This document shows, piece by piece, positions 1 to 64,000 of a stretch of DNA of 64,000 nt. Below the pieces are notes generated by a model. That model ran no database searches. It saw only the letters and a program-made list of their open reading frames with translations, and had not been told where the DNA came from. The translations under genes and the position numbers were made by a program. The stretch lies in assembly GCF_054482525.1 (NCBI RefSeq), contig NZ_CM137006.1; one strand, given 5' to 3'. Positions within the stretch are counted from its first letter, which is position 1, and every line of letters starts with the position of its first letter.

Positions 1-808
1 CCTGTCGCTCGACAATGTAGCGGCGAAAGCAGGTTATTCCAAGTGGCACTTACAGAGAATGTTTAAAGATGTCACTGGCCATGCTATTGGCGCGTATATT
101 CGTGCTCGTCGTTTGTCGAAATCGGCGGTCGCACTACGCCTGACTGCGCGTCCGATTCTGGACATCGCGCTGCAATACCGCTTCGACTCTCAACAGACAT
201 TTACCCGCGCATTCAAGAAGCAGTTTGCCCAGACTCCTGCACTTTACCGCCGTTCTCCTGAATGGAGCGCCTTTGGTATTCGCCCGCCGCTACGTCTGGG
301 TGAATTCACTATGCCAGAGCACAAATTTGTCACCCTGGAAGATACGCCGCTGATTGGTGTTACCCAGAGCTACTCCTGTTCGCTGGAGCAAATCTCTGAT
401 TTCCGCCATGAAATGCGTTATCAGTTCTGGCACGATTTTCTCGGCAACGCGCCGACCATTCCGCCGGTGCTCTACGGCCTGAATGAAACGCGTCCGAGTC
501 AGGATAAAGACGACGAACAAGAAGTATTCTATACCACCGCGTTAGCCCAGGATCAGGCAGATGGCTATGTACTGACGGGGCATCCGGTGATGCTGCAGGG
601 CGGCGAATATGTGATGTTTACCTATGAAGGTCTGGGAACCGGCGTGCAGGAGTTTATCCTGACGGTATACGGAACGTGCATGCCAATGCTCAACCTGACG
701 CGCCGTAAAGGTCAGGATATTGAGCGATACTACCCGGCAGAAGATGCCAAAGCGGGAGATCGCCCAATTAATCTGCGCTGTGAACTACTGATTCCGATCC
801 GTCGTTAA
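1..808 (+). CDS. rob: Rob, AraC/XylS-family transcriptional regulator; 5' end cut by window edge (frame starts at base 2)
   Basis: ORF 59..808 and in-frame upstream codons translate to the Rob C-terminal region (...WHLQRMFKDVTGHAIGAYIRARRL...LRCELLIPIRR). Confidence 0.9.
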   Translation, partial: LSLDNVAAKAGYSKWHLQRMFKDVTGHAIGAYIRARRLSKSAVALRLTARPILDIALQYRFDSQQTFTRAFKKQFAQTPALYRRSPEWSAFGIRPPLRLGEFTMPEHKFVTLEDTPLIGVTQSYSCSLEQISDFRHEMRYQFWHDFLGNAPTIPPVLYGLNETRPSQDKDDEQEVFYTTALAQDQADGYVLTGHPVMLQGGEYVMFTYEGLGTGVQEFILTVYGTCMPMLNLTRRKGQDIERYYPAEDAKAGDRPINLRCELLIPIRR

Positions 809-1452
809 CGCTGCAGCTCATCTAATGCAGGGGCGTCCAGATGCGAGATGTCCCCTGCGGTTTCAACGACCCAGCCAGACGCCAGCCACAGGCTTTCCTG
901 ATAATCCACGCGCGAAATAGAACAGTTACGCAAACGTAAGCGACGCTCTGCCCATGCTGGTAATCCGAGAATCGTACTCACCAGGCATCCCAGTGCAATA
1001 CCATGGCTCACCAGCAGCGGTCGGCTTCCCTGCGGTAAGTCCCGGCAAGATTCCAGTGCCGCATTGACGCGATCGCTGAGCTCCTGCATTGACTCGCCTT
1101 CAGGAATACGCCCGTCAACGGTGCCATTGACCAGCTGCCGACGCCAGTTCTCTTCTTCTTCGGTCAGAGAATCGATATGTCTTTTTTCCAGCACACCCAT
1201 GTTTAATTCACGCAGGCGAGAATCAAAGATGATGTCACAGCCGCAGGCCTGGGCGATGATTTCCGCCGTACGCCGGGTGCGCCCTAAATCGCTACTGATG
1301 ATATGCGTAATGCCAAGCTCTTTGGCACGGGTTGCCACCTGCATCGCCTGTTGCTCACCTTTGGCTGTCAGCGGGCTGTCAGACTGGCCCTGAATACGTC
1401 GCTCGGCGTTCCACTGCGTTTCACCGTGGCGGACTAGGTATACCTGTAACAT
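805..1452 (-). CDS. gpmB: probable phosphoglycerate mutase GpmB (histidine phosphatase family)
   Basis: 215 aa ORF, MLQVYLVRHGETQWN... RHG phosphatase motif; convergent with rob, stop codons overlap. Confidence 0.9.
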   Translation of the reverse strand: MLQVYLVRHGETQWNAERRIQGQSDSPLTAKGEQQAMQVATRAKELGITHIISSDLGRTRRTAEIIAQACGCDIIFDSRLRELNMGVLEKRHIDSLTEEEENWRRQLVNGTVDGRIPEGESMQELSDRVNAALESCRDLPQGSRPLLVSHGIALGCLVSTILGLPAWAERRLRLRNCSISRVDYQESLWLASGWVVETAGDISHLDAPALDELQR

Positions 1453-1491
1453 GCTTTTTTTCCGTATACTGCTGTAACGTTAATTTTCTGA

Positions 1492-2354
<863 letters not shown>

Positions 2355-2386
2355 TTAGCGGGGGAAGCAAAATGCCTCCCCCGGTT

Positions 2387-2404
2387 GTACTCGCTAAAGA
2401 GTAC
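2387..2404. promoter_or_regulatory. TrpR operator in trpR promoter (GTACTC-N6-GAGTAC palindrome), autoregulation site; coordinates approximate
   Basis: palindrome GTACTCGCTAAAGAGTAC about 50 bp upstream of trpR start codon; matches known Trp-box half sites. Confidence 0.6.
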
Positions 2405-2428
2405 GATAGCATATCATAAACGTGCGGA

Positions 2429-4366
2429 TCAGTAACGACGTCCCCATTCCGTGGCGCTCATCAATGTCGGTTTATCCCCCATGAAATAGCGGTAGTAAGC
2501 GTCATAAGCCAGCACGTTCTTCACATAACCGCGCGTCTCGGAAAACGGAATACTCTCGACGAATGCCACTGCGTCGATACGCCCGGCGCTATTGCCAAGC
2601 CAGGTTCGCACCCGCCCTGGTCCGGCGTTATAAGCTGCTGAGGAGAAAATACGGTTATTACCAAACTGCTGATAAACATATTGCAGGTAACTGGTGCCAA
2701 TGTTGATGTTCGTTTCCGGATCCAGCAATTGTCCTGGGCTGCTATAACCAGGAATAGAGAACATCTTCACCGTATGGGTCGCCGTGCCCGGCATAATCTG
2801 CATCAGGCCGCTGGCCCCTACCGGTGATTTCACTTTCGGATTCCAGGCGCTCTCCTGACGGGCAATCGCCATCGCATAGCTTTGCGGGATCTCCTTCCCA
2901 CTGGTGTAACGTTTGAAAAGATCGTTGTAAGCCAGCGGGAATCGCTCTTCCAGATGATCCCATAGCTTCCCGGCGATCGTTGCCTGAACGCTAAGATCCC
3001 ACCATTGGTTATTGAAAGCATACCGAGCAAGTTGAGCCTGCTCTGTTTTTGACTTGCTCTTCACCAGATTGGCCCACTCGCTACGCGCGGTATTATCGAG
3101 ATTCCAGTACATCAACTCGCGCACGCGCGCCATCTCCGGCCCCTGAGTCAGGGCGCTGTCAACATTCTGCGGCGCTTTATCAATCTTCAGCTCGTACTCT
3201 TCACCGATGCGTTGTGCAGCAACCATCGGGTAGAAACCTCGCTGTTGCATGAGTTGATGCAAAATCTCTTTTGCTTCAGCTTCACGTCCGCGTTCAAGCA
3301 GTAAATCCGCCTGCCAGTAACGCCATTCATCTTTCTCTTTCGCCTCCATCGGCAGACGCGCCAGCCAGGTATTCAGGCCGCGACGATCGCCGGTGCCAAG
3401 CGCCATTCGCACACGGCGTTCAATAAGCGAAGTAGATTGCGAACGCATAATGGCGTCATCACGCCATTTCGCCTGTTCGTCGGTGACATCGTTGCCCATC
3501 AAACGCCAGGCGATGATATCGCGCAGCTCCTGAATCTGATCTTCATTAAGCTGCTGCGCCTGGGCAAGCGACGGGATCATCAGCCGTGCATTTTCAGCAT
3601 CCTGCCGCGCCACACTGGCAAACGCCACCGCCGCCATTTGACGGGTAAAATCGGTCGCTCCGGTTGTACGCGCGAAGGTCAGTACCGTATTAGGGTTGTT
3701 CGCCAGTGAAATGATTGCCGAGGCGATAGTCTGGTAATCGGCAGGCATCTGCCCTGCCAGCACTGTTACCAGGCCAGTGTTACCCGCTTTCATCGCCAGA
3801 CGGATACGCTCTAAATACGCCAGCGGATCTTGTTTACCTGACGCACGCCAGACGCTAAATAACTTGTCACAGGCGTTAGGCTGGCTCTTGCCGGTTAGCC
3901 ACAGCTCTTTCGCCCCTTGCCAGGCTTCTTCACTCTGCCCGGTATTCCATTTCGCATAGTAGTAATTACATTGCGCTTCGGTAGTTCCGGGCTTTTCCGG
4001 GCTAAAGGCTAACAAGCCACGCCAGTCTTCACGCCGCGCCAGTTCATTGACGAAACGAGATTGGAGCGTGCGAGCGGGAGGAAGCGTGGGGTTAGCGCGA
4101 ACAAAGTTAGTGACCGTCACCGCCGGTTGATTCATCAGGTCATCGGTGATCTGACGGTATTCCAGGTAGGGATAAAGCGGATAATCCTTCAGTCCAGGCA
4201 TCATTTGTTCGACCACATCCATTTGTCGATTATCCCAGGCCTGCTTGATTTGGGCGTAGCGGCTACGCTGCTCATCCAGTGAGTCGGCTCGCGCCACGCT
4301 GCTGACCGTCAGCAGACAGACACCGGCAGCCAACAGCCGCCAGGTAACGTGTTTGGCTTTTTCCAC
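2429..4366 (-). CDS. slt: soluble lytic murein transglycosylase Slt70 (GTG start inferred; ORF extends to 4396)
   Basis: 655 aa ORF; signal peptide VTWRLLAAGVCLLTVSSVARA, C-terminal GH23 lysozyme-like domain (...ESAWNPKVKSPVGASGLMQIMPGTA...). Confidence 0.9.
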   Translation of the reverse strand: MEKAKHVTWRLLAAGVCLLTVSSVARADSLDEQRSRYAQIKQAWDNRQMDVVEQMMPGLKDYPLYPYLEYRQITDDLMNQPAVTVTNFVRANPTLPPARTLQSRFVNELARREDWRGLLAFSPEKPGTTEAQCNYYYAKWNTGQSEEAWQGAKELWLTGKSQPNACDKLFSVWRASGKQDPLAYLERIRLAMKAGNTGLVTVLAGQMPADYQTIASAIISLANNPNTVLTFARTTGATDFTRQMAAVAFASVARQDAENARLMIPSLAQAQQLNEDQIQELRDIIAWRLMGNDVTDEQAKWRDDAIMRSQSTSLIERRVRMALGTGDRRGLNTWLARLPMEAKEKDEWRYWQADLLLERGREAEAKEILHQLMQQRGFYPMVAAQRIGEEYELKIDKAPQNVDSALTQGPEMARVRELMYWNLDNTARSEWANLVKSKSKTEQAQLARYAFNNQWWDLSVQATIAGKLWDHLEERFPLAYNDLFKRYTSGKEIPQSYAMAIARQESAWNPKVKSPVGASGLMQIMPGTATHTVKMFSIPGYSSPGQLLDPETNINIGTSYLQYVYQQFGNNRIFSSAAYNAGPGRVRTWLGNSAGRIDAVAFVESIPFSETRGYVKNVLAYDAYYRYFMGDKPTLMSATEWGRRY

Positions 4367-4495
4367 AAGCGCATCCTCTAAGTGTAAATACATCAATGCA
4401 GCGTCATGCCGCGTAATAGATTTATGCTAACCAGTCATTGCCGTTTACGCCACGTTACGGACACTTTTTTACTTTTATACTCTAAATAATTCGAG

Positions 4496-4600
4496 TTGCA
4501 GGAAGGCGATAAGTGAGTGAGTCCCCAGGAGCTTACAGAAGTAAGTGACTGGGGTGAGCGAGCGTAAGCGCAGCACATGCAACTTGAAGTATGACGAGTA
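4496..4600 (+). repeat. copy A of a ~100-nt structured repeat in the ettA 5' leader (second copy at ~59184..59288)
   Basis: ttgcaggaaggcgataagtgagtgagtccccaggagcttacagaagtaagtgactggggtgagcgagcg... about 85% identical to the sequence upstream of btsT; nested hairpin CCCCAG/CTGGGG with CTTAC/GTAAG. Confidence 0.6.
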
Positions 4601-4701
4601 TACTGCGAGGGTGATCGACCGGCTGGGATTAGATAAGGAAACAGGCTACACTTCGCCTTTGAAAACTCATCATCACGATAAACATAGAGGCGAAGTCCAA
4701 C

Positions 4702-6369
4702 GTGGCTCAATTCGTTTATACCATGCATCGTGTCGGCAAAGTTGTTCCGCCGAAACGTCATATTTTGAAAAACATCTCTCTGAGTTTCTTCCCTGGGGCA
4801 AAAATTGGTGTCCTGGGTCTGAACGGCGCGGGTAAGTCCACCCTGCTGCGCATTATGGCGGGCATTGATAAAGACATCGAAGGCGAAGCGCGTCCGCAAC
4901 CGGATATCAAGATTGGTTATCTGCCGCAGGAACCGCAGCTGAACCCGGAACACACCGTGCGTGAGTCCATTGAAGAAGCGGTTTCTGAAGTGGTTAACGC
5001 CCTGAAACGCCTGGATGAAGTGTATGCACTGTACGCCGATCCGGATGCCGATTTTGACAAGCTGGCCGCTGAACAAGGCCGTCTGGAAGAGATCATTCAG
5101 GCTCACGACGGTCACAACCTGAACGTTCAGCTGGAGCGTGCGGCGGATGCGCTGCGTCTGCCGGACTGGGACGCGAAAATCGCTAACCTCTCCGGTGGTG
5201 AGCGTCGTCGCGTGGCGTTGTGCCGCCTGCTGCTGGAAAAACCAGACATGCTGCTGCTCGACGAACCGACCAACCACCTGGATGCCGAATCCGTGGCCTG
5301 GCTGGAACGCTTCCTGCACGACTTCGAAGGCACCGTTGTGGCGATTACCCACGACCGTTACTTCCTTGATAACGTTGCAGGCTGGATCCTCGAACTGGAC
5401 CGCGGTGAAGGTATTCCGTGGGAAGGCAACTACTCCTCCTGGCTGGAGCAGAAAGATCAGCGTCTGGCGCAGGAAGCTTCACAAGAAGCGGCGCGTCGTA
5501 AGTCGATCGAGAAAGAGCTGGAGTGGGTACGTCAGGGGACTAAAGGCCGTCAGTCGAAAGGTAAAGCACGTCTGGCACGCTTTGAAGAGCTGAACAGCAC
5601 CGAATATCAGAAACGTAACGAAACCAACGAACTGTTTATTCCACCAGGACCGCGTCTGGGCGATAAAGTGCTGGAAGTCAGCAATCTGCGTAAATCCTAT
5701 GGCGATCGTCTGCTGATTGACTCCCTGAGCTTCTCGATCCCGAAAGGAGCGATCGTCGGGATCATCGGTCCGAACGGTGCGGGTAAATCGACCCTGTTCC
5801 GTATGATCTCCGGTCAGGAACAGCCGGACAGCGGCACCATCACTCTGGGTGAAACGGTGAAACTGGCATCGGTTGATCAGTTCCGTGACTCAATGGATAA
5901 CAGCAAAACCGTTTGGGAAGAAGTTTCCGGCGGGCTGGATATCATGAAAATCGGCAACACCGAGATGCCAAGCCGCGCCTACGTTGGCCGCTTTAACTTT
6001 AAAGGGGTTGATCAGGGTAAACGCGTTGGTGAACTCTCCGGCGGTGAGCGCGGTCGTCTGCATCTGGCGAAGCTGCTGCAAGTTGGCGGCAACATGCTGC
6101 TGCTCGACGAACCAACCAACGACCTGGATATCGAAACCCTGCGCGCGCTGGAAAACGCCCTGCTGGAGTTCCCGGGCTGCGCGATGGTTATCTCGCACGA
6201 CCGTTGGTTCCTCGACCGTATCGCCACGCACATTCTGGATTACCAGGATGAAGGTAAAGTTGAGTTCTTCGAAGGTAACTTTACCGAGTACGAAGAGTAC
6301 AAGAAACGCACGCTGGGCGCAGACGCGCTGGAGCCGAAGCGTATCAAGTACAAGCGTATTGCGAAGTAA
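4702..6369 (+). CDS. ettA: energy-dependent translational throttle protein EttA (ABC-F ATPase)
   Basis: 555 aa ORF with two ABC ATPase domains (GLNGAGKST... LSGGERRR...; GPNGAGKST... LSGGERGR...). Confidence 0.93.
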   Translation: MAQFVYTMHRVGKVVPPKRHILKNISLSFFPGAKIGVLGLNGAGKSTLLRIMAGIDKDIEGEARPQPDIKIGYLPQEPQLNPEHTVRESIEEAVSEVVNALKRLDEVYALYADPDADFDKLAAEQGRLEEIIQAHDGHNLNVQLERAADALRLPDWDAKIANLSGGERRRVALCRLLLEKPDMLLLDEPTNHLDAESVAWLERFLHDFEGTVVAITHDRYFLDNVAGWILELDRGEGIPWEGNYSSWLEQKDQRLAQEASQEAARRKSIEKELEWVRQGTKGRQSKGKARLARFEELNSTEYQKRNETNELFIPPGPRLGDKVLEVSNLRKSYGDRLLIDSLSFSIPKGAIVGIIGPNGAGKSTLFRMISGQEQPDSGTITLGETVKLASVDQFRDSMDNSKTVWEEVSGGLDIMKIGNTEMPSRAYVGRFNFKGVDQGKRVGELSGGERGRLHLAKLLQVGGNMLLLDEPTNDLDIETLRALENALLEFPGCAMVISHDRWFLDRIATHILDYQDEGKVEFFEGNFTEYEEYKKRTLGADALEPKRIKYKRIAK

Positions 6370-6399
6370 TGCATAAAATGCCGGATGCGGCGCGCCAGC

Positions 6400-6520
6400 A
6401 TCGCATCCGGTATTAGTTAAATGATTAGTCCCCGGAAAAAGGCAGAATTTTCTTTAAGCGTATTAGCTCAGATGCGGACTGACACCTCAAATCAAGCGGG
6501 AACTCATGGTTCCCGCTTAA
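6400..6520. terminator. bidirectional terminator region between convergent ettA and LysR-family gene (REP-like GC hairpin plus second hairpin); approximate
   Basis: gccggatgcggcgcgccagcatcgcatccggt hairpin after ettA stop; aagcgggaactcatggttcccgctt hairpin after LysR gene stop. Confidence 0.5.
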
Positions 6521-6524
6521 CGTT

Positions 6525-7412
6525 TTATTCACCGCGCAAAATCTGGCGGAAATGGGAAACCAGCGGACGTTGGTTGGCTTTATGCCAGGCTGCCCATAAT
6601 TGCGTTGAATAATTCATCCACGGCAATTCACGTAATACCACCCCTTCCGGCGCATTATGACGCAGACTATGTTGAATTAAGGCCAGACCTAATCCCGCAG
6701 CGACCAGACCTAAGGCCGTGAGTGGTTCACCCGCTTCCAGGCGAATATCAGGATTAAACCCGGCGTTAACACAGGCGGCGACAAAATGATCGCGAGAATG
6801 CGCATCGTCGTTATGAATCACCGCAATCCACTGCTCATCGCCAAGTTGTGACGCGACAAGGTTTTCCTCCTGCGCCAGAGGATGATTTTGCGGTAAGGCC
6901 AACAACATTCGATCATCCAGAACCTGAATATATTCCAGATCCTGCTCGCTGTCGGTGGGCGGCGTATCGACCAGAGAAAAATCGAGACTGCGCTGGCGCA
7001 GGCCTTCAATCTGGGTCGCCGGTGGTTGGCTGTAAAGTGCGATATGCACATTCGGACGCGATACACGTAACGTACGTAGCGCCGTAGAAAGCACACCGGA
7101 ATGCATGGCGTTTTCGATATAGCCAATACACAAGCCACCATCTTCCCCCCGTCCCAGGCGTTTGCCTAACGACTCCAGGCGGTTGGCGTGTGTCAGCAAC
7201 GAACGTGTTTCGGCAAGGAATGTCTGTCCATCAGCGGTCAGGCGAATGCGCTGCTGATTACGCTCAAACAGCGTCAGCCCCAGCCGTTCTTCCAGTTGTG
7301 CAATCTGGCGGCTCAGCGGTGATTGCGAGATATGTAATCGCTCGGCTGCGCGTCCCACGTGCTCTTCTTCTGCGACCACCACGAAGTACTTCAGTTGGCG
7401 TAAATCAATCAT
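6525..7412 (-). CDS. LysR-family transcriptional regulator (LTTR), divergent from AKR-SDR-SRPBCC operon
   Basis: ORF 6525..7505; LTTR HTH start MIDLRQLKYFVVVAEEEHVGRAAERLHISQSPLSRQIAQLEERLG at codon 32; ATG with GAGG RBS. Confidence 0.8.
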   Translation of the reverse strand: MIDLRQLKYFVVVAEEEHVGRAAERLHISQSPLSRQIAQLEERLGLTLFERNQQRIRLTADGQTFLAETRSLLTHANRLESLGKRLGRGEDGGLCIGYIENAMHSGVLSTALRTLRVSRPNVHIALYSQPPATQIEGLRQRSLDFSLVDTPPTDSEQDLEYIQVLDDRMLLALPQNHPLAQEENLVASQLGDEQWIAVIHNDDAHSRDHFVAACVNAGFNPDIRLEAGEPLTALGLVAAGLGLALIQHSLRHNAPEGVVLRELPWMNYSTQLWAAWHKANQRPLVSHFRQILRGE

Positions 7413-7458
7413 GTTAGACCTCAAAGGACTTAAGTCAGACGAATTATGTCCTATCAAG

Positions 7459-7482
7459 TCACAACCTCGCAAGGTATTGTGA
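7459..7482. promoter_or_regulatory. candidate LTTR operator TCACAA-N12-TTGTGA in the LysR/AKR divergent intergenic region; approximate
   Basis: interrupted inverted repeat between the divergent start codons (7412 and 7546). Confidence 0.35.
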
Positions 7483-7545
7483 TCCACGTCACAGGGCGAT
7501 AGCAAAAAAATGCCCTAACCCAAACCGAATAATTGAGGACATCTT

Positions 7546-8556
7546 ATGAGCATCAAAAATTTACTTCCCGGCAAAATTGGCTTAGGCGGCGCACCACTCG
7601 GCAACATGTTTCGTGCCATTCCGGAAGACGAGGCCCACGCCACCGTGAGCGAAGCCTGGAACCTGGGCGTGCGTTACTTTGATACCGCGCCGCTGTACGG
7701 CTCTGGCCTTTCTGAAATCCGCATGGGCGAAGCGCTGTCTCAGTATCCACGTGATGAATACGTTCTGAGCAGCAAAGTCGGCCGCATCATGCTGGACGAA
7801 ATGGAAGATCCGGCAAAACGTGATTTCGGTGAAAAAGGTGGCCTGTTCGAACACGGCCTGAAAAACAAAATTCTGAATGACTACTCTGCTGACGCCACGC
7901 TGCGCTCAATTGAAGACAGCCTGAAACGCCTGCAAACAGATCGTCTGGATATTGTCTGGATCCACGACCCGGCGCAGGACTTCTACGGTGACAGCTGGCT
8001 GGAACAGTTCAACATAGCCCGTACCGGTGCGTTTCGTGCGCTGACACGTTTGCGTGACGAAGGTGTGATTAAAGCCTGGGGACTGGGTGTGAATCGCGTC
8101 GAACCTTGCGAACTGACGCTGGCGCTGGACGAACCGAAGCCGGATGCGTTCCTGCTGGCGGGGCGTTATTCCCTGCTGGATCACGAACGTGCGCTGCAAC
8201 GCCTGATGCCAGAAGCACTGGAACAGAACGTGGATATTGTTGTGGGCGGTCCGTACAGCTCTGGCGTACTGGCAGGCGGCGAGCACTTTGAATATCAGAA
8301 AGCTTCTGCGGCCATCCAGCAGAAAGTGGCGCAAATTAACACCATTGCCACACGTTTCAATGTGAACGTTAAAGCAGCTGCGCTGCAGTTCGCGCTGGCA
8401 AACCCGGCCGTTGCGGCGGTTATTCCTGGCTCCAGCCGTCCTGGCCGTATGGCAGAAGATCTGGCCGCACTGAATGCGCCTGTTCCGGCTGAATTCTGGG
8501 CAGAAATGCGCCGTCAAAATCTGGTTGCGGAAAACGCTCCGCTGCCGACCCGTTAA
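7546..8556 (+). CDS. aldo-keto reductase family oxidoreductase
   Basis: 336 aa ORF MSIKNLLPGKIGLGGAPLGNMF...GVRYFDTAPLYGSG...; AKR signature; RBS TGAGGA. Confidence 0.8.
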   Translation: MSIKNLLPGKIGLGGAPLGNMFRAIPEDEAHATVSEAWNLGVRYFDTAPLYGSGLSEIRMGEALSQYPRDEYVLSSKVGRIMLDEMEDPAKRDFGEKGGLFEHGLKNKILNDYSADATLRSIEDSLKRLQTDRLDIVWIHDPAQDFYGDSWLEQFNIARTGAFRALTRLRDEGVIKAWGLGVNRVEPCELTLALDEPKPDAFLLAGRYSLLDHERALQRLMPEALEQNVDIVVGGPYSSGVLAGGEHFEYQKASAAIQQKVAQINTIATRFNVNVKAAALQFALANPAVAAVIPGSSRPGRMAEDLAALNAPVPAEFWAEMRRQNLVAENAPLPTR

Positions 8557-8575
8557 TCAACCTGGTGAGAAAACG

Positions 8576-9373
8576 ATGAAACTGGATCTGACAGGTAAAG
8601 TCGCGGTGGTCAGCGGCTCAACCTCCGGCATTGGGCAGGGTATCGCCGCCGGACTGGCAAAAGCAGGCGCAACGGTGGTTGTCGTCGGCCGTAAACAGAG
8701 CGGCGTTGATGACGCCATGGCTGCGATTGCGGCACAAACCCCCACAGCGTCACTGCGCGGCGTGGTGGCGGATCTCAGCACCGAAGACGGCGTGGCTGCG
8801 CTGATCGCTGCAGTCCCAACGGCTGATGTGCTGGTCAATAATCTGGGCATTTTTAACGATAAAGATTTCTTTAGCGTTCCGGATGATGAGTGGATGCACT
8901 TCTATAACGTCAACGTCCTCTCCGGCGTTCGTCTGGCGCGTCACTATGCGCCAGGCATGACGGAACAGGGCTGGGGGCGGATTATTTTTGTCTCGTCCGA
9001 ATCCGGCGTGGCAATCCCTGGCGACATGATCAACTACGGCGTCACCAAAGCCGCGAATCTGGCGGTTTCTCATGGTCTGGCGAAACGACTGGCGGGGACC
9101 GGTGTGACCGTCAACGCCATACTGCCAGGGCCAACCTTTACCGATGGCCTGAAAGAGATGCTGGCGGATGCCGCTGCACAATCGGGACGCAGTGCGCGTG
9201 AACAGGCCGATGAGTTTGTTAAAACCTCGCGTCCGAGCTCCATCATCCAGCGTGCGGCGGATGTGGAAGAAGTAGCGAATCTGGCGGTTTATCTCGCGTC
9301 ACCGCTTTCCTCGGCAACCACAGGGGCAGCCCTGCGCGTCGATGGCGGTGTCGTCGACACCCTGACTATGTAA
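8576..9373 (+). CDS. short-chain dehydrogenase/reductase (SDR) family oxidoreductase
   Basis: ORF 8474..9373; Rossmann motif start MKLDLTGKVAVVSGSTSGIGQGIA at ATG 8576 with GGTGAG RBS; YxxxK-type catalytic region. Confidence 0.8.
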   Translation: MKLDLTGKVAVVSGSTSGIGQGIAAGLAKAGATVVVVGRKQSGVDDAMAAIAAQTPTASLRGVVADLSTEDGVAALIAAVPTADVLVNNLGIFNDKDFFSVPDDEWMHFYNVNVLSGVRLARHYAPGMTEQGWGRIIFVSSESGVAIPGDMINYGVTKAANLAVSHGLAKRLAGTGVTVNAILPGPTFTDGLKEMLADAAAQSGRSAREQADEFVKTSRPSSIIQRAADVEEVANLAVYLASPLSSATTGAALRVDGGVVDTLTM

Positions 9374-9398
9374 CCCTATAAATTAAGAGAAAATTATC

Positions 9399-9815
9399 AT
9401 GGCTAAAACAACTGTATCGATCGAAATTCCGGCTTCTACCGACGCCGTATGGCAATTGATGGGCGGCTTTGATGCGCTGCCAGACTGGCTGCCGTTCATC
9501 CCGAAAAGCGTAGTGACAGAAGGCGGTCGCGTTCGTTCGCTGACAACCTCTGACGGCGGCACTGTGGTTGAACGTCTGGAAGCGTTTGATAACCGTCAAC
9601 GCAGTTATACCTATTCCATTATTCAGGCACCGTTCCCGGTGGTGGATTACCTCTCCACCATTACCGTTCATGAAACCGCCGACAGCCAGGTTTCCCGTGT
9701 GGAATGGTTCGGTGAATTCACCCCGGTGAATGTGACGAACGAAGAGGCCGAAGCGCTGTTTACCGGCATCTATCGGGATGGTCTCAAGGCGCTGAAGGAC
9801 AACTTTGTTGCCTGA
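9399..9815 (+). CDS. SRPBCC (Bet v1-like / polyketide cyclase-dehydrase fold) family protein
   Basis: 138 aa ORF MAKTTVSIEIPASTDAVWQLMGGFDALPDWLPF...; 25 bp after SDR gene, likely same operon. Confidence 0.65.
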   Translation: MAKTTVSIEIPASTDAVWQLMGGFDALPDWLPFIPKSVVTEGGRVRSLTTSDGGTVVERLEAFDNRQRSYTYSIIQAPFPVVDYLSTITVHETADSQVSRVEWFGEFTPVNVTNEEAEALFTGIYRDGLKALKDNFVA

Positions 9816-9972
9816 TGCAATCGACAGGCGTCGGAACGTCCGGCGTCTGATTATTAACAAAATCAGAATAGTCTATTGTCATTTGTATCATTTATGTTAT
9901 CAGGCAGCAGGCGTATTCTCTCCCCATCGCGTTAATAAACGCCAAACAATTAAGACACTCTGGAATATAAAC

Positions 9973-10185
9973 ATGAAAACGATCATCGCAATTTTTACAG
10001 CTTCTCTTTTCTCTGTCGCGGCGTTTAACGCATCGGCGCAAAGCGTGACAGCAACCGGTACAACACTGGATTCCGCTGAAGCGGTTATTGCGCAGAAAGC
10101 GAAAGAGATGAACGCCTCTGAATATAAAATTACCAGCGCTCGCATGGGCAATACCGTCACCATGAGTGCCGAACTGTATAAATAA
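9973..10185 (+). CDS. small secreted DUF1471 (YdgH/BhsA/McbA-like) stress protein
   Basis: 70 aa, signal peptide MKTIIAIFTASLFSVAAFNASA then ...ASEYKITSARMGNTVTMSAELYK typical of the family. Confidence 0.6.
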   Translation: MKTIIAIFTASLFSVAAFNASAQSVTATGTTLDSAEAVIAQKAKEMNASEYKITSARMGNTVTMSAELYK

Positions 10186-10233
10186 TCGCGCGAGGGACCC
10201 ATTACGTAATTTGCTAAATATGCGCTGAATGCG

Positions 10234-10520
10234 TTGCCATTAATAAACCGTATTGTAATGCCACCGATGACGCGTTCCCGCGCGGGTGACGTTGCGACTG
10301 ACATAATGGCGGACTATTACGCGCAGCGCGCCAGTGCTGGACTTTTCATTAGCGAAGGTACGCAAATCAGCAGAAGCGCTGCGCATAATTTTCCACGGCA
10401 CGCTGATTTACTCCGGTAAAGACACCAAAGCGCGCGCCGAACAGGCGCTGGCTAACGGCTAGTCGGATCTGATTGGATTTGGTCGTCCGTATAGTGCCAA
10501 AAGCGGAAGTTGGTAGTTTC
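10234..10520 (+). pseudogene. remnant of an Old Yellow Enzyme (NemA-like NADH:flavin oxidoreductase) gene with large internal deletion and premature stops
   Basis: ORF 10234..10419 INRIVMPPMTRSRAGDV...MADYYAQRASAGLFISEGTQIS matches OYE N-terminus; downstream ...GKDTKARAEQALANG*SDLIGFGRP matches OYE C-terminal region; intervening ~280 codons missing. Confidence 0.55.
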
Positions 10521-10612
10521 AGCCTATGTTGATAAACGGGGAGCCGGTCAGCACGTAAAGAGATTTTTTTGTACTGCTATGGCCCGATCAAAAATCGATT
10601 GAGCCGAATGTG

Positions 10613-10984
10613 CTAGCTATCTCCGAAGATAATTTTTTCGAGCTCCTGCAAGTCCTGCTGTGATTGCTCGTTAAGGTTAGCCTCTAACTTGTCGTACCAT
10701 GTAAGCAGTTTCTTGCCAAGTGGTGTCAAAACCGAGCCTCCACCTTTACTGCCGCCTGTTGATGTAATTACCACCGGCTTACCTATGCCTTTATTGAGTG
10801 TATCAATCAGGAGCCACGCCCTTTTATAGGGGATTCCCAGATCTTTTGCGGCAGCTGAAAGGGAATGAAACCCATCTATAGCTCGTAAAAGATCGATTTT
10901 CCCCGGTCCCAGCGAGATATTGTCATTAATGTAGATTCGGGGTCTGACCAAAATAAAATCAAACATAAGCGTTTTTTTATTCAT
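10613..10984 (-). CDS. ModE N-terminal-domain-like winged-helix transcriptional regulator (no TOBE domains)
   Basis: ORF 10613..11002; MNKKTLMFDF...IDLLRAIDGFHSLSAAAKDLGIPYKRAWLLIDTLNKGIGKPVVITSTGGSKGGGSVLTPLGKKLL; ATG 10984 preceded by GGAG. Confidence 0.65.
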   Translation of the reverse strand: MNKKTLMFDFILVRPRIYINDNISLGPGKIDLLRAIDGFHSLSAAAKDLGIPYKRAWLLIDTLNKGIGKPVVITSTGGSKGGGSVLTPLGKKLLTWYDKLEANLNEQSQQDLQELEKIIFGDS

Positions 10985-11009
10985 TCTGAGAACTCCGTGC
11001 AAAGTATTT

Positions 11010-11816
11010 TTATCGGGTGTGTTTGAAAGTTTTGATGGCAGAAATAAGAAGGATCACACCAAGTAAAGTCATAAGGGCTTTAAGTGGGAACAAGCCGACC
11101 ATAAGTCCACCAATTGCTGCACCAATTACTGAACCAATAACCATCCATACAAACAGTGTCCTTTCTTGCTTCAGAATCAGGAAAGCATCTGCATTTATAT
11201 AACGGGAAAAGCCAACAATCATTGTTGGCAGGCTAATCATCAGTGAAAGACTTCCGGCCAGTTTAATATCTGCCCCGAAAAGGATAACGATTGTGGGGAT
11301 AAGAAGCTCTCCGCCAGCCACTCCGAGCAATGCTGCGACTATCCCGATAAAGCCCCCTGATACCACCCCCACAATAATCATGGCAAGGCCAGGTTGAAAT
11401 AACCCGCCTGAAATACTGTGCAACGGCATCCAGGCTTCAGAGAGCATGACAAAAGACAGTAAAACAAGCAGGATCAGAATGATTCTGTCCAGCCAGATTC
11501 TGGACATCTTTATGGCACGACCTGCGGCCCACCATGCTCCAATAAGACTTCCTGCCAGCAAATTTATGACAATATCAAGATGCGCCACCAACTGATCAAA
11601 AGATATAGATTTTGTTCGGAAAATTAAAGCAATAGCCACCACGGCGAGACTCATTGCTTTGTTAAAAATGACGGCTTCCAGAGAAGGGATTTTGAAACTA
11701 CCGATCAGTACGGGAAGGCGAAATTCAGCCCCTCCGAGGCCAATCAACCCACCTAAAGCCCCTATTACCGCGCCTGAGAAAAAACCTTTACCATTCCTGT
11801 TTGAAACTGACGACAT
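11010..11816 (-). CDS. TauE/SafE (DUF81) family anion (sulfite/sulfonate-type) exporter, integral membrane
   Basis: 268 aa highly hydrophobic ORF with Gly-rich TM helices (GALGGLIGLGGAEF..., GVAGGELLIPTIVILF...); GAGAGGA RBS. Confidence 0.8.
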   Translation of the reverse strand: MSSVSNRNGKGFFSGAVIGALGGLIGLGGAEFRLPVLIGSFKIPSLEAVIFNKAMSLAVVAIALIFRTKSISFDQLVAHLDIVINLLAGSLIGAWWAAGRAIKMSRIWLDRIILILLVLLSFVMLSEAWMPLHSISGGLFQPGLAMIIVGVVSGGFIGIVAALLGVAGGELLIPTIVILFGADIKLAGSLSLMISLPTMIVGFSRYINADAFLILKQERTLFVWMVIGSVIGAAIGGLMVGLFPLKALMTLLGVILLISAIKTFKHTR

Positions 11817-11833
11817 GCGTTCCTCTCTAATTC

Positions 11834-11855
11834 GTTATGTCTTTTTTGACATAAC
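11834..11855. promoter_or_regulatory. perfect inverted repeat GTTATGTC-TTTTTT-GACATAAC just upstream of the TauE RBS (candidate operator or 5'-UTR hairpin); approximate
   Basis: 8-bp perfect arms, 6-nt T spacer, ~18-39 bp upstream of TauE start. Confidence 0.5.
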
Positions 11856-12000
11856 GACAAGCATAGCATTGCAGAACAGGCGTCTGGTAGTTGCTTGTAA
11901 AGACGAGGATTGATCCAGGTTAAAATTTATTCTATTAACCTGCTCTCCGTTGTTTAACACACCACGATTTATGTGATGCTTTCATGAGAAATTAAAACAA

Positions 12001-12207
12001 CTAAGAACTTCCGCTTCTCGCTCGAAGCGGACTGTCAGATTTGATTGCATTCTGGCTACGCAACTGGTCGGTTGGAATATGAAGTTGCTCACGAATAGCC
12101 TTAGCATCCGCAATTTCGTAGCGGGTCACCCGTGCAGGTTCTTTTAAACCTTGTTTAATCTCAACAGCCTCTTCCAGAGAGGTTTTCAACTTATCAAAAA
12201 AACTCAT
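12001..12207 (-). CDS. small ORF with N-terminal similarity to HigA/MqsA-type antitoxins but lacking the HTH; possible gene remnant
   Basis: 68 aa MSFFDKLKTSLEEAVEIKQGLKEPARVTRYEIADAKAIREQLHIPTDQ...; expected HTH helix absent in all frames downstream. Confidence 0.35.
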   Translation of the reverse strand: MSFFDKLKTSLEEAVEIKQGLKEPARVTRYEIADAKAIREQLHIPTDQLRSQNAIKSDSPLRARSGSS

Positions 12208-12240
12208 TTTATACCTCGCCTTTGAGCCGTTTCGTCACGG

Positions 12241-13473
12241 TTATCTCTGCTCGCCCATCATCTCCCGCACCAGCTCCACACAGCGCAGGAAACGGCTGTC
12301 GTAATCGTCCTCTTCAACCCGCACAAATTCGATATTGTTCTCTTCCAGCATCTCCACCAGCAAGTTCTGGAACTCTTTGCGATCCACCGAACTGCCGAGG
12401 CTGCGTAAACCATCCGCCACCCACGGGGTGTTGTTCTCCAGCAGGATCACCAGATCAAAACGGTATTCATCAATCAGCGCCTGCACGAACGGATGCTCCC
12501 GCCCTTCGTACTTTTTGCAGAACGCCTGGGTAGTGACAAAATCAGTGTCGATAAACGCCACTTTATTGGCATATTTCACTGCAAAATCAATGTATTGAGC
12601 GTGTCCCAGCGCGATTTTATCGTAGTCGGAATACTGCAATGCGATCTCATCACCGCCAAGGTGTGAAAAGACATAATCGCGACCATATTCCCATGCACTG
12701 GTAGTGTTGAAGATATTAGCAAGTTTGTTTACCAGGGTTGATTTACCGCTCGACTCGCCGCCAAGGATCGCCACGGTACGCACAAAGAACGGCTTCACTT
12801 CGGTGGGAATATATTCCCAGTAGCGGAACGGGTTTTCGCGGATCTGCGCACCGCTGATACTCATAAAGGTGCGTTTCGGATCGACCAGCACCGTCTCGAT
12901 CCCCAGATGTTCCATATACTGTGGCGCATCGGCTTCTTCCGAGGTGTAGATCAGGTCCGGCTGGATCCCCTTTTCAGCCATAAACTTTTTGATGCCGTTG
13001 CTCCACACATCCCAGCCGTGCGGATACGGCTCCATGCCCTCTTCGTTGAAGGCATGAATACGGATATTTTTCTGATATTTAAAGGTTTGCAATAACCAGC
13101 GCAGACGATCCGGCACCGTGGGCTGCTGCGACATGGCGCTGTCTTCAAACAACGCACGGTCACGGGTATCGTCAAAGCCCATAATGATATGCAGCTCGTC
13201 AACCTGGCTACAGGCGCGCTGGATAAGGTAGATATGTCCGGTATGCAGCGGGTAGAACTTACCGAATACGACACCAATGGTTTTCTTCTGCCGGGGAAAC
13301 TCAAGCCCCAAAAAACGGTGCAACGCCTCCAGCTTTTGCGCGCTGGGGCTTTTAATTTTGGCATTCAGTAACTGGCTTAAATACCCTTTGGTCATACCGC
13401 TGGCATCAGCTACCTGCTGTAGCGTGCAGCCTTGTTGCTTGATGGCAGTTTTCAGGTAATCAAATGACGACAT
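12241..13473 (-). CDS. nadR: NadR: NMN adenylyltransferase / ribosylnicotinamide kinase / transcriptional repressor
   Basis: ORF 12241..13494; K-12-like start MSSFDYLKTAIKQQGCTLQQVADASGMTKGYLSQLLN at codon 8; Walker A GGESSGKST. Confidence 0.92.
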   Translation of the reverse strand: MSSFDYLKTAIKQQGCTLQQVADASGMTKGYLSQLLNAKIKSPSAQKLEALHRFLGLEFPRQKKTIGVVFGKFYPLHTGHIYLIQRACSQVDELHIIMGFDDTRDRALFEDSAMSQQPTVPDRLRWLLQTFKYQKNIRIHAFNEEGMEPYPHGWDVWSNGIKKFMAEKGIQPDLIYTSEEADAPQYMEHLGIETVLVDPKRTFMSISGAQIRENPFRYWEYIPTEVKPFFVRTVAILGGESSGKSTLVNKLANIFNTTSAWEYGRDYVFSHLGGDEIALQYSDYDKIALGHAQYIDFAVKYANKVAFIDTDFVTTQAFCKKYEGREHPFVQALIDEYRFDLVILLENNTPWVADGLRSLGSSVDRKEFQNLLVEMLEENNIEFVRVEEDDYDSRFLRCVELVREMMGEQR

Positions 13474-13493
13474 ATCTCCCTCCGTATCTCTCA

Positions 13494-14876
13494 TTATAAG
13501 TCGTCGAACACGCTAAGCGCGTCGGAGAGTTTTTTAACGCCAAAAATCTGCATCCCTTCCGGCGCTTTTTTCGGTACGTTAGCCGCCGGAACAATCGCCC
13601 GGCGAAAACCGTGTTTCGCCGCTTCTGAGATACGTTCCTGACCGCTGGGCACCGGGCGGATCTCCCCTGCCAGCCCGACTTCACCAAACACCACCAGATC
13701 CTGCGGCAGCGGTCTGTCGCGCAGGCTGGAAACCATCGCCAGCAGTAACGCTAAGTCGGCGCTGGTTTCGGTTACCTTCACGCCGCCGACCACGTTAACA
13801 AATACATCCTGATCGGCCATTTGCAACCCACCGTGACGGTGCAGCACCGCCAGCAGGATTGCCAGACGGTTTTGCTCCAGCCCTACTGCGACGCGGCGTG
13901 GGTTCGCCATCATCGAGTGATCGACCAATGCCTGAATCTCCACCAGCAGTGGACGCGTTCCTTCCCATACCACCATCACTGAACTACCAGAGGTCACTTC
14001 ATCGCCGCGGCTTAAAAAGATGGCGGAAGGGTTGCTGACTTCACGCAGCCCCTGTTCAGTCATCGCGAAGACGCCCAGCTCATTCACAGCGCCGAAGCGG
14101 TTTTTATGGCTGCGCAGGGTGCGGAAACGGGAGTCGGCATCGCCGTCCAGAAGCACCGAACAGTCGATACAGTGTTCCAGCACTTTCGGGCCAGCCAGCG
14201 AACCATCTTTGGTTACGTGCCCGACCATGACAATCGCCACGCCGCGCGTTTTGGCGAAGCGCGTCAGATAAGCCGCCGTTTCACGCACCTGCGCCACGCT
14301 GCCAGGCGATGACTGTACATCCGCCATATGCATCACCTGGATCGAGTCAATTACCATCAGCTTCGGTTGCTCTTCTTCGGCAATCAGGCAGATCTGCTCG
14401 ATGCTGGTTTCCGACAACATATTGAGATTGTCAGTCGGCAGGCCAAGGCGATGAGCGCGCATTGCCACCTGTTGCAGCGACTCTTCGCCAGTGACATACA
14501 GCGTTTTCATCTGCTGCGCCAGTTTGCACAGCGTTTGCAACAACAGCGTGGATTTCCCCGCACCTGGGTTACCGCCAATCAGAATGGCGCTTCCCGGCAC
14601 CACCCCGCCGCCTAATACGCGGTCGAACTCTTTAAATCCGGTAGAAAAACGCGGCAGCTCCTCAAGGCTGATGTCGGAGAGTTTCTGGACTTTTGCCACT
14701 CCGGCGCTACCGGCATAGCCACTGAGACGCTCGTTACGCGCCACCGTTGGCGACGCAGCAAGACGCACCTCGGTGATGGTGTTCCAGGCATGACAGGCAC
14801 TGCACTGCCCCTGCCAGCGCGGATAATCGGCCCCGCATTCATTACAAACAAAGGCGCGTTTTGGAGCTTTTGCCAC
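13494..14876 (-). CDS. radA: DNA repair protein RadA (Sms)
   Basis: ORF 13494..14924; VAKAPKRAFVCNECGADYPRWQGQCSACHAWNT zinc finger, Walker A GGNPGAGKST; GTG start inferred at codon 17. Confidence 0.92.
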   Translation of the reverse strand: MAKAPKRAFVCNECGADYPRWQGQCSACHAWNTITEVRLAASPTVARNERLSGYAGSAGVAKVQKLSDISLEELPRFSTGFKEFDRVLGGGVVPGSAILIGGNPGAGKSTLLLQTLCKLAQQMKTLYVTGEESLQQVAMRAHRLGLPTDNLNMLSETSIEQICLIAEEEQPKLMVIDSIQVMHMADVQSSPGSVAQVRETAAYLTRFAKTRGVAIVMVGHVTKDGSLAGPKVLEHCIDCSVLLDGDADSRFRTLRSHKNRFGAVNELGVFAMTEQGLREVSNPSAIFLSRGDEVTSGSSVMVVWEGTRPLLVEIQALVDHSMMANPRRVAVGLEQNRLAILLAVLHRHGGLQMADQDVFVNVVGGVKVTETSADLALLLAMVSSLRDRPLPQDLVVFGEVGLAGEIRPVPSGQERISEAAKHGFRRAIVPAANVPKKAPEGMQIFGVKKLSDALSVFDDL

Positions 14877-14924
14877 GGTGTACCTCGTTAATGCTGTGCC
14901 GCCCGCAGGATGACGGGCAGGCAA

Positions 14925-15893
14925 TTACTTCTGATTCAGGCTGCCAGAGAGGATGCAGAATACCCCCATCAGGTCAGCGTGACGGATGGTGACTTCCGTT
15001 TTTTCATTCACTTTTGGCTTGGCATGGTAGGCAATCCCCAGCCCTGCCGCTTTGATCATCGGCAGGTCATTGGCTCCATCGCCAATCGCCACAGTCTGCG
15101 CCAGCGGGATTTCATACTCCTGCGCGAGGCGAGTTAGAGTTTTCGCTTTGTACTGCGCGTCTACGATGTCGCCGATCACATTGCCGGTAAATTTACCGTC
15201 CATGATCTCCAGTTCATTGGCTACCACGGCTGTCAGGCGCAGCTTGTCGCGCAGGTATTCAGCAAAGAAAGTAAAGCCACCGGAGGCAATCGCCACTTTC
15301 CAGCCCAGCGTTTCCAGCTTGAGTACCAGTTGCGTTAAGCCTGGCATCAGCGGCAGATTTTCACGCACCTGTTGCAGAATATTGGCGTCAGCGCCTTTCA
15401 GCGTCGCCACGCGGCTGCGCAGGCTGGCGGTAAAATCGAGTTCGCCGCGCATCGCCCGTTCGGTTACCTCCGCCACCATCTCGCCCGTTCCGGCCAGTTT
15501 GGCAATTTCATCAATACATTCAATCTGGATGGCGGTGGAATCCATGTCCATCACCAGCAAACCCGGCGTGCGCAGGTGCGGGATTTTCCCCAGCGGCACG
15601 ACATCCAGCTGCGCTTCGTGGGCCAGGCGCGTAGCCCGCGCGGTGAGTGAACCTGCCAGACGAATCACCTGATAATCTTCCACGCACCAGGCGGCAACAA
15701 TCACCATCGCCGCGCCCAGTTTGCTCTGGTATTGGGTCAGACGTTGTTTATCCAGCCCACGACCATACAGCAGCCAGCCGCTACGACCTGCGTGGTAATC
15801 CAGTGGCATCACTTCATCACCACTTAATGAAAGAGGCAGACCGGGCCATAAAGAGACATCTTCAGGCAGGTCGCACCAGGTAATGTTAGGCAT
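14925..15893 (-). CDS. serB: phosphoserine phosphatase SerB (HAD family)
   Basis: ORF 14925..16031; MPNITWCDLPEDVSLWPG start at codon 47; HAD motif DMDST. Confidence 0.92.
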   Translation of the reverse strand: MPNITWCDLPEDVSLWPGLPLSLSGDEVMPLDYHAGRSGWLLYGRGLDKQRLTQYQSKLGAAMVIVAAWCVEDYQVIRLAGSLTARATRLAHEAQLDVVPLGKIPHLRTPGLLVMDMDSTAIQIECIDEIAKLAGTGEMVAEVTERAMRGELDFTASLRSRVATLKGADANILQQVRENLPLMPGLTQLVLKLETLGWKVAIASGGFTFFAEYLRDKLRLTAVVANELEIMDGKFTGNVIGDIVDAQYKAKTLTRLAQEYEIPLAQTVAIGDGANDLPMIKAAGLGIAYHAKPKVNEKTEVTIRHADLMGVFCILSGSLNQK

Positions 15894-15998
15894 TAAGGCT
15901 CCTGTAAAATCGTTCGAAGCAGGGAAAATAACGCATGAGGCTACCTTGTATCCATTGCTTCTGGCAACATTAAGTCTCAAATTTTCAAAGGGTGGAAG

Positions 15999-16643
15999 AT
16001 GGCTCGCACAAAACTGAAATTCCGGCTGCATCGGGCAGTGATTGTCCTGTTCTGTCTTGCCTTGTTAGTGGCGCTGATGCAGGGAGCGTCATGGTTTAGT
16101 CAAAACCACCAGCGACAGCGTAATCCACAGCTGGAAGAACTGGCCCGCACCCTGGCGCGTCAGGTGACGCTGAACGTTGCACCGCTGATGCGTACCGACT
16201 CACCGGATGAAAAACGCATTCAGGCGATCCTTGATCAGTTAACGGATGAAAGCCGTATCCTCGACGCGGGCGTGTATGACGAACAAGGCGATCTTATCGC
16301 CCGTTCTGGCGAAAGCGTCGAAGTGCGCGACCGGTTGGCGCTCGACGGCAAAAAAGCGGGCGGCTATTTTAACCAGCAGATTGTCGAACCTATTGCCGGG
16401 AAAAACGGACCGCTCGGCTATCTGCGCCTGACGCTCGACACCCATACGCTCGCCACCGAAGCCCAACAGGTGGATAACACCACTAACATTTTACGCCTGA
16501 TGTTGCTGCTCTCACTGGCAATCGGCGTAGTACTGACCCGCACGCTGCTACAGGGTAAACGCACCCGCTGGCAGCAATCGCCCTTCCTGTTAACCGCCAG
16601 CAAACCGGTGCCGGAAGAGGAAGAAAGCGAGAAAAAAGAGTGA
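15999..16643 (+). CDS. ytjB: membrane protein Smp (YtjB)
   Basis: 214 aa ORF MARTKLKFRLHRAVIVLFCLALLVALMQGASWF... Confidence 0.85.
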   Translation: MARTKLKFRLHRAVIVLFCLALLVALMQGASWFSQNHQRQRNPQLEELARTLARQVTLNVAPLMRTDSPDEKRIQAILDQLTDESRILDAGVYDEQGDLIARSGESVEVRDRLALDGKKAGGYFNQQIVEPIAGKNGPLGYLRLTLDTHTLATEAQQVDNTTNILRLMLLLSLAIGVVLTRTLLQGKRTRWQQSPFLLTASKPVPEEEESEKKE

Positions 16644-16670
16644 CCCATTACTACAAGAAAGGAAATCGTT

Positions 16671-17687
16671 ATGTCCACATTACGCCTGCTCATCTCTGAC
16701 TCTTACGACCCGTGGTTTAACCTGGCGGTGGAGGAGTGTATTTTTCGCCAGATGCCCGCCACGCAGCGCGTTCTGTTTCTCTGGCGCAATGCCGACACGG
16801 TAGTGATTGGTCGCGCACAGAACCCGTGGAAAGAGTGTAATACCCGGCGGATGGAAGAAGATAACGTCCGCCTGGCGCGGCGCAGTAGCGGCGGTGGCGC
16901 GGTGTTCCACGATCTCGGCAATACCTGTTTTACCTTTATGGCTGGCAAACCGGAGTACGATAAAACTATCTCCACGTCGATTGTGCTTAATGCGCTGAAC
17001 GCGCTCGGCGTCACCGCCGAAGCGTCCGGACGTAACGATCTGGTGGTGAAAACCGCCGAAGGCGACCGCAAAGTCTCAGGCTCGGCCTATCGCGAAACCA
17101 AAGATCGCGGCTTCCACCACGGCACCTTGCTGCTCAATGCCGACCTTAGCCGCCTGGCAAACTATCTCAATCCGGATAAAAAGAAACTGGCGGCGAAAGG
17201 CATTACGTCGGTACGTTCCCGCGTGACCAACCTCACCGAGCTGCTGCCGGGGATCACCCATGAGCAGGTTTGCGAGGCCATAACCAAGGCCTTTTTCGCC
17301 CATTATGGCGAGCGCGTGGAAGCGGAAATCATCTCCCCGGACAAAACGCCAGACTTGCCAAACTTCGCCGAAACCTTTGCCCGCCAGAGTAGCTGGGAAT
17401 GGAACTTCGGTCAGGCTCCGGCATTCTCGCATCTGCTGGATGAACGCTTTACTTGGGGCGGTGTGGAACTGCATTTCGACGTTGAAAAAGGCCATATCAC
17501 CCGCGCCCAGGTGTTTACCGACAGCCTCAACCCCGCGCCGCTGGAAGCCCTCGCCGGACGACTGCAAGGCTGCCTGTACCGCGCAGATATGCTGCAACAG
17601 GAGTGCGAAGCGCTGTTGGTTGACTTCCCGGAACAGGAAAAAGAGCTACGGGAGTTATCGGCATGGATGGCGGGGGCGGTAAGGTAA
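16671..17687 (+). CDS. lplA: lipoate-protein ligase A
   Basis: 338 aa [60 protein letters not shown]... Confidence 0.93.
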
Positions 17688-17718
17688 CTCGCTGATTAAA
17701 ATATCCAAGGAAGGAAAT

Positions 17719-17982
17719 ATGATCGATCTGGAAAACCAGGAACGGGAGATTATCAATTTAATGTTCAGCCAGGGTATATCCTGGATAACTGCCGTGCGTA
17801 TCAGGCATAAACTATCACTTGCTGAAGTAAGTAAAATGTTAGGTATCTCCATTAATTCTCTAAAACAGATCGAAAAGACGGAACGGCTTAGTTCAAACAT
17901 CAAAAGCAAAATGGCAGGAATTTATGGTTGTCCACCAGAGTTGCTGATATGCCCTTCCTGGATGACGGCTGAACATAAATGA
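17719..17982 (+). CDS. small HTH (XRE/Cro-like) DNA-binding protein, strain-specific; sits where K-12 has yjjJ (hipH)
   Basis: 87 aa; HTH-like segment ...ISWITAVRIRHKLSLAEVSKMLGISINSLKQIEKTE...; strong RBS AAGGAAGGA; local sequence is AT-rich. Confidence 0.5.
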   Translation: MIDLENQEREIINLMFSQGISWITAVRIRHKLSLAEVSKMLGISINSLKQIEKTERLSSNIKSKMAGIYGCPPELLICPSWMTAEHK

Positions 17983-18080
17983 ATAGATTCGTGAATAGAT
18001 ACTTGAATGTATTTTATTTTCTATCCATATGAAAAATAATAGTGAATCTATAAATCAGTTGCTATTGATGAATAGATACT
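17980..18080. repeat. cluster of ~5 direct repeats of TGAAT(N2)AT (three exact TGAATAGAT) in the AT-rich spacer between the HTH gene and the deoD terminator; approximate
   Basis: atgaatagattcgtgaatagatacttgaatgtat...agtgaatctat...gatgaatagatact. Confidence 0.5.
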
Positions 18081-18083
18081 AAA

Positions 18084-18112
18084 AAGCCGGAGCAGTCCCC
18101 CACTCCGGCTTA
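18084..18112. terminator. rho-independent terminator hairpin (GCCGGAG-loop-CTCCGGC) flanked by A/T runs, terminating deoD; approximate
   Basis: aaaaagccggagcagtcccccactccggcttaa immediately downstream of deoD stop on the minus strand. Confidence 0.65.
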
Positions 18113-18142
18113 ACACGACGTTCGCCTTTCAGCAAAACACAA

Positions 18143-18862
18143 TTACTCTTTATCGCCCAGCAGAACGGATTCCAGTGCGATTTTGATCATGTCGTTGAAG
18201 GTGGTCTGACGCTCAGCGGCAGTGGTCTGCTCGTGAGTGCGGATGTGGTCAGATACGGTACAGATGGTCAGGGCTTTCGCGCCAAATTCTGCAGCGACGC
18301 CGTAGATACCAGCTGCTTCCATTTCCACGCCGAGGATGCCGTATTTTTCCATCACGTCGAACATTTCGCCGTCCGGAGAGTAGAACAGGTCAGCGGAGAA
18401 CAGGTTACCAACGCGAGCATCAACGCCCAGTGCTTTAGCCGCGTCTACCGCGTTACGCACCATGTCAAAGTCAGCGATAGCGGCAAAGTCATGGTCTTTA
18501 AAACGGATACGGTTAACTTTGGAATCGGTGCAGGCACCCATACCGATAACGACGTCGCGCAGTTTTACGTGTGGCAGAACAGCGCCACAGGAGCCTACGC
18601 GGATAATTTTCTTCACGCCGAAATCGGTGATCAGTTCTTTGGTGTAGATGGAGCAGGACGGGATACCCATACCGTGACCCATTACGGAAATTTTGCGGCC
18701 TTTGTAAGTACCGGTGAAGCCCAGCATACCGCGAACGTTGTTCACTTCACGGGCATCTTCAAGGAAAGTTTCAGCAATATACTTCGCACGCAGCGGGTCG
18801 CCTGGCATCAAAACTACGTCAGCGAAATCGCCCATTTCTGCATTAATGTGTGGGGTAGCCAT
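18143..18862 (-). CDS. deoD: purine nucleoside phosphorylase DeoD
   Basis: ORF 18143..18919; [33 protein letters not shown] start at codon 20. Confidence 0.93.
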
Positions 18863-18918
18863 TGTTTTATCCTTTTTGTGACATAACAAAGGCGGAGTCA
18901 ACGCTCCGCCCAAATCCA

Positions 18919-20163
<1,245 letters not shown>

Positions 20164-20193
20164 TCAAATTTAAATGATCAGATCAGTATACCG

Positions 20194-21516
20194 TTATTCG
20201 CTGATACGGCGATAGACAGTTGGTGTGCTTTCCGGTGCTTTATCGGCAAGTTTAATTGCCGCTTTCACCGCTTTCGCCGCTTCCTGCCAGCTGTTTTCGT
20301 CTTTCGCGTGGATAACCGCCAGTGGACGCTGACCGTCTACCTGGTCGCCCAAACGCGCCATATCAGTAAAGCCGACGCTGTAATCGATGGTGTCAGATGC
20401 CTGGCGGCGTCCGCCGCCCATTGCAACCACTGCCATCCCCAGCGCACGGGTATCCATTTCACTGACAAAACCTTCGGTATCAGCATAGACTGCTTTCGTC
20501 AGCATCGCTGTCGGCAGATACTTCGCGTAGTTCTCAACGAAGTCGGTTGGGCCTTTTTGTGCCGCTACCATACGACCAAAGACTTCTGCCGCTTTACCGT
20601 TGTCCAGCACCGCCTGCAATTTCGCGCGCGCTTCGGCGTCATCTTTCGCCAGTTTGCCGGAGATAAGCATCTCTACGCACAGCGCCATCGTGACATCAAA
20701 CAGACGCGGGTTACGATACTCACCCGTCAGGAACTGCACCGCTTCACGAACTTCAACCGCGTTACCTGCACTGGAGGCCAGTACCTGATTCATATCGGTG
20801 AGCAGCGCGGTGGTACGCACGCCCGCGCCGTTAGCTACGCCAACAATCGCTTCGGCAAGGGCTTCAGAAAGTTCGTAGGTCGGCATAAATGCACCGCTAC
20901 CCACTTTCACGTCCATCACCAGCGCATCCAGACCTTCCGCCAGTTTCTTCGCCAGGATCGAGGCAGTGATCAGCGGGATGGAGTCCACGGTTGCGGTAAT
21001 ATCACGGGTCGCGTAGAAACGTTTATCCGCCGGAGCCAGTGAGCTGGTCTGGCCGATAATCGCCACGCCGACGTCTTTAATAATTTCGCGGAAACGGTTG
21101 TCATCCGGGAAAATGTCGAAGCCAGGGATGGATTCCAGTTTGTCGAGCGTACCGCCAGTATGACCGAGGCCGCGACCGGAGATCATCGGAATATAGCCGC
21201 CGCAGGCTGCGACCATCGGCCCCAACATCAGCGAAGTCACATCGCCGACGCCGCCGGTCGAGTGTTTATCAACAATCGGGCCATTCAGATGCAGGCTTTT
21301 CCAGTCGAGAACGGTTCCTGAATCTCGCATCGCCATGGTCAGCGAGACACGCTCAGGCATTGTCATATCGTGGAAGAAAATGGTCATCGCGAGGGCGGCA
21401 ATCTGCCCTTCGGAGATAGTGTTGTCGCGAATACCGTTGATAAAGAAACGAATTTCTTCATCGCTCAGCGCATGACCATCACGTTTTTTACGAATAATTT
21501 CTTGTGCGAGAAACAA
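20194..21516 (-). CDS. deoA: thymidine phosphorylase DeoA (TTG start inferred)
   Basis: ORF 20194..21585; [41 protein letters not shown]...; GGAGG RBS before TTG at codon 24. Confidence 0.9.
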
Positions 21517-21593
21517 GGTAACCTCCCGTGGAAAAGAGACGAGGTAATCGGGGAACCGGATGAGCATCGCTGCGTCATCCGGCAAATCAAGCC

Positions 21594-22373
21594 TTAGTAG
21601 CTGCTGGCGCTCTTACCGTCGCCGTGGCCCAGAGCCTTCAGCAGGCTTGCCAGCAGGCTGGAAGCGCCAAAGCGGTAGTGACGCGCATCGGCCCAGTCAG
21701 CGCCGAACAGTTCATCGGCGATGGCGAGATATTTCTGCGCATCTTCCGCAGTACGCACGCCGCCCGCCGGTTTGAAACCAACGGTTTTTTCTACGCCCAT
21801 ATCACGGATCACTTCCATCATGATGCGCGCGCTTTCCGGCGTCGCGTTCACTGCCACTTTACCGGTAGAGGTTTTGATGAAGTCAGCACCCGCTTTGATG
21901 GAGATTTCAGACGCTTTACGGATCAGCGCTTCGTCTTTCAGTTCGCCGGTTTCGATGATCACTTTCAGCAGTACGTTAGCCGCAGCGCAAGCCTCTTTAC
22001 AGGCTTTCACCAGGTCAAAACCAACCTGCTCGTTACCCGCCATCAGCGCACGGTAAGGGAACACCACGTCAACTTCATCGGCACCGTAGGCGATTGCCGC
22101 ACGGGTTTCTGCCAGCGCGATTTCGATGTCGTCGTTACCGTGTGGGAAGTTGGTTACCGTAGCGATACGGATTTCCGGGGTACCCTGCTCTTTCAGCGTT
22201 TTGCGAGCAATTGGGATAAAGCGAGGATAGATACAGATAGCGGCGGTATTGCCGACCGGAGTTTTGGCCTGATGACACAGAGCAATTACTTTCTCGTCGG
22301 TGTCGTCGTCATTCAGGGTGGTCAGGTCCATCAATTTCAGTGCACGCAGGCTGCTTGCTTTCAGATCAGTCAT
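21594..22373 (-). CDS. deoC: deoxyribose-phosphate aldolase DeoC
   Basis: ORF 21594..22397; [39 protein letters not shown] start at codon 9; AGGAGA RBS. Confidence 0.93.
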
Positions 22374-22416
22374 TTCATTCTCCTGGCTTGTCGCCAATAA
22401 AATTCACCTTGCGAGT

Positions 22417-22433
22417 TTGTTAGTATTCTAACA
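22417..22433. promoter_or_regulatory. DeoR operator O2 (TGTTAGTATTCTAACA) at deoP2; approximate
   Basis: 16-bp near-perfect palindrome ~45 bp upstream of deoC start; matches DeoR consensus TGTTAGAA-TTCTAACA. Confidence 0.7.
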
Positions 22434-22630
22434 TCTACTCCGCAACACACTTCGATATACATCACAATTAAGGAAATCTACTTACAAGTTTGCATCACTG
22501 TAATGCGATCTGGTTCAAATAATTCACTTTCAAATGAATGCGTCAGTGGTGGCAAACGCATCAGGATCAAAGTGAACATCACGAAACTTCTTACAATGGC
22601 GCATCACCTTCGGCATAAAAGGAAAAGAAG

Positions 22631-24181
22631 ATGCCCACTTCTCATGAAAATGCACTGCAACAACGTTGCCAGCAAATTGTCACCAGCCCGGTACTTAGCC
22701 CGGAGCAGAAGCGCCATTTTCTGGCACTGGAAGCAGAAAACAATCTGCCTTATCCGCAGCTTCCTGCCGAAGCCCGCCGCGCGCTGGATGAGGGTGTAAT
22801 CTGCGATATGTTTGAAGGTCATGCGCCGTACAAACCGCGCTATGTCTTACCCGATTACGCCCGTTTTCTGGCGAACGGTTCCGAATGGCTGGAGCTGGAA
22901 GGCGCGAAAGATCTTGATGATGCACTCTCTCTGCTGACCATTCTTTACCACCACGTACCGTCGGTCACATCGATGCCGGTCTACCTGGGGCAACTGGATG
23001 CGTTGTTGCAACCATATGTTAGAATTCTAACACAAGACGAGATCGATATTCGAATAAAACGTTTCTGGCGTTACCTCGACAGAACCCTGCCAGACGCCTT
23101 TATGCACGCCAATATCGGCCCGTCTGATTCGCCCATCACCCGTGCAATCTTACGTGCAGATGCAGAGCTGAAGCAGGTTTCACCGAACCTGACCTTTATC
23201 TACGATCCTGAAATCACCCCTGATGACCTGCTGCTGGAAGTGGCGAAGAACATCTGTGAATGTAGCAAACCGCACATCGCCAACGGTCCGGTGCATGATA
23301 AAATTTTCACAAAAGGGGGCTACGGGATTGTGAGCTGTTACAACTCACTGCCGCTGGCGGGTGGTGGCAGCACGCTGGTACGCCTTAACCTGAAAGCCAT
23401 TGCCGAGCGCAGCGAATCGCTGGATGACTTCTTTGCGCGCACTCTACCGCACTACTGCCAGCAGCAGATCGCCATCATCGATGCGCGGTGTGAATTCCTC
23501 TATCAACAATCACACTTCTTTGAGAATAGCTTCCTGGTGAAAGAAGGGCTGATTAACCCTGAACGTTTTGTGCCAATGTTTGGCATGTATGGGCTGGCGG
23601 AAGCGGTTAACTTGCTGTGTGAGAAAGAAGGGATTGCCGCGCGCTACGGTAAAGAAGCCGCCGCAAATGAAGTGGGTTATCGCATCAGCGCGCAACTGGC
23701 GGAGTTTGTCGCCAATACCCCCGTGAAATATGGCTGGCAAAAACGCGCCATGTTACACGCACAGTCGGGGATAAGTTCCGATATCGGCACCACGCCGGGC
23801 GCACGTTTGCCGTATGGCGATGAGCCAGATCCGATCACCCATCTGCAAACTGTCGCCCCGCATCATGCTTATTATTATTCCGGCATCAGCGACATTCTGA
23901 CGCTCGACGAAACCATCAAACGTAATCCGCAGGCGCTGGTACAGCTTTGCCTCGGTGCCTTTAAAGCCGGAATGCGTGAATTTACCGCCAATGTCAGCGG
24001 TAACGATCTGGTTCGCGTTACTGGTTATATGGTGCGTTTGTCGGATTTAGAAAAATATCGCGCCGAAGGTTCACGTACCAACACCACCTGGCTGGGCGAA
24101 GAAGCAGCACGCAACACTCGTATTCTGGAACGCCAGCCGCGCGTGATAAGCCATGAACAGCAGATGCGCTTTAGTCAGTAA
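22631..24181 (+). CDS. yjjI: YjjI, glycine-radical-enzyme-like protein of unknown function
   Basis: 516 aa [47 protein letters not shown]... Confidence 0.85.
23017..23032. promoter_or_regulatory. DeoR operator O1 (perfect TGTTAGAATTCTAACA) at deoP1, inside the yjjI coding sequence
   Basis: perfect 16-bp palindrome exactly 600 bp upstream of O2; spans yjjI codons 129-134 (YVRILT). Confidence 0.7.
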
Positions 24182-25016
24182 GATTATCCCCTTCTCCTGC
24201 GTTGACGGGCCAGGCAGTCGTCTGGCTCTGTTTTTGCAGGGCTGCAATCTGCGCTGCAAAAACTGTCACAATCCGTGGACGATGGGACGCTGCAATGACT
24301 GCGGGGAGTGCGTGCCACAGTGTCCGCATCAGGCGTTGCAGATTGTTGACGGCAAAGTGGTGTGGAACGCTGTGGTCTGCGAGCAGTGTGATACCTGCCT
24401 GAAGATGTGTCCGCAACATGCCACGCCAATGGCGCAATCCATGAACGTGGACGAGGTGCTTAGTCACGTTCGCAAAGCGGTGCTGTTTATCGAAGGGATA
24501 ACGGTGAGCGGCGGCGAAGCCACGACCCAGCTGCCGTTTGTGATGGCGCTGTTTACTGCCATCAAAAACGATCCGCAATTGTGCCATCTCACCTGTCTGG
24601 TGGACAGTAACGGTATGTTGAGCGAAACCGGCTGGGAAAAATTGCTCCCGGTGTGCGACGGCGCAATGCTCGATCTCAAAGCGTGGGGGAGCGAATGTCA
24701 TCAGCAATTAACCGGACGCGATAATCAGCAGATTAAGCGCAGCATCTGTTTGCTGGCAGAGCGCGGTAAGCTGGCGGAACTGCGTTTGCTGGTAATCCCT
24801 GGCCAGGTGGATTATTTGCAACACATCGAAGAACTGGCGGCGTTTATCAAGGGAGTCGGCGATGTTCCGGTACGCCTGAACGCGTTTCATGCCCACGGCG
24901 TGTATGGCGAGGCGCAAAGCTGGGCGAGCGCCACGCCGGAAGACGTTGAGCCGTTGGCTGATGCGTTACGGGAGCGCGGGGTGAGCCGCTTAATATTCCC
25001 GGCGCTGTATTTGTGA
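24153..25016 (+). CDS. yjjW: YjjW, radical SAM glycyl-radical-enzyme activating protein with extra Cys-rich (ferredoxin-like) region
   Basis: 287 aa ORF; CxxxCxxC-type motif [13 protein letters not shown], second Cys cluster [15 protein letters not shown]...[12 protein letters not shown]; overlaps yjjI 3' end. Confidence 0.8.
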
Positions 25017-25132
25017 CATGCCGGATACGGCCTATGGTTCGGCACAGACTTGTAGGTCTGATAAGACGCGTCAAGCGTCGCATCAGACATTGTGCGCCAA
25101 CTGCCGGATGCGGCGTGAACGCCTTGTCCGGC
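25017..25132. repeat. REP/BIME repetitive extragenic palindromes between convergent yjjW and yjjV; approximate
   Basis: gccggatacggcc..., taggtctgataagacgcgtcaagcgtcgcatcagaca, gccggatgcggcgtgaacgccttgtccggcctac. Confidence 0.8.
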
Positions 25133-25912
25133 CTACGGCACGTTAAACAACGTATATGTATTATTTAGCAACGCTTGCGCAATCTCATCCGCTGGTTCCG
25201 GACGCAACTCGCAAAGCACGTCAAACACCCGCGCGGCCTGTTCCGGGCGGTTAGGCTGCCCCTGAAAACCGTTGAGCGGCATATCCGGCGCGTCGGTTTC
25301 CAGCAACAACGATGCCAGCGGTAATTTTGCGATGACATCGCGGGTTTTACTGGCGCGTGGATAGGTGATAGTACCGCCTACGCCGATTTTGTAGCCCAGC
25401 TGTACAAACCGTTCGGCCTGTTGCAGGCTGCCGGAAAAACCATGAACCACGCCAGAGCGCGGCAAATCGTGGAGTTTAAGATGCATCGCGAGTTTGTCGT
25501 GCGTGCGTCGTGAATGCAGGATCACCGGCAGATCGTAGCGTTTCGCCAGTTTCAGTTGTTCGTCGAGTAACCACTGCTGCCTCTCAAATTGCGGATCGTC
25601 GCCGAAGAGATCCAGACCGATCTCCCCCACCGCCACCACCTTCGCCGGACGCCTTTCCAGCGCCTGCTGTAGCTGATCAAGAGACACATCGCTATGTTTT
25701 TCCAACATACCAGGATGCAAGCCCAATGCGGCATACAGCGGTTGATATTTTTCCGCTAACGCCTGCACGCGGGCAAAATTTTCCGCCTCGGTTGCCGGAA
25801 CAATGATCTTGCCTACGCCCGCTTGTGCCGCGCGTTGCAGGCTGGCCTCTTCATCGCCACTAAACGGCGGGAAATCAAAATGGCAGTGGGTGTCGATAAA
25901 ACAGCAAATCAA
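25133..25912 (-). CDS. yjjV: TatD-family metal-dependent hydrolase/DNase YjjV
   Basis: 259 aa ORF MICCFIDTHCHFDFPPF...; TatD HxH motif. Confidence 0.88.
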   Translation of the reverse strand: MICCFIDTHCHFDFPPFSGDEEASLQRAAQAGVGKIIVPATEAENFARVQALAEKYQPLYAALGLHPGMLEKHSDVSLDQLQQALERRPAKVVAVGEIGLDLFGDDPQFERQQWLLDEQLKLAKRYDLPVILHSRRTHDKLAMHLKLHDLPRSGVVHGFSGSLQQAERFVQLGYKIGVGGTITYPRASKTRDVIAKLPLASLLLETDAPDMPLNGFQGQPNRPEQAARVFDVLCELRPEPADEIAQALLNNTYTLFNVP

Positions 25913-26982
25913 GCCAGATCCTCATTGTTAAATGTCGGGTCGTTCGCCTGCGGAGCATCGCTCACTTCGGCAACCAGCGTATCGTTGGCGACTGGCGCAG
26001 GCGGAATGACAATCGATTCCGGCGTCACCACTGGCACCAGATGGCGGGTTAGCGGCGCTTTTTCAGTTAATAGCTTGCCAACCGTTGCCAGGAAATAACG
26101 ACCGCATAAACGCCCAAGTTTATAGTCTTCACGCAGCGCCGGAATCCGACTGCCAAGCGCGATACTATGCAATGGCTTCGGCGGATAAATTTCGAATATC
26201 CGCAGTTTGCCCGGTGGTTTCTCAATAAATTGCTGAATGTCACGATAGCTGGTTTCATGATGCTGCACCAGATTGACCAGCGGCTGCAGGCTACTGTCAC
26301 CCAGCCAGCGTTCCATGCGTTTGAACCACTGCGGCGTGTAGTACATTTGCGACGGCACGGTGCGGATGACGACCAACGTTTTAGCGCCCTGCCTTGCCGC
26401 CTCTTTAACCGGAATCGCATCACTGATCCCGCCATCCAGGTAGTTAATGCCTTCCAGCGACACTCCGCTACGATAAAAGCCAGGTATCGCACTGGAGGCG
26501 CGAATCACATCCAGCCAGTTTTGTTTGGTTGGTAAAAAGTAATTCGGCGCGTAGTCATCCTGACGACAGGCGCACATATAAAACGATTTGCCGCTGTCAA
26601 ACAACCGCGCGGCGGTGTCCATTTGCAACGGCATCTGGCTTGCGGTGGCCTCCACCAGCCAGTCGAGATCGATAAGATTTCCTCCACGGACAAAGCGCAA
26701 TGGATCGAAAAATTCGCGTTTTGTGGTATAGCGCATGATGACTTTGCGCGCGTAACCGGGCTGATTGCAGATATACGCCGAGAGGTTCTGCGCCCCGGCA
26801 GATGTGCCAAGATAAAGATCGAAAGGATTAAACTGCGCGCGCATAAACTCATCCAGCACGCCAGCCGTGAAAATTCCACGCTGTCCGCCGCCTTCGCACA
26901 CCAGAGCTATTCGTCCAGGCTGGAACGGCCTTAGCGACAACGGCGCAATATTACCAAGCGTTACAGGTATTCGCTGCCCCAC
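25909..26982 (-). CDS. yjjU: patatin-like phospholipase YjjU (GTG start inferred; ORF extends to 27018)
   Basis: RIALVCEGGGQRGIFTAGVLDEF...GTSAGA patatin motifs GGGxRG and GxSxG. Confidence 0.85.
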   Translation of the reverse strand: MGQRIPVTLGNIAPLSLRPFQPGRIALVCEGGGQRGIFTAGVLDEFMRAQFNPFDLYLGTSAGAQNLSAYICNQPGYARKVIMRYTTKREFFDPLRFVRGGNLIDLDWLVEATASQMPLQMDTAARLFDSGKSFYMCACRQDDYAPNYFLPTKQNWLDVIRASSAIPGFYRSGVSLEGINYLDGGISDAIPVKEAARQGAKTLVVIRTVPSQMYYTPQWFKRMERWLGDSSLQPLVNLVQHHETSYRDIQQFIEKPPGKLRIFEIYPPKPLHSIALGSRIPALREDYKLGRLCGRYFLATVGKLLTEKAPLTRHLVPVVTPESIVIPPAPVANDTLVAEVSDAPQANDPTFNNEDLA

Positions 26983-27103
26983 CTCTGCCTTCCTGTTTTT
27001 GTTGTGAAAGAATGACAAAGTAACGCAATTTATTATTCGCTAAAACCGCAAAAGCCAGTCCGCTGGACTGGCTTTGGATAAAATTTTCTTAATGGTCTGA
27101 AAT

Positions 27104-27265
27104 CTAGGGTCGTTTTCGGCCCATGAACAAACTCACCAGGAACAGAATAATCCCGACGACAAAGACAATTTTAGCTGCGCCTGCAGCGGTACCGGCCAGA
27201 CCACCAAACCCAAGTGCGGCGGCGATTAACGCGATAACCAGAAATATGATGCCCCAACGAAACAT
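27104..27265 (-). CDS. ytjA: small membrane protein YtjA (DUF1328)
   Basis: ORF 27104..27295; [53 protein letters not shown] from codon 11. Confidence 0.75.
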
Positions 27266-27391
27266 AAGCGTCTCCTTTACCATAGTTAATGTCACCGCTT
27301 GATATGAGCGTGAAAATCACTCAATGCGATATTTTTAGTGTGGTGCACATCGCGCCTCCCGACAAAGTTCGGGAGGACGAATTACGACGAA

Positions 27392-27997
27392 TTACTTAGT
27401 TTTCAGATCATTTTTAACGCTTTTCACACCATCTACCGCTTTGGCGATACTTTCAGCACGGTCGCTCTGTGCCTGGGAATCGACGGTACCGGAGAGCTGA
27501 ACCACGCCGTCGGTGGTTTCAACTTTCACATGACGGGAAGGGACGATATCGTCCGCCAGCAGTTTGGCTTTGATTTCACTGGTGGTGGCGGTGTCACCCG
27601 CGTAGCCCTTCACAGAGCCTTCTTTAGCGTCGCGAACGTGCAGTTTGTCGCTGACAGAGGTCACGCCTTCAACGCCTTTGGCCACTTTCACTGCCTCTTC
27701 GGCCTGGGCCTGGCTTTCAACGAAACCGCTCAGGGTCACGACTTTTTGATCGGTTTTGACAGAGATATCGGTGCTCTTGATGTTGTCATGATCCACCAGC
27801 GCCGCCTTCACTTTCGCGGTGATGGCGCTGTCATCCATGAAATTACCGACTTTATTCATAGAGCTATCGACTTTTTGCCCTGCGCTTTCATTGGTAGTCT
27901 GCGCGTTGTTTTCCGCGTAGGCAGAGCCGGTCGCGACGGCAGAGGTCAACATTACAGCCAGCAGAGTTTTCGAAATCTTCAGTCTTGTCATAGTCAT
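27392..27997 (-). CDS. osmY: osmotically inducible periplasmic protein OsmY (two BON domains)
   Basis: ORF 27392..28075; [28 protein letters not shown] signal peptide from codon 27. Confidence 0.92.
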
Positions 27998-28389
27998 CGA
28001 TTTATTCCTGTATGTTTGCTCGTAATTTGAGCCTGGCAACACGAGGTTGCATTGCTGAATAGGGAGAGACTTCACCCTCTACAGAAGTCAATGGCCGCCA
28101 TCACAAAAGCGATGGGTGATGAATAACGACCATTACAGCCTCTGAATCAGTTATTAATATCGGTAGAATGACAATCGACGGCTTTAGATACTAATATCTA
28201 CGCATTGAACGGTATTTAATGCCGTCAGAAATGTCATTACTTTGTTAAATATAGATCACAATTTTGAAACCGCTCGGGATATCAGCGAAAACATAAGCAA
28301 AAGTGAATGTTTTAAGAACATTCCGTAAGCGGCTAATAAGGAAGGGAAATTGACAGGGCGCAGCGGCTACCGCGCCCTGGAGGCAAGAA

Positions 28390-29979
28390 TTAATGCTCGC
28401 GGGTCTGGTGGAACTGAACGTCCGGATAACGTTCCTGCGCCAGACGCAGGTTGACCATGCTGGTAGCGATGTAAGCGAGGTTATCGCCGCCATCAAGCGC
28501 CAGTTGACTTTCGTTCTTACGCTTGAACTCTTCGAATTTCTTCGCGTCCGCACATTCTACCCAGCGTGCAGTGGCAACGTTGACTGACTCATACACTGCT
28601 TCAACGTTGTATTCGCTCTTCAGGCGCGCTACCACCACATCAAACTGCAGCACACCAACTGCACCAACGATCAGATCGTTGTTGGAGATCGGACGGAACA
28701 CCTGCACCGCGCCCTCTTCGGAAAGCTGTACCAGCCCTTTGAGTAGCTGTTTTTGCTTCAGCGGATCTTTCAGGCGGATACGACGGAACAGTTCTGGTGC
28801 GAAGTTCGGAATACCGGTGAACTTCATCATCTCACCCTGGGTAAAGGTGTCGCCGATCTGAATGGTGCCGTGGTTGTGCAGGCCGAGGATATCGCCAGGA
28901 TACGCTTCTTCAACGTGCGAACGGTCACCCGCCATAAAGGTCAGCGCGTCGGAGATCACCACATCTTTCGCAGTACGCACCTGGCGCAGCTTCATGCCTT
29001 TTTCATATTTACCGGACACCACACGCATAAACGCCACGCGGTCGCGGTGTTTCGGGTCCATGTTGGCCTGAATTTTAAATACGAAGCCGGTAAATTTGTC
29101 TTCGCTCGCCTCTACGGTACGGGTATCAGTCTGACGCGGCATCGGCGCAGGGGCCCACTCCACCAGGCCATCCAGCATATGATCAACGCCGAAGTTACCC
29201 AGCGCAGTACCGAAGAATACCGGAGTGATTTCGCCCGCAAGGAACAGCTCTTTGTCGAACTCGTTAGACGCGCCTTTCACCAGCTCCAGTTCATCACGCA
29301 GCTGCTGCGCCAGATCTTCACCAACCGCAGCGTCGAGATCCGGGTTATTCAACCCTTTAACAATGCGGACTTCCTGAATGGTGTGGCCTTTACCGCTCTG
29401 ATAAAGATAGGTTTCGTCTTTATAAAGGTGGTAAACGCCTTTAAACAGCTTGCCGCAGCCAATCGGCCAGGTGATCGGTGCGCAGCCGATTTTCAGCTCG
29501 TTTTCAACTTCATCGAGCAGTTCCATCGGGTCGCGGATATCACGGTCAAGTTTGTTCATAAAGGTGAGGATCGGCGTGTCGCGCAGACGGGTAACTTCCA
29601 TCAGCTTACGGGTACGATCTTCAACACCTTTTGCGGCGTCGATAACCATCAGGCAGCAGTCCACCGCCGTCAGGGTACGATAGGTATCTTCCGAGAAGTC
29701 TTCGTGCCCCGGGGTGTCTAGCAGGTTAACCAGGCAATCGTGATACGGAAACTGCATCACAGAAGTAGTAATGGAGATCCCACGCTGCTTTTCCATCTCC
29801 ATCCAGTCCGACTTAGCGTGCTGGTTGGAACCACGGCCTTTTACTGTACCGGCGGTCTGAATGGCCTGTCCGAACAGCAGCACCTTCTCGGTGATGGTAG
29901 TCTTACCGGCGTCCGGGTGAGAAATAATGGCAAAAGTGCGGCGCTTCGCCACCTCTTGCAAATAAGGAGACAACGTCAT
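28390..29979 (-). CDS. prfC: peptide chain release factor 3 (RF3, translational GTPase)
   Basis: ORF 28390..30006; [41 protein letters not shown] from codon 10. Confidence 0.93.
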
Positions 29980-30069
29980 AATTCTTTCTTCTTGAGTAAG
30001 CGGCATCGCGCCGCGCTTGTTGAAAACGAAAAATTGCGGCTATTTTACCCATCAACGGGGGGGAGGCAA

Positions 30070-30747
30070 TCAGTGTTTACACAGGAGCTGCTCCAGTTCG
30101 TGCAACGAAGAAACGGTCCAGGTAGGCGCGATGCCTTCTGGTTGCTCGCGATTGTGCGCATTCAGCCAGCAGGTCGCAAGCCCGGCGTTGATGCCACCGA
30201 GAATATCGGACTCGGCAGTGTCGCCAACCATCAGCACGCGTGAACGGTCAGGATTGCCCGCCTGTTCCAGCGCATAATCGAAAATTTTCTTATTCGGTTT
30301 GGCAACGCCAACTTCTTCGGAAATCACCAGCAAATCGAAATAATCACGCAGGCCCGTGCGTTCCAGACGCACTTGCTGCAAGGCGCTAAAGCCGTTGGTG
30401 ATGATGCCGATTTTGGCGTTGCCACGAATGGCGTTAAGCAGAGAAACCGCGCCCGGCAGCGGCGTACAGATTTCCGCCATCGCATTAATAAAGGCTTCGT
30501 TGAGTTTACCCGGCTCGACGTTCAGCCGTTCGGCCCAGCTCTCAAACCGCCCGTGCTGAAGCTGTAATGAAGTGATCGCGCCGTTTTGATAATCCACCCA
30601 CAGTGGCTTGTTAACGGCCTGATAGTCCTGAAAATCTTCAGCGGTAAAGGTGACGCTGTAATCAAGAAACATCCGCTGCAGGCCGGTGAATGAGTCAAAG
30701 GTAAACAGCGTTTCATCGGCATCAAAGAAAATCCAGTCCCACTTCAT
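30070..30747 (-). CDS. yjjG: pyrimidine 5'-nucleotidase YjjG (HAD family)
   Basis: 225 aa [23 protein letters not shown]... HAD motif I DxDET. Confidence 0.88.
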
Positions 30748-30761
30748 TATTCCACCTTGTC

Positions 30762-31208
30762 TTACATACTGATTGGCAACGCCATGATGATGGCGTCTTC
30801 GCGACCGTCCGTGGTGGGGTAGTAATTGCGGCGAATCGTCGCCTCGTTAAAGCCTAAACTTTCGTACAGGGCAATGGCGGCAGCGTTTGAGGCACGGACT
30901 TCCAGCCATAGCGTCGCCACGCCGCGTTTTTCCAGTTCGTCGATCAGATGTTCCAGCAGCGCCCTTCCCAATCCCTGACGCTGATAGTCAGGATCGACCG
31001 CAATATTGAACAATGTAGCTTCATCCAGCACCACTTGCGTAATCGCAAACGCCGCCATTTTGCCGTTTTGCGTTAACTGAAAGTTGAGATAACGCTCGCC
31101 CTGGTTGCTGGCAAAGGTTTTTTCACTCCACGGAAAGGCGTGGGCGCGTTGTTCAATGTGGTAAGCCGCTGGTAAATCAGTCGTTTCGAGGGAAGAAATC
31201 GTGTTCAT
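30762..31208 (-). CDS. rimI: ribosomal protein S18 alanine N-acetyltransferase RimI
   Basis: 148 aa [39 protein letters not shown]...[12 protein letters not shown]. Confidence 0.9.
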
Positions 31209-31590
31209 ATGTGCAAATTTGTTGCCATAACGCGGCGCGTGCCGTTGGGTTTGCCCGTAATTCGGTGAGCGCCGGTGATGCCACCTGAGCGCCTTCCAGT
31301 GATAGCGGTTCGTCAGTACCCAACCGCCAGCTGTTGCAGCGACTGCCTTGCGGCAGCATCGCGATTTTTTCTGGCGTCAGTTGCAGCACTTGATCGGGGC
31401 TGACGGTTAATGCGCGCAGAACATCGCTCACTAAAGGATCAGTCAGGGCGGGAAGATCGTTTGCCACCATCACCAGACGGACGTGTGCCGGGATCGCAAT
31501 GGCAATCTCCCCCTGCAACGCGCCAGGGCGACGCAGCGACCACTGGGTAATGCCCAGTTGCTGTAACTGCCAGTCTCGTCGGGATGTCAT
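31177..31590 (-). CDS. holD: DNA polymerase III psi subunit HolD
   Basis: 137 aa ORF MTSRRDWQLQQLGITQWSLRRPGALQGEIAIAIP...; 3' end overlaps rimI start by ~32 bp. Confidence 0.9.
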   Translation of the reverse strand: MTSRRDWQLQQLGITQWSLRRPGALQGEIAIAIPAHVRLVMVANDLPALTDPLVSDVLRALTVSPDQVLQLTPEKIAMLPQGSRCNSWRLGTDEPLSLEGAQVASPALTELRANPTARAALWQQICTYEHDFFPRND

Positions 31591-31692
31591 AGCGAATCGC
31601 TCCTGTTGTCAGGGGCGCAAATATAGCAAATTCGTCGATACCGCGCCAACATATGGCTATAATCGCCGCCAGTATCAATTGAGGAGCATTCC

Positions 31693-32724
31693 ATGTCTGC
31701 ATTTACCCCGGCAAGTGAAGTCTTGCTGCGTCACAGTGATGATTTCGAACAAAGCCGTATTCTTTTTGCCGGAGACTTACAGGATGACCTGCCCGCGCGT
31801 TTAGATACCGCGGTCAGCCGTGCTCATACCCAGCAATTCCACCACTGGCAGGTGTTAAGCCGCCAGATGGGGGATAACGCCCGTTTTAGCCTGGTCGCTA
31901 CGGCGGATGACGTCGCAGATTGCAATACGCTGATTTACTACTGGCCGAAGAACAAACCGGAAGCCCAGTTCCAGTTGATGAATTTACTTTCTCTGCTGCC
32001 GGTGGGCACTGATATTTTTGTCGTTGGCGAGAACCGCAGCGGCGTGCGCAGCGCAGAACAGATGCTGGCAGATTATGCGCCGTTGAATAAAGTCGACAGC
32101 GCCCGTCGCTGTGGCCTCTATTTTGGTCGTCTGGAAAAGCAGCCGGTATTTGATGCCGATAAATTCTGGGGCGAATATAACGTGGATGGCCTGACGGTCA
32201 AAACGCTGCCGGGCGTGTTTAGCCGCGACGGTCTGGATGTCGGTAGCCAGTTACTGCTCTCGACGTTAACTCCGCACACGAAAGGTAAAGTGCTGGATGT
32301 CGGCTGTGGCGCGGGCGTGCTTTCTGTTGCCTTTGCGCGCCATTCACCGAAAATTCGTCTCACTCTGTGCGATGTCTCTGCGCCAGCGGTAGAAGCCAGC
32401 CGCGCAACACTTGCGGCCAACGGTGTTGAAGGTGAAGTCTTTGCCAGTAACGTCTTTTCCGAGGTGAAAGGTCGTTTTGATATGATCATCTCCAACCCGC
32501 CGTTCCACGATGGGATGCAAACCAGCCTCGATGCGGCGCAAACGCTGATTCGCGGCGCGGTGCGTCATCTTAATAGCGGCGGCGAGCTGCGAATTGTAGC
32601 GAACGCCTTCCTGCCTTATCCGGACGTGCTGGATGAGACATTTGGCTTCCATGAAGTTATCGCACAAACCGGGCGCTTCAAGGTGTATCGCGCCATTATG
32701 ACCCGCCAGGCGAAGAAAGGTTGA
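31693..32724 (+). CDS. rsmC: 16S rRNA (guanine1207-N2)-methyltransferase RsmC
   Basis: 343 aa ORF; SAM-binding motif [12 protein letters not shown] and NPPFH catalytic motif. Confidence 0.9.
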
Positions 32725-32854
32725 GTATCTGATATCTGTCGCCGCATACCGTGTCGGATGCGGCGTACACGCCTTCTCTGACCGACAAACGAATTATCCA
32801 CAATTCGCTGATGGACATTTTTCCAGCAATTACACCTCCGGCGATAATTAACTA

Positions 32855-32882
32855 TTGACGAAAAGCTGAAAACCACTAGAAT
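32855..32882 (+). promoter_or_regulatory. sigma70 promoter of the tRNA-Leu operon (TTGACG -35, TAGAAT -10, GC-rich discriminator); approximate
   Basis: ttgacg-N16-tagaat followed by gcgcctcc ~40 bp upstream of first tRNA. Confidence 0.6.
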
Positions 32883-32923
32883 GCGCCTCCGTGGTAGCAA
32901 TTCTTTTTAAGAATTGATGGTAT

Positions 32924-33010
32924 GCGAAGGTGGCGGAATTGGTAGACGCGCTAGCTTCAGGTGTTAGTGTCCTTACGGACGTGGGGGTTCAAGTCCCCCC
33001 CCTCGCACCA
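32924..33010 (+). tRNA. leuQ: tRNA-Leu (anticodon CAG), 87 nt incl. CCA
   Basis: gcgaaggtggcggaattggtagacgcgctagcttcaggtgttagtgtccttacggacgtgggggttcaagtcccccccctcgcacca; D-arm, CAG anticodon loop (cttCAGgt), long variable arm, T-arm GGTTCAAGTCC. Confidence 0.93.
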
Positions 33011-33038
33011 AAAACCACGTTGATATTGCTCGCACTGG

Positions 33039-33125
33039 GCGAAGGTGGCGGAATTGGTAGACGCGCTAGCTTCAGGTGTTAGTGTTCTTACGGACGTGGG
33101 GGTTCAAGTCCCCCCCCTCGCACCA
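33039..33125 (+). tRNA. leuP: tRNA-Leu (CAG), 87 nt; differs from flanking copies by one base in the variable arm (gtgtTctt vs gtgtCctt)
   Basis: second tandem copy after a 28-nt spacer. Confidence 0.93.
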
Positions 33126-33159
33126 AACGAGGCGATATCAAAAAAAGTAAGATGACTGT

Positions 33160-33246
33160 GCGAAGGTGGCGGAATTGGTAGACGCGCTAGCTTCAGGTGT
33201 TAGTGTCCTTACGGACGTGGGGGTTCAAGTCCCCCCCCTCGCACCA
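33160..33246 (+). tRNA. leuV: tRNA-Leu (CAG), 87 nt
   Basis: third tandem copy after a 34-nt spacer; identical to first copy. Confidence 0.93.
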
Positions 33247-33284
33247 ATTATCTTTACTTCCTTTCTTGTTGCTTCCCTGTTTTA

Positions 33285-33521
33285 TCATCCCTGCTTCAAA
33301 TTCATTATCATCAGCATGATGCCAGCAATAAGCGCCAGGCACGATGGCAGCAAAACGTAATGCCGCAACTGTTTGTGATACAGCATCACCGGCGTCAATA
33401 CTAATCCCATCAGAATGATAATCCGCCATTGATCCGGCGATAAATCCGCATACATCAGCCCTGCAATCAGCAATCCCGGCAGCAACACTCCCCAGCCACT
33501 GCCCAGCGTACGTTGCAACAT
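33285..33521 (-). CDS. yjjZ: small inner-membrane protein YjjZ
   Basis: ORF 33285..33632; MLQRTLGSGWGVLLPGLLIAGLMYADLSPDQWRIIILMGLVLTPVMLYHKQ from codon 38. Confidence 0.65.
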   Translation of the reverse strand: MLQRTLGSGWGVLLPGLLIAGLMYADLSPDQWRIIILMGLVLTPVMLYHKQLRHYVLLPSCLALIAGIMLMIMNLKQG

Positions 33522-33537
33522 GGTTTCATCTCTTTCA

Positions 33538-33580
33538 TTGATAATGATAACTAATATCATATGATAATTTTTATCATTTG
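33538..33580. promoter_or_regulatory. overlapping Fur boxes in the yjjZ/fhuF divergent promoter; approximate
   Basis: gataatgataactaatatcatatgataatttttatcatt resembles Fur consensus GATAATGATAATCATTATC repeated. Confidence 0.75.
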
Positions 33581-33661
33581 CAAGCCAGAGAAATCCCTTG
33601 CTATCGGGTAAACCTATCGCTAGGATTAGCAATCATTATCATTTAGATTACTATCCCGATT

Positions 33662-34450
33662 ATGGCCTATCGTTCCGCACCGCTCTATGAAGATGTTATC
33701 TGGCGAACGCATCTCCAGCCGCAGGATGCTGGGCTTGCACAAGCCATACGGGCGACGATCGCCGAACATCGTGAACATTTGCTCGAGTTTATCCGCCTGG
33801 ATGAACCCGCTCCGCTTAACGCCATGACGCTGGCGCAATGGTCATCAACGAATGCGCTAAGTTCTCTACTCGCGGTCTATTCCGATCATATCTATCGCAA
33901 CCAACCAACGATGATCCGCGAGAACAAACCGCTGATCTCACTATGGGCGCAATGGTATATCGGCCTGATGGTGCCACCGTTAATGTTGGCGCTGCTGACG
34001 CAGGAAAAAGCATTAGATGTGTCGCCGGAACATTTCCACGTTAAGTTTCACGAAACCGGACGCGCCGCCTGTTTCTGGGTCGATGTGTGTGAAGATAAAA
34101 ACGCAACACTACATTCGCCGCAGCAGCGAATGGAAACGTTAATCAGTCAGGCGCTGGTTCCGGTAGTGCAGGCATTAGAAGCAACGGGAGAGATCAACGG
34201 CAAACTTATCTGGAGCAATACCGGTTATTTGATCAACTGGTATCTGACTGAGATGAAACAGCTGCTTGGCGAGGCGACGGTTGAATCGCTGCGCCATGCC
34301 CTCTTTTTTGAGAAAATGCTCACGAACGGTGAAGATAATCCACTCTGGCGTACCGTGGTACTGCGCGACGGCCTGCTGGTGCGCCGCACTTGCTGCCAGC
34401 GTTATCGCTTACCGGATGTGCAGCAATGTGGCGATTGTACGCTGAAATGA
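33662..34450 (+). CDS. fhuF: ferric-siderophore reductase FhuF (2Fe-2S)
   Basis: 262 aa ORF MAYRSAPLYEDVIWRTHLQPQDAGLAQ...; C-terminal Cys cluster CCQRYRLPDVQQCGDC. Confidence 0.92.
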   Translation: MAYRSAPLYEDVIWRTHLQPQDAGLAQAIRATIAEHREHLLEFIRLDEPAPLNAMTLAQWSSTNALSSLLAVYSDHIYRNQPTMIRENKPLISLWAQWYIGLMVPPLMLALLTQEKALDVSPEHFHVKFHETGRAACFWVDVCEDKNATLHSPQQRMETLISQALVPVVQALEATGEINGKLIWSNTGYLINWYLTEMKQLLGEATVESLRHALFFEKMLTNGEDNPLWRTVVLRDGLLVRRTCCQRYRLPDVQQCGDCTLK

Positions 34451-34487
34451 AAGCACTGCCGGGGAAGTAAACCCGGCATCATGCGGA

Positions 34488-35165
34488 TTAATAGGGATGC
34501 AACACATTACTTGCTTCGCAATGCCGCATACATAACAGAATATCTGCGGCCTCCAACAACCCTGCATCAGAACTGACGCCCAGTTTCGACATCACATTAA
34601 ATTTATGTGCACGGATCGTTTTGATATTGCGTTTAAGCTGCTCGGCAATTTGTGTCATTGAGTAGCCACGCGACATAAAGCGCAATATTTCTCTCTCCGT
34701 CGGGCTTAGCGTTCGGCTTTGATTAATGTACCACTGATTGTTCAGTCGGTCGGTCGCCTGACGTACACCATTTAATGACAAAAAGAGTTCCTGATGAAAA
34801 ATCTCCAGCGTTGACGCTTTACTTAATACACCGTCCAACGGTGATGGCGACAATGAACCAATCAGCCGAGCTTCAATATCATCATCCGCAATAACTAAAC
34901 GCCGGGTACGCGGAAACTTAATCGCCAGTTCAGTCAGGCAAGATAATCCCTCTCTGCGCTCACTTCTCATGGCAGAAAAAGAAAAAATGACCGCCGCAAA
35001 CGAGATCCGCGACATGGCATCCTGAAATGACTCCTGACTGGTATAGGTATGGAGCTTATAAGGGTTACCCGCAAACTTTCTGAATAAACTCTCAATACCG
35101 ATACTACTCATGACGCATTTTTCTATGAGTGCGACATTTCTCTTCTTAATTCGGCTGTGTTCCAT
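34488..35165 (-). CDS. bglJ: LuxR-family transcriptional activator BglJ
   Basis: 225 aa ORF with C-terminal LuxR HTH ([45 protein letters not shown]). Confidence 0.88.
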
Positions 35166-35848
35166 TCTGCGGCATCTCCATAAACAGAAGGCAAGTTAAG
35201 TTCTCTTGCACCCTGCGCGCTATTTATCCATGCATACATTTCAGCGTTGCTGTGAATTGCCAGTCGACGCATCGCACTGTTTTTTTGGGCGCTGATAGTT
35301 TTATTACTTTTCTTAAGCAATGAAGCTATCTGGTTGATGCCCCATCCTTTACCTAATAGCCGCAGCACTTTGCGCTCTGAAAGAGTGAGAATGACGGAGC
35401 GATAGCTAAAATCATGAGTTTCAGTCATTGCCGGAGAGGTCAGCATGGCGCTGATACGCTCTGCGTGCGTATTGCCGGAACGTACGGTCTTGACCAGATT
35501 CTCAATGGGTTCAACATCAGACAATAACGTCGCCGTAGGGCACATGAGCAATTCTACTGCCTGGGAATACCAGGAGCGTGACACCATGAAAACCCAGTGA
35601 ATTTCCCGATATTGCGAGATTAAAGAATAATAATGTTCACAAACAGAACGTGGATCTTCACTTTCACCGGCTAAATCAGCAATGACTAATCCGGAACGAC
35701 GTAATTGTAATAAGGTAAGGTCCTCCGCAGAGGCGCTGGATATTATTTCATATTCAGGGAAGTGAGTCCTCATGACCTCTTTTAACCCTGCTTGCATAAC
35801 AGGTATTTTACTGATAACAATTCCATTTTTGCAGCATCCTGGCAACAT
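35123..35848 (-). CDS. yjjQ: LuxR-family regulator YjjQ
   Basis: 241 aa ORF with C-terminal LuxR HTH ([41 protein letters not shown]); overlaps bglJ start. Confidence 0.88.
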
Positions 35849-36466
35849 ATTTCCTCCACATCCACTGTCTAAAAATTATGATGGTTTATTCAGGATATTC
35901 ATTCCTTAAATGTTTCCAGCAAATTAATAGATTAAGCGAATAAATTATCCTTAGCATTCACTTTCATATCAGCATACTCCTGCTGCACAACAACTCCACT
36001 GCATGTGTCAGAAGGTTAGCATCAAATGATAACCTAGTGAAATAGCCTGGAGACATTTAAAATATCTACATTAAGTTGTTAGAAATACTTAATGAAAAAC
36101 AGAATTCTCATTCATTTAATTTATAATTAACTGATATCCCTTCCAGTAGAATGCAAAATCACACAATCAATATTTATTCAATAAAATCTGATAGTTTTAA
36201 CTTGTAAAAAATAAAAAACGCGCCCAGTTATCTTTTATCCTGATTCGTAAAGGCTAAACAATAAATTCATTATAGTGATAATATTCATGTGATAATTTGT
36301 TTGCGGCGAGAGATAATTCGCTTTTTATCACCGAGCTTCTCCCGATAACCAGGATTAATCAGCGCAATTTTGATCTTAACCTACCGCAAAACAACCGTGC
36401 TTCATGATACAAATGGATTCTCATTATCTGAACAATACGCAGCACGTCTATGACAAAGGGCGAGTT
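35849..36466. promoter_or_regulatory. AT-rich divergent yjjQ-bglJ / yjjP control region (typical of H-NS-silenced promoters)
   Basis: ~600 bp with long A/T tracts (e.g. ttaatttataattaactgatatc, aaaataaaaaacg) between divergent start codons. Confidence 0.55.
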
Positions 36467-37237
36467 ATGCAAACTGAGCAACAGCGAGCCGTAACACGGC
36501 TTTGTATCCAGTGTGGATTATTTCTTTTGCAACATGGTGCCGAAAGCGCGTTGGTTGATGAGCTTTCCTCACGACTGGGTCGGGCGTTGGGAATGGACAG
36601 CGTCGAAAGTTCTATCTCTTCGAACGCCATAGTGCTGACAACCATTAAAGATGGGCAATGCCTGACATCGACACGAAAAAATCACGATCGCGGCATTAAT
36701 ATGCATGTGGTGACTGAAGTCCAGCACATTGTGATTCTGGCGGAGCATCATCTGCTGGATTACAAAGGTGTAGAGAAACGATTTAGCCAAATTCAGCCAT
36801 TACGTTACCCGAGATGGCTGGTAGCCTTAATGGTCGGCCTTTCTTGCGCCTGTTTCTGTAAACTCAATAAAGGTGGCTGGGATGGTGCCGTCATCACCTT
36901 CTTTGCCAGTACGGTCGCGATGTATATCCGCCAGCTGCTGGCACAACGTCATCTTCATCCACAGATCAACTTTTGCCTCACCGCTTTCGCCGCCACCACC
37001 ATTTCCGGTTTGCTTTTGCAACTTCCCACTTTCAGCAATACACCCACTATCGCGATGGCCGCCAGCGTTCTGCTGCTGGTGCCGGGTTTTCCGTTGATTA
37101 ATGCCGTCGCCGATATGTTTAAAGGCCACATCAATACCGGACTGGCACGCTGGGCGATCGCCAGTCTGCTGACACTGGCTACCTGCGTCGGCGTGGTGAT
37201 GGCACTGACGATTTGGGGGCTACGCGGATGGGTGTGA
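36467..37237 (+). CDS. yjjP: ThrE-family inner membrane protein YjjP
   Basis: ORF 36404..37237; K-12-length product if started at [21 protein letters not shown] (codon 22). Confidence 0.8.
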
Positions 37238-37701
37238 TCGAATTTCTGTTAGCGTTGGCGCAGGATATGATCCTCGCCGCCATTCCTGCGGTCGGCTTTG
37301 CGATGGTGTTCAACGTTCCCGTGCGGGCGTTACGCTGGTGTGCGCTGCTTGGCTCGATAGGTCATGGTTCCCGAATGATCTTAATGACCAGCGGGCTGAA
37401 TATTGAGTGGTCAACTTTTATGGCTTCTATGCTGGTCGGCACCATTGGTATTCAATGGTCGCGCTGGTATCTGGCGCATCCGAAAGTGTTTACCGTGGCG
37501 GCTGTTATTCCTATGTTCCCTGGCATATCGGCTTATACCGCAATGATTTCGGCGGTAAAAATCAGCCAGCTAGGTTACAGCGAACCGTTGATGATTACCC
37601 TGTTAACCAACTTTCTTACAGCTTCATCAATTGTTGGTGCGTTATCCATCGGTCTTTCCATTCCTGGATTATGGTTGTACCGCAAGCGCCCTCGCGTATA
37701 A
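37228..37701 (+). CDS. yjjB: inner membrane protein YjjB
   Basis: ORF 37213..37701; [31 protein letters not shown]...; overlaps yjjP 3' end. Confidence 0.82.
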
Positions 37702-37807
37702 AATTGCCTCGCTTAAGCACACGGATGAGAGACAGCCTCCTCTCCTCCGTGTGTTACTATAAAAGTTATCTCCCTTCTCGTTCATCGTTCCATATTTGAG
37801 AAACAGT

Positions 37808-38347
37808 ATGTCTTCCAGAGTTTTGACCCCGGACGTCGTTGGTATTGACGCCCTGGTACACGATCACCAAACCGTTCTGGCAAAAGCTGAAGGCGGTGTG
37901 GTTGCCGTATTTGCTAACAATGCCCCGGCGTTTTATGCCGTCACGCCTGCACGCCTGGCTGAACTGCTGGCGCTGGAAGAAAAGCTGGCGCGTCCGGGAA
38001 GCGATGTCGCTCTGGACGATCAACTCTATCAGGAACCGCAAGCCGCTCCCGTTGCTGTACCCATGGGGAAATTCGCCATGTATCCGGACTGGCAACCCGA
38101 TGCCGACTTTATCCGCCTGGCGGCGCTATGGGGCGTGGCACTAAGAGAGCCGGTGACCACCGAAGAACTGGCCTCATTCATTGCCTACTGGCAGGCGGAA
38201 GGTAAAGTCTTTCACCATGTGCAGTGGCAACAAAAACTGGCGCGCAGCCTGCAAATCGGCCGTGCCAGCAACGGCGGACTGCCGAAACGAGATGTGAATA
38301 CGGTCAGTGAACCTGACAGCCAAATTCCACCAGGATTCAGAGGGTAA
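37808..38347 (+). CDS. dnaT: primosomal protein DnaT
   Basis: ORF 37796..38347; [47 protein letters not shown]. Confidence 0.9.
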
Positions 38348-38349
38348 CG

Positions 38350-39087
38350 ATGAAAAACGTTGGCGACCTGATGCAACGCCTGCAAAAAATGATGCCTGCC
38401 CATATCAAACCTGCTTTCAAAACGGGTGAAGAACTACTGGCCTGGCAGAAAGAACAAGGGGCGATCCGCTCCGCCGCTCTCGAACGTGAAAATCGGGCGA
38501 TGAAAATGCAGCGCACCTTTAACCGCTCCGGTATTCGTCCACTGCATCAGAACTGCTCCTTTGAGAACTATCGCGTTGAGTGTGAAGGGCAGATGAATGC
38601 GTTAAGCAAAGCGCGCCAGTATGTCGAAGAGTTTGACGGCAACATCGCCAGCTTCATCTTTTCTGGTAAGCCAGGAACCGGCAAAAACCATCTGGCGGCA
38701 GCAATCTGCAACGAGCTGCTGCTACGCGGTAAATCCGTATTGATCATCACCGTGGCCGATATTATGTCGGCGATGAAAGATACCTTCAGGAATAGCGGTA
38801 CCAGCGAAGAACAACTGCTTAACGATCTGAGCAACGTTGATCTGCTGGTGATCGATGAGATCGGCGTACAGACCGAATCGAAATACGAAAAAGTGATCAT
38901 CAATCAGATCGTCGATCGCCGCTCTTCTTCCAAACGCCCAACCGGGATGCTGACCAACAGTAATATGGAAGAGATGACCAAGTTGCTGGGCGAACGCGTG
39001 ATGGACCGTATGCGCCTGGGTAACAGTTTGTGGGTGATCTTCAACTGGGATAGCTACCGTAGCCGGGTAACGGGTAAAGAGTATTAA
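38350..39087 (+). CDS. dnaC: helicase loader DnaC (AAA+ ATPase)
   Basis: 245 aa ORF; Walker A GKPGTGKNHLAAA, Walker B LLVIDEIG. Confidence 0.92.
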   Translation: MKNVGDLMQRLQKMMPAHIKPAFKTGEELLAWQKEQGAIRSAALERENRAMKMQRTFNRSGIRPLHQNCSFENYRVECEGQMNALSKARQYVEEFDGNIASFIFSGKPGTGKNHLAAAICNELLLRGKSVLIITVADIMSAMKDTFRNSGTSEEQLLNDLSNVDLLVIDEIGVQTESKYEKVIINQIVDRRSSSKRPTGMLTNSNMEEMTKLLGERVMDRMRLGNSLWVIFNWDSYRSRVTGKEY

Positions 39088-39132
39088 TCCCCGTTTCTGG
39101 CGGTATACTGCGACACAATTCCACCTTGAGTA

Positions 39133-39630
39133 ATGATGATGAAAACTGTTAAACATCTTCTGTGCTGTGCCATTGCCGCCAGCGCATTAATTTCCACCGG
39201 GGTGCATGCTGCGTCCTGGAAAGATGCGCTCTCCAGCGCCGCCAGCGAACTTGGCAACCAAAACAGCACGACACAGGAAGGCGGTTGGTCGCTCGCGTCA
39301 TTAACTAACTTGCTTAGCAGCGGAAACCAGGCCTTAAGCGCAGATAACATGAACAATGCCGCAGGCATTCTGCAATACTGCGCGAAGCAAAAGCTGGCTT
39401 CGGTAACCGATGCCGAAAACATCAAGAATCAGGTACTGGAAAAACTGGGCCTGAACAGTGAAGAGCAAAAAGAAGACACCAATTATCTGGATGGCATTCA
39501 GGGTTTGCTGAAAACCAAAGATGGTCAGCAACTCAATCTGGATAATATTGGAACGACTCCGCTGGCAGAAAAGGTGAAAACCAAAGCCTGCGATCTGGTG
39601 TTAAAGCAGGGGCTGAACTTCATTTCCTGA
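39133..39630 (+). CDS. yjjA: secreted protein YjjA
   Basis: 165 aa ORF MMMKTVKHLLCCAIAASALISTGVHA signal peptide. Confidence 0.8.
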   Translation: MMMKTVKHLLCCAIAASALISTGVHAASWKDALSSAASELGNQNSTTQEGGWSLASLTNLLSSGNQALSADNMNNAAGILQYCAKQKLASVTDAENIKNQVLEKLGLNSEEQKEDTNYLDGIQGLLKTKDGQQLNLDNIGTTPLAEKVKTKACDLVLKQGLNFIS

Positions 39631-39883
39631 ACCGCGAAACGCCGCGTTTTAGCTGTTACCCGGCTGACGCGGCTCTCTCCTGCCCTTTTCCCTGCTCCTG
39701 GACGGTTTTACCCCTGTAACACGGGAAGCGAACGCGATCAAAAAAGTCTGTTTATAAACTAATTCCTAACAACATCGCATTTTTTTGACACTAGAATTGC
39801 AGCAATATGGCGACGCCATTACATTGTGCTTCTCAAAAAGCTTAAACGTTGGCTAAACGGCCCGGTTTAGTGAGGATCGCCCG

Positions 39884-42175
39884 TTGTCAGAACTACTCTC
39901 TTTCGCCCTTTTTCTCGCCTCTGTGCTGATTTACGCATGGAAAGCGGGACGTAACACCTGGTGGTTTGCAGCCACATTAACGGTGCTGGGGCTATTTGTC
40001 GTTTTAAATATCACCCTGTTTGCCAGCGACTATTTTACTGGCGATGGTATTAACGACGCGGTTCTCTATACCTTAACCAACAGCCTGACCGGTGCTGGCG
40101 TCAGCAAATACATTCTTCCGGGTATCGGCATTGTGCTGGGGCTGACGGCGGTGTTCGGTGCGCTGGGCTGGATCCTGCGCCGTCGTCGTCATCATCCGCA
40201 CCATTTTGGTTACAGCCTGCTGGCGCTCTTACTGGCGCTGGGTTCGGTGGACGCCAGCCCGGCATTTCGTCAGATAACGGAACTGGTGAAGTCCCAGTCA
40301 CGCGACGGCGACCCGGACTTTGCGGCTTATTATAAAGAGCCGTCGAAAACTATCCCTGACCCGAAACTCAACCTGGTTTATATCTACGGCGAAAGTCTCG
40401 AGCGGACCTATTTTGATAACGAAGCTTTCCCGGATCTCACGCCTGAACTGGGCGCGTTGAAAAATGAAGGCCTGGATTTCAGCCACACGCAGCAGCTGCC
40501 GGGAACGGATTACACGATTGCGGGTATGGTGGCTTCTCAGTGCGGCATTCCGCTTTTTGCCCCATTTGAAGGTAACGCCTCCGCTTCTGTTTCCAGCTTC
40601 TTCCCGCAGAACATCTGTCTGGGCGATATCCTGAAAAACTCGGGTTATCAGAACTATTTCGTGCAGGGCGCGAATCTGCGTTTTGCCGGTAAAGATGTGT
40701 TCCTGAAGTCGCATGGCTTCGACCACTTATACGGCTCAGAAGAGCTGAAAAGCGTGGTGGCCGACCCGCACTATCGCAACGACTGGGGATTCTACGACGA
40801 TACCGTTCTCGATGAAGCGTGGAAAAAGTTTGAAGAGCTTTCCCGCTCAGGTCAGCGATTCTCACTGTTTACCCTGACAGTCGATACCCATCACCCGGAT
40901 GGTTTTATCTCGCGTACCTGTAACCGCAAAAAATATGATTTTGACGGTAAGCCGAATCAGTCATTCAGCGCGGTAAGTTGCAGCCAGGAGAATATCGCGA
41001 CGTTTATCAACAAAATCAAAGCGTCACCGTGGTTTAAAGATACTGTTATCGTCGTCTCTTCTGACCATTTAGCGATGAACAACACGGCGTGGAAATACCT
41101 TAATAAGCAGGATCGCAATAACCTGTTTTTTGTCATCCGTGGCGACAAGCCGCAGCAAGAGACGCTGGCAGTGAAGCGTAACACGATGGATAACGGCGCG
41201 ACGGTGCTGGACATTCTCGGTGGCGATAACTATCTCGGACTTGGTCGTAGCAGTTTATCCGGGCAGTCAATGTCAGAAATCTTCCTCAATATCAAAGAGA
41301 AAACATTGGCGTGGAAGCCGGATATCATCCGCCTGTGGAAATTCCCTAAAGAGATGAAAGAGTTCACCATCGACCAGCAGAAAAACATGATTGCCTTCTC
41401 GGGTAGCCATTTCCGTTTGCCGCTGCTGTTGCGGGTTTCAGACAAACGCGTGGAACCGCTGCCGGAAAGCGAATACTCAGCACCGCTGCGTTTCCAGCTG
41501 GCCGATTTCGCTCCACGCGACAATTTCGTCTGGGTTGACCGTTGCTACAAGATGGCACAACTTTGGGCTCCGGAACTGGCACTCTCCACCGACTGGTGTG
41601 TCTCGCAAGGGCAGCTTGGCGGTCAGCAAATTGTTCAGCATGTTGACAAAACAATGTGGAAGGGCAAAACGGCATTTAAAGATACGGTCATCGACATGGC
41701 GCGTTACAAAGGCAATGTCGATACGCTGAAGATTGTTGATAACGATATTCGCTACAAAGCCGACAGTTTCATCTTTAACGTCGCCGGTGCGCCAGAAGAG
41801 GTGAAACAGTTTAGCGGGATTTCCCGTCCGGAGTCGTGGGGCCGCTGGTCCAACGCGCAACTGGGCGACGAAGTAAAAATCGAGTACAAGCATCCGCTGC
41901 CGAAGAAATTTGACCTGGTGATTACCGCCAAAGCATACGGCAATAACGCCAGCCGTCCTATTCCGGTACGCGTAGGCAATGAAGAACAAACTCTTGTGCT
42001 GGGCAATGAAGTGACCACCACCACGCTGCATTTCGATAACCAAACCGATGCCGACACGCTGGTAATTGTGCCGCCGGAACCTGTCTCAACCAACGAAGGG
42101 AATATCCTCGGACACTCGCCGCGTAAACTCGGGATCGGCATGGTGGAAATTAAAGTGGTAGAACGTGAAGGGTAA
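39884..42175 (+). CDS. opgB: phosphoglycerol transferase I (OPG biosynthesis), sulfatase-like
   Basis: 763 aa ORF; N-terminal TM helices ([21 protein letters not shown]...) and sulfatase domain; start codon appears to be TTG. Confidence 0.9.
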
Positions 42176-42312
42176 TTCCTGACTGATGTGTAGGTCGCAT
42201 AAGGTGCGACCTACACGCCTTCTCCGGCTTACAACACACTATTAAGAAACAAAAAAAACAGCGCCCAACACTTCCCCGGACGCTGCATGGCAACTTTAAT
42301 AATCTCGCCTTA

Positions 42313-43335
42313 TCAGAAAGTAATTACACCCTTAATCAACTCACGATTGTTAATCACATCACGCTCGTAGGTTTCTGCCAGCGTGGCGAACGGGTAGCGA
42401 TGGGTTAACATCATGTCGGCAGTGATTTTCCCTTCCGCCATCAGTCGACCGACTTTAGCGAAATCTTCCGGCGTGGCGTTGCGGCTGCCCATCATCGTCG
42501 TTTCTTTTTTATGGAATTCCGGATCGGAGAACTGCAACTCACCTTTAAACAGGCCGACAAATACCACCGTGCCGCCGTGACGAATCAGATTCACGGTGTT
42601 ATTCATCGCATGTTGATTACCTGTCGCGTCGATCACTTTCTGCGCCAGCGAACCACCAAACTGCGCCCGCAGCTGCGCGTCAAAATCTTCGGCTGACGGG
42701 TCCAGTACAGGTAATTCCAGACGCGTTGCCACATGTTCACGGCGCGCCGGACTGGTATCCGCCACCACCACCTGTGCGCCATCGGCTTTAGCGATTGCCG
42801 CCGCGCCCAGACCGATTGGCCCCGCCCCGACCACCAGCACCTGCTCGCCGGGAGCAATGGCTGCGCGACGCACCGCATGAGCGCTAATAGCGAAAGGTTC
42901 AATCAATGCTGCCGCCTGCGGGTCAATACCATCTGCGGGCAAAATGTTCGCCACCGGCACGCTCAAATACTCACTAAAACCGCCATCCTGATGCACGCCA
43001 ATGACTGAAATTTTTTCACAGCAATTGGTACGCCCGCTTTTACACGCCGGGCATTGCTGACAGGCAACATAAGGGATCACAGCAACTTGCTGACCATTTT
43101 TAAGATCAGCAATATTTTTACCCAGCCCAACAATCTCCCCACATATTTCATGGCCTAAAACCCGTGGATAACTAAAAAATGGTTGATTTCCACCCCAGGC
43201 ATGAATATCGGTACCGCAAATCCCGACAGACTTAATTTTTATTAATGCTTCATTGTCACCCGGAATAGGTATCTCGCGTTGTTTCCAGACTAATTCTTTC
43301 GGCTGCTGGCAAATTAAAACATTCATCGTAGACAT
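42313..43335 (-). CDS. lgoD: L-galactonate 5-dehydrogenase (Zn-dependent alcohol dehydrogenase family)
   Basis: ORF 42313..43350; MSTMNVLICQQPKELVWKQREIPIPGDNEALIKIKSVGICGTDIHAW. Confidence 0.88.
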   Translation of the reverse strand: MSTMNVLICQQPKELVWKQREIPIPGDNEALIKIKSVGICGTDIHAWGGNQPFFSYPRVLGHEICGEIVGLGKNIADLKNGQQVAVIPYVACQQCPACKSGRTNCCEKISVIGVHQDGGFSEYLSVPVANILPADGIDPQAAALIEPFAISAHAVRRAAIAPGEQVLVVGAGPIGLGAAAIAKADGAQVVVADTSPARREHVATRLELPVLDPSAEDFDAQLRAQFGGSLAQKVIDATGNQHAMNNTVNLIRHGGTVVFVGLFKGELQFSDPEFHKKETTMMGSRNATPEDFAKVGRLMAEGKITADMMLTHRYPFATLAETYERDVINNRELIKGVITF

Positions 43336-43473
43336 GATTCGGCTCTCCATTTTTTGTTGCCTTAGATATCAATGAAAATGAAAAATGGCAGCGGAACGGA
43401 AAATCTGTTTTGTGAAAACACACGCATAAAAATGTTTTAAATCGGGTTTTAATGGACTCACAAGGAGGAAAAT

Positions 43474-44388
43474 ATGAGTCGTTCACAAAATTTACGCCAC
43501 AATGTGATTAACCAGGTCATTGATGATATGGCGCGGGGTCATATCCCTTCCCCACTTCCATCGCAAAGTGCGCTGGCGGAAATGTACAACATCAGCCGCA
43601 CTACAGTGCGTCATATTCTCAGCCACTTACGCGAATGCGGCGTCTTAACGCAGGTTGGAAACGACTATGTTATTGCGCGTAAACCTGACCATGATGACGG
43701 TTTCGCCTGTACTACCGCTTCAATGAGTGAACAAAACAAAGTGTTTGAGCAGGCTTTTTTCACGATGATAAACCAGCGCCAGTTACGCCCTGGGGAAACT
43801 TTTTCTGAACTGCAACTGGCTCGGGCCGCGGGTGTCAGCCCGGTTGTAGTAAGAGAATATCTTTTAAAATTCGGCCGTTATAATCTTATTCAAAGCGAAA
43901 AGCGCGGCCAGTGGAGCATGAAGCAATTCGATCAATCCTACGCTGAGCAGCTGTTTGAGCTACGCGAAATGCTCGAAACTCATTCACTTCAGCACTTTCT
44001 CAACCTGCCTGATCATGATCCTCGCTGGCTGCAGGCGAAAACCATGCTCGAACGTCATCGGCTACTGCGTGACAACATCGGCAATAGCTTTCGCATGTTC
44101 TCGCAACTTGACAGAGATTTTCACTCCTTACTGCTTTCAGCTGCCGACAATATCTTTTTTGATCAATCGCTTGAGATCATCTCAGTCATCTTTCATTTTC
44201 ACTATCAATGGGACGAAAGCGATCTTAAACAGCGCAATATCATTGCCGTCGATGAGCATATGACCATTCTCAGCGCTCTGATTTGCCGCAGTGACCTTGA
44301 TGCCACCCTTGCGCTCCGTAACCATTTGAATTCAGCTAAACAATCAATGATTCGATCCATTAATGAGAACACGCGTTATGCTCATTAA
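43474..44388 (+). CDS. lgoR: GntR/FadR-family regulator of L-galactonate catabolism
   Basis: 304 aa ORF; N-terminal GntR HTH (SQSALAEMYNISRTTVRHILSHL). Confidence 0.85.
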   Translation: MSRSQNLRHNVINQVIDDMARGHIPSPLPSQSALAEMYNISRTTVRHILSHLRECGVLTQVGNDYVIARKPDHDDGFACTTASMSEQNKVFEQAFFTMINQRQLRPGETFSELQLARAAGVSPVVVREYLLKFGRYNLIQSEKRGQWSMKQFDQSYAEQLFELREMLETHSLQHFLNLPDHDPRWLQAKTMLERHRLLRDNIGNSFRMFSQLDRDFHSLLLSAADNIFFDQSLEIISVIFHFHYQWDESDLKQRNIIAVDEHMTILSALICRSDLDATLALRNHLNSAKQSMIRSINENTRYAH

Positions 44389-44602
44389 GTACGGATTAAA
44401 AACAGCAAACTATTAGCGGGTGCACGGTTTTATCAAAAGATAAATACCGGGAAATTCCCGCTTACCTATGCTCACAATCAGTCGACTAAAAATGTTTTTG
44501 TGAGCGGTAGTAAAGTCCTAAAACTTTAACCTGCCGTTAATGTCAACCTTGCGTAATGCACAATTACGTAAACAATTAAAATTATAAATACAGGAGTCCG
44601 GC

Positions 44603-45964
44603 GTGGAAAAAGAAAATATCACCCTCGATCCGCGTTCTTCATTTACTCCATCTTCGTCGGCAGATATTCCCGTGCCACCAGATGGATTAGTTCAACGCAG
44701 TACCCGAATTAAACGCATTCAAGCCACCGCCATGTTGTTATTATTTTTTGCGGCGGTAATCAATTATCTCGACCGCAGTTCGCTGTCGGTAGCAAATTTA
44801 ACGATTCGTGAAGAATTGGGATTAAGTGCCACCGAAATCGGCGCTTTGCTCTCCGTGTTTTCACTCGCTTACGGGATTGCGCAACTTCCTTGCGGCCCAC
44901 TATTGGATCGTAAAGGCCCACGCCTGATGCTGGGACTGGGGATGTTCTTCTGGTCACTGTTCCAGGCCATGTCTGGCATGGTGCACAGCTTTACGCAGTT
45001 CGTGTTGGTGCGTATCGGTATGGGGATTGGTGAAGCGCCGATGAACCCATGTGGCGTAAAAGTCATTAACGACTGGTTCAACATCAAAGAGCGCGGACGC
45101 CCGATGGGCTTCTTCAACGCAGCTTCTACCATTGGCGTAGCCGTAAGCCCACCGATTCTGGCAGCGATGATGCTGGTGATGGGCTGGCGCGGGATGTTTA
45201 TTACCATTGGTGTACTGGGGATTTTTCTCGCCATCGGCTGGTATATGCTCTATCGCAACCGCGAGCACGTAGAACTGACTGCCGTTGAACAAGCTTATCT
45301 CAATGCAGGTAGCGTCAATGCCCGCCGAGATCCGCTCAGTTTTGCCGAATGGCGCAGCCTGTTCCGTAACCGCACAATGTGGGGAATGATGCTCGGATTC
45401 AGTGGCATCAACTACACTGCGTGGCTGTATCTGGCCTGGCTTCCTGGTTACCTGCAAACAGCCTATAACCTGGATTTAAAAAGCACAGGGTTGATGGCGG
45501 CTATCCCTTTCCTGTTTGGGGCTGCCGGGATGCTGGTCAACGGTTACGTTACTGACTGGCTGGTCAAAGGGGGAATGGCTCCGATTAAAAGCCGTAAGAT
45601 CTGCATTATTGCCGGGATGTTCTGTTCTGCCGCCTTTACGCTGGTCGTACCGCAAGCGACAACATCCATGACGGCGGTTCTGCTGATTGGCATGGCACTG
45701 TTCTGTATTCACTTTGCCGGAACATCCTGCTGGGGCTTGATCCACGTCGCAGTTGCTTCTCGCATGACTGCATCGGTGGGCAGTATCCAGAACTTTGCCA
45801 GCTTCATCTGCGCCTCTTTTGCGCCGATCATTACTGGTTTTATTGTTGATACCACCCACTCATTCCGTCTGGCACTAATCATCTGCGGTTGCGTCACCGC
45901 GGCGGGTGCACTGGCGTACATCTTCCTGGTTCGTCAGCCGATCAACGACCCGCGTAAAGATTAA
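44603..45964 (+). CDS. lgoT: MFS L-galactonate:H+ symporter
   Basis: 453 aa, 12-TM MFS ORF MEKENITLDPRSSFTP...; GTG start. Confidence 0.88.
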   Translation: MEKENITLDPRSSFTPSSSADIPVPPDGLVQRSTRIKRIQATAMLLLFFAAVINYLDRSSLSVANLTIREELGLSATEIGALLSVFSLAYGIAQLPCGPLLDRKGPRLMLGLGMFFWSLFQAMSGMVHSFTQFVLVRIGMGIGEAPMNPCGVKVINDWFNIKERGRPMGFFNAASTIGVAVSPPILAAMMLVMGWRGMFITIGVLGIFLAIGWYMLYRNREHVELTAVEQAYLNAGSVNARRDPLSFAEWRSLFRNRTMWGMMLGFSGINYTAWLYLAWLPGYLQTAYNLDLKSTGLMAAIPFLFGAAGMLVNGYVTDWLVKGGMAPIKSRKICIIAGMFCSAAFTLVVPQATTSMTAVLLIGMALFCIHFAGTSCWGLIHVAVASRMTASVGSIQNFASFICASFAPIITGFIVDTTHSFRLALIICGCVTAAGALAYIFLVRQPINDPRKD

Positions 45965-46012
45965 TCTCCCTATGCCCGATAACATTTTGCTTATCGGGCA
46001 TTTTTATGGCGA

Positions 46013-47668
46013 TTAAAACGTTTCCCAGTTCTCCTCGCTATCTGCCATGGCCATTTTACGCGGCGTAGCTGGCGTCACGGTTTTTACCACAGCCGATGTT
46101 TCACGCTGCTGTTGCTGAATCCGGAACACTGCCACAGCTTCGGTCAGGCGACTGGCCTGCTCTTCCAGCGCGGCGGCGGCAGCGGCAGATTCTTCCACCA
46201 GCGCAGCGTTCTGTTGAGTTACCCGGTCCATCTCAGCGACCGCTAAGCCAACCTGATCGATACCACGGCTCTGCTCATCAGAAGCAGAAGCTATTTCGCC
46301 CATAATGTCCGTCACGCGGGTCACAGCACTGACAATCTCCGCCATTGTTTCCCCGGCGCTTTCGACCAGCGTAGAGCCAACATCCACTTTCCCCACCGAG
46401 TCTTCAATCAGGCTTTTAATTTCACGAGCCGCCTGGGCGCTACGCTGGGCCAGATTACGCACTTCTCCCGCAACCACCGCAAAACCGCGCCCTTGCTCAC
46501 CCGCACGCGCAGCCTCAACCGCGGCGTTCAAAGCCAGAATATTGGTCTGGAAGGCAATGCCGTCAATTACGCTGATAATATCGGCGATTTTCTGCGAACT
46601 GGTGGAGATATCGCGCATGGTCTGCACCACGTTATCCACCACTTTGCCGCCGCGTTGCGCCGTTTCAGAAGCACTTAATGCCAGATGGCTGGCCTGGCGC
46701 GCATTCTCGGCGTTCTGTTTCACCGTTGCGGTCAGTTGCTCCATGCTGGCTGCCGTCTCTTCCAGCGAAGCGGCCTGTTGCTCGGTGCGCGAAGAGAGAT
46801 CGTTATTACCGGTGGCGATTTCGCTGGCACCGCTATAGATGGCATTGGCCCCGTTGCGCACATCACCGACGGTACGCATCAGCTCTCCCTGCATATGGCG
46901 CAAACTCTCTGCCAGTTGCCCCATCTCATTAGAGCCATCCACCTCAATCGGTTTCACCAGATCGCCGCCTGCAATATGACGAATGCTGTCAATCAGGCGA
47001 TTCATTGGCGCTACCAACGAGGCTTTAATACCGAACCAGACGGCGAAGATGACCGCCAGTACGACGATCATCACGCCCACCAGAATCCACATCGCCTGGC
47101 TGTAGGAGGCATTGTTATCGCTGACGGCGATATCATAGAGCCGATCGTTTTGCTCCATGTAAGCCACATACTGCTTCTCGAAAGCGTCCTGATATCCCTG
47201 GGTCGGCTGATCAAAGAACTCGTTGATTTTGCCTGCACCTAACAGTTGGATCAGCTCCGCCAGCGCATTGTGATAAATATCGTAATTACGTTTGATCTCT
47301 GACGCTGCGGCGGTGCTCTGACGCGGGTCACGCGGCAACGCTTCGTAATCCGCCCAGTTTTTTTCCGCCTGTTTCAGCGAAATACTGGCACTCTGCATCA
47401 GCTCAGCAACGGTTGAACCGCTACCAATATTATTCTGATCCATCATGTAGCGGATACCCGCGCGGTTGAGGGTGTTACGCGTCTGCAACAACGCAACCCA
47501 GCTGCCATTCAGCGTGGATTGCTGCTGGCGAATGGTTTGTAAAACAGTGAAATTTTCTTTGTCATTCTTTAAGGCATTAAAGAACAGACCGCCTGAAGTC
47601 AGTTGTAAAAGGCCAAAAACGGCCAAAACCAGCAGTAAGCTGGTCACAATTTTGATACGTTTTAACAT
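46013..47668 (-). CDS. tsr: methyl-accepting chemotaxis protein I (serine chemoreceptor)
   Basis: 551 aa [43 protein letters not shown]...; HAMP and MCP signalling domain; C-terminal NWETF. Confidence 0.93.
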
Positions 47669-47786
47669 GGTTTCTCTTTCCTGTGGACCGATGCAAGATT
47701 TTCGGCCTGGAAAGCAAAAACTTTATGAAAAGGTGTAACCCGCCATCCATGGAAAAACCAGGCGCTGGTTATCAGATATTAAAAAG

Positions 47787-48233
47787 TTATTCATTATCGC
47801 CCGGGATGTCTTCTTGTCGGGAATTACCCAGAGCAATAAATTCCTCTAACAGATGGGTTAACTGTTGCATTTTCTCGGCAGTAAACTGAGCTTCAATCTG
47901 CCGATAGGCTTCTTCAATCTGTGTCTGAGCGCGGTTATACAGGGCCTGCCCCTCTTTGGTCAGCGAGATATAGAGCTTCCGCTGATCATTGATCGGCTTT
48001 AATCGCAACACTAAACCGTCGCGTTCCATCCGCGTGAGGATCCCGGTCAGGCTTGGGCGCAAAATGCAGGCGCGATACGCCAGATCGTGAAAATCCATTG
48101 ATGGGCTTTCCGCCAGAATACGCACGATGCGCCACTGTTGCTCTGTCAAATTATGCCGTTTAACGATTGGGCGAAAATAACTCATCGCCGCTTCTCGCGC
48201 CTGGAGCAACGCAATGGTTAGTGAGTCGTGCAT
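47787..48233 (-). CDS. hpaR: MarR-family repressor of the hpa meta-cleavage operon
   Basis: ORF 47787..48314; MHDSLTIALLQAREAAMSYFRPIVKRHNLTEQQWRIVRILAESPSMDFHDLAYRACI from codon 28. Confidence 0.85.
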   Translation of the reverse strand: MHDSLTIALLQAREAAMSYFRPIVKRHNLTEQQWRIVRILAESPSMDFHDLAYRACILRPSLTGILTRMERDGLVLRLKPINDQRKLYISLTKEGQALYNRAQTQIEEAYRQIEAQFTAEKMQQLTHLLEEFIALGNSRQEDIPGDNE

Positions 48234-48455
48234 TATCTTTCCCCTGAAAAATTCAAAATCATTAATATAGAAACAGTTAATCATCACGTTACCGGGACTG
48301 CGCTGCCCCTGCAATTCTTCATTTTATCAAAATTGAGCATGTTTTGTTAACTTACTGATATTTAATATTTTATTATCTTTAAATGTAAATAGTTTGTTAA
48401 TTAGATCACATTTACATCACTTACTTTTGCCAAACTACGCAATCGGGAATAAAAG

Positions 48456-48479
48456 TAATCATTAACATATTAATGATTA
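48456..48479. promoter_or_regulatory. candidate HpaR operator: near-perfect palindrome TAATCATTAACATATTAATGATTA overlapping the hpaG promoter; approximate
   Basis: 24-bp palindrome ~25 bp upstream of hpaG start in the hpaR/hpaG divergent region. Confidence 0.55.
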
Positions 48480-48504
48480 AGATGATCGAATCCGAGGAGT
48501 GGTA

Positions 48505-49794
48505 ATGAAAGGCACTATCTTCGCCGTAGCGTTGAACCATCGCAGCCAACTTGATGCATGGCAGGAAGCGTTCCAGCAATCCCCCTACAAAGCCCCGCCT
48601 AAAACTGCGGTCTGGTTTATTAAACCGCGCAATACGGTGATTGGTTGCGGTGAACCGATTCCCTTTCCACAGGGTGAAAAGGTACTGAGCGGTGCGACTG
48701 TTGCGCTGATTGTGGGAAAAACGGCGACGAAAGTACGTGAAGAAGATGCAGCAGAGTACATCGCCGGATATGCGCTGGCTAACGACGTCAGCCTGCCGGA
48801 AGAGAGCTTTTACCGCCCGGCAATCAAAGCAAAATGTCGTGATGGATTCTGCCCCATTGGCGAAACCGTGGCTCTCAGCAATGTCGATAATCTGACCATC
48901 TATACCGAGATCAACGGGCGTCCTGCCGATCACTGGAACACCGCCGATTTACAACGTAATGCCGCGCAGTTGCTGAGCGCTCTGAGCGAATTTGCCACGC
49001 TGAATCCAGGCGATGCCATTCTGCTCGGCACGCCACAGGCGCGCGTGGAAATACAGCCAGGCGATCGCGTTCGTGTTCTCGCTGAAGGTTTCCCGCCACT
49101 GGAAAATCCGGTAATGGACGAACGTGAAGTGACCACGCGCAAGAGCTTCCCAACGCAGCCACACCCGCACGGCACGCTGTTTGCCCTCGGCCTGAACTAC
49201 GCCGACCACGCCAGCGAACTGGAATTTAAGCCACCGGAAGAACCGCTGGTGTTCCTGAAAGCGCCGAATACCCTCACTGGCGATAACCAGACCTCCGTGC
49301 GCCCGAACAATATTGAATATATGCACTACGAAGCGGAGCTGGTGGTGGTGATTGGCAAGCAGGCGCGTAACGTCAGCGAAGCCGATGCTATGGATTATGT
49401 CGCGGGCTACACCGTGTGTAACGACTACGCCATTCGCGACTATCTGGAAAACTACTACCGCCCTAACCTGCGGGTAAAAAGCCGCGACGGACTGACGCCG
49501 ATGCTTTCAACCATCGTGCCGAAAGAGGCGATCCCGGACCCGCATAATCTGACCCTTCGCACCTTCGTCAACGGCGAGTTACGCCAGAAAGGCACCACCG
49601 CCGATCTGATCTTCAGCGTGCCCTTCCTGATCGCCTACTTAAGCGAATTTATGACCCTGAATCCGGGCGACATGATCGCCACCGGCACACCAAAAGGCTT
49701 ATCTGACGTGGTGCCTGGCGATGAAGTAGTAGTGGAAGTAGAAGGCGTGGGCCGCCTGGTGAACCGAATTGTGAGTGAGGAAACAGCGAAATGA
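48505..49794 (+). CDS. hpaG: bifunctional 5-carboxymethyl-2-oxo-hex-3-ene-1,7-dioate decarboxylase / isomerase (two FAH-like domains)
   Basis: ORF 48499..49794; MKGTIFAVALNHRSQLDAWQEAF...; GAGGAG RBS. Confidence 0.9.
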   Translation: MKGTIFAVALNHRSQLDAWQEAFQQSPYKAPPKTAVWFIKPRNTVIGCGEPIPFPQGEKVLSGATVALIVGKTATKVREEDAAEYIAGYALANDVSLPEESFYRPAIKAKCRDGFCPIGETVALSNVDNLTIYTEINGRPADHWNTADLQRNAAQLLSALSEFATLNPGDAILLGTPQARVEIQPGDRVRVLAEGFPPLENPVMDEREVTTRKSFPTQPHPHGTLFALGLNYADHASELEFKPPEEPLVFLKAPNTLTGDNQTSVRPNNIEYMHYEAELVVVIGKQARNVSEADAMDYVAGYTVCNDYAIRDYLENYYRPNLRVKSRDGLTPMLSTIVPKEAIPDPHNLTLRTFVNGELRQKGTTADLIFSVPFLIAYLSEFMTLNPGDMIATGTPKGLSDVVPGDEVVVEVEGVGRLVNRIVSEETAK

Positions 49795-51257
49795 AAAAAG
49801 TAAATCATTGGATCAACGGCAAAAATGTTGCAGGTAACGACTACTTCCAGACCACCAATCCGGCAACGGGTGAAGTGCTGGCGGATGTGGCCTCTGGCGG
49901 TGAAGCGGAGATCAATCAGGCGGTAGCGGCAGCGAAAGAGGCGTTCCCGAAATGGGCCAATCTGCCGATGAAAGAGCGTGCGCGCCTGATGCGCCGTCTG
50001 GGCGATCTGATCGACCAGAACGTGCCTGAGATCGCCGCGATGGAAACCGCGGACACGGGCCTGCCAATCCATCAGACCAAAAATGTGTTGATCCCACGCG
50101 CTTCTCACAACTTTGAATTTTTCGCGGAAGTCTGCCAGCAGATGAACGGCAAGACCTATCCGGTTGACGACAAGATGCTCAACTACACGCTGGTGCAACC
50201 GGTAGGCGTTTGTGCGCTGGTATCGCCGTGGAACGTGCCGTTTATGACCGCCACATGGAAGGTCGCGCCGTGTCTGGCGCTGGGCAATACCGCGGTGTTG
50301 AAAATGTCGGAACTCTCCCCGCTGACCGCTGACCGCCTGGGTGAGCTGGCGCTGGAAGCCGGTATTCCGGCGGGCGTGCTGAACGTGGTACAGGGCTACG
50401 GCGCAACCGCAGGCGATGCGCTGGTTCGTCATCATGACGTACGTGCCGTGTCGTTCACCGGCGGTACGGCCACCGGGCGCAACATCATGAAAAACGCCGG
50501 GCTGAAAAAATACTCCATGGAACTGGGCGGTAAATCGCCGGTGCTGATTTTTGAAGATGCCGATATTGAACGCGCGCTGGACGCTGCCCTGTTCACCATC
50601 TTCTCGATCAACGGCGAGCGCTGCACCGCCGGTTCGCGCATCTTTATTCAGCAAAGCATCTACCCGGAATTCGTTAAACGCTTTGCCGAACGCGCCAACC
50701 GTCTGCGCGTGGGCGATCCGAACGATCCGAATACCCAGGTTGGGGCGCTTATCAGCCAGCAACACTGGGAAAAAGTCTCCGGCTATATTCGTCTCGGCAT
50801 TGAAGAAGGCGCAACCCTGCTGGCGGGCGGTCCGGATAAACCGTCCGACCTGCCTGCGCACCTGAAAGGCGGCAACTTCCTGCGCCCAACGGTGCTGGCT
50901 GACGTTGATAACCGTATGCGCGTCGCCCAGGAAGAGATTTTCGGGCCGGTCGCCTGTCTGCTGCCGTTTAAAGACGAAGCCGAAGGCTTACGTCTGGCAA
51001 ACGACGTGGAGTACGGCCTCGCGTCGTACATCTGGACACAGGATGTCAGCAAAGTGTTACGCCTGGCGCGTGGCATTGAAGCAGGCATGGTGTTCGTCAA
51101 CACCCAGAACGTGCGTGACCTGCGCCAGCCATTTGGCGGCGTAAAAGCCTCCGGCACCGGGCGTGAAGGCGGTGAGTACAGCTTCGAAGTGTTCGCGGAA
51201 ATGAAGAACGTCTGCATTTCCATGGGCGACCATCCAATTCCGAAATGGGGAGTCTGA
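49791..51257 (+). CDS. hpaE: 5-carboxymethyl-2-hydroxymuconate semialdehyde dehydrogenase
   Basis: 488 aa aldehyde dehydrogenase; ATGA start/stop overlap with hpaG. Confidence 0.9.
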   Translation: MKKVNHWINGKNVAGNDYFQTTNPATGEVLADVASGGEAEINQAVAAAKEAFPKWANLPMKERARLMRRLGDLIDQNVPEIAAMETADTGLPIHQTKNVLIPRASHNFEFFAEVCQQMNGKTYPVDDKMLNYTLVQPVGVCALVSPWNVPFMTATWKVAPCLALGNTAVLKMSELSPLTADRLGELALEAGIPAGVLNVVQGYGATAGDALVRHHDVRAVSFTGGTATGRNIMKNAGLKKYSMELGGKSPVLIFEDADIERALDAALFTIFSINGERCTAGSRIFIQQSIYPEFVKRFAERANRLRVGDPNDPNTQVGALISQQHWEKVSGYIRLGIEEGATLLAGGPDKPSDLPAHLKGGNFLRPTVLADVDNRMRVAQEEIFGPVACLLPFKDEAEGLRLANDVEYGLASYIWTQDVSKVLRLARGIEAGMVFVNTQNVRDLRQPFGGVKASGTGREGGEYSFEVFAEMKNVCISMGDHPIPKWGV

Positions 51258-51258
51258 T

Positions 51259-52110
51259 ATGGGTAAGTTAGCGTTAGCCGCCAAGATCACGCACGTACCG
51301 TCGATGTATCTCTCTGAACTGCCAGGGAAAAACCACGGTTGCCGCCAGGGTGCGATTGACGGGCATAAAGAGATCAGCAAGCGTTGCCGGGAAATGGGCG
51401 TCGATACCATTATCGTTTTCGATACCCACTGGCTGGTCAACAGTGCTTATCACATCAACTGTGCAGACCATTTTGAAGGCGTCTACACCAGCAACGAGCT
51501 GCCGCATTTTATCCGCGATATGACCTACAACTACGAGGGCAACCCGGAGTTGGGGCAGCTTATTGCCGATGAAGCCTTAAAACTCGGCGTGCGGGCAAAA
51601 GCGCACAATATTCCCAGCCTGAAACTGGAATACGGCACGCTGGTGCCAATGCGCTACATGAATGAAGACAAGCACTTCAAAGTGGTCTCCATTTCGGCTT
51701 TCTGCACGGTTCACGATTTTGCCGACAGCCGCAAGCTTGGCGAAGCGATTGTGAAAGCGATCGAACAGTACGACGGCACCGTGGCGGTCCTTGCCAGCGG
51801 TTCGTTATCGCACCGCTTTATTGACGATCAGCGTGCGGAAGAAGGGATGAACAGCTACACCCGCGAGTTCGACCGCCAGATGGACGAGCGCGTGGTGAAG
51901 CTGTGGCGCGAAGGCCAGTTCAAAGAGTTCTGCAATATGCTGCCGGAGTACGCCGACTACTGCTACGGCGAAGGCAATATGCACGACACGGTGATGCTGC
52001 TGGGGATGCTCGGCTGGGATAAATACGACGGCAAGGTGGAGTTTATTACCGAGCTGTTCCCAAGCTCTGGCACTGGTCAGGTTAACGCTGTTTTCCCGCT
52101 TCCCGCGTAA
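51259..52110 (+). CDS. hpaD: 3,4-dihydroxyphenylacetate (homoprotocatechuate) 2,3-dioxygenase
   Basis: 283 aa ORF MGKLALAAKITHVPSMYLSELPGKNHGCRQGAIDGHKE... Confidence 0.9.
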   Translation: MGKLALAAKITHVPSMYLSELPGKNHGCRQGAIDGHKEISKRCREMGVDTIIVFDTHWLVNSAYHINCADHFEGVYTSNELPHFIRDMTYNYEGNPELGQLIADEALKLGVRAKAHNIPSLKLEYGTLVPMRYMNEDKHFKVVSISAFCTVHDFADSRKLGEAIVKAIEQYDGTVAVLASGSLSHRFIDDQRAEEGMNSYTREFDRQMDERVVKLWREGQFKEFCNMLPEYADYCYGEGNMHDTVMLLGMLGWDKYDGKVEFITELFPSSGTGQVNAVFPLPA

Positions 52111-52119
52111 GGAACCACC

Positions 52120-52500
52120 ATGCCGCACTTTATCGTGGAATGTACTGAAAATATTCGTCAAGAAGCCCGCTTACCTGAGCTGTTTGCCAGTGTTAACACC
52201 GCACTGGCGGCGACGGGGATTTTTCCGCTTGGGGGAATACGTAGCCGGGCGCACTGGATCGATACCTGGCAAATGGCCGATGGCAAGCACGATTACGCCT
52301 TTGTGCATATGACGCTAAAAATCGGCAGCGGGCGCAGTCTGGAAAGCCGTCAGGAAGTAGGTGAAATGCTGTTTGATCTGATTAAAACGCACTTCGCCTC
52401 ACTGATGGAGAGCCGTTACCTGGCGCTTTCATTTGAGATTGCAGAGCTGCACCCGACGTTGAATTTCAAACAGAACAACGTACACGCGTTGTTTAAATAA
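52120..52500 (+). CDS. hpaF: 5-carboxymethyl-2-hydroxymuconate delta-isomerase
   Basis: 126 aa [36 protein letters not shown]... Confidence 0.9.
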
Positions 52501-52567
52501 ATTTGCACCAGCTTCCAGGCCGGATGATAAGGCGCAGCCGCATCCGGCAATGCCACAGGATATCGCC

Positions 52568-53371
52568 ATGTTCGATAAACACACCCACACCCTGATCGCC
52601 CAGCGTCTGGATCAGGCAGAAAAACAGCGCGAACAGATCCGCGCGATCTCGCTGGATTACCCGGAGATCACCATCGAAGACGCTTACGCGGTGCAGCGTG
52701 AATGGGTTCGACTGAAAATCGCCGAAGGTCGCACGCTGAAAGGCCACAAAATCGGCCTGACCTCGAAAGCGATGCAGGCCAGCTCACAAATCAGCGAGCC
52801 GGATTACGGTGCCCTGCTGGATGACATGTTCTTCCACGATGGCAGCGATATCCCGACCGATCGCTTTATCGTGCCGCGCATTGAAGTGGAGCTGGCTTTC
52901 GTGCTGGCAAAACCGCTGCGTGGGCCAAACTGCACGCTGTTCGACGTTTACAACGCCACGGACTATGTGATCCCGGCGCTGGAGCTGATCGACGCTCGCT
53001 GCCACAACATCGATCCGGAAACCCAGCGCCCGCGTAAAGTGTTCGACACCATTTCTGATAACGCCGCCAATGCCGGGGTGATCCTCGGTGGTCGTCCGAT
53101 CAAACCTGACGAGCTGGATCTGCGTTGGATCTCCGCCCTCATGTATCGCAATGGCGTGATTGAAGAAACCGGCGTCGCCGCTGGTGTGCTGAATCATCCG
53201 GCAAACGGCGTGGCCTGGCTGGCGAACAAACTCGCACCGTATGACGTACAACTGGAAGCCGGGCAAATCATTCTCGGCGGTTCGTTCACCCGCCCGGTTC
53301 CGGCGCGTAAGGGCGACACCTTCCACGTCGATTACGGCAACATGGGTTCCATTAGCTGCCGCTTTGTTTAA
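52568..53371 (+). CDS. hpaH: 2-oxo-hept-4-ene-1,7-dioate hydratase
   Basis: ORF 52550..53371; [28 protein letters not shown]... from codon 7. Confidence 0.88.
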
Positions 53372-53381
53372 GGAGAGAACG

Positions 53382-54170
53382 ATGGAAAACAGTTTTAAAG
53401 CGGCGCTGAAAGCAGGCCGCCCGCAGATCGGATTATGGCTGGGGCTAAGTAGCAGCTACAGCGCAGAGTTACTGGCCGGAGCAGGATTCGACTGGTTATT
53501 GATCGACGGTGAGCACGCGCCGAATAACGTGCAAACCGTGCTCACCCAACTACAGGCGATTGCGCCCTATCCCAGCCAGCCGGTAGTACGTCCGTCGTGG
53601 AACGATCCGGTGCAAATCAAACAACTGCTGGACGTCGGCACACAAACCTTACTGGTGCCGATGGTACAAAACGCCGACGAAGCCCGTGAAGCGGTACGCG
53701 CCACCCGTTATCCCCCCGCCGGTATTCGTGGTGTGGGCAGTGCGCTGGCCCGCGCCTCGCGCTGGAATCGTATTCCTGATTACCTGCAAAAAGCCAACGA
53801 TCAAATGTGCGTGCTGGTGCAGATCGAAACGCGTGAGGCAATGAAGAACCTACCGCAGATTCTGGACGTGGAAGGGGTAGACGGCGTGTTTATCGGCCCG
53901 GCGGATCTGAGCGCCGATATGGGTTATGCCGGTAATCCGCAGCACCCGGAAGTGCAGGCCGCCATTGAACAGGCGATCGTGCAAATCCGTGAAGCGGGCA
54001 AAGCGCCGGGGATCCTGATCGCCAATGAGCAACTGGCAAAACGCTACCTGGAACTGGGCGCGCTATTTGTCGCCGTCGGCGTTGACACCACCCTGCTCGC
54101 CCGCGCCGCCGAAGCGCTGGCAGCACGGTTTGGCGCGCAGGCTACAGCGATTAAGCCCGGCGTGTATTAA
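53382..54170 (+). CDS. hpaI: 4-hydroxy-2-oxo-heptane-1,7-dioate aldolase (HpcH/HpaI family)
   Basis: in-frame part of ORF 53241..54170; [48 protein letters not shown]; GGAGAG RBS. Confidence 0.88.
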
Positions 54171-54250
54171 TGCCGGATGCGCTGCGCTTATCCGGCCTAC
54201 ACTCGCACCAAACCGTAGGCCGGATAAGGCGTTTACGCCGCATCCGCCAT
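54171..54250. repeat. REP/BIME palindromic repeats after hpaI; approximate
   Basis: tgccggatgcgctgcgcttatccggcctac...gtaggccggataaggcgtttacgccgcatccg. Confidence 0.8.
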
Positions 54251-54293
54251 AAACCTTGTCGTACCCTACAAAAATCCCATTAGAGGAAGAAAA

Positions 54294-55670
54294 ATGAGCG
54301 ACACCTCACCTGCCATACCGGAAAGTATCGATCCGGCAAATCAGCATAAAACGCTGACTGCCGGACAACAGGCGGTTATTAAGAAGCTGTTTCGCCGCCT
54401 GATCGTCTTTCTGTTCGTGCTGTTTATCTTCTCGTTCCTTGATCGCATCAACATCGGCTTTGCCGGGCTCACGATGGGACGCGACCTCGGTCTGAGCGCC
54501 ACCATGTTTGGCCTCGCCACCACCCTGTTCTACGCCGCTTATGTCATCTTCGGCATTCCCAGCAACATTATGCTGAGTATTGTCGGTGCGCGGCGCTGGA
54601 TCGCCACCATCATGGTGCTTTGGGGCATCGCCTCTACGGTCACCATGTTTGCCACTGGCCCCACCAGCTTGTACGTACTGCGCATACTGGTTGGCATTAC
54701 CGAAGCCGGCTTTCTGCCTGGCATTCTGCTGTATTTAACCTTCTGGTTTCCGGCCTATTTCCGCGCCCGTGCCAACGCCTTGTTTATGGTAGCAATGCCG
54801 GTAACGACAGCGTTGGGATCGATCGTTTCCGGCTACATTTTGTCGCTGGATGGCGTAATGGCATTAAAAGGCTGGCAGTGGCTGTTTTTGCTGGAAGGCT
54901 TCCCGTCGGTATTACTCGGCGTCATGGTGTGGTTCTGGCTTGATGACTCACCGGACAAAGCTAAGTGGCTGACGAAAGAAGACAAAAAATGCCTGCAAGA
55001 GATGATGGATAACGATCGTCTGACGCTGGTTCAGCCAGAGGGAGCCATCAGCCACCACGCCATGCAACAACGCAGCATGTGGCGGGAGATCTTCACTCCG
55101 GTGGTGATGATGTATACCCTGGCGTATTTCTGCCTGACCAACACACTTAGTGCAATCAGCATCTGGACACCGCAGATCCTACAAAGCTTTAATCAGGGTA
55201 GCAGTAATATCACCATCGGCCTGCTGGCCGCCGTACCGCAGATTTGTACCATTCTCGGGATGATCTACTGGAGCCGTCACTCAGATCGCCGCCAGGAACG
55301 AAGGCATCACACCGCCCTTCCTTATTTGTTCGCTGCCGCTGGTTGGTTACTGGCTTCGGCAACTGATCACAACATGATCCAGATGCTGGGGATCATTATG
55401 GCTTCGACCGGATCATTCAGCGCAATGGCGATTTTCTGGACAACACCGGATCAGTCCATCAGCCTGCGGGCACGAGCGATCGGTATTGCGGTGATCAACG
55501 CCACTGGCAACATTGGTTCAGCATTAAGTCCGTTTATGATCGGCTGGTTGAAAGATCTGACCGGCAGCTTTAACAGTGGATTGTGGTTTGTTGCCGCGCT
55601 GCTGGTGATTGGTGCGGGGATTATCTGGGCGATTCCAATGCAGTCCTCCCGTCCGCGAGCGACCCCGTAA
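54294..55670 (+). CDS. hpaX: MFS 4-hydroxyphenylacetate permease
   Basis: 458 aa 12-TM MFS ORF. Confidence 0.88.
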   Translation: MSDTSPAIPESIDPANQHKTLTAGQQAVIKKLFRRLIVFLFVLFIFSFLDRINIGFAGLTMGRDLGLSATMFGLATTLFYAAYVIFGIPSNIMLSIVGARRWIATIMVLWGIASTVTMFATGPTSLYVLRILVGITEAGFLPGILLYLTFWFPAYFRARANALFMVAMPVTTALGSIVSGYILSLDGVMALKGWQWLFLLEGFPSVLLGVMVWFWLDDSPDKAKWLTKEDKKCLQEMMDNDRLTLVQPEGAISHHAMQQRSMWREIFTPVVMMYTLAYFCLTNTLSAISIWTPQILQSFNQGSSNITIGLLAAVPQICTILGMIYWSRHSDRRQERRHHTALPYLFAAAGWLLASATDHNMIQMLGIIMASTGSFSAMAIFWTTPDQSISLRARAIGIAVINATGNIGSALSPFMIGWLKDLTGSFNSGLWFVAALLVIGAGIIWAIPMQSSRPRATP

Positions 55671-55679
55671 GGAACGACG

Positions 55680-56570
55680 ATGTGTGACCGTCAGATTGCC
55701 AATATTGATATCAGCAAAGAGTACGATGAAAGCCTGGGTACTGACGATGTGCATTATCAGTCGTTCGCCCGCATGGCGGCATTTTTTGGCCGCCATATGC
55801 TGCCACATCGCCACGAACAGTACTTTCAGATGCATTTCCTCAATAGCGGACAGATTGAGCTACAGCTTGACGATCATCGCTACTCGGTGGAAGCGCCCCT
55901 GTTTGTCCTGACGCCACCGTCAGTACCTCATGCGTTTATTACGGAGTCTGACGCCGACGGTCATGTGTTGACGGTACGGGAAGATCTGATCTGGCCCCTG
56001 CTGGAAGTTCTTTATCCGGGCACTCGGGAAACCTTCGGCCTGCCGGGGATTTGCCTGTCACTGGCAGATAAACCCGACGAACTGGCGGCGCTGGAACACT
56101 ATTGGCAACTGATAGAGCGGGAATCGGTAGAACAACTGCCTGGACGGGAACACACCCTGACGCTACTGGCACAGGCAGTGTTCACCCTACTGCTGCGTAA
56201 CGCAAAACTCGACGACCATGCCGCCAGCGGGATGCGCGGAGAATTAAAACTGTTCCAACGTTTTCATATGCTGATTGAAAGCCATTTTCACCAGCACTGG
56301 ACAGTACCGGATTACGCTAACGAACTGCATATCACCGAATCACGACTCACGGACATCTGCCGTCGCTTTGCCAACCGTCCGCCAAAACGGTTGATTTTCG
56401 ACAGGCAGCTGCGAGAAGCCAAACGGCTGCTGCTGTTTTCTGATAACGCCGTGAACAATATTGCCTGGCAACTCGGTTTTAAGGATCCGGCTTATTTTGC
56501 CCGCTTTTTTAATCGCTTAGTCGGTTGCTCGCCCAGTGCTTATCGTGCCAAAAAAGTACCTGTGACGTGA
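55680..56570 (+). CDS. hpaA: AraC/XylS-family activator of hpaBC
   Basis: 296 aa ORF; cupin-like N-terminal domain and C-terminal AraC HTH (...AYFARFFNRLVGCSPSAYR). Confidence 0.88.
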   Translation: MCDRQIANIDISKEYDESLGTDDVHYQSFARMAAFFGRHMLPHRHEQYFQMHFLNSGQIELQLDDHRYSVEAPLFVLTPPSVPHAFITESDADGHVLTVREDLIWPLLEVLYPGTRETFGLPGICLSLADKPDELAALEHYWQLIERESVEQLPGREHTLTLLAQAVFTLLLRNAKLDDHAASGMRGELKLFQRFHMLIESHFHQHWTVPDYANELHITESRLTDICRRFANRPPKRLIFDRQLREAKRLLLFSDNAVNNIAWQLGFKDPAYFARFFNRLVGCSPSAYRAKKVPVT

Positions 56571-56820
56571 AAATCCCTTAGCCTTAACGGGAAACCAGGC
56601 ACCACCTGCTATTCCCCTTTCTCCGCCTGGAGCAAGGGGATTTAGTAACGTTAAAAATCGTTAAAAGCGACCTCGATCACAAAACCGTACCCGACATGAA
56701 AAGTACCAGCCATTGTCCCAAAAGTGTCTTCCCGTAATCGCCCCTGCAAGCTTCAATTGAATAACAAAAACAACACACAAAATTAACAATCGTATTCCGA
56801 TTAATACTGTAGAGGTCGAC

Positions 56821-58383
56821 ATGAAACCAGAAGATTTCCGCGCCAGTACCCAACGTCCGTTCACCGGGGAAGAGTATCTGAAAAGCCTGCAGGATGGTCG
56901 AGAGATCTATATCTATGGCGAGCGAGTGAAAGACGTCACCACTCATCCGGCATTTCGTAATGCGGCAGCGTCTGTTGCCCAACTGTACGACGCGCTACAC
57001 AAACCGGAGATGCAGGACTCTCTGTGTTGGAACACCGACACCGGCAGCGGCGGCTATACCCATAAATTCTTCCGCGTGGCGAAAAGTGCCGACGACCTGC
57101 GCCAGCAACGCGACGCCATCGCTGAGTGGTCACGCCTGAGCTATGGCTGGATGGGCCGTACCCCAGACTACAAAGCTGCTTTCGGTTGCGCACTGGGCGC
57201 GAATCCGGGCTTTTACGGTCAGTTCGAGCAGAACGCCCGTAACTGGTACACCCGTATTCAGGAAACTGGCCTCTACTTTAACCACGCGATTGTTAACCCA
57301 CCGATCGATCGTCATTTGCCGACCGATAAAGTAAAAGACGTTTACATCAAGCTGGAAAAAGAGACTGACGCCGGGATTATCGTCAGCGGTGCGAAAGTGG
57401 TTGCCACCAACTCGGCGCTGACTCACTACAACATGATTGGCTTCGGCTCGGCACAAGTGATGGGCGAAAACCCGGACTTCGCACTGATGTTCGTTGCGCC
57501 AATGGATGCCGATGGCGTGAAATTAATCTCCCGCGCCTCTTATGAGATGGTCGCGGGTGCTACCGGCTCGCCGTACGACTACCCGCTCTCCAGCCGCTTC
57601 GATGAGAACGATGCGATTCTGGTGATGGATAACGTGCTGATCCCATGGGAAAACGTGCTGATCTACCGCGATTTTGATCGCTGCCGTCGCTGGACGATGG
57701 AAGGCGGTTTCGCCCGTATGTATCCGCTGCAAGCCTGTGTGCGCCTGGCAGTGAAATTAGACTTCATTACGGCACTGCTGAAAAAATCACTCGAATGTAC
57801 CGGCACCCTGGAGTTCCGTGGCGTGCAGGCCGATCTCGGTGAAGTGGTGGCGTGGCGCAACACCTTCTGGGCATTGAGTGACTCGATGTGTTCAGAAGCA
57901 ACGCCGTGGGTCAACGGGGCTTATTTACCGGATCATGCCGCACTGCAAACCTATCGCGTACTGGCACCAATGGCCTACGCGAAGATCAAAAACATTATCG
58001 AACGCAACGTTACCAGTGGCCTGATCTATCTCCCTTCCAGTGCCCGTGACCTGAACAATCCGCAGATCGACCAGTATCTGGCGAAGTATGTGCGCGGTTC
58101 GAATGGTATGGATCACGTCCAGCGCATCAAGATCCTCAAACTGATGTGGGATGCCATTGGCAGCGAATTTGGTGGTCGTCACGAACTGTATGAAATCAAC
58201 TACTCCGGTAGCCAGGATGAGATTCGCCTGCAGTGTCTGCGCCAGGCACAAAGCTCCGGCAATATGGACAAGATGATGGCGATGGTTGATCGCTGCCTGT
58301 CGGAATACGACCAGAACGGCTGGACTGTGCCGCACCTGCACAACAACGACGATATCAACATGCTGGATAAGCTGCTGAAATAA
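56821..58383 (+). CDS. hpaB: 4-hydroxyphenylacetate 3-monooxygenase, oxygenase component
   Basis: 520 aa ORF MKPEDFRASTQRPFTGEEYLKSLQDGREIYIYGERVKDVTTHPAFRNAA... Confidence 0.92.
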   Translation: MKPEDFRASTQRPFTGEEYLKSLQDGREIYIYGERVKDVTTHPAFRNAAASVAQLYDALHKPEMQDSLCWNTDTGSGGYTHKFFRVAKSADDLRQQRDAIAEWSRLSYGWMGRTPDYKAAFGCALGANPGFYGQFEQNARNWYTRIQETGLYFNHAIVNPPIDRHLPTDKVKDVYIKLEKETDAGIIVSGAKVVATNSALTHYNMIGFGSAQVMGENPDFALMFVAPMDADGVKLISRASYEMVAGATGSPYDYPLSSRFDENDAILVMDNVLIPWENVLIYRDFDRCRRWTMEGGFARMYPLQACVRLAVKLDFITALLKKSLECTGTLEFRGVQADLGEVVAWRNTFWALSDSMCSEATPWVNGAYLPDHAALQTYRVLAPMAYAKIKNIIERNVTSGLIYLPSSARDLNNPQIDQYLAKYVRGSNGMDHVQRIKILKLMWDAIGSEFGGRHELYEINYSGSQDEIRLQCLRQAQSSGNMDKMMAMVDRCLSEYDQNGWTVPHLHNNDDINMLDKLLK

Positions 58384-58400
58384 CGCAGCAGGAGGTTAAG

Positions 58401-58913
58401 ATGCAATTAGATGAACAACGCCTGCGCTTTCGTGACGCAATGGCCAGCCTGTCGGCAGCGGTAAATATTATCACCACCGAGGGCAACGCCGGGCAATGCG
58501 GGATTACGGCAACGGCTGTCTGCTCGGTCACGGATACACCACCGTCGCTGATGGTGTGCATTAACGCCAACAGTGCGATGAACCCGGTTTTTCAGGGCAA
58601 CGGTAAGTTGTGCGTCAACGTCCTCAACCATGAGCAGGAACTGATGGCACGCCACTTCGCGGGCATGACAGGCATGGCGATGGAAGAGCGTTTTAGCCTC
58701 TCATGCTGGCAAAAAGGTCCGCTGGCGCAGCCGGTGCTAAAAGGTTCGCTGGCCAGTCTTGAAGGTGAGATCCGCGATGTGCAGGCAATTGGCACACATC
58801 TGGTGTATCTGGTGGAGATTAAAAACATCATCCTCAGTGCAGAAGGTCACGGACTTATCTACTTTAAACGCCGTTTCCATCCGGTGATGCTGGAAATGGA
58901 AGCTGCGATTTAA
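58401..58913 (+). CDS. hpaC: 4-hydroxyphenylacetate 3-monooxygenase, flavin reductase component
   Basis: 170 aa ORF MQLDEQRLRFRDAMASLSAAVNIITTEGNAGQCGITATAVCSVTDTPPSLMVCIN...; GGAGG RBS. Confidence 0.9.
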   Translation: MQLDEQRLRFRDAMASLSAAVNIITTEGNAGQCGITATAVCSVTDTPPSLMVCINANSAMNPVFQGNGKLCVNVLNHEQELMARHFAGMTGMAMEERFSLSCWQKGPLAQPVLKGSLASLEGEIRDVQAIGTHLVYLVEIKNIILSAEGHGLIYFKRRFHPVMLEMEAAI

Positions 58914-58920
58914 GCTCCAG

Positions 58921-58952
58921 CCCCTTCACGTATTCGTCGAAGGGGCATTTTT
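58921..58952 (+). terminator. rho-independent terminator of hpaBC (CCCCTTC-loop-GAAGGGG then T-tract); approximate
   Basis: ccccttcacgtattcgtcgaaggggcattttta directly after hpaC stop. Confidence 0.75.
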
Positions 58953-58954
58953 AT

Positions 58955-58970
58955 TGTGATCTCAATCACA
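58955..58970. promoter_or_regulatory. CRP (cAMP receptor protein) consensus site TGTGA-N6-TCACA upstream of btsT; approximate
   Basis: tgtgatctcaatcaca, perfect match to both CRP half-sites. Confidence 0.7.
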
Positions 58971-58998
58971 TATCCACCCGATGAATAATTCTTGCCCA

Positions 58999-59026
58999 AC
59001 CGCTCACCGCCATTCCTGACCGCTTA
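58999..59026. promoter_or_regulatory. direct repeat ACCGCTCA-N12-ACCGCTTA, candidate LytTR response-regulator (BtsR/YehT) binding site in the btsT promoter; approximate
   Basis: two 8-bp direct repeats at the spacing expected for LytTR regulators. Confidence 0.6.
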
Positions 59027-59183
59027 CATCCCTAAAATAACCACTCAGTTATTTACCTTACTTTATGCGCGCGTAACTCTGGCAACATCACTGCAGGATA
59101 GCGGTCAATTTACCTCCTCAAACGCAACGCAAACCTAGAACGGCTTCGGCCTATGATTAACAAATTACTCTATGGATTTTGGT

Positions 59184-59288
59184 TTGCAGGAAGGCAGCAA
59201 GTGAGTGAATCCCCGGGAGCTTACAACAGTAAGTGACAGGGGTGAACGAACGCAGCTGCCGCACCTGTAAGCCAAAAGACGACGAGTA
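59184..59288 (+). repeat. copy B of the ~100-nt structured repeat, immediately upstream of btsT start codon
   Basis: ttgcaggaaggcagcaagtgagtgaatccccgggagcttacaacagtaagtgacaggggtgaacgaacg...gacgagta; same orientation and ~85% identity to copy A (4496..4600). Confidence 0.6.
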
Positions 59289-59305
59289 AAATGCCAGGTT
59301 TTACT

Positions 59306-61456
59306 ATGGATACGAAAAAACTATTCAAGCACATACCCTGGGTGATTCTCGGAATCATCGGTGCATTCTGCCTCGCGGTAGTTGCATTACGTCGGGGGGA
59401 GCACGTCAGCGCCCTGTGGATCGTGGTCGCCTCTGTGTCGGTGTATCTGGTGGCTTATCGCTACTACAGTCTGTACATCGCCCAGAAGGTGATGAAACTC
59501 GACCCCACGCGCGCGACGCCTGCGGTTATTAACAACGACGGTCTGAACTACGTTCCGACCAACCGTTACGTGTTGTTTGGTCACCACTTCGCCGCTATCG
59601 CCGGTGCTGGTCCGCTGGTTGGACCGGTTCTCGCCGCGCAGATGGGCTACCTGCCTGGCACGCTGTGGCTGCTGGCGGGGGTCGTGCTGGCCGGTGCGGT
59701 TCAGGACTTTATGGTGCTGTTTATCTCCTCTCGCCGTAACGGCGCATCTCTCGGTGAGATGATCAAAGAAGAGATGGGACCAGTACCGGGGACTATCGCG
59801 CTGTTTGGCTGTTTCTTAATCATGATCATCATCCTCGCCGTCCTGGCGCTGATTGTGGTTAAAGCCCTGGCCGAAAGTCCGTGGGGTGTCTTCACCGTTT
59901 GCTCAACCGTACCGATTGCGCTGTTTATGGGTATCTACATGCGCTTTATCCGTCCGGGGCGTGTGGGTGAAGTCTCTGTCATTGGTATCGTGCTGCTGGT
60001 TGCCTCTATCTACTTCGGTGGCGTGATTGCTCACGATCCGTACTGGGGTCCGGCACTGACCTTTAAAGACACCACCATTACCTTCGCGCTGATTGGCTAT
60101 GCGTTTGTTTCCGCACTGCTGCCGGTGTGGCTGATCCTCGCACCGCGCGACTATCTGGCAACCTTCCTGAAAATCGGTGTTATCGTCGGCCTGGCGCTGG
60201 GTATCGTGGTGCTGAACCCGGAACTGAAAATGCCTGCGATGACCCAGTACATTGACGGTACTGGCCCGCTGTGGAAAGGCGCTCTGTTCCCGTTCCTGTT
60301 CATCACCATCGCCTGTGGTGCGGTATCTGGCTTCCACGCACTGATCTCTTCCGGTACGACACCGAAACTGCTGGCTAATGAAACCGACGCGCGTTTCATT
60401 GGCTACGGCGCAATGCTGATGGAGTCCTTCGTGGCGATTATGGCGCTGGTTGCTGCGTCCATCATCGAACCGGGTCTTTACTTCGCGATGAACACCCCGC
60501 CTGCTGGCCTCGGCATCACCATGCCTAACCTGCATGAAATGGGTGGCGAGAACGCGCCGATCATCATGGCGCAGCTGAAAGACGTTACCGCACACGCGGC
60601 AGCGACCGTCAGCTCCTGGGGCTTCGTGATTTCGCCAGAGCAGATCCTGCAAACCGCGAAAGACATTGGTGAGCCTTCTGTCCTGAACCGTGCAGGTGGT
60701 GCGCCGACGCTGGCGGTAGGTATCGCTCACGTGTTCCACAAAGTGCTGCCGATGGCTGACATGGGCTTCTGGTATCACTTCGGTATTCTGTTCGAAGCCC
60801 TGTTCATCCTGACCGCGCTGGATGCGGGTACCCGTTCTGGCCGCTTTATGCTGCAAGACCTGCTGGGTAACTTTATCCCGTTCCTGAAAAAAACCGACTC
60901 TCTGGTTGCTGGTATCATCGGTACTGCGGGCTGTGTGGGTCTGTGGGGCTACCTGCTGTATCAGGGCGTGGTCGATCCGCTGGGCGGCGTTAAGAGCCTG
61001 TGGCCGCTGTTCGGTATCTCCAACCAGATGCTGGCAGCCGTGGCGCTGGTACTGGGTACCGTTGTGCTGATTAAGATGAAGCGCACCCAATACATCTGGG
61101 TAACTGTTGTTCCGGCTGTATGGCTGCTTATCTGCACCACCTGGGCGCTGGGCCTGAAACTGTTCAGCACCAACCCGCAGATGGAAGGCTTCTTCTACAT
61201 GGCAAGCCAGTACAAAGAGAAGATTGCTAACGGTACTGACCTGACGGCGCAGCAGATTGCCAACATGAACCACATCGTTGTGAACAACTACACCAACGCA
61301 GGCCTGAGTATTCTGTTCCTGATTGTGGTGTACAGCATCATCTTCTACGGTTTCAAAACCTGGCTTGCGGTGCGTAACAGCGACAAACGTACTGACAAAG
61401 AAACACCGTACGTTCCAATCCCGGAAGGCGGCGTGAAGATCTCTTCGCACCACTAA
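59306..61456 (+). CDS. btsT: CstA-family pyruvate/H+ symporter BtsT (YjiY)
   Basis: ORF 59291..61456; MDTKKLFKHIPWVILGIIGAFCLAVVALRRGEHVSALWIVVASVSVYLVAYRYYS... from codon 6; polytopic membrane protein. Confidence 0.9.
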   Translation: MDTKKLFKHIPWVILGIIGAFCLAVVALRRGEHVSALWIVVASVSVYLVAYRYYSLYIAQKVMKLDPTRATPAVINNDGLNYVPTNRYVLFGHHFAAIAGAGPLVGPVLAAQMGYLPGTLWLLAGVVLAGAVQDFMVLFISSRRNGASLGEMIKEEMGPVPGTIALFGCFLIMIIILAVLALIVVKALAESPWGVFTVCSTVPIALFMGIYMRFIRPGRVGEVSVIGIVLLVASIYFGGVIAHDPYWGPALTFKDTTITFALIGYAFVSALLPVWLILAPRDYLATFLKIGVIVGLALGIVVLNPELKMPAMTQYIDGTGPLWKGALFPFLFITIACGAVSGFHALISSGTTPKLLANETDARFIGYGAMLMESFVAIMALVAASIIEPGLYFAMNTPPAGLGITMPNLHEMGGENAPIIMAQLKDVTAHAAATVSSWGFVISPEQILQTAKDIGEPSVLNRAGGAPTLAVGIAHVFHKVLPMADMGFWYHFGILFEALFILTALDAGTRSGRFMLQDLLGNFIPFLKKTDSLVAGIIGTAGCVGLWGYLLYQGVVDPLGGVKSLWPLFGISNQMLAAVALVLGTVVLIKMKRTQYIWVTVVPAVWLLICTTWALGLKLFSTNPQMEGFFYMASQYKEKIANGTDLTAQQIANMNHIVVNNYTNAGLSILFLIVVYSIIFYGFKTWLAVRNSDKRTDKETPYVPIPEGGVKISSHH

Positions 61457-61461
61457 CCGTG

Positions 61462-61495
61462 TTTAGCCCCGCTTCGGCGGGGCTTTGTTCTTATC
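61462..61495 (+). terminator. rho-independent terminator after btsT (GCCCCGC-ttcg-GCGGGGC then T-rich); approximate
   Basis: tagccccgcttcggcggggctttgttctt. Confidence 0.7.
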
Positions 61496-61505
61496 AGAGT
61501 GAACT

Positions 61506-61709
61506 ATGTTTGGTAACTTAGGACAGGCAAAAAAATATCTCGGCCAGGCGGCGAAGATGTTGATTGGCATTCCAGACTACGACAACTACGTCGAGCATAT
61601 GAAGACCAACCATCCCGACAAGCCGTACATGAGCTATGAAGAATTCTTCCGCGAACGCCAGAACGCGCGCTACGGCGGCGATGGTAAAGGCGGTATGCGC
61701 TGTTGTTAA
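61506..61709 (+). CDS. yjiX: small protein YjiX (DUF466, CstA-associated)
   Basis: 67 aa [70 protein letters not shown]. Confidence 0.85.
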
Positions 61710-61719
61710 TGGAGAGAGC

Positions 61720-62676
61720 ATGAACCCGATTGCAGTTACCCTACTCACCGGTTTTTTAGGCGCGGGCAAAACCACCCTGCTGCGCCATATTCTTAACGAA
61801 CAACACGGCTACAAGATTGCCGTGATTGAAAACGAATTCGGCGAAGTCTCCGTTGATGATCAACTGATTGGCGATCGCGCCACGCAGATCAAAACGCTGA
61901 CCAACGGCTGCATCTGCTGTTCGCGCTCCAACGAGCTGGAGGACGCGCTACTCGACCTGCTGGACAATCTCGACAAGGGCAATATTCAGTTCGACCGTCT
62001 GGTCATTGAATGCACCGGCATGGCCGATCCCGGCCCGATTATTCAGACCTTTTTCTCCCATGAGATTTTATGCCAGCGCTACCTGCTGGACGGCGTGATT
62101 GCGCTGGTGGACGCGGTACATGCCGATGAGCAGATGAACCAGTTCACCATCGCCCAGTCACAGGTTGGCTACGCCGACCGTATTCTGCTGACTAAAACCG
62201 ACGTCGCAGGTGAAGCAGAAAAACTGCGCGAACGCCTGGCACGCATCAACGCCCGCGCACCGGTCTACACCGTTACCCACGGCGACATCGACCTGGGCCT
62301 GCTGTTCAACACCAACGGTTTTATGCTGGAAGAGAACGTCGTCAGCACCAAACCGCGTTTCCACTTTATCGCGGATAAACAAAACGATATTTCGTCGATT
62401 GTGGTGGAACTGGATTACCCGGTAGATATCAGCGAAGTTTCCCGGGTGATGGAAAACCTGCTGCTGGAGTCGGCAGATAAACTGCTGCGTTACAAAGGGA
62501 TGCTGTGGATTGACGGCGAACCTAACCGTCTGCTGTTCCAGGGCGTCCAGCGCCTCTACAGCGCCGACTGGGACCGCCCGTGGGGCGATGAAAAACCGCA
62601 TAGCACGATGGTGTTTATCGGGATTCAGCTGCCGGAGGATGAGATTCGGGCGGCGTTTGCGGAACTCAAAAAGTAA
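61720..62676 (+). CDS. yjiA: CobW/HypB/UreG-family P-loop GTPase YjiA (Zn-associated)
   Basis: in-frame part of ORF 61636..62676; MNPIAVTLLTGFLGAGKTTLLRHILNE Walker A; GCICCS metal motif. Confidence 0.88.
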   Translation: MNPIAVTLLTGFLGAGKTTLLRHILNEQHGYKIAVIENEFGEVSVDDQLIGDRATQIKTLTNGCICCSRSNELEDALLDLLDNLDKGNIQFDRLVIECTGMADPGPIIQTFFSHEILCQRYLLDGVIALVDAVHADEQMNQFTIAQSQVGYADRILLTKTDVAGEAEKLRERLARINARAPVYTVTHGDIDLGLLFNTNGFMLEENVVSTKPRFHFIADKQNDISSIVVELDYPVDISEVSRVMENLLLESADKLLRYKGMLWIDGEPNRLLFQGVQRLYSADWDRPWGDEKPHSTMVFIGIQLPEDEIRAAFAELKK

Positions 62677-62753
62677 CCAGCCCTCCAACATCACAATACC
62701 TGAGACTTTATCACCCTCATATTCCTCCTGAATATGAGGGCTTTCGGGCTTAA

Positions 62754-64000
62754 TTATCTCTGAACGTGCAACACTTCCTGCGACTCCTTATGCGCCTCCA
62801 CATCCTGCTTCGTTAACCAGAGCGACTTACGACCAAAATTTTCGTACATTTTCAGCTGATCTTCATAGTGCTTATCAACTGTTCCATCGGGAGCAATAAA
62901 TCCACTCTGACCGGGTGCGACCACATCCCAGGCAAGCACCGGGCGATCGCTCGTCATTGGTGAGAAGACAATCATATCGTTTTCTGTTCCACGGTTTTGA
63001 TACTCCGCCTGATGACGCGCTTCTTCCGCTGCGGCCTGCGGTACGCCAAAGAAATTATTTGCCCGGAACGTTAAGGCCATTGCAGGTGTTTTCCAGTTAC
63101 TCACATTATTGCCATAGCGTTTGGAAAGAGTCTCCCAGGTATCTTCCAGCGCAGCCAACACAACCTCCTGCTGTGATTTCCCGGCAAACAGATCAACCGC
63201 CTGTGGGATTGGTGATTTGTCTCCCTGCACCGCCTCATACAAAATTTTTGCTCCAACACTTATATTCAGCGAACCAGTTGGACCGTCCTGGGTTGTTTCG
63301 TAGCCACTGGCGCTGTACCACTTATCAAATGGCATAGGTACAACAGCCACTACGGTACGCTTCAACATACTGGTCAGCCAAACGTTTAGGATGGCAGAGC
63401 CTGGCTGTTGCCAGGTTTTACCATCATCATTGAGCAGATTGATGCCATCCCAACGTGTTAATGTTTCTACCAACTGACGACGCGGATCGCTCTGTGTCAA
63501 ACCAGATGTCGCTGCTTGCAGAGTAGGTAAAAAAAGCCTCAGGTTAAGATCCTGACGACTGGTTTGGCGAATAACATCCCATGCCTGATCAGCAGTTAAG
63601 CGTGGCTTTTGCTCAAGCAGTCGGTCGATCTCCGTAACGCGATCTGCACCACCCCACAAAAAGGCAAACAGATCCGAAGCGGGATAATCTTTTTGGGGGG
63701 AATTGTTCCAGTTAGCAATATATCCCGACTGGGGGTTATACACCTTAGGGTTCATTTCAAAAGGCAATAGCCCTTTCCAGTCCCATTTTCCCGTACCAGG
63801 AACGGGTAATCGCGGATCATGGCCTGATTGACGATCTGGATAAGCACCAGTATGAACATAACCAATATTGCCGTTTACATCAGCATAGTACCAGTTGATG
63901 GTCAGTGCTTGTTTCGCTGCCTGCTGTGTCCACTCCTGCCAATTTTTGGCCTTCATCTGATGAGTCCAGGCCAGCAAAGACGCCACCTCTTTACCATCCC
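62754..64000 (-). CDS. pac: penicillin G acylase (Ntn-hydrolase), 3' portion; gene continues beyond window end
   Basis: ORF 62754..63986 with no start in window; C-terminus ...[30 protein letters not shown] and internal ...[56 protein letters not shown] match E. coli penicillin amidase beta subunit. Confidence 0.85.

Follow-up and report, generated by a model that had tools for sequence, protein, structure and literature searches.

The window analyzed in this study is a stretch of 64,000 nucleotides from the NCBI RefSeq assembly GCF_054482525.1 (contig NZ_CM137006.1). It contained the gene order serB (–), ytjB (+), lplA (+), a short open reading frame (ORF) on the plus strand, here named HTH87, and deoD (–), followed by deoB and deoA (Table 1). 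The window is Escherichia coli DNA; its lplA–deoD interval spans 455 bp and is 100% identical to that of strain PCN033. The original prediction had described this interval as AT-rich and about 450 bp long, which was confirmed by GC contents of 0.41 (positions 17,688–17,973) and 0.23 (17,974–18,083) compared with 0.58 in lplA. The first of these segments is a haplotype-specific cassette, with a low GC content relative to the adjoining genes (0.54–0.58). A plus-strand gene for an 87-aa helix-turn-helix (HTH) protein with a ribosome-binding site had also been placed here, and we found the corresponding ORF (17,719–17,982), with AAGGAAGGA ahead of it and a match of its product to the Pfam family HTH_3, 31 bp after lplA. 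The ORF is intact in the window, is already annotated in RefSeq as a 'helix-turn-helix domain-containing protein', and corresponds to ECs_5344 in O157 strain Sakai. Its TGA stop codon (17,980–17,982) forms the opening three bases of the first of several short repeats, and the hairpin found beyond them (18,084–18,111) agrees with the deoD terminator that had been proposed after the repeats. The terminator scan of the interval found no terminator between lplA and HTH87, and no structured RNA was detected at 17,400–18,400 with the covariance models of Rfam 15 at E-values up to 1.

Table 1. Features of the lplA–deoD interval and its flanking genes (positions in the 64,000-nucleotide window)
Feature	Position	Strand	Remark
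lplA (lipoate-protein ligase A)	16671..17687	+	Left anchor of the swap; K-12 homology up to the stop codon
Low-GC cassette, haplotype-specific	17688..17973	+	In the exact place of the K-12 hipH/yjjJ ORF
Shine-Dalgarno-like AAGGAAGGA	17707..17715	+	Ahead of the HTH87 start codon
HTH87, 87-aa XRE/Cro-C1-type helix-turn-helix protein	17719..17982	+	RefSeq WP_000566139.1
Former hipH start codon, retained	17974..17976	-	CAT on the plus strand; also His86 of HTH87
17-codon ORF (MNRFVNRYLNVFYFLSI)	17979..18032	+	In-frame by-product of the 12-nt repeats
Three proximal repeats of the putative hipH operator, 12-bp phase	17980..18012	-	ATCTATTCA on the hipH strand
TTTTCA block	18030..18035	-	Same place as the proposed -35 hexamer of the K-12 yjjJ promoter
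TGAATCTAT, fourth copy of the original prediction	18043..18051	+	Strain-specific; outside the array
Distal repeat of the putative hipH operator	18069..18077	-	101 nt upstream of the former ATG
deoD intrinsic terminator hairpin, then T-run	18084..18111	-	Predicted
deoD (purine nucleoside phosphorylase)	18143..18862	-	Right anchor

In K-12, the slot between deoD and lplA is occupied by yjjJ (hipH, 1332 bp), which is convergent with lplA. The earlier placement of a gene of about 1.3 kb in this slot was correct, so K-12 and the window share no 450-bp interval. Homology between the two sequences ends exactly at the lplA stop codon and restarts exactly at the hipH start codon, which on the plus strand is the CAT of CAT(T/A)AATGAATAGAT. 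These boundaries bear out the claim that yjjJ is replaced by a small HTH gene, and the exchanged unit is exactly the hipH ORF, with a 286-bp cassette carrying HTH87 on the opposite strand as its substitute. Comparison with K-12 revealed no hipH similarity at positions 17,688–17,973, at the nucleotide or protein level, on either strand. The possibility that HTH87 is a remnant or an inversion of the N-terminal HTH of HipH was rejected on the same grounds. In K-12, hipH is known as a monocistronic gene for a toxin kinase of the HipA family with an N-terminal HTH (PMC8262856, Gerdes et al. 2021; PMC9948734, Gratani et al. 2022; PMC11452175, Liao et al. 2024). This N-terminal domain is of the winged-HTH type.

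Of 5426 complete E. coli genomes, 4057 carried the HTH87 haplotype (query coverage of at least 80%), whereas 1346 carried hipH. The two states were mutually exclusive and together covered almost all of the 5426 genomes. Therefore, the K-12 state is the minority in the species; yjjJ is indeed absent from the window, but the framing of this absence was centered on K-12. Rare third states were also observed, namely an internal deletion of hipH in strain WB61 and an IS200C insertion upstream of hipH in strain TB354. In one more genome, the HTH had been lost through an internal deletion.

The deoD–hipH–lplA/ytjB synteny was found in Salmonella enterica, Citrobacter freundii, Kosakonia cowanii, Cedecea davisae, Erwinia tasmaniensis, and one further enterobacterium, with hipH orthologues of 48–70% identity in these six taxa. 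This synteny across Enterobacteriaceae and Erwiniaceae suggests that hipH was the ancestral occupant and HTH87 the replacement.

The repeats were matched by the motif TGAATNNAT at positions 17,980, 17,992, 18,004, 18,043, and 18,069, so that five of the ten matches of the 64-kb window fall in this interval. When the 110-bp stretch was shuffled 20,000 times with its dinucleotides preserved, a shuffle contained 0.19 matches on average and three at most, compared with the five observed. The copies at 17,980–17,988 and 17,992–18,000 are perfect, and that at 18,004–18,012 is degenerate (TGAATGTAT). The five TGAAT-type copies reported originally are thus all present as motif matches, but the copy at 18,043 is a chance match, because the other sampled alleles read TAAATCTAT there, or TAAAACTAT in the allele L014; TGAATCTAT occurs only in the window and the identical PCN033. 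On this comparison of alleles, the true array is three tandem copies plus one distal copy.

In the equivalent region of K-12, three copies of TGAATAGAT run in 12-bp phase up to the hipH ATG, and one more copy lies beside the deoD terminator. Counted from the retained former hipH ATG, the sites of the window are located at -101, -36 (two mismatches), -24, and -12. The spacer between the distal and proximal sites (approximately 59 bp) has the same length as in K-12, and TTTTCA is the sole spacer block conserved between the two. The window shares with the hipH locus the deoD–lplA slot, the four ATCTATTCA sites, the -35-like TTTTCA, the start codon, and the deoD terminator, whereas it lacks the 1332-bp hipH ORF with its HipA_C kinase, carries an unrelated 286-bp cassette on the opposite strand, and has a distal–proximal spacer only about 40% identical to that of K-12.

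Among 13 further HTH87-haplotype sequences, one 12-bp unit was lost in three (L007, L013, and L014), the tandem copy farthest from the ATG was mutated in most, and the distal copy was mutated in two. The array was nevertheless recognizable in all sampled HTH87 haplotypes and largely intact in most of them, with the spacer length kept. Three perfect tandem copies were present in all four E. coli hipH haplotypes examined. This pattern, small in sample and consistent in direction, is consistent with a relaxation of constraint on the array once hipH had gone. Since the array and the old ATG stayed in place while the hipH ORF was replaced, the repeats appear to be orphaned, and the best explanation for them would be a slowly decaying operator array of hipH.

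The hipH genes of other taxa provided further evidence for this reading. The 9-mer ATCTATTCA, which is the reverse complement of TGAATAGAT, is located at about -100, -36, -24, and -12 from the hipH ATG in K-12, Salmonella, Citrobacter, Kosakonia, Cedecea, Erwinia, and one further enterobacterium, with zero to two mismatches per site and with spacers that are unalignable between taxa. Pantoea has a 1+3 array of ATCTATTCA at -113, -47, -35, and -23, although deoD is not the neighbor of hipH in this genus. The four-site array therefore lies upstream of hipH in eight taxa without HTH87 at that place. From this conservation, the repeats are almost certainly a cis-regulatory array of hipH. In Salmonella, C. 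freundii, and the further enterobacterium, a -35 element (TTGACA or TTTACA) was recognized together with a -10 element ending just before the first proximal site, a placement in which the three tandem sites would cover the transcription start together with a short leader. The hipH control region would thus be a weak promoter flanked by four direct ATCTATTCA sites, in which three sites in 12-bp phase adjoin the start codon and one more is located 64–66 bp farther upstream.

Several published observations in K-12 concern the same region and agree with a regulatory role of the repeats. Reg-Seq reported a repressor site without an assigned factor at +30..+45 in the yjjJ promoter, and we located this site on the K-12 genome as TCTATTCACGAATCTA, within the repeats. 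The adjoining site at -24..+18 was assigned to MarA. The deoD/yjjJ spacer is bound by the RpoD holoenzyme and H-NS, and a promoter of the form TTTTCA-18-TCTATT has been proposed. In addition, the native promoter region of hipH mediates induction by c-di-GMP, and HipH itself binds c-di-GMP.

In strains with hipH, the repeats would most likely be bound by the N-terminal HTH of HipH, resulting in autorepression; our confidence that HipH itself is the binding protein is about evenly balanced. The recognition helix (ISQATFSRL) and the wing (GKARATRYAL) of HipH are close to invariant across the hipH taxa, and autoregulation by the HTH-bearing component is the rule in type II toxin-antitoxin systems. 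In K-12, however, tagged YjjJ gave no binding sites by ChIP-exo, so HipH autoregulation is a step that we infer.

The same ChIP-exo result would suit a conserved host regulator other than HipH (e.g., a c-di-GMP-responsive or MarA-like protein), for which the array of the window would be an orphan site. This alternative, which we consider rather unlikely, also draws on the response of the hipH promoter to c-di-GMP and on the Reg-Seq data, in which the adjoining site was given to MarA and the repeat site to no factor. However, the array travels with hipH even beside different neighbors, as in Pantoea, and the near-invariance of the HTH and wing of HipH is matched by that of the 9-mer. The rule of autoregulation in type II systems likewise speaks against a separate regulator, and direct binding of c-di-GMP by HipH would explain the induction without any further factor. 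None of the motifs of Cra, ArgR, TorR, and CreB is known to fit three direct repeats with 12-bp phasing.

The array may keep a residual function in HTH87 haplotypes, such as an active antisense promoter or host-factor binding. In one form of this, the orphaned hipH promoter and operator would still work, and antisense transcripts starting from the retained promoter-like elements and ATG would enter the 3' end of HTH87 and lplA and tune the expression of these genes. This seems improbable to us, whether the promoter fires constitutively without HipH or a host factor recognizes ATCTATTCA. The -35-like TTTTCA, the 64–65-bp spacing, three of the four sites, and the ATG have all been kept, and the homologous spacer of K-12 binds the RpoD holoenzyme; against these points, the promoter is a weak match (4+4 of 12) that a consensus scan did not call, and repeats have been lost in some lineages.

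The original prediction offered as one option a small regulator with its own iteron-like binding sites. Under such a reading, HTH87 bound to the downstream TGAAT repeats would control lplA-HTH87 or deoD. The gene and the repeats are adjacent, with the HTH87 stop codon inside the first repeat, and every sampled HTH87 haplotype has a recognizable array. Nevertheless, this option was not supported and is very unlikely, because an identical array accompanies hipH, without HTH87, in K-12 and seven other taxa, and the HTH87 homologue of another genus (P0081, described below) lacks the array. Moreover, the array is perfect with hipH and eroding in the HTH87 haplotypes, in which the best-kept arrays belong to a lineage with a nonsense mutation in HTH87 (HS and Ec1119), whereas the arrays of lineages in which the gene is intact have lost copies or acquired point changes. 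The dimers of XRE-type proteins typically bind inverted repeats, whereas the repeats of the array are direct.

The 17-codon ORF that had been noted as overlapping the HTH stop codon was present in the predicted ATGA arrangement, starting at 17,979. It exists because "A TGAATAGAT" provides an ATG and the reading frame stays open through the 12-nt period, and the comparison did not support it as a gene. K-12, Salmonella, and Kosakonia have an equivalent ORF of 17 codons, whereas that of the remaining four taxa is 10–13 codons long or has lost the first start. Given the variation of starts, stops, and length across the seven taxa, a conserved small gene or leader peptide was rejected. That the repeats are conserved for coding a small peptide of repeats (MNRFVNRYLN...), whether in translational coupling with HTH87 or divergent from hipH, has a negligible likelihood. 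K-12 does have a 17-codon ORF in the same frame (MNRFVNRYLNRFINTFH), but the length varies from 10 to 17 codons across genera, the first start is lost in C. freundii, the Erwinia ORF stops after three repeats, the distal fourth repeat lies outside any such ORF, and no gene follows the ORF in K-12.

The HTH87 product matched Pfam HTH_3 (PF01381) over residues 25–76 with an i-Evalue of 2.3e-5, and Sigma70_r4 scored equally (1.7e-5) over the same helix-turn-helix. The AlphaFold2 model was confident (pLDDT 88.9) and comprised seven helices, arranged as an XRE bundle to which one helix is added at the N-terminus (residues 4–18). The top Foldseek matches in the PDB were all XRE proteins (CylR2, C.BclI, SinR, and P22 c2), with a probability of ~1.0, E-values of only 0.02–0.2, and TM-scores of 0.5–0.6 normalized to the query. 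HTH87 thus shares a predicted helical HTH bundle with small XRE/Cro-C1 repressors, such as CylR2, the controller C proteins of restriction-modification systems, the SinR N-domain, P22 c2, and 434 Cro, but differs from them in the additional N-terminal helix, in having no palindromic operator beside the gene, and in its very narrow taxonomic range.

At the sequence level, HTH87 matched PHROG 7241 (2.5e-9, profile positions 54–121 of 122). Relatives identified by tblastn shared 28–36% identity over HTH87 residues 3–77 and were regulators of 118–124 aa. Their genes directly follow those of ParE/RelE-like toxins in Pasteurella phage Pmp14, Enterobacteria phage PPyecE_EH1910, and a Leclercia plasmid. 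One of the neighboring toxins matched Pfam ParE_toxin (6e-8), and the Pmp14 homologue combines a RelB-like N-terminus (Pfam RelB-like, 4.4e-5) with HTH_3. In the alignment, HTH87 pairs with the C-terminal two thirds of these toxin-linked regulators, and their N-terminal ~50 residues are missing from it; the PHROG 7241 match has this register as well. These regulators (Pmp14 gp33, PPyecE_EH1910 gp290, and Leclercia plasmid pZ96-1_2; PHROG 7241) and HTH87 have a homologous HTH half with the shared motifs S(L/W)LxA(W/V)RI, LxQIEK, and IY(N/G)CxPExL. In contrast to them, HTH87 lacks the N-terminal segment and a toxin gene, has a short added C-terminal tail (CPxW...), and follows a housekeeping gene; no toxin gene is present immediately upstream, where lplA lies 31 bp away. 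All matches of HTH87 to NCBIfam antitoxin models were below the cut-offs.

Based on these similarities, which are remote (28–36%), HTH87 probably derives from the antitoxin-like family linked to ParE/RelE toxins. Because the HTH half is homologous and both the N-terminal part and the toxin partner are absent, HTH87 can be regarded as a solo HTH domain of this family. HipB, the antitoxin of hipBA, is likewise an XRE-type HTH protein of ~88 aa and has been reported to rescue YjjJ toxicity. However, HTH87 has no specific similarity to HipB and no hipA-like partner, and a HipB-like identity was rejected, as the NCBIfam HipB model gave no match and a PDB sequence search returned only CylR2 (E 0.7).

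Homologues of HTH87 are essentially confined to Escherichia/Shigella and always occupy the lplA–deoD slot. A scan with the HTH87 alignment of one genome per species found only two loci, both in Escherichia. A search of 1.84 billion representative proteins yielded one other full-length relative, P0081 (87 aa, 41% identity), a singleton known from a single sequence of one Logan assembly. On a short contig of another enterobacterial genus, the P0081 gene likewise stands between lplA and deoD, directly behind the former. The lplA of this contig is 80% identical at the DNA level, and no clear repeats follow the P0081 gene. The RelB-like N-terminal segment is missing in the alignment from both HTH87 and P0081.

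The dN/dS ratio was 0.1–0.3 in most pairs of intact alleles and 0.35–0.71 in pairs including L014, the most divergent allele. The mostly low values support HTH87 being a translated and constrained protein. In 14 genomes taken from an evenly spaced ranking of the 4057 carriers, a sample and not a full count, eight genes were intact, five had the same nonsense mutation (Q50*), and one had a frameshift, which amounts to about 40% disrupted alleles; the Q50* carriers form the HS-like class at ~94% identity. These nonsense and frameshift alleles indicate that HTH87 is dispensable. We lean moderately toward HTH87 still being a functional DNA-binding protein in the strain of the window.

As no terminator separates lplA from HTH87, we infer read-through transcription from ytjB-lplA, and HTH87 would be translated from its own Shine-Dalgarno sequence on these transcripts. 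Where intact, HTH87 is predicted to be a small dimeric transcriptional repressor, which would be independent of the repeats and dispensable. It would have lost its N-terminal part, presumed to bind a toxin, and would have no toxin partner. A more far-reaching combined reading is that many Escherichia lineages have retained HTH87 as a domesticated DNA-binding domain of a solo antitoxin, which either silences ParE/RelE-type addiction modules of incoming phages or plasmids at their operators or controls an orphaned hipH promoter firing antisense into HTH87-lplA, and that the 1+3 ATCTATTCA array is a c-di-GMP-releasable autoregulatory operator of HipH across Enterobacterales. We regard this combination as quite doubtful.

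Taken together, the best explanation, and in our judgment a probable one, is that the interval represents the more common E. coli haplotype in an old either/or polymorphism, with hipH as the ancestral occupant, HTH87 as a solo HTH replacement related to antitoxin-like proteins, and the repeats as an orphaned array. In addition to the synteny of hipH, the low GC content of the cassette and its relatives in phages and plasmids point to HTH87 as the replacement, and an operator array of hipH in a haplotype that lacks this gene must be a leftover, which argues for hipH as the ancestral gene. The swap seems either to be old or to have spread by recombination through the conserved flanks, given that the spacer has diverged between the haplotypes and that another genus also has a homologue of HTH87. 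The second option of the original prediction, a remnant of a toxin-antitoxin or phage-derived module, was therefore borne out in two respects: the repeats would be a remnant of the regulatory region of the hipH toxin, and HTH87 is related to the HTH half of ParE/RelE-linked antitoxin-like regulators. We found no description of the HTH87 gene, the replacement polymorphism, or the ATCTATTCA array in the searched literature. As read from these comparative data, the case is a polymorphism by gene replacement at a toxin locus, in which a relic operator stands beside a solo antitoxin-like HTH, and no new kind of system.

The four-site ATCTATTCA array, conserved from Escherichia to Erwinia and Pantoea, provides a candidate for the repressor site reported by Reg-Seq in the yjjJ promoter. 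In addition, HipH has been studied as a persistence and biofilm toxin in K-12 and UPEC strains. About three quarters of the complete E. coli genomes, including O157:H7, lack hipH and carry in its place a small, unrelated HTH gene that is often a pseudogene. Therefore, conclusions on HipH do not extend to the whole species.

The hipH (yjjJ) locus of E. coli was found in further states. Strain WB61 shows a third state, in which an internal deletion has left of hipH just the stretch encoding the N-terminal HTH and its final few codons; in the annotation this remnant appears as a partial pseudogene named 'transcriptional regulator'. All three tandem repeats of the hipH array are perfect in this strain, and the distal repeat reads CGAATAGAT. 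In strain TB354, the region upstream of hipH carries an IS200C insertion, located directly past the distal ATCTATTCA site, between that site and the deoD terminator. Additionally, in the enterobacterial locus L017, REP/BIME-like palindromic units form an array of approximately 450 bp between deoD and hipH. After it come a 163-aa ORF (MSNYRRYYLKGGTWFF...) that resembles a REP-associated tyrosine transposase and then an intact hipH array.

One more allele of HTH87, the 87-aa XRE-type HTH gene, was in decay (GCA_037201855.1): it starts with GTG, its ribosome-binding site is weakened, and the helix-turn-helix has been lost through an internal deletion; despite this decay, all four repeats read TGAATAGAT. 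The HTH87 relative P0084 (129 aa), encoded on a metagenome contig, is of the full-length RelB-like+HTH type and has a DUF2357/PDDEXK_7 gene as its neighbour. The position expected for a toxin gene, 4 bp upstream, is taken by an ORF of 35 codons.

Coordinates of the loci and features compared
Feature	Sequence	Position	Strand
27-codon ORF (MFSRHPGRAYQQLWWTTINSCHFAFDV), opening at the kept former hipH ATG	window	17893-17976	minus
hipH remnant, WB61	L005	2949-3140	
IS200C insertion, TB354	L006	2717-3175	
REP/BIME-like array and 163-aa ORF, between deoD and hipH	L017	1856-2830	
Decayed HTH87 allele	L003	4001-4204	
P0084 and DUF2357/PDDEXK_7 gene	L011	3147-3647 and 3794-6079	
Disrupted ytjB, O157:H7 (Sakai, NC_002695.2)	L016	10028-11716	
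Disrupted ytjB, O157:H7	L008	1-453	

The gene ytjB was disrupted in O157:H7 genomes. The Sakai annotation gives a single 1689-bp 'lplA' covering both ytjB and lplA, and ytjB is marked as a partial pseudogene in strain NE1127.

In the window, the 27-codon ORF runs opposite to HTH87 across the 3' end of that gene, and its translation would require that the orphan hipH promoter still be active.

Follow-up and report, generated by a model that had tools for sequence, protein, structure and literature searches.

How does a perfect palindrome matching a DeoR operator come to lie inside yjjI, the gene that diverges from deoC, and are its bases held there as a binding site, as codons or as both? The question is raised by a 64,000-nucleotide stretch of E. 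coli DNA (hereafter the window). Region 22300-23400 matches E. coli PCN033 with 100% identity, and 5423 of 5426 complete E. coli genomes have it. Three genes are concerned, two of which, deoC and yjjI, are annotated by RefSeq:

deoC, 21594..22373, minus strand: first gene of deoCABD and the regulated target, with its ATG at 22373
yjjI, 22631..24181, plus strand: open reading frame of 516 amino acids for a YjjI-family glycyl radical enzyme, harbouring the elements assigned below to O1, OE and deoP1
yjjW, 24153..25016, plus strand: radical-SAM activase, the start of which overlaps the final 29 nt of yjjI

The start codons of the divergent yjjI and deoC genes are separated by 257 bp (ATG to ATG) and, with yjjI so close to deoC, the elements O1, OE and deoP1 all fall within the yjjI reading frame. 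On the far side, the yjjW product matches the Radical_SAM and Fer4_12 domains and further 4Fe–4S domains, so that an activase gene adjoins yjjI; a yjjI-yjjW operon has been predicted (PMC3228777).

Three operators and two promoters

Five elements describe the regulatory layout. The two -10 elements are read from the sequence and, by this reading, both main operators, O1 and O2, overlap the -10 of their own promoter, in keeping with the published statement that operator and promoter overlap (PMC2222622).

deoO1, 23017..23032, no strand assigned: perfect 16-bp palindrome TGTTAGAATTCTAACA, covering yjjI codons 130-134 and the last base of codon 129
deoO2, 22418..22433, no strand assigned: TGTTAGTATTCTAACA, which on the deo strand is TGTTAGAATACTAACA; one mismatch relative to O1; overlaps the deoP2 -10
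deoOE, 23296..23311, no strand assigned: TGATAAAATTTTCACA, the weaker third operator, covering yjjI codons 223-227 and the last base of codon 222
deoP1 extended -10, 23024..23032, minus strand: TGtTAGAAT on the deo strand, within O1
deoP2 extended -10, 22425..22433, minus strand: TGtTAGAAT on the deo strand, within O2

The preliminary description had placed the palindrome within yjjI codons 129-134 and a near-identical site 45 bp upstream of deoC, with exactly 600 bp between the two, and had likened the pair to the classical two-operator looping arrangement. Both sites are confirmed: O1 is a perfect palindrome, whose first base is the last of codon 129 (the codons at 129-134 being TAT GTT AGA ATT CTA ACA, for Y V R I L T), and O2, at a single mismatch, starts 45 bp before the minus-strand deoC ATG. 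The spacing needs correcting, since the measured distance is 599 bp, start to start and centre to centre alike, and this is the published value for deoP1 and deoP2, which lie 599 bp apart and are repressed by DeoR via a loop (PMC3334521). As for the looping arrangement, the deo operators O1 and O2 are indeed present at their published spacing but the operators number three and not two, OE having been overlooked. OE matches O1 at 12 of 16 positions; its distance is 279 bp to O1 and 878 bp to O2, and the same two distances were reportedly given by Dandanell et al. in 1987. Maximal repression requires three operators, overlapping or upstream of the start sites (PMC2222622), whilst looping reaches up to about 900 bp naturally (PMC4217526).

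The identity of the sites can be read against the DeoR-binding palindromes of the 1986-1989 work, which a later paper quotes as TGTTAGAA-TACTAACA or TGTTAGAA-TTCTAACA (PMC5326754). O1 is an exact match to the published TGTTAGAA-TTCTAACA, and O2, 599 bp from O1 in the direction of deoC, is the published operator TGTTAGAA-TACTAACA (PMC5326754). A literature text search for the uninterrupted operator 16-mers gave no match; PMC5326754 prints them hyphenated. In E. coli K-12, the same two sites are found at 4616664 and 4617263 (locus L001).

A perfect palindrome would be unremarkable alone, as about one of 16 bp is expected by chance per 64 kb, and the signal lies instead in the repeated copy. With up to three mismatches to O1 allowed, two matches were found where 0.12 ± 0.33 were expected, and none of 100 shuffles gave two. 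Raising the limit to four mismatches yields only four sites in the 64 kb, three of which (at 22418, 23017 and 23296) fall inside 894 bp.

Two other sequences in the window bear on this count. The second perfect 16-bp palindrome of the window, TGGGAATATATTCCCA at 12804-12819, is unrelated to the DeoR site. The sole other site within four mismatches of the DeoR operator, TGTTAGTGTTCTTACG at 33077-33092, has no terminal CA and probably matches by chance.

The palindrome is thus very probably deoO1, the main upstream operator of deoCABD, which overlaps the deoP1 -10 inside yjjI and takes part in DeoR looping between O1, O2 and OE. A DeoR operator inside yjjI is already known biology, and the regulation is textbook repression by looping: O1-O2-OE is among the founding examples of repression by DNA looping, and its rediscovery adds nothing on regulation.

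In mechanistic terms, multimeric DeoR would bind O1 together with O2, which lies at deoP2 599 bp downstream, and OE, which lies 279 bp upstream, and the DNA between the operators would form single or double loops, by which P1 and P2 would both be shut. Deoxyribose-5-phosphate would then free the operators of DeoR, and P1 transcripts would have to pass antisense through the first 387 nt of yjjI and its promoter region to get to deoC. Selection therefore acts twice on the operator bases, through their contacts with DeoR and RNA polymerase and as the codons for Y V R I L T. For DeoR binding and P1 initiation at O1 we draw on the reviews cited here, and the primary papers of 1982-1989 reportedly describe both. 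That deoxyribose-5-phosphate is the inducer and that P2 is also under CRP and CytR are stated in several papers (among them PMC3334521, PMC4217526 and PMC5326754), one of which summarises DeoR and uses the deoC promoter as a ChIP-qPCR positive control (PMC5326754).

As deoP2 is built like deoP1, with the -10 inside the operator, the two promoters are likewise 599 bp apart (PMC3334521). Together with the literature, the extended -10 in O1 leads us to infer that deoP1 transcription starts near 23017, inside yjjI, which defines one further feature:

deoP1 leader segment, 22631..23017, minus strand: 387 nt, predicted from where the P1 -10 lies; it would be antisense to yjjI codons 1-129

A consensus promoter scan called no minus-strand promoter at O1, a miss that the poor -35 explains. 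We rejected this miss as evidence against deoP1, because the element is an extended -10. The start-site supplements of PMC3415461 and PMC6131387 hold no deoC or yjjI entries.

Relatives of the locus and a possible tie to yjjI-yjjW

A scan of one genome per species gave 80 yjjI loci and 75 distinct yjjI genes with deoC as the divergent neighbour, the latter drawn from about 20 genera that include Escherichia, Salmonella, Citrobacter, Enterobacter, Lelliottia, Kosakonia, Kluyvera, Trabulsiella, Atlantibacter, Hafnia and Edwardsiella. Among the deoC-adjacent genes, the distance from O1 to OE is constant at 279 bp (93 codons). The distance from O1 to O2 ranges from 567 to 612 bp across Enterobacteriaceae genera, with 601 bp the commonest value, and the variation among genera means that a spacing of exactly 600 bp is not a conserved property. 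In Hafnia and Edwardsiella, weaker O2-like sites lie 626 and 675 bp away.

The sites are not a fixed companion of the gene order. At the distant locus L084, deoC adjoins yjjI, yet neither O1 nor OE is present, so that adjacency to deoC does not by itself dictate the operators and the synteny is older than the in-gene operators. The prediction that deoC adjacency implies the operators failed at this locus.

The surroundings of yjjI at the distant loci deserve a separate remark. In distant Enterobacterales, yjjI-yjjW is flanked by deoCAB on one side and, on the other, by a gene for a nucleoside transporter of the nupC family (L082:5910-7187 and L084:5927-7204), after which comes a tatD-like gene. 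From this order of deoCAB, yjjIW and the nupC-like gene one may suspect that YjjI is connected with nucleoside metabolism.

The in-gene operators and P1 might also, or even mainly, regulate yjjI-yjjW, whether through DeoR acting as a roadblock or through colliding or antisense P1 transcription, although we judge this unlikely. The geometry would permit it, since the first 700 nt of yjjI contain a promoter as well as two operators; moreover, the divergent deoC-yjjI arrangement is kept from Escherichia to Edwardsiella, and the distant loci place yjjIW between the deo genes and the nupC-like gene. On the other hand, L084 has the synteny without the operators, and published work ties yjjI to anaerobic and nitrate-responsive genes and not to DeoR (PMC3228777). 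Among the papers that ranked in our literature searches, none mentions yjjI together with DeoR or deoC. A stronger form of the proposal, that the position of deoP1, O1 and OE inside yjjI represents functional coupling to yjjIW (by DeoR block and opposing P1 transcription) and not an accident of packing, seems to us slightly more doubtful still. Were it true, the glycyl radical enzyme YjjI would be tied to deoxynucleoside availability and might act in anaerobic nucleoside or deoxyribose metabolism.

The relatives also differ from E. coli in the deoC leader. Below the O2-like site, this leader is 170-220 nt long in Hafnia, Edwardsiella and further Enterobacterales, against about 45 nt in E. coli, and it has a conserved core of ~70-90 nt that reads GCGGUGAGA.GGAUCUCA, then a variable hairpin, then AUCUUCA.GGAACCAAGUCCGCUCGCCAAC. 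It occurs at the following loci:

deoC leader loci: L072:2537-2780, L076:2528-2720, L082:3098-3300, L083:52-262 and L084:3097-3300, all on the minus strand
deoC leader loci from metagenomes: L086-L121, no strand assigned

The metagenomic loci come from a scan with 25 specified bases, which returned 36 leader loci, and in 33 of these a deoC homologue starts 27-114 nt downstream. All 24 distinct leader cores fold with the closing helix GGUGAG/CUCGCC, and the hairpin is fixed in position but lineage-specific in sequence. As an alternative, the conserved 3' strand of the leader could base-pair with the ribosome-binding region GUUGGAGAG. The E. coli window lacks the element, and a search of Rfam 15 at E<=1 gave no match either in 21500-24300 or in five related loci. 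We regard the leader as a candidate cis-regulatory RNA, either riboswitch-like or a target of CsrA, the latter option being suggested by its repeated GGA motifs.

Selection on the operator bases within yjjI

In nearly all of the 75 deoC-adjacent orthologues, O1 is invariant or has one mismatch; four have two mismatches. The codons that spell the operator, and the proline codon before them, are distributed as follows among the 75 genes:

Codon 128 (Pro): CCA 31, CCG 28, CCT 11, CCC 5, so that all four proline codons are in use
Codon 130: GTT in 73 of 75
Codon 131: AGA 53, AAA 16, GGA 4, AGG 1, ATA 1
Codon 132: ATT in 75 of 75
Codon 133: CTA in 73 of 75
Codon 134: ACA in 75 of 75

When third-position entropy is taken over windows of six codons, the window at codon 129 (O1) ranks lowest of 511, at 0.28 against a median of 7.12, and that at codon 222 (OE) second lowest in yjjI, ranks that are descriptive and not independent tests because the 75 sequences share a phylogeny. 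At the nucleotide level, with 16-nt windows and with ranks to be read in the same way, the four lowest islands of yjjI are OE (the lowest of all), 23051-23070, O1 and the overlap with the start of yjjW. At codon 222 itself, agreement with the window rises from 19% of genes at position 1 to 100% at position 3. Across the 75 genes, the borders of conservation coincide with the edges of the 16-bp operators. AGA131 is one of two AGA codons in yjjI and CTA133 one of two CTA codons, both of them rare. O1 is unchanged in the E. coli alleles sampled; even the most divergent of them, with four differences across the 44 nt around O1, has none within the operator. The operator had been supposed to be constrained both as protein and as a binding site, and this is borne out: the O1 codons show the least third-position variation in yjjI, and the rare AGA and CTA are kept. 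That the strongest synonymous constraint in yjjI falls, base for base, on the operators is a tidy quantification, though an expected one.

The fourth island, at the yjjI/yjjW overlap (24152-24181), is likewise low in synonymous variation. This is to be expected where two reading frames and a translation start share the same bases.

The remaining island lies a short distance upstream of deoP1:

Block upstream of deoP1, 23051..23070, minus strand: CGCCAGAAACGTTTTATTCG on the deo strand, at about -34 to -53, corresponding to yjjI codons 141-147 (CGAATAAAACGTTTCTGGCG)

The block has the third-lowest nucleotide entropy in yjjI, and its synonymous conservation is on a par with that of the operators. 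Rare codons are retained in it, CGA in 62 and ATA in 72 of the 75 genes, and the CGA at codon 141 is the only one in yjjI. By its position and conservation, the block is probably the -35 and UP-like region of deoP1. ModE is said to have been linked to the deo operon by Tao et al. in 2005. By eye, however, the block matches TATAT-N7-TAYAT at no more than 7 of 10 positions, and we rejected a ModE site here as unsupported.

Could the palindrome be kept by the YjjI protein and codon usage alone, its likeness to a DeoR operator being coincidental and without function? We consider this very improbable. Part of the O1 sequence is admittedly fixed by the protein, as Y129, V130, L133 and T134 are conserved family-wide (PYVGxLT). 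Several observations nevertheless run against it: the rare AGA and CTA are frozen synonymously whilst the flanking codons vary freely; the limits of conservation are the exact 16-bp borders; and residue 131 varies (R, K, G or I) whilst the DNA there stays within one mismatch of the operator. Identity to the published operator (PMC5326754) adds to these, as does Proteus, which shows the amino-acid motif without the DNA sequence. In four Proteus species, yjjI is present without a nearby deoC, and P-Y-V-G-(E/N/S)-L-T is encoded there by codons that vary freely, with 6-8 mismatches at O1 and 11-12 at OE.

The same comparison suggests how the operator came about. More distant homologues show PYVGxL(T/S), which marks it as the ancestral YjjI motif, and the operator seems to derive from the conserved Y-V and L-T codons through synonymous choices together with changes at the tolerant residues 131-132. 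The YVGxLT motif appears to have been adjusted to create the site by replacement of G131 with R or K and of x132 with I. Hafnia and Edwardsiella carry an intermediate, GTT GGA ATT (C/T)TA ACA. O1-like and OE-like sequences co-occur, in that homologues bearing 'ILT' at 132-134 bear 'D(K/N)IFT' at 223-227 as well.

All of this presupposes that codons 129-134 are translated, and O1 is inside a true coding region. The profile TIGR04040 matches yjjI with 787.7 bits (cut-off 498.3), residues 11-504 aligning with positions 1-497 of 497, and PF11230 (YjjI-like) with 732.5 bits, residues 22-504 aligning with the full profile (1-485 of 485). Over codons 1-128 of the 75 orthologues, entropy averages 0.39, 0.28 and 1.25 at positions 1, 2 and 3, which is the pattern of the remaining yjjI. 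The homologues of Proteus, Providencia and Moellerella (65-72% identity) align from the N-terminus, and a Shine–Dalgarno-like AAGGA precedes the ATG at 22631.

A translation start downstream of the palindrome, which would leave the operator intergenic and free of coding constraint, is accordingly refuted at the level of sequence and most improbable: the database entries that might favour it, the shortest annotated YjjI variants of 402 aa (from M115) and 391 aa (from residue 125), both start upstream of codon 129, the two family models align end to end from residues 11 and 22, and the 128 N-terminal codons are conserved as protein as far as Proteus and Providencia, with variation biased to the third position. 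The preliminary description had named such a start as the finding that would count against it; the family models, codons 1-128 and the annotated starts all put translation upstream of the operator.

Public annotation of YjjI is inconsistent in other respects. N-terminally shortened calls occur among P0111, P0112 and P0114, and a 574-aa entry (from the set P0004, P0111, P0112 and P0114), encoded on a 2.9-kb contig, joins DeoC-like sequence to YjjI (PF01791 + PF11230). This fusion is probably an artefact of assembly or gene calling.

Comparison with known systems

Our literature search found no discussion of the overlap between the operators and yjjI, though it is visible in any annotated genome browser. 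To our knowledge, the original deo work predates genome annotation, and the location of O1 and OE in yjjI apparently went undescribed there; the papers on the deoCABD system are, we take it, those of Valentin-Hansen et al. 1982 and 1986, Dandanell and Hammer 1985, Dandanell et al. 1987 and Amouyal et al. 1989. What is added here is modest, namely a view across genera of a promoter and two operators written into the reading frame of a neighbour. The locus offers a natural example to modellers of overlapping codes and to anyone recoding, deleting or codon-optimising yjjI, as deletion or recoding of this gene would remove deoP1, O1 and OE and thereby disturb deo regulation.

The E. coli deoCABD region, with O1, O2, OE, deoP1 and deoP2, is the same system: its operators are identical and lie 599 and 279 bp apart, its main operators overlap a TAGAAT -10, deoC is directly downstream, and the DNA is without difference. 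Beyond deo, operators within genes are familiar from lac operator O2 in lacZ and gal OI in galE, auxiliary sites that cooperate by looping and are doubly constrained. These two may be regarded as the nearest analogues of an in-gene operator. Each, however, is inside the first gene of its own operon and is not known to overlap a promoter, whereas in the deo case an unrelated, divergent neighbour houses a full promoter together with one main and one auxiliary operator. The internal operators of galS and deoR are likewise transcription-factor sites in a coding region (PMC3334521) but, unlike O1 and OE, they are autoregulatory and lie within the regulator's own gene.

Follow-up and report, generated by a model that had tools for sequence, protein, structure and literature searches.

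YjjI and YjjW of Escherichia coli: a glycyl-radical-type enzyme and its activase whose genes adjoin nucleoside genes in several lineages

What reaction does YjjI carry out, and does the position of its gene beside the nucleoside-catabolic deo operon tell us anything about the substrate? To our knowledge, YjjI and its activase YjjW are the only glycyl-radical system of E. coli K-12 without an assigned reaction. The gene yjjI belongs to the E. coli core genome and occurs widely among facultative anaerobes of the gut and the sea. The original prediction held that no substrate is established, and our check agrees: we found no biochemical assignment for either protein in the full-text literature (subscription-only papers lay outside the search), in NCBIfam (June 2026) or among PDB sequences. 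Likewise, the literature searched contained neither an experiment on YjjI nor a report of its glycyl radical, e.g., an EPR doublet or oxygen-dependent cleavage of the backbone. NCBIfam types its YjjI and YjjW models as 'hypoth_equivalog'. We approached the question from a stretch of E. coli DNA of 64,000 nucleotides, which we call the window and whose relevant features are collected in Table 1.

The yjjI and yjjW open reading frames are not chance products. YjjI matches PF11230 (E = 2e-220, 732.5 bits against a cut-off of 23) and TIGR04040 (787.7 bits against a cut-off of 498.3, residues 11-504), and yjjI is the gene that names this family. YjjW matches TIGR04041 (397 bits against a cut-off of 250, E = 5e-119), and also Radical_SAM (E = 4e-13) and Fer4 dicluster models. 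The existence of the pair is already catalogued by PF11230, TIGR04040 and TIGR04041, and is not new. A region of 2.8 kb containing both genes matches E. coli PCN033 with 100% identity, and 5,422 of 5,426 complete E. coli genomes contain at least 80% of this region, in agreement with the expectation that the pair would be conserved in this species. E. coli annotations name the products 'YjjI family glycine radical enzyme' and 'YjjW family glycine radical enzyme activase'. When 17 Enterobacteriaceae are compared, invariant sites make up 0.66/0.76/0.08 of codon positions 1/2/3 in yjjI and 0.46/0.61/0.06 in yjjW, a pattern that points to purifying selection on both genes. The predicted overlap between the end of yjjI and the start of yjjW is present in the window and is retained across enteric loci, and translational coupling at this overlap is likely. 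Beyond yjjW, a REP-type element sits in the convergent spacer between yjjW and yjjV. We also considered a role in defence and rejected it, since neither YjjI nor YjjW has a PADLOC match; YjjV (a QatD-like TatD protein) and YjjU (a patatin) have weak PADLOC matches, and these are core genes on the opposite strand.

Table 1. Features of the yjjI-yjjW region, in coordinates of the window
Feature	Coordinates	Strand	Remarks
DeoR operator O2	22418..22433	.	TGTTAGTATTCTAACA; one mismatch to palindrome
CRP-1 site of deoP2	22451..22466	.	TTCGATATACATCACA
Presumed CRP-2 site of deoP2	22504..22519	.	TGCGATCTGGTTCAAA; conserved block, ~92.5 bp upstream of predicted yjjI TSS
Predicted FNR half-site box	22557..22570	+	CGCATCAGGATCAA; footprint alignment; consensus score 7/10
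-10-like hexamer TACAAT, predicted yjjI promoter	22592..22597	+	predicted TSS ~22604
yjjI CDS	22631..24181	+	516 aa, ATG start, YjjI-family glycyl radical enzyme (ORF list)
DeoR operator O1	23017..23032	.	perfect TGTTAGAATTCTAACA; within yjjI codons 129-134 (YVRILT)
OE-like third DeoR operator (candidate)	23296..23311	.	TGATAAAATTTTCACA; within yjjI codons 222-228
YjjI S235-C236-Y237-N238 codons	23333..23344	+	putative thiyl-radical Cys loop
YjjI R462-V-T-G465-Y466 codons	24014..24028	+	glycyl radical motif
yjjI 3' end / yjjW 5' end overlap	24153..24181	+	29 nt
yjjW CDS	24153..25016	+	287 aa, ATG start, radical-SAM activase (ORF list)
YjjW C31-x3-C35-x2-C38	24243..24266	+	radical-SAM [4Fe-4S] motif
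YjjW ferredoxin-like insert	24291..24413	+	two Cx2Cx2Cx3CP motifs (C47-C57, C76-C86)
REP-type element (Rfam naRNA4, RF02564)	25055..25133	.	75.7 bits vs gathering score 59.5

YjjI had been described as a short glycyl-radical-type enzyme, and its motifs and a model of its structure agree with this description, as do the family matches above. In the RVTGY motif, which has the form RVxG[FWY], all of the 26 diverse family members compared keep R462 and G465, and a profile search of PDB sequences aligns the motif with IRVSG734Y of PFL. The sole invariant cysteine of the family is C236 (26/26 members, and also 71/71 sequences). The profile search aligns S235-C236 with C418-C419 of PFL and R251 with its R435, and S235 and N238 are each nearly invariant. 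It is important to consider that this profile search gave weak superfamily matches only, and that a single-sequence search of the PDB found no relative of YjjI. The model is confidently predicted to contain a ten-stranded alpha/beta barrel, as in ribonucleotide reductases, and the folds nearest to it are those of class III ribonucleotide reductases and PFL-type enzymes. At every locus inspected, those of E. coli and of an archaeon included, yjjI is followed by an activase gene. [quoted passage not shown] The conserved residues of YjjI are mostly polar or charged (Y71, D75, Y76, D123, H159, N186, K213, N218, N238, R251, N253, E305, H376 and Q378). If we assume that these residues make up the active site, their character suggests a polar, probably anionic small-molecule substrate.

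YjjW has the features of the radical-SAM activase with extra cysteine clusters that had been predicted. Its Cx3Cx2C motif is conserved in all full-length activases that we aligned, and residues 44-90, in the region of the two Cx2Cx2Cx3CP motifs, match Fer4_9, Fer4_7 and Fer4. The segments D18-G-P-G-S-R23 (DGPGSR) and G120-G-E122 (GGE) are also conserved in the activase alignment. According to this alignment, the archaeal and actinobacterium-like activases of the YjjW family are without the ferredoxin insert.

The deoC start codon lies at 22373 on the minus strand, so that yjjI and deoC diverge from a spacer of 257 bp. The sharing of promoter space that had been proposed is evident in the CRP sites of deoP2 and in the DeoR operators O1 and O2. 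One conserved block in this spacer we take to be CRP-2 of the CytR/CRP-regulated deoP2 promoter. For O2, the number of similar matches expected by chance in the window is 0.12, and the distance between O1 and O2 is exactly 599 bp. O1 occurs at the same codon position of yjjI in all Enterobacteriaceae and Hafnia loci, and is missing where deo does not adjoin yjjI. The third codon positions of yjjI are near-invariant only at O1 and at the overlap with yjjW; it is a new observation that the yjjI reading frame contains O1 and probably OE, and that O1 visibly constrains the synonymous sites of yjjI. A third candidate operator has 4 mismatches to the palindrome and lies 279 bp from O1, which is the spacing given in the deo literature; perhaps this site is OE. 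The predicted yjjI promoter is bracketed by O2 and O1, and by the layout of these predicted sites the loop through which DeoR represses the deo operon physically encloses yjjI. Against a nucleoside role, deoP1 directs antisense transcription into yjjI, and this points to interference no less than to co-regulation. For yjjI/deoC in ETEC, the site reported from CRP ChIP-seq is TGTGATGTATATCGAA, the reverse complement of CRP-1 (PMC4287617).

Upstream of yjjI we predict a conserved class II FNR promoter, and this prediction is new here. The GGATCAA of the predicted FNR box (22564-22570) is invariant across 15 enteric genera in the footprint alignment, the box lies ~41 bp upstream of the predicted TSS, and the -10-like hexamer is kept as TA(C/G)A(A/C)T in 15/15 aligned genera. 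An FNR ChIP peak and FNR-dependent activation have been published for yjjI (PMC3688515), and by our own coordinate conversion this peak falls at about position 22538 of the window. The gene was also classed as FNR-activated in a study of the HU regulon (PMC2634741), and yjjI of Yersinia intermedia was induced 4.3-fold anaerobically (PMC3792023). The idea of FNR control throughout the family was dropped, as we saw no convincing site in the 250 bp upstream of yjjI at 20 non-enteric loci. Rfam found no riboswitch or other RNA upstream of yjjI in the window or at seven loci of other genera.

The original prediction went further, and took the proximity to deo as a hint of an anaerobic nucleoside- or sugar-related role. 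We therefore compared the gene neighborhoods of yjjIW across its family. At every Enterobacteriaceae and Hafnia locus, the pair and deoCABD run divergently. In Orbaceae it is co-directional with a nucleoside cluster and stands at its end, the order being deoB-deoD-nupG-add-cpdB-cdd-pdp-(ushA) in 8 Gilliamella loci and deoD-nupG-cpdB-cdd-pdp-ushA in Orbus. A Moellerella-like genome has the order nupC-yjjI-yjjW, with nupC 70 bp upstream of yjjI. No plus-strand terminator-like site was found between ushA or nupC and yjjI. In Haemophilus influenzae, the order is HI0518 (deoD), HI0519 (nupC), HI0520 and HI0521 (PMC5609409); this arrangement is taken from papers, two further homologue searches having returned only Vibrionaceae/Shewanella and Orbaceae/Enterobacterales sequences. 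Thus, yjjIW adjoins genes of nucleoside uptake or catabolism in four different arrangements, i.e., those of Enterobacteriaceae/Hafnia, Orbaceae, the Moellerella-like genome and H. influenzae, and this recurrence is new here.

However, most distant family members give no such signal. Within 10 kb of yjjI, we found no nucleoside genes in family members from Vibrio, Photobacterium, Shewanella, Proteus and Providencia, nor in a Xenophilus-labelled genome, an actinobacterium-like contig, an archaeon and several metagenomic contigs. Intact glycine and cysteine motifs are present in family members from taxa without a deo neighbor, including the archaeon. In Vibrionales and Alteromonadales, the yjjIW loci carry a conserved LysR-type regulator instead of nucleoside genes. 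In Aliivibrio, we judged the 8 kb between yjjW and the LysR gene to be an unrelated insertion; it carries gluconate/Entner-Doudoroff and beta-glucoside PTS genes next to an ISL3 transposase. The neighbors in Proteus are serB and ytjB, both of which lie just beyond deo in E. coli. Moreover, Enterobacterales, Orbales and Pasteurellales are related, and the linkage signal may therefore be partly inherited synteny. The hint of a nucleoside role was a guess from a single genome; neighborhoods in other lineages and the deo operators within yjjI now support it. Because the linkage is missing in most distant members, we infer a nucleoside role rather than read it directly from the genomes.

Given these observations, our preferred reading, which we put at somewhat less than an even chance, is that yjjIW encodes a radical enzyme that works anaerobically on a polar compound derived from nucleosides or pentoses, the substrate being deduced from context. 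This reading starts from the observed motifs, predicted fold, activase pairing, neighborhoods and regulatory-site layout, and from the published FNR activation and anaerobic induction; radical formation, reaction type and substrate are its interpretive steps. The two genes would form a self-contained, anaerobically expressed glycyl-radical system. YjjW, as a radical-SAM activase that has two ferredoxin-type cluster sites besides its one SAM-binding [4Fe-4S] site, would split S-adenosylmethionine reductively and take a hydrogen from Gly465 of YjjI. From the resulting stable glycyl radical, a thiyl radical would arise on Cys236, located at the finger-loop tip within the ten-stranded alpha/beta barrel, and would in turn remove a hydrogen atom from the substrate. 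Because YjjI has one invariant cysteine, no Cys-x-Glu and no second cysteine of the NrdD type, the reaction would probably be a redox-neutral radical elimination or lyase step, and not ribonucleotide reduction or PFL-type acyl transfer. The likeliest class of substrate would be nucleoside-derived, i.e., either a nucleoside itself or the phosphate of a pentose or deoxypentose, and YjjI would be an anaerobic side branch of the deo/nup nucleoside-scavenging pathway. We also formulated a bolder proposal, which seems unlikely to us: that YjjI is a third lineage of glycyl-radical barrels, distinct from both the PFL-like enzymes and NrdD. In a radical step like that of ribonucleotide reductases, it would abstract hydrogen from the pentose moiety of a nucleoside or pentose phosphate, and a neighboring hydroxyl would then be lost. 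Enteric and related bacteria would thereby have a branch of nucleoside catabolism that does not depend on oxygen; in Enterobacteriaceae, this branch would be wired to the deo regulon by the DeoR O1-O2 loop and the shared CRP/CytR site, and switched on by FNR.

It is quite possible, although we would not call it probable, that YjjI is a genuine glycyl radical lyase whose substrate is unrelated to nucleosides and is a common small anion, e.g., a 2-oxo or hydroxy acid. The pair would then be a stand-alone two-gene cassette, and its closeness to deo and nup genes would reflect inherited gene order in one branch of the Gammaproteobacteria. Several observations fit this explanation. Outside Enterobacterales, Orbales and Pasteurellales, only the pairing of enzyme and activase is conserved, Vibrionaceae and Shewanella tie the pair to their dedicated LysR regulator, and the serB/ytjB flanks in Proteus fit a simple loss of the deo block. 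The residue that aligns with R251 of YjjI, R435 of PFL, binds the carboxylate of pyruvate. Published co-expression of yjjI is with nitrate-respiration genes of the narG type, not with deo (PMC3228777). However, the immediate neighbor of yjjIW differs between lineages (deoC; pdp/ushA; nupC upstream; nupC next to yjjW), which is hard to square with pure inheritance. Within Morganellaceae, moreover, the one genome with nupC immediately upstream contrasts with Providencia and Proteus, which do not have it there. A variant in which the enzyme performs acyl transfer of the PFL type is excluded because S235 replaces C418 of PFL.

We regard it as improbable that YjjI is a minimal relative of the class III ribonucleotide reductases, which would reduce the ribose 2'-hydroxyl of a nucleoside, nucleotide or ribose phosphate with formate or some other external reductant, and feed deoxyribose units to DeoC or to salvage of DNA precursors. 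The Pfam NRDD model does match 16 of 26 YjjI relatives, with a best E-value of 3e-15. However, PFL-like is also matched by 16/26 family members, so the kinship with NrdD is not exclusive, and E. coli YjjI itself scores 11 bits against NRDD, below the cut-off of 26.2. Pfam finds no ATP-cone in YjjI, and there are no cysteines after residue 440, whereas the zinc site of NrdD consists of C644, C647, C662 and C665, next to G681. No second invariant cysteine occurs in YjjI, and the region around C175 of NrdD aligns to the cysteine-free PRY-VLPDY (hhalign probability 64%, with an approximate register). In this hhalign comparison with E. coli NrdD, the Cys loop falls out of register. Finally, E. coli already has NrdDG.

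It is very improbable that yjjIW is non-catalytic or decaying, as a GrcA-like radical 'spare part' or a relic kept for its internal deo sites: O1 and probably OE would by themselves conserve the DNA on which they lie, and the literature found reports no phenotype, but codon-position conservation in the 17 genera indicates selection on the protein along its whole length, the family persists with intact motifs where deo is absent, YjjI is a full barrel of 516 residues and not a C-terminal fragment like GrcA, and its expression is FNR-regulated (PMC3688515).

What this analysis adds is a testable lead, namely that the pair recurs with genes of nucleoside uptake and phosphorolysis, together with the predicted class II FNR promoter and the position of the pair within the DeoR loop. 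If the lead holds, nucleoside or pentose metabolism would include a radical step that needs no oxygen, which would be relevant to colonization of the gut, where nucleosides are a carbon source. Chemistry would also be defined for a separate branch of the fold shared by glycyl-radical enzymes and ribonucleotide reductases. Otherwise, yjjIW would be an ordinary orphan enzyme pair.

Compared with known systems, YjjI does not have the features that are specific to NrdD, to PFL or to the Cys-x-Glu eliminases, and on these sequence comparisons we therefore consider it a separate lineage. Its sequence identity to class III ribonucleotide reductases is 14-17%. E. coli NrdD (712 aa) is longer by about 200 residues, and the YjjI glycyl motif reads RVTGY where NrdD has RRVCGY; NrdG is without the double-ferredoxin insert that YjjW carries. 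Relative to PflB, YjjI is without roughly the first 250 residues and has Ser-Cys in place of the catalytic Cys418-Cys419 pair, and E. coli YjjI does not reach the Pfam thresholds for PFL-like and Gly_radical. A Cys-x-Glu motif on the Cys loop defines the group of glycyl-radical 1,2-eliminases. The dehydratases and eliminases (PflD, YbiW, CutC, glycerol and propanediol dehydratases, HypD and IslA) are enzymes of ~760-850 aa that carry this motif; YjjI has C236-Y237-N238 in its place, belongs to a different Pfam family, and has its invariant glutamate, E305, away from the Cys loop. Among activases, YjjW resembles those of PflC, HypD and CutC in having DGxGxR, Cx3Cx2C, two Cx2Cx2Cx3C motifs and GGE, and it matches both TIGR02494 (the PFLE_PFLC subfamily, 2e-38) and the model of the hydroxyproline dehydratase (HypD) activase (1e-40). 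However, it falls below the cut-offs of the equivalog models for the PflC, HypD and CutC activases, and its own model is TIGR04041.

The reading frames of yjjI and yjjW share 29 nt (the 3′ end of yjjI and the 5′ end of yjjW), in agreement with the original prediction that the gene for the 516-aa YjjI overlaps the start of yjjW. The same prediction regarded YjjI as a short glycine-radical-type enzyme, which the present analysis bears out. YjjI is recovered by the PF11230 model (E = 2e-220) and by TIGR04040 (788 bits; cut-off 498), and G83, G120, D123, L174, C236, E305, G418, R462 and G465 are invariant in an alignment of 26 diverse family members, C236 being the sole invariant cysteine. A profile search of PDB sequences aligned three segments of pyruvate formate-lyase (PFL) with YjjI: YAIAC418-C419-VS with YGVVS235-C236-YN, R435-A-N437 with R251-L-N253, and RVSG734Y with RVTG465Y; a single-sequence search of the PDB sequences detected no relative. 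By all sequence and fold criteria at hand, YjjI is very probably a glycyl radical enzyme.

The description of YjjW as a radical-SAM activase with additional cysteine clusters also holds. The protein matches TIGR04041 (397 bits; cut-off 250), as well as Radical_SAM and several Fer4 dicluster models, and its aligned translation contains D18GPGSR, C31x3C35x2C38, GGE and two ferredoxin-type Cx2Cx2Cx3CP motifs (C47-C57 and C76-C86). An activase gene lies directly 3′ of yjjI in all loci inspected, with an overlap of about 26-29 nt in enterics; elsewhere, the two genes overlap by only a few bases or are separated by a small gap. In the alignment, the ferredoxin insert is missing from the archaeal and actinobacterium-like activases (247-250 aa), so the auxiliary clusters are not essential to the family. 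In the Moellerella-like genome L101 (11557-12398), the called activase has only 221 aa, follows a 175-nt gap and starts within the second ferredoxin motif, and thus is without the Cx3Cx2C motif; the start may have been mis-called, or the gene may be frameshifted or a pseudogene.

As expected, the pair is conserved in E. coli: at least 80% of a 2.8-kb stretch with both genes, which matches E. coli PCN033 at 100% identity, is found in 5,422 of 5,426 complete genomes, where it is annotated as yjjI, yjjW and deoC. The annotated order is deoD-deoB-deoA-deoC (minus strand), yjjI-yjjW (plus) and yjjV-yjjU-ytjA-osmY-prfC (minus). A REP-type element fills the convergent yjjW-yjjV spacer, whose length of 419 bp in K-12 MG1655 versus 116 bp in the window indicates that repeat content differs among strains. 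The downstream core genes yjjV and yjjU (25133-27018, minus strand) are kept with yjjIW, on the opposite strand, throughout the Enterobacteriaceae; their products are a hydrolase of the TatD family, with a match to the Qat defence nuclease QatD (E = 2e-26), and a patatin-like phospholipase, for which CBASS-type effector lipases give weak matches. Between lplA and deoD (about 17719-17982), only a 264-bp helix-turn-helix gene is annotated; K-12 has the much longer yjjJ there, so the strains would differ at this position.

The divergent placement from deo, with shared promoter space, was likewise confirmed. With the deoC start codon at 22373, the spacer is 257 bp, and its alignment across 15 genera shows as conserved blocks the DeoR operator O2, the two CRP sites of deoP2, GGATCAA and a TACAAT-like hexamer. 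The yjjI transcription start site (TSS) predicted from them is at about 22604, which puts the centre of the predicted FNR half-site some 41 bp upstream, in classic class II geometry.

Predicted and annotated features (window coordinates unless a locus is named)
Feature	Coordinates	Strand	Basis
O2	22418-22433		one mismatch to DeoR palindrome
deoP2 CRP sites	22451-22466; 22504-22519		conserved blocks, 15 genera
Predicted FNR box CGCATCAGGATCAA	22557-22570	+	7/10 match to FNR consensus; GGATCAA invariant, 15 genera
TACAAT-like -10 hexamer	22592-22597	+	conserved, 15 genera
yjjI	22631-24181	+	516 aa; ORF list
O1	23017-23032		perfect 16-bp palindrome; yjjI codons 129-134 (YVRILT)
OE-like site TGATAAAATTTTCACA	23296-23311, within yjjI		weak; four mismatches; 279 bp beyond O1
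yjjW	24153-25016	+	287 aa; ORF list
REP-type element (Rfam naRNA4)	25055-25133		75.7 bits
LysR-type neighbour	L095 12469-13425; L096 12441-13451; L097 12454-13425; L091 10466-11362	-	47-69% identity between loci

Published data concern the same region. The site at 22451-22466 is the reverse complement of an ETEC CRP ChIP-seq site, and a second CRP peak (H10407 coordinate 5129400, site CGTACCGTCGGTCACA) is reported within yjjI, some 540 bp away from CRP-1 in the spacer and near the deoP1/O1 region (PMC4287617). An FNR ChIP peak and FNR-dependent activation have been reported for yjjI (PMC3688515); by our own conversion from U00096.2 coordinates, the peak falls at about 22538, some 25 bp from the predicted half-site. 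The gene has also been listed as FNR-activated and strongly HU-dependent (PMC2634741), is induced 4.3-fold anaerobically in Yersinia intermedia (PMC3792023) and is grouped with narG in a co-expression bicluster (PMC3228777).

The 64-kb window contains two matches to the DeoR palindrome, O1 and O2, against 0.12 expected by chance; they are exactly 599 bp apart. O1 sits at an identical codon position in all Enterobacteriaceae and Hafnia loci, and loci without an adjacent deo lack it. Only 7.7% of yjjI third codon positions are invariant in 17 enteric genera, and six-codon windows with five or six invariant third positions occur at just two places, O1 (23012-23038) and the yjjI end overlapping yjjW. 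This is a clear example of protein-coding DNA that also serves the adjacent deo operon as a repressor-binding site. The OE-like site lies at the spacing of deo OE from O1; Superficieibacter has a closer variant at the same offset, and no extra synonymous constraint was detected at this site. The predicted yjjI promoter would lie within the DeoR loop formed by O1 and O2, the distance from CRP-2 to the predicted TSS downstream of it would be about 92.5 bp, and deoP1 would fire antisense across the first ~400 nt of yjjI. Given these placements, coupling of yjjI to deo could be positive or negative.

We surveyed 80 genome loci for neighbouring genes. In Enterobacteriaceae and Hafnia, every locus has deoCABD divergent from yjjI. 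Eight Gilliamella loci have a same-strand cluster of deoB, deoD, a NupG-type permease, adenosine deaminase, cpdB, cytidine deaminase and pyrimidine-nucleoside phosphorylase (in most, also ushA), with yjjI-yjjW last; Orbus sturtevantii has deoD-nupG-cpdB-cdd-pdp-ushA-yjjI-yjjW, with a 53-bp gap ahead of yjjI. In L101 (Morganellaceae; YjjI 82% identical to Moellerella's), a co-directional NupC-family transporter gene lies 70 bp upstream of yjjI. No plus-strand terminator-like site was found between yjjI and the upstream ushA (Orbaceae) or nupC (Moellerella-like). In H. influenzae Rd, HI0518 to HI0521 are deoD, nupC, a radical SAM gene and YjjI, and a single 3.1-kb segment of a type f genome contains YjjI, a radical SAM protein and NupC (PMC5609409). 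Proteus yjjI-yjjW is flanked by serB and ytjB, and no nucleoside genes occur within 10 kb of yjjI in Providencia, a Xenophilus-labelled genome, or actinobacterium-like, archaeal and other metagenomic contigs. Vibrio, Photobacterium, Shewanella and one relative show no nucleoside-gene linkage; there, a conserved, convergent LysR-type regulator gene directly follows yjjW. These regulators (47-69% identity across loci) have no curated family name, with BsrA, LelA and YidZ as best weak matches, and their ligand could give a clue to what YjjI acts on. In Aliivibrio sifiae (L075), the region just upstream of yjjI holds an ISL3-family transposase (8662-9630), and an 8-kb gluconate/Entner-Doudoroff and beta-glucoside PTS block (12512-19771) parts yjjW from the LysR gene, which was moved by insertion. 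The nucleoside link is therefore real, yet limited to three related orders. That the genes next to yjjI-yjjW differ between lineages suggests more than inheritance of gene order, but is no proof of function. The proposed nucleoside-related role gains comparative evidence from several lineages, instead of a single adjacency.

This is a small family, with 540 clusters (50% identity) in a set of 1.84 billion representatives and fragments making up many of them; it ranges over Enterobacterales, Orbaceae, Vibrionaceae, Shewanella, Psychromonas, Moritella, a high-GC actinobacterium-like contig and an archaeon. A search of full-text literature outside subscription journals, recent glycyl-radical papers included, found no biochemical study of YjjI or YjjW, and TIGR04040 and TIGR04041 are still typed 'hypoth_equivalog' in NCBIfam (June 2026). 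The pair is a correctly identified, already catalogued orphan whose existence is not novel; our result offers a directed experiment for an old question, and no surprise in kind.

In the proposed mechanism, YjjW would cleave SAM and take a hydrogen from G465; the glycyl radical would generate a thiyl radical at C236, which would abstract a hydrogen atom from the substrate. Conserved residues are mostly polar or charged (Y71, D75, Y76, D123, H159, N186, K213, N218, N238, R251, N253, E305, H376, Q378). From these, together with the one invariant cysteine and the lack of a built-in reductant, we lean towards a redox-neutral reaction, either an elimination or a lyase step, with a polar and probably anionic molecule as substrate. 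Based on gene neighbourhoods, we tentatively suggest a nucleoside- or pentose-phosphate-derived substrate. The combined reading, a glycyl radical enzyme acting on such a substrate, is quite possible, if somewhat short of an even chance. That YjjI is instead a lyase of an unrelated small anion is a serious contender, itself short of probable; the loci devoid of nucleoside genes are consistent with it.

An RNR-like reductase is unlikely: compared with class III ribonucleotide reductase (NrdD), YjjI has no ATP-cone, no equivalent of C175 and none of the C-terminal zinc-ribbon cysteines that E. coli NrdD carries beside G681 (C644, C647, C662, C665). It is very improbable that the pair is a non-catalytic relic, as invariant fractions at codon positions 1/2/3 in 17 Enterobacteriaceae genera (0.66/0.76/0.08 for yjjI, 0.46/0.61/0.06 for yjjW) place both proteins under purifying selection. 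The Cys-Cys pair of PFL is Ser-Cys in YjjI, and the Cys-x-Glu motif of glycyl-radical eliminases is Cys-Tyr-Asn. Having passed none of the class-specific tests for NrdD, PFL and eliminases, YjjI is, as judged from its sequence, a separate lineage among glycyl radical enzymes.

Follow-up and report, generated by a model that had tools for sequence, protein, structure and literature searches.

Why should the middle one of three adjacent and otherwise identical tRNA genes carry a base of its own? The stretch of DNA analyzed here, 64,000 nucleotides in length and referred to below as the window, contains three tandem tRNA-Leu(CAG) genes, and the second has T at a position of the variable arm where the first and third have C. 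The T, at window position 33086, most likely represents the usual leuP allele, retained from long ago as a near-neutral difference between isodecoders, with occasional exchange of sequence among the repeats. In itself this base matters little: the allele is documented, and the synthetase does not read the arm in which it lies. The more interesting feature of the locus is a predicted helix between the two spacers of the array, which was found through looking at T33086.

The leuQ-leuP-leuV operon and its variable base

ARAGORN detected exactly three tRNA genes in the whole 64-kb window, all of them tRNA-Leu(CAG) genes on the + strand, and each scores 48.5 bits against the Rfam tRNA model RF00005, for which the gathering score is 29. 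The first, leuQ (32924 to 33010), and the second, leuP (33039 to 33125), are identical to the genes of the same names in Escherichia coli K-12 MG1655, and the third, leuV (33160 to 33246), is supported by ARAGORN, Rfam, and the alignment of the three copies. They are separated by a 28-nt spacer (spacer 1, 33011 to 33038) and a 34-nt spacer (spacer 2, 33126 to 33159). Three 87-nt copies that are 99 to 100% identical do not resemble each other by chance. In a three-way alignment, 86 of 87 columns are invariant, and the sole difference falls at gene position 48, which is 33086 in leuP; its context is GTGTTAGTGT[C/T]CTTACGG, with C in leuQ and leuV and T in leuP. All three genes are of the bacterial class II tRNA-Leu type, with the anticodon CAG at position 35 within the 7-nt loop TTCAGGT, and all end in ...TCGCACCA, so that discriminator A73 and an encoded CCA are present. 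The earlier note on this DNA had described a leuQPV triplet of tRNA-Leu(CAG) genes whose middle copy, at 33039 to 33125, differs from two identical neighbors by one variable-arm substitution to T. ARAGORN and the MG1655 match confirm this description with its exact coordinates, and the alignment places the substitution at a stem position, 48; we also consider it fair that the note rated the difference a minor point.

With rsmC on one side and yjjZ on the other, the locus is the leuQ-leuP-leuV operon of E. coli. Its upstream neighbor on the + strand, a 343-amino-acid open reading frame at 31693 to 32724, is annotated in matching E. coli genomes as rsmC, the gene for the 16S rRNA m2G1207 methyltransferase. 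On the − strand downstream lies yjjZ (33285 to 33521), which encodes a DUF1435 protein, and whose annotation agrees with a 78-amino-acid translation that matches yjjZ of other loci. A consensus scan located a promoter-like element, TTGACG-16 nt-TAGAAT, followed by the GC-rich stretch GCGCCTCC, at 32855 to 32882 on the + strand; this is a pattern match, with 10 of 12 consensus positions, which from its position and from the literature on the tRNA-Leu1 promoter we presume to be the promoter of leuQPV. When the 801-nt region around the array was compared with 5,426 complete E. coli genomes, matches covering at least 80% of its length were found in 5,379 of them, the annotation beneath the matches reads rsmC, three tRNA-Leu genes, and yjjZ, and the best 801-bp matches are in strains PCN033, SCU-102, and 19KM1776.

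In K-12 MG1655 the three genes are annotated as leuQ, leuP, and leuV, and the window shares with that genome an identical stretch that begins ahead of the −35 hexamer, ends 25 nt beyond leuV, and takes in the C/T/C pattern at position 48 and the spacers of 28 and 34 nt; only a few flanking bases differ, none of them within the operon. The fourth Leu(CAG) gene of K-12, leuT in the argX-hisR-leuT-proM operon, is of the C form. The genes leuQPV are cotranscribed, and it is RNase P, rather than RNase E, that their transcript requires for its initial processing (PMC2190699, PMC7049720). The base difference of leuP is already known and is often ignored. A one-base difference in the variable loop has been recorded (PMC12472396, bioRxiv 10.1101/2020.02.21.958157), and the second of these sources, a tRNA-sequencing preprint, sets (leuP) apart from (leuQ leuT leuV) among its groups of identical copies. 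The four Leu(CAG) genes are treated as identical in a figure legend of PMC2190699 and in PMC8510543.

The variable region of leuP spans 15 nt and is built as a stem of G46-C57, U47-A56, the pair 48:55, and C49-G54, closed by the loop UUAC. T48 (33086) has G55 (33093) as its partner, and the C48-G55 pair of the other copies is thereby replaced by a U48·G55 wobble within the stem; in standard tRNA numbering we take this pair to be e12:e22. The variable-arm hairpin is predicted at −5.2 kcal/mol for the C form and −2.3 kcal/mol for the U form, with the stem forming in both, and the whole cloverleaf at −30.0 and −27.1 kcal/mol, respectively. In the middle gene of Yersinia aldovae the pair is U48-A55, a full compensation, which indicates that the pairing itself is the conserved feature. 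The swap to U·G would weaken the arm somewhat without preventing it from forming, and it leaves the acceptor end, the anticodon, and the elbow as they are. The predicted cost of ~2.9 kcal/mol might have consequences for turnover or when the temperature is high. We know of no functional difference between the C48 and U48 forms.

Two isodecoders would be made, the C form from leuQ, leuV, and leuT and the U form from leuP, and both are expected to be charged by leucyl-tRNA synthetase (LeuRS) and used alike. According to a review, leucine identity in E. coli does not depend critically on the long variable arm, whose sequence and folding are uncorrelated with leucylation, and variants lacking the arm stay active (PMC9976931). 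From this we infer that the C and U forms work alike, and, given the identity with K-12 leuP, the leuP product is expected to be charged with leucine and to read CUG. The isodecoders valV and valW, called “nearly identical” in PMC2190699, are likewise paralogs of one operon with very few differences outside the anticodon; compared with such cases, leuP shows a single structure-preserving change, from C-G to U·G, in an arm that is unused for identity. U48 is a natural tag by which reads or probes can separate the product of leuP from the products of the other three genes of the most abundant leucine tRNA.

Frequency, exchange, and age of the middle-gene T

C/T/C is the norm of the species E. 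coli. Counts were made by megablast against the 5,426 complete genomes (5,429 matching records). A 91-nt T-form query, composed of the last 20 nt of spacer 1 and the first 71 nt of leuP, is matched exactly in 4,532 of the 5,429 records (~83%). The C-form version of this query is matched exactly in 564 records, a count inflated by genomes with a single gene in the array: the bare tRNA reached 80% coverage, and so the 425 one-gene genomes also scored as exact. The number of three-gene E. coli arrays with C in the middle is therefore bracketed only, between ~139 and 450. C/C/C was read directly in strains EH09-18-41 and 25-06685; for ETEC H10407 and several O55:H7 strains, C in leuP follows from exact matches to the C-form query.

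These counts bear on two readings under which the T would be a peculiarity of this one genome. That it is a sequencing or assembly error in the window, which the earlier note had named as the finding that would overturn its observation, has a negligible probability. Repeats are error-prone, and a reassembly of MG1655 (CP025268) has a C/C/C array with an 88-nt third gene, in which an extra C in the C8 run looks like an artifact; errors of that kind, however, would tend to homogenize the repeats and would hardly create the canonical leuP base, and at 33086 the window agrees with thousands of independent assemblies. As the K-12 reference shares this base with 4,532 records, error can be set aside. 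It is also highly improbable, if a shade less so, that the T arose as a recent mutation or polymorphism of this strain or lineage. The ~17% of E. coli records without an exact T-form match do attest to intraspecific variation of the site and of the array. Against a recent origin, the T is published for leuP, is present in MG1655 and in the 4,532 records, and occupies the same slot in Escherichia albertii, Salmonella, Citrobacter, and Klebsiella oxytoca. The suggestion of a strain polymorphism, made in the earlier note, is contradicted by the occurrence of the entire C/T/C pattern in MG1655, in ~83% of E. coli, and in E. albertii, Salmonella enterica, Citrobacter, and K. oxytoca.

The note's other suggestion, a history of gene conversion, is supported in a reversed sense: the T of this window looks like an old base that escaped homogenization rather than a recent change, and conversion and unequal recombination are visible in a minority of arrays. 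The three 87-bp repeats and leuT would occasionally exchange sequence by gene conversion and unequal recombination, and such exchange would erase the T (C/C/C), spread it (T/T/C, C/T/T), or delete genes (two- and one-gene arrays). In E. coli, 60 records have T48 in the first slot of the array, that of leuQ, 62 have it in that of leuV, and 4 have it in leuT. Strain FHI_NMBU_03 has T/T/C and Nissle 1917 has C/T/T, both from sequences read directly. An array of one gene, with the 5′ flank of leuQ, a tRNA, and the 3′ flank of leuV, is present in the 425 E. coli genomes mentioned above, and two-gene arrays are present in 36 (22 with a leuQ × leuP junction and 14 with a leuP × leuV junction). Direct reading gave one gene in O157:H7 Z1723 and in strain 118 and two genes in O157:H7 TR01.

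Most O157:H7-type genomes have one gene in the array and have two leuT genes instead. Their third Leu(CAG) site was considered as a stray fragment of the array, a possibility that was rejected, as leuT is duplicated in tandem there. The one-gene genomes also displayed an apparent excess of matches to the spacer 2 query, which by our own reckoning is attributable to marginal BLAST extension into the leuT flank. The copy number of the major leucine tRNA gene thus varies in E. coli, with arrays of one to three genes, and position 48 makes it possible to recognize conversion, deletion, and misassembly of the repeats in genome data.

Other genera were scanned with a T-form 22-mer, using one genome per species, which returned at least 120 stretches; the scan is conditioned on T, and the proportions of the patterns are therefore biased. 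All the matches listed belong to Enterobacterales or to unclassified proteobacterial bins. The rsmC-array-yjjZ synteny occurs in Enterobacteriaceae, Erwiniaceae, Yersiniaceae, Pectobacteriaceae, Hafniaceae, and Morganellaceae. Among the matches listed, and with the tally confined to arrays at least 150 nt from the end of a locus, 14 arrays are C/T/C, 10 are C/T/T, 6 are T/T/C, and 3 are T/T/T, while T is in the third gene only in 6 and in the first gene only in 1; the middle gene is thus the usual carrier of the T among these matches. C/T/C together with clearly homologous spacers was found in E. albertii, S. enterica subsp. arizonae, four Citrobacter species, K. oxytoca, Phytobacter, Pseudocitrobacter, and others. 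Serratia has C/T/C too, with spacers that are more diverged. In the same T-conditioned scan, leuT carries T in at least 41 loci of many genera, among them Escherichia whittamii, Citrobacter, K. oxytoca, Enterobacter cloacae, Pantoea, Serratia, Pectobacterium, Morganella, and Xenorhabdus. Across Enterobacterales the U form is widespread, and there are also genomes with the U form only, for example Klebsiella sp. BIGb0407 and Rouxiella aceris.

Paralogs within a genome could be compared in 64 of the 70 genomes with at least two genes, those whose paralogs are of equal length. Among the matches listed, position 48 differs between paralogs in 51 of these 64 genomes, which represent six families, whereas every other site does so in at most 5; positions 5, 61, 75, 77, and 79 distinguish genera, and paralogs differ there in only 2 to 4 genomes each. 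In their shared genus-specific substitutions, their clean recombinant junctions, and the movement of T between slots, the leuQPV genes resemble tandem families under concerted evolution, and they differ from such families in that one site escapes homogenization in most of the genomes sampled.

A second sample was drawn through homologues of RsmC and was blind to the state of the tRNA genes. It contains C/T/C in two contigs of S. enterica subsp. enterica and a corresponding c/T/C array in an FGI57-like genome, whose first gene has C48 and differs elsewhere in the variable arm. A genome labeled Klebsiella pneumoniae has C/C/C, Salmonella bongori has one gene with C, and a Kluyvera species has two genes with no T. 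By parsimony, on a sample that is biased, the T of the middle gene is probably older than the split of Escherichia, Salmonella, and Citrobacter and is likely the older state. We read the C form as having spread to leuT in E. coli.

Neutral retention or selection at position 48

An old base that is still confined to one repeat in most genomes raises the question of whether selection keeps the C/U difference between neighboring repeats. We consider this unlikely in both versions that suggest themselves. In one, the isodecoders would differ in function, be it stability, modification, or use under stress. In the other, the mismatch in the middle would make adjacent repeats imperfect and so reduce deletion and conversion, which would protect a three-gene array of a highly demanded tRNA. 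The excess of within-genome differences at position 48 among the matches listed speaks in favor, since sites that distinguish genera are usually uniform within a genome, and so does the fact that C/T/C with orthologous spacers is common to several genera though other patterns arise in E. coli. The one pair of copies without any mismatch in a C/T/C array is leuQ and leuV, and it is their recombination product that predominates among the deletions, with 425 genomes compared with 36 in which neighboring genes have recombined. Arrays of the O55:H7 lineage are C/C/C, and a single gene is left in most genomes of the O157:H7 type. A thermodynamic model gives 4.8 expected pairs between copies for C/C/C and 1.2 for C/T/C. 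Mismatch repair is said, in work by Lovett and Feschenko from 1996, to stabilize diverged tandem repeats, which we count in favor of selection as well.

There are also observations that speak against selection. Pure-C arrays (the K. pneumoniae-labeled genome and O55:H7), pure-U genomes (BIGb0407 and R. aceris), and one-gene arrays (S. bongori and O157:H7) are fixed in successful lineages, and because all of these lineages thrive, the T of leuP is dispensable. C/T/T and T/T/C, each with one identical adjacent pair, are common between genera. The 425 one-gene genomes probably stem from few independent events, O157:H7 having been heavily sequenced, and the ratio of 425 to 36 is therefore not a rate. 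C and U both pair with G, which is what would be expected of a neutral two-state site, and LeuRS does not read the variable arm (PMC9976931). Balancing selection on position 48 is weakened further by the blind sample, with its C/C/C array in K. pneumoniae and its single gene in S. bongori. Still, the persistence of C/T/C across genera, despite the homogenized and collapsed arrays of E. coli, could mean that selection acts against those variants. What the sequences show directly is which locus this is, which base pair is changed, how frequent the states are in E. coli, and how they are distributed over genera. The reading that we retain is that of an ordinary leuP allele kept as a near-neutral isodecoder difference, for which we infer the equal function of both forms, the direction of the change, and near-neutrality.

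A mutational hotspot at 33086 was also considered and found no support in PMC8510543, which is weak evidence on this point. In that study of mutation accumulation under defective mismatch repair, 12 of 18 substitutions in the four genes adjoin the C8 run, and the leuP site is not mentioned (PMC8510543).

A predicted helix between the spacers that flank leuP

Spacers 1 and 2 are complementary to each other and are not repeats of each other. The sequence TTGATATTGCTCG (33020 to 33032, + strand), the 5′ arm in spacer 1, pairs with CGAGGCGATATCAA (33128 to 33141, + strand), the 3′ arm in spacer 2, and the resulting helix is part of the minimum-free-energy fold of 33006 to 33164. When the duplex was predicted for each sequence separately, it was obtained in 47 of 47 distinct three-gene arrays, with a mean of −18.6 kcal/mol, compared with −9.8 kcal/mol when spacer 2 was shuffled and −12.2 kcal/mol when the spacers came from different genera. 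The helix has 13 to 17 bp with a bulge, and it begins 3 to 7 nt before the 5′ end of the tRNA and 0 to 1 nt after the CCA. Helices that would bracket leuQ, leuV, or the whole array (leader-spacer 1, spacer 2-trailer, and leader-trailer, each against shuffles) are near background.

The two arms carry compensating changes in other genera, as in Serratia (GAUUUAUAUUGCA.CAGC with GCUGGUGAUAUAAAUC), Yersinia ruckeri (..AUGUUACA.. with ..GUGACAU..), and an Erwinia bin (AUUGCUGUG with CACAGCAAU). In a core-anchored alignment of 28 distinct sequences, changes on both sides are seen at 12 of 13 pairs, and the covariation score is 0.438, compared with 0.220 in shuffles (none of 500 reached the observed score) and at most 0.08 with slid partners; the register of this alignment was taken from predicted duplexes, and its pair counts lean towards structure. 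Independently of any alignment, spacer partners were swapped among arrays, one for each of 20 genus labels (E. coli is present twice, as “E.” and “Escherichia”), and 0 of 5,000 permutations of spacer 2 reached the native mean stability. RNAalifold, run on a plain MAFFT alignment in which the spacers were out of register, recovered only part of the helix. U·G and G·U pairs are frequent when the helix is read as the sense strand, which points to an RNA rather than a DNA element. The C/C/C array of the K. pneumoniae-labeled genome keeps the helix with compensatory changes, which argues that the helix is independent of the base at position 48.

The precursor was also modeled over 387 nt with a partition function; the calculation applies to unmodified RNA at equilibrium and is not evidence of function. 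For the native precursor, the expected number of pairs between copies is 1.2, and the acceptor stems of leuQ, leuP, and leuV form with probabilities of 0.60, 0.58, and 0.79. Complementing either arm of the helix raises the between-copy pairs to 4 to 8 and lowers the acceptor-stem probability of leuP to 0.23 or 0.00, depending on the arm, and complementing both arms brings these values to 0.2 pairs and back to a probability of 0.67. It is tempting to regard the helix as an undescribed element of the leuQPV precursor, a clamp by which the middle tRNA would fold on itself instead of pairing with the adjacent copies and the junctions would be presented to RNase P, which would make leuP a distinct unit of the operon, and we put this forward tentatively, as a possibility somewhat short of an even chance. 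Less likely is the extension of this proposal in which selection also keeps the C/U mismatch, lowering pairing or recombination between adjacent copies.

The spacer helix does not seem to have been described before, as judged from Rfam, which at a permissive threshold returned nothing in the spacers, and from the papers on the processing of this operon (PMC2190699, PMC7049720), in which it is not described. Mohanty and Kushner (PMC2190699) considered it unclear how RNase P recognizes the leuQPV transcript; if functional, the helix would bear on how this enzyme handles three identical tRNAs without prior cuts by RNase E (PMC2190699).

Stems formed by leader and trailer are familiar from RNA processing, as in the RNase III stems of rRNA operons and in some pre-tRNAs, and the spacers around leuP are likewise complementary, covary, and enclose a mature RNA. 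With 13 to 17 bp and a bulge, the helix is shorter than the classical RNase III substrates and than about two helical turns. We know of no cleavage within it, and our literature search found no report of RNase III action on leuQPV. In a tiling array study, the leuQ leuP leuV transcript was unchanged on inactivation of RNase E, and RNase III is unmentioned there (PMC3082872). As for other arrays of K-12, valUXY gives only a weak signal for pairing of its spacers, and metZWV and glyVXY, whose arrays hold three identical genes and no others, have directly repeated spacers, unlike leuQPV.

Complementary spacers around leuP

The spacers on either side of leuP, the middle gene of the leuQ-leuP-leuV array (33039-33125), are complementary to each other: 33020-33032 in the leuQ-leuP spacer can pair with 33128-33141 in the leuP-leuV spacer to form a helix of 13 bp with one bulge, which encloses the middle gene only. 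Compensatory changes maintain this pairing in all 47 distinct three-gene Enterobacterales arrays among the matches listed. In a thermodynamic model, disrupting the helix lowered the predicted correct folding of leuP, while restoring it rescued the predicted folding. Rfam contains no entry for the helix, and two papers on tRNA processing in the operon (PMC2190699, PMC7049720) do not describe it.

Other tRNA gene arrays of K-12 were compared. The spacers of metZWV and glyVXY are direct repeats, in contrast to the complementary spacers that flank leuP. Partial complementarity was found around valX in the MG1655 valU-valX-valY array (locus L134, 708-873), where the flanking spacers form a duplex of -18.1 kcal/mol, with 28 of 500 shuffles being equally good; valX may be a second instance of a bracketed middle gene.

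Copy number of tRNA-Leu(CAG) genes in E. coli

The leuQPV array, which encodes the major leucine tRNA, differs in copy number within E. coli. One-gene arrays, in which the 5' flank of leuQ is joined to the 3' flank of leuV, occur in 425 complete genomes, and two-gene arrays in 36 (reduced arrays: L003, 1501-1587; L125, 20046-20132; L131, 434-635). O157:H7-type genomes having a one-gene array contain three Leu(CAG) sites, which fits with a duplication of leuT. Such a tandem duplication is present in the argX-hisR-leuT-proM operon of E. coli O157:H7 PV15-279 (L127, 3021-3333), where the two leuT copies are separated by 139 nt containing a chimeric pseudo-tRNA. The chimera joins the 5' portion of proM to the hisR 3' end at a T-arm sequence common to both genes.

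The array of a K-12 MG1655 re-assembly (NZ_CP025268.1; L130, 404-727) has C at gene position 48 in all three genes (C/C/C rather than C/T/C), and one extra C in the C8 run brings the third gene to 88 nt. Both differences probably arose as artefacts when the repeat was assembled or polished; a laboratory variant is a possible alternative.

Features of the gene bodies and the leuQ leader

An acceptor-stem A5·C68 mismatch (32928 with 33002 in leuQ; gene positions 5 and 79) is shared by leuP and leuV and is present in E. coli and its close relatives. In other genera, position 5 is occupied by U, C, or G and position 68 by C or U, so that a standard 5-68 pair can form in many of them. The A5:C68 mismatch has been listed as a feature that only the CAG isoacceptor has, and C68 was reported to be important for L/F-transferase as part of a set that also includes C72 and A4:U69 (PMC4105747).

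The Escherichia albertii leuP (L004, 12791-12877) differs from its neighbors at two sites, T48 and a C24-to-T change in the D stem. In the Yersinia aldovae middle gene (L005), U48 pairs with A55 rather than G55, which is the fully compensated form of the 48-55 pair.

In the 5' leader, between a promoter-like site and leuQ, the palindrome CAATTC-TTTTTAA-GAATTG (32898-32916) can form a short hairpin.

Follow-up and report, generated by a model that had tools for sequence, protein, structure and literature searches.

The AT-rich divergent region between yjjQ-bglJ and yjjPB: a variable core between conserved promoter-proximal flanks

Introduction

Among the described systems that most resemble the yjjP/yjjQ-bglJ intergenic region is the regulatory region of the bgl operon, the silencing of which is also relieved by BglJ-RcsB. 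The bgl region is AT-rich, bound by H-NS, de-repressed by LeuO and activated in cis by insertion sequences (PMC2646131, PMC9678765), and IS1 and IS2 are likewise known to hit the spacer considered here. On the other hand, bgl has a patchy distribution and is in decay across the E. coli phylogroups (PMC2646131), whereas the yjjP/yjjQ locus is near-universal in E. coli, syntenic across the family and takes part in the control of two divergent operons.

The yjjP/yjjQ region is itself already known, since the locus, its control by H-NS and LeuO and several further binding proteins have been published for K-12. Published papers describe yjjQ-bglJ as an operon that is repressed by H-NS and activated by LeuO in K-12, and place the divergent yjjP gene within the same original K-12 study (PMC5025477, PMC3950696, PMC2646131, PMC4264507). 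Genomic SELEX has located both an H-NS site and an RpoD-holoenzyme site within the spacer (PMC3946193). In the mouse gut, E. coli recurrently acquires adaptive insertions of IS elements in it, which raise yjjP expression about 2-fold under aerobic conditions (PMC5094792, PMC4674774, PMC7064181), and the spacer has also found use as a host-informative marker (PMC11267920). What the analysis reported here adds to this picture is descriptive, and consists of the contrast between a neutral core and fixed flanks, the family-wide synteny of the locus and a conserved, putative promoter/FNR module ahead of yjjP.

Results

The region under study lies in a window of 64 kb, the whole stretch of DNA that was analyzed, where it forms a non-coding spacer of 618 bp (35849-36466) between yjjQ-bglJ on the minus strand and yjjP-yjjB on the plus strand, equal in length to K-12 positions 4602859-4603476. 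The yjjQ gene (35123-35848, minus strand; GC 0.449) encodes a LuxR/FixJ-type HTH regulator of 241 aa and is the first gene of the yjjQ-bglJ operon. The second gene, bglJ (34488-35165, minus strand; 225 aa, GC 0.450), shares its first 43 bp with the 3' end of yjjQ and has a product that matches the NCBIfam BglJ equivalog with 383 bits (cut-off 176). Divergent from yjjQ, yjjP (36467-37237, plus strand; GC 0.519) encodes an exporter subunit of the ThrE family, for which the K-12 annotation is putative succinate exporter, and is followed by yjjB (37228-37701, plus strand; NCBIfam PRK09917, 325 bits), the second gene of the yjjPB operon. Beyond yjjB lie dnaT and dnaC, and beyond bglJ lies fhuF. E. 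coli PCN033 is 100% identical to a 901-bp query across the spacer, and its RefSeq annotation names yjjQ, bglJ, yjjP and yjjB at this place; in the RefSeq annotation of K-12 MG1655 the same genes stand in the same order around a yjjP-yjjQ spacer that is also exactly 618 bp long.

An earlier note on this DNA, made from the sequence alone, had described an AT-rich divergent region of some 600 bp upstream of the LuxR-type pair yjjQ-bglJ. The identity of the pair is borne out by the BglJ equivalog match, by the LuxR/FixJ-type HTH of YjjQ and by the PCN033 annotation, and the AT-rich region can now be given its exact limits and composition (35849-36466, 618 bp, GC 0.328 as against 0.526 for the window). 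The spacer is more than an upstream region of yjjQ-bglJ, its other end being a conserved yjjPB promoter region with a published FNR peak; a published MarA site lies in the spacer as well.

The extent of the spacer depends on the start chosen for yjjP, since the longest open reading frame opens at an alternative ATG at 36404 (277 aa) that would reduce the spacer to 555 bp. Stratmann, Madhusudan and Schnetz (2008; J Bacteriol 190:926) reportedly found that H-NS binds centrally, away from the promoters, in an AT-rich region of "555 bp", and reportedly also placed the LeuO sites centrally, with one of them overlapping the yjjP promoter. This length corresponds to 35849-36403, the spacer up to the older 277-aa yjjP start at 36404. 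We prefer the 618-bp boundary and the 256-aa yjjP start, because the ATG at 36467 is conserved (it is kept in 49 of 54 species) and because a promoter-like module is located 3' of 36404.

The spacer is the lowest-GC stretch in the window. Segments of 618 bp with an equally low GC content amount to 0.3% of all such segments, every one of them overlapping the spacer, and the next-lowest stretch elsewhere reaches 0.408. Low GC is unevenly spread within the spacer, with values of 0.254 in a central core of 260 bp (36036-36295, putatively the main H-NS-bound segment), 0.348 in the 187 bp on the yjjQ side and 0.421 in the 171 bp on the yjjP side, and the spacer is as a whole slightly more AT-rich than its K-12 counterpart (0.328 vs 0.345). 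The high-affinity H-NS motif TCGATAAATT was found, with up to two mismatches, four times in the 618-bp spacer and 70 times in the other 63.4 kb, an approximately 6-fold enrichment per kb that we set aside as a weak indicator of H-NS binding, in that it largely reflects AT content (74 matches in the whole window, against 57 ± 8 in shuffled sequences).

The earlier note had pointed to the yjjP-yjjQ intergenic sequence of K-12 as a term of comparison, and the two regions prove to be orthologous, equal in length and identical outside the central 260 bp. They align with no gaps and with 597 of 618 positions identical (96.6%), and all 21 substitutions fall within the core (36036-36295), where they amount to 8.1% of positions, both flanks (358 bp in all) being 100% identical. 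This core value is close to the 7.1% of four-fold degenerate sites (53/749) that differ from K-12 in seven neighbouring genes, and hence the core appears to drift at a roughly neutral rate. Divergence at four-fold sites is 11.9% in yjjP, 2.8% in yjjQ and 1.1% in bglJ, and the YjjQ protein has no amino acid difference from K-12. Conservation of the yjjP-side flank thus far exceeds that of synonymous positions in the adjacent yjjP. Less weight attaches to the identity of the flank on the yjjQ side, because four-fold divergence is so low in the adjoining yjjQ and bglJ, and it may stem in part from a recently shared (recombined) segment rather than from constraint.

Searches of complete E. coli genomes detected the spacer query in 5,424 of 5,426. 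The yjjQ-side flank is at least 99% identical in 4,380 of 5,418 genomes, with the remainder at 95-99%, and the yjjP-side flank reaches the same level in 2,803 of 5,423, a further 2,607 standing at 95-99% and 13 lower. For the core, identity of at least 99% is seen in only 266 of 5,419 genomes, from which it follows that the window carries a minority core allele, and 4,700 genomes lie at 90-95%. The population figures agree with the K-12 comparison and, judged from sequence, the flanks appear to be constrained and the core to diverge at a near-neutral rate.

Conserved blocks were taken from an alignment of 20 species, in which the core does not align between genera. Next to yjjQ, a GGAGG Shine-Dalgarno element (35853-35857, minus strand) is placed 4 nt before the ATG, and its GGAG is invariant in this alignment. 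A consensus scan predicts a sigma-70 promoter for yjjQ-bglJ, CTGATA-17-GATAAT (35944-35972, minus strand), which is the same site as that given for the operon in the RpoD SELEX table (PMC3946193) and would put the yjjQ transcription start near 35937, and a GGATAAT..ATTC block holding the predicted -10 is conserved in Escherichia, Citrobacter and Salmonella. MarA ChIP-seq in ETEC H10407 has yielded a strong (+++) peak between yjjP and yjjQ, with the marbox gcatcaaatgataac (PMC5684230). This 15-mer is found unchanged at 36019-36033 (plus strand), inside a block conserved across genera, where the marbox reads GCATCAAATGATAAC, with 0 mismatches to the MarA binding site defined by ChIP-seq and as the sole match in the window.

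Two elements of the core itself can be singled out. The near-palindrome gttagaaatacttaa (36078-36092; reverse complement TTAAGTATTTCTAAC on the yjjQ strand, with no orientation assigned) is conserved in the 20-species alignment, and in other genera takes the form TTAG-N5-CTAA, exact in 12 of 55 spacers at 205-261 bp upstream of the yjjQ ATG. One may speculate that its factor recognizes a LeuO T-N11-A box or an RcsB-type half-site; visual comparisons with the RcsAB box, the BglJ-RcsB core wwTTCykA and the PmrA/BasR box gave partial matches only (7/8 in the case of wwTTCykA). A second promoter-like site for yjjP, ATGAAA-17-TTTAAT (36092-36120, plus strand; PMC3946193 Table 1), is predicted and weak, and it falls within the non-conserved core, some 350 bp ahead of yjjP.

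Conserved elements are found on the yjjP side as well. The FNR-like site TTGATCTTAACCTA (36370-36383, plus strand) contains one perfect TTGAT half-site and matches TTGAT-N4-ATCAA at 8/10 positions, its second half being poor in E. coli (ACCTA vs ATCAA). The string TTGATCT (36370-36376) recurs in 53 of the 55 spacers compared, where it precedes the yjjP ATG by 68-97 bp. Further downstream, an extended -10-like element for yjjP, TGaTACAAA (36405-36413, plus strand), predicts a transcription start at about 36418-36420, and its TG.TA.AA pattern (36405-36412) is present in 51 of 55 spacers, the first base of TTGATCT lying 36 bp before its own in every case. The consensus over 53 species is cacaaa..TTGATCT.a.CCa(21 nt)gtG.tAaAA. 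We read TGaTACAAA as a putative extended -10 with no usable -35, and TTGATCT as a putative FNR-type box, the centre of which falls at -41.5 to -43.5 relative to the start predicted from the extended -10. The alternative of TTGATC as a -35 element was discarded, given that it is too far from the conserved -10 and has no -10 17 bp downstream.

This FNR-type reading was made before the FNR ChIP data for the region were found. Published ChIP-seq places an FNR peak at the spacer, which two peak callers out of three detected and which has a moderate PWM score (ln p = -7.95), and the peak is absent from the wild-type ChIP-chip calls (PMC3688515 Tables S5, S9). The same source estimates the target to be yjjP and lists H-NS and BasR as other known regulators (PMC3688515). 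The peak summit, at 4,600,950 in the older K-12 numbering, converts to a position some 69 bp before the yjjP ATG (approximately 36398 in the window), at a distance of about 21 bp from the box centre. For this conversion, the older and newer K-12 coordinates are taken to differ by +1,977 bp. As a check, that value was compared with the MG1655 annotation and with the entries for leuP and leuV in the PMC3688515 tables.

Further published data bear on the behaviour of this end of the spacer in K-12. A sigma-70 ChIP-seq peak at the yjjP end stands at 907 under anaerobic and 163 under aerobic conditions (PMC3688515 Table S2), and yjjP and yjjB are about 2-fold higher anaerobically (PMC3688515 Table S12). 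No fnr-dependent change in yjjP expression was recorded in glucose minimal medium (PMC3688515 Table S9). In a delta-hns delta-stpA background the FNR ChIP-chip signal rises from 0.32 to 0.66 (PMC3688515 Table S7), and yjjQ responds to O2 only when H-NS and StpA are missing (PMC3688515).

To place the locus in its family, a YjjQ search was conducted with one genome per species, and it recovered 80 Enterobacteriaceae loci at 55-98% amino acid identity. The genera represented include Escherichia, Citrobacter, Klebsiella, Enterobacter, Kluyvera, Raoultella, Leclercia and Phytobacter, among others, and a locus is present also in Salmonella diarizonae. In essentially all loci long enough to score, yjjP is located upstream of yjjQ and divergent from it, and yjjQ is followed by a bglJ-like gene and then by fhuF. 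A direct divergent spacer is seen in 54 species, with a length of 387-709 bp (median 442) and a GC content of 0.32-0.44 (median 0.365), the whole loci ranging from 0.48 to 0.58. The GC content of yjjQ is below that of yjjP in 77 of 77 species (median difference -0.089), and bglJ is likewise lower than yjjP in 76 of 77, the deficits of the two genes being 7.5-9 points.

In some 20 species, yjjP and yjjQ are instead separated by 1.8-2.65 kb. In K. pneumoniae, the extra DNA comprises genes for a 394-aa protein resembling a PobA-type flavin monooxygenase and for a 302-aa AraC-type regulator, both identified by eye.

Discussion

The low GC content of the region admits more than one explanation. The earlier note had spoken of xenogeneic silencing and, taken to mean recent foreign DNA, this would make the spacer and yjjQ-bglJ a recently acquired island that is silenced by H-NS for that very reason. 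A GC content of 0.328 in the spacer, 0.449 in yjjQ and 0.450 in bglJ, below both the window (0.526) and yjjP (0.519), is what such an origin would lead one to expect, and three tRNA-Leu genes are clustered about 2.6 kb away. Against it, YjjQ homologues adjoin yjjP, a bglJ-like gene and fhuF in the scorable loci among 80 species, and the presence of the spacer in all but two of the complete E. coli genomes leaves no trace of a patchy distribution. Moreover, a GC deficit of yjjQ relative to yjjP that is shared by all 77 species points to an old and maintained property, and not to a recent arrival. The PCN033 annotation shows neither an integrase nor a transposase between rsmC and yjjA, and no notable repeats were found in or around the spacer. 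We therefore hold a recently acquired island to be very unlikely; recent transfer is largely refuted, and an acquisition may have taken place before the family diverged. On the evidence of synteny and composition, the locus appears to be ancestral and its AT-richness old and maintained. A different account would see in the AT-richness two ordinary promoter regions plus mutational drift towards AT, with no role in silencing, and the near-neutral divergence of the core (8.1% vs 7.1%) and the scant sequence conservation between genera could be read in its favour. Yet low GC (0.32-0.44) is kept in all 54 direct spacers despite sequence turnover, which argues for a compositional constraint, H-NS binding and repression have been reported experimentally for K-12, and IS insertions in the spacer alter expression and are selected in vivo. 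Mere drift thus strikes us as exceedingly unlikely.

A spacer of this length might also harbour an unannotated gene for a small protein or a small RNA, which would then set its length. Thirteen open reading frames of 20 aa or more (20-65 aa) lie wholly or partly in the spacer, and seven small ones were examined across the Escherichia lineages, among which none of the seven is kept with a protein-like substitution pattern: starts are lost, stops gained or frames shifted in sister lineages, and the changes are mostly non-synonymous, in agreement with the earlier note, which had found no convincing small open reading frame in the region. The best that can be said for a hidden gene is that a 30-aa frame (35964-36056, minus strand) is open in five of six Escherichia lineages, and that the spacer contains one terminator-like stem (36305-36322) and a 14-nt inverted repeat (35906-35919 and 36047-36060). 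The stem stands at chance level (one found vs 0.7 in shuffles) and is not conserved in other Escherichia clades, and the inverted repeat and the idea of a structured yjjQ leader were dropped, the putative leader folding no better than shuffled sequences (z = -0.74). Apart from the tRNAs, a search at a permissive threshold returned no Rfam match in 33000-39000, and the current K-12 annotation is devoid of any feature in the spacer. A hidden gene is, in our view, extremely improbable.

With these alternatives weighed, we consider it highly probable that the spacer is a control region that the divergent operons yjjQ-bglJ and yjjPB have in common, organized as a three-part unit. The AT-rich core (~36036-36295), constrained in its composition and free in its sequence, would nucleate H-NS/StpA, a role that we infer from the K-12 literature. 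From there, a nucleoprotein filament would spread over both flanks and leave both operons poorly expressed, until LeuO, and probably other site-specific proteins too, restructured the complex and brought about de-repression. The filament would likewise restrict the access of site-specific factors such as FNR, an effect shown in K-12 (PMC3688515 Table S7). The yjjQ-proximal flank (35849-36035) would contribute the yjjQ ribosome-binding site, the predicted sigma-70 promoter and the MarA-bound marbox, and the yjjP-proximal flank (36296-36466) a putative, deeply conserved core promoter (extended -10 TGnTAnAA) with an FNR-type TTGAT site upstream, in roughly class II placement. The yjjP promoter would then be an old and rigid module that favours anaerobic conditions, its conservation having been computed here and its anaerobic sigma-70 preference being drawn from the literature. 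The insertion of an IS element, such as the IS1 that we found in the spacer of three natural E. coli isolates, provides a cis route to altered expression, one that is known from experimental evolution in mice.

The earlier proposal of silencing by H-NS, as reported for K-12, is well in keeping with what is known of the orthologous spacer, namely the published repression, the SELEX site and the increased FNR occupancy in delta-hns delta-stpA, all of which are K-12 data. More generally, the binding and regulation described for H-NS, LeuO, MarA, FNR and sigma-70 come from K-12 or ETEC, and we infer their transfer to the strain at hand, the core of which differs by 8% from the K-12 core that was tested.

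A more specific reading may be put forward tentatively, as a possibility about which we are rather doubtful. The yjjP module could be an ancestral, class II-like module of FNR type that couples the YjjPB (putative succinate) exporter to anaerobiosis and is masked in E. coli by an H-NS filament arising from the AT core, and the near-palindrome at 36078-36092 could represent a further operator, for LeuO, an RcsB-type protein or YjjQ. If true, a masked module would explain both the binding of FNR with no accompanying fnr phenotype and the repeated selection in the gut of IS insertions in the spacer. The conserved, putatively FNR-type module before yjjPB offers a testable reason for the selection of such insertions in the mouse gut. 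In a broader sense, the region would provide a clean example of how H-NS-silenced regions evolve, with composition kept across the family, a centre that drifts neutrally and promoter-proximal ends that stay fixed.

Of the described systems, the yjjP/yjjQ-bglJ region of K-12 is the closest, being the same locus with the same flanking genes, the same length of 618 bp, 96.6% identity and identical promoter-proximal flanks; the difference lies in the 21 substitutions of the central 260 bp, where the window has the minority core allele. The yjjP end resembles class II FNR promoters (TTGAT-N4-ATCAA near -41.5) in its perfect TTGAT, at a fixed distance from a conserved extended -10, in its lack of a good -35, and in what is reported at yjjP, where FNR occupancy has been seen in vivo and sigma-70 favours anaerobic conditions. 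It departs from them in that its second half-site is weak, its start is a predicted one and no fnr-dependent change was seen in glucose minimal medium (PMC3688515 Table S9). The divergent regions csgDEFG/csgBAC and flhDC/uspC present a similar architecture, with AT-rich spacers of several hundred bp, many regulators, RpoD SELEX sites overlapping those of H-NS and a record as targets of IS elements (PMC3946193, PMC5493358, PMC11267920), although fewer regulators have been documented for the yjjP/yjjQ spacer. Another difference is that one end of the yjjP/yjjQ spacer is given over to a transporter operon, yjjPB, with a putative FNR-type site, in place of a further operon, structural or regulatory, from the same pathway.

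Boundaries and composition of the yjjP-yjjQ spacer

The longest yjjP open reading frame, of 277 aa, begins at the ATG at 36404. Downstream of this codon sits a conserved promoter-like element, and 49 of 54 species keep the ATG at 36467; for both reasons, the 256-aa annotation of yjjP, which starts at 36467, is right, and older figures of a 555-bp spacer rest on the longer reading frame.

The distance between yjjP and yjjQ reaches 1.8-2.65 kb in Klebsiella, Kluyvera, Raoultella, Pseudocitrobacter and some Citrobacter, as represented by Klebsiella pneumoniae (locus L070, 2550-5000) and about 20 other loci (L008-L011, L025, L026, L029-L032, L034, L040, L043, L046, L060, L065, L066, L074-L076, L081 and L082). 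The additional DNA in K. pneumoniae encodes proteins of 394 and 302 aa, which by eye resemble a PobA-type flavin monooxygenase and an AraC-type regulator, respectively, and leaves about 265 bp upstream of yjjQ. Matches are partial in two further species: upstream of yjjQ in Escherichia albertii (L007), YjjP is detectable only for residues 204-256, and those in Citrobacter koseri (L013) are limited to YjjP 125-256 and BglJ 3-123. Either gene decay or rearrangement of the locus could account for these truncated matches.

The yjjQ-proximal half of the spacer contains a 14-nt inverted repeat (TTAAATGTTTCCAG at 35906-35919 and CTGGAGACATTTAA at 36047-36060), with 13 of 14 positions complementary and arms 127 nt apart; the RNA enclosing it folds no better than shuffled sequences (z = -0.74). 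Just past yjjZ and fhuF lie three tandem tRNA-Leu genes (32924-33246; leuQPV in K-12), and leuP and leuV are also among the peaks in the supplementary FNR ChIP tables of PMC3688515, where the spacer has a peak assigned to yjjP.

Variation among Escherichia coli genomes

An allele at least 99% identical to that of the window in the AT-rich core of the spacer (36036-36295) is found in 266 of 5,419 genomes, and 4,700 are only 90-95% identical to it; the core allele of the window is thus a minority type. The yjjP-yjjQ spacer has been employed elsewhere as a host-informative marker (PMC11267920).

With a 901-bp query spanning the spacer, about 25 of 5,424 E. coli genomes show no uninterrupted match. 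IS1 was found within the spacer of three natural isolates (L083, NZ_AP042500.1; L084, NZ_CM180503.1; L085, NZ_CP051615.1), at 35942-35951 and 36131-36140 in window numbering. The 8-bp target duplication of a bovine isolate (35944-35951) falls on the predicted yjjQ -10 element, and a human diarrhoeal isolate carries IS1B inside the core, at 36131-36140. In a pig ST131 isolate the insertion is accompanied by a deletion of 35110-35941, in which yjjQ is lost entirely and bglJ loses its 5' part. The junction at 35942-35951 is common to two independent events.

At four-fold sites, divergence of the window from K-12 is strongly mosaic along fhuF, bglJ, yjjQ and yjjP. It amounts to 16% in fhuF (33662-34450), with 13 amino acid changes, and to 11.9% in yjjP, whereas yjjQ and bglJ, both within 34488-35848, differ from K-12 by 2.8% and 1.1%, respectively. 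This pattern suggests that recombination breakpoints flank yjjQ-bglJ on both sides.
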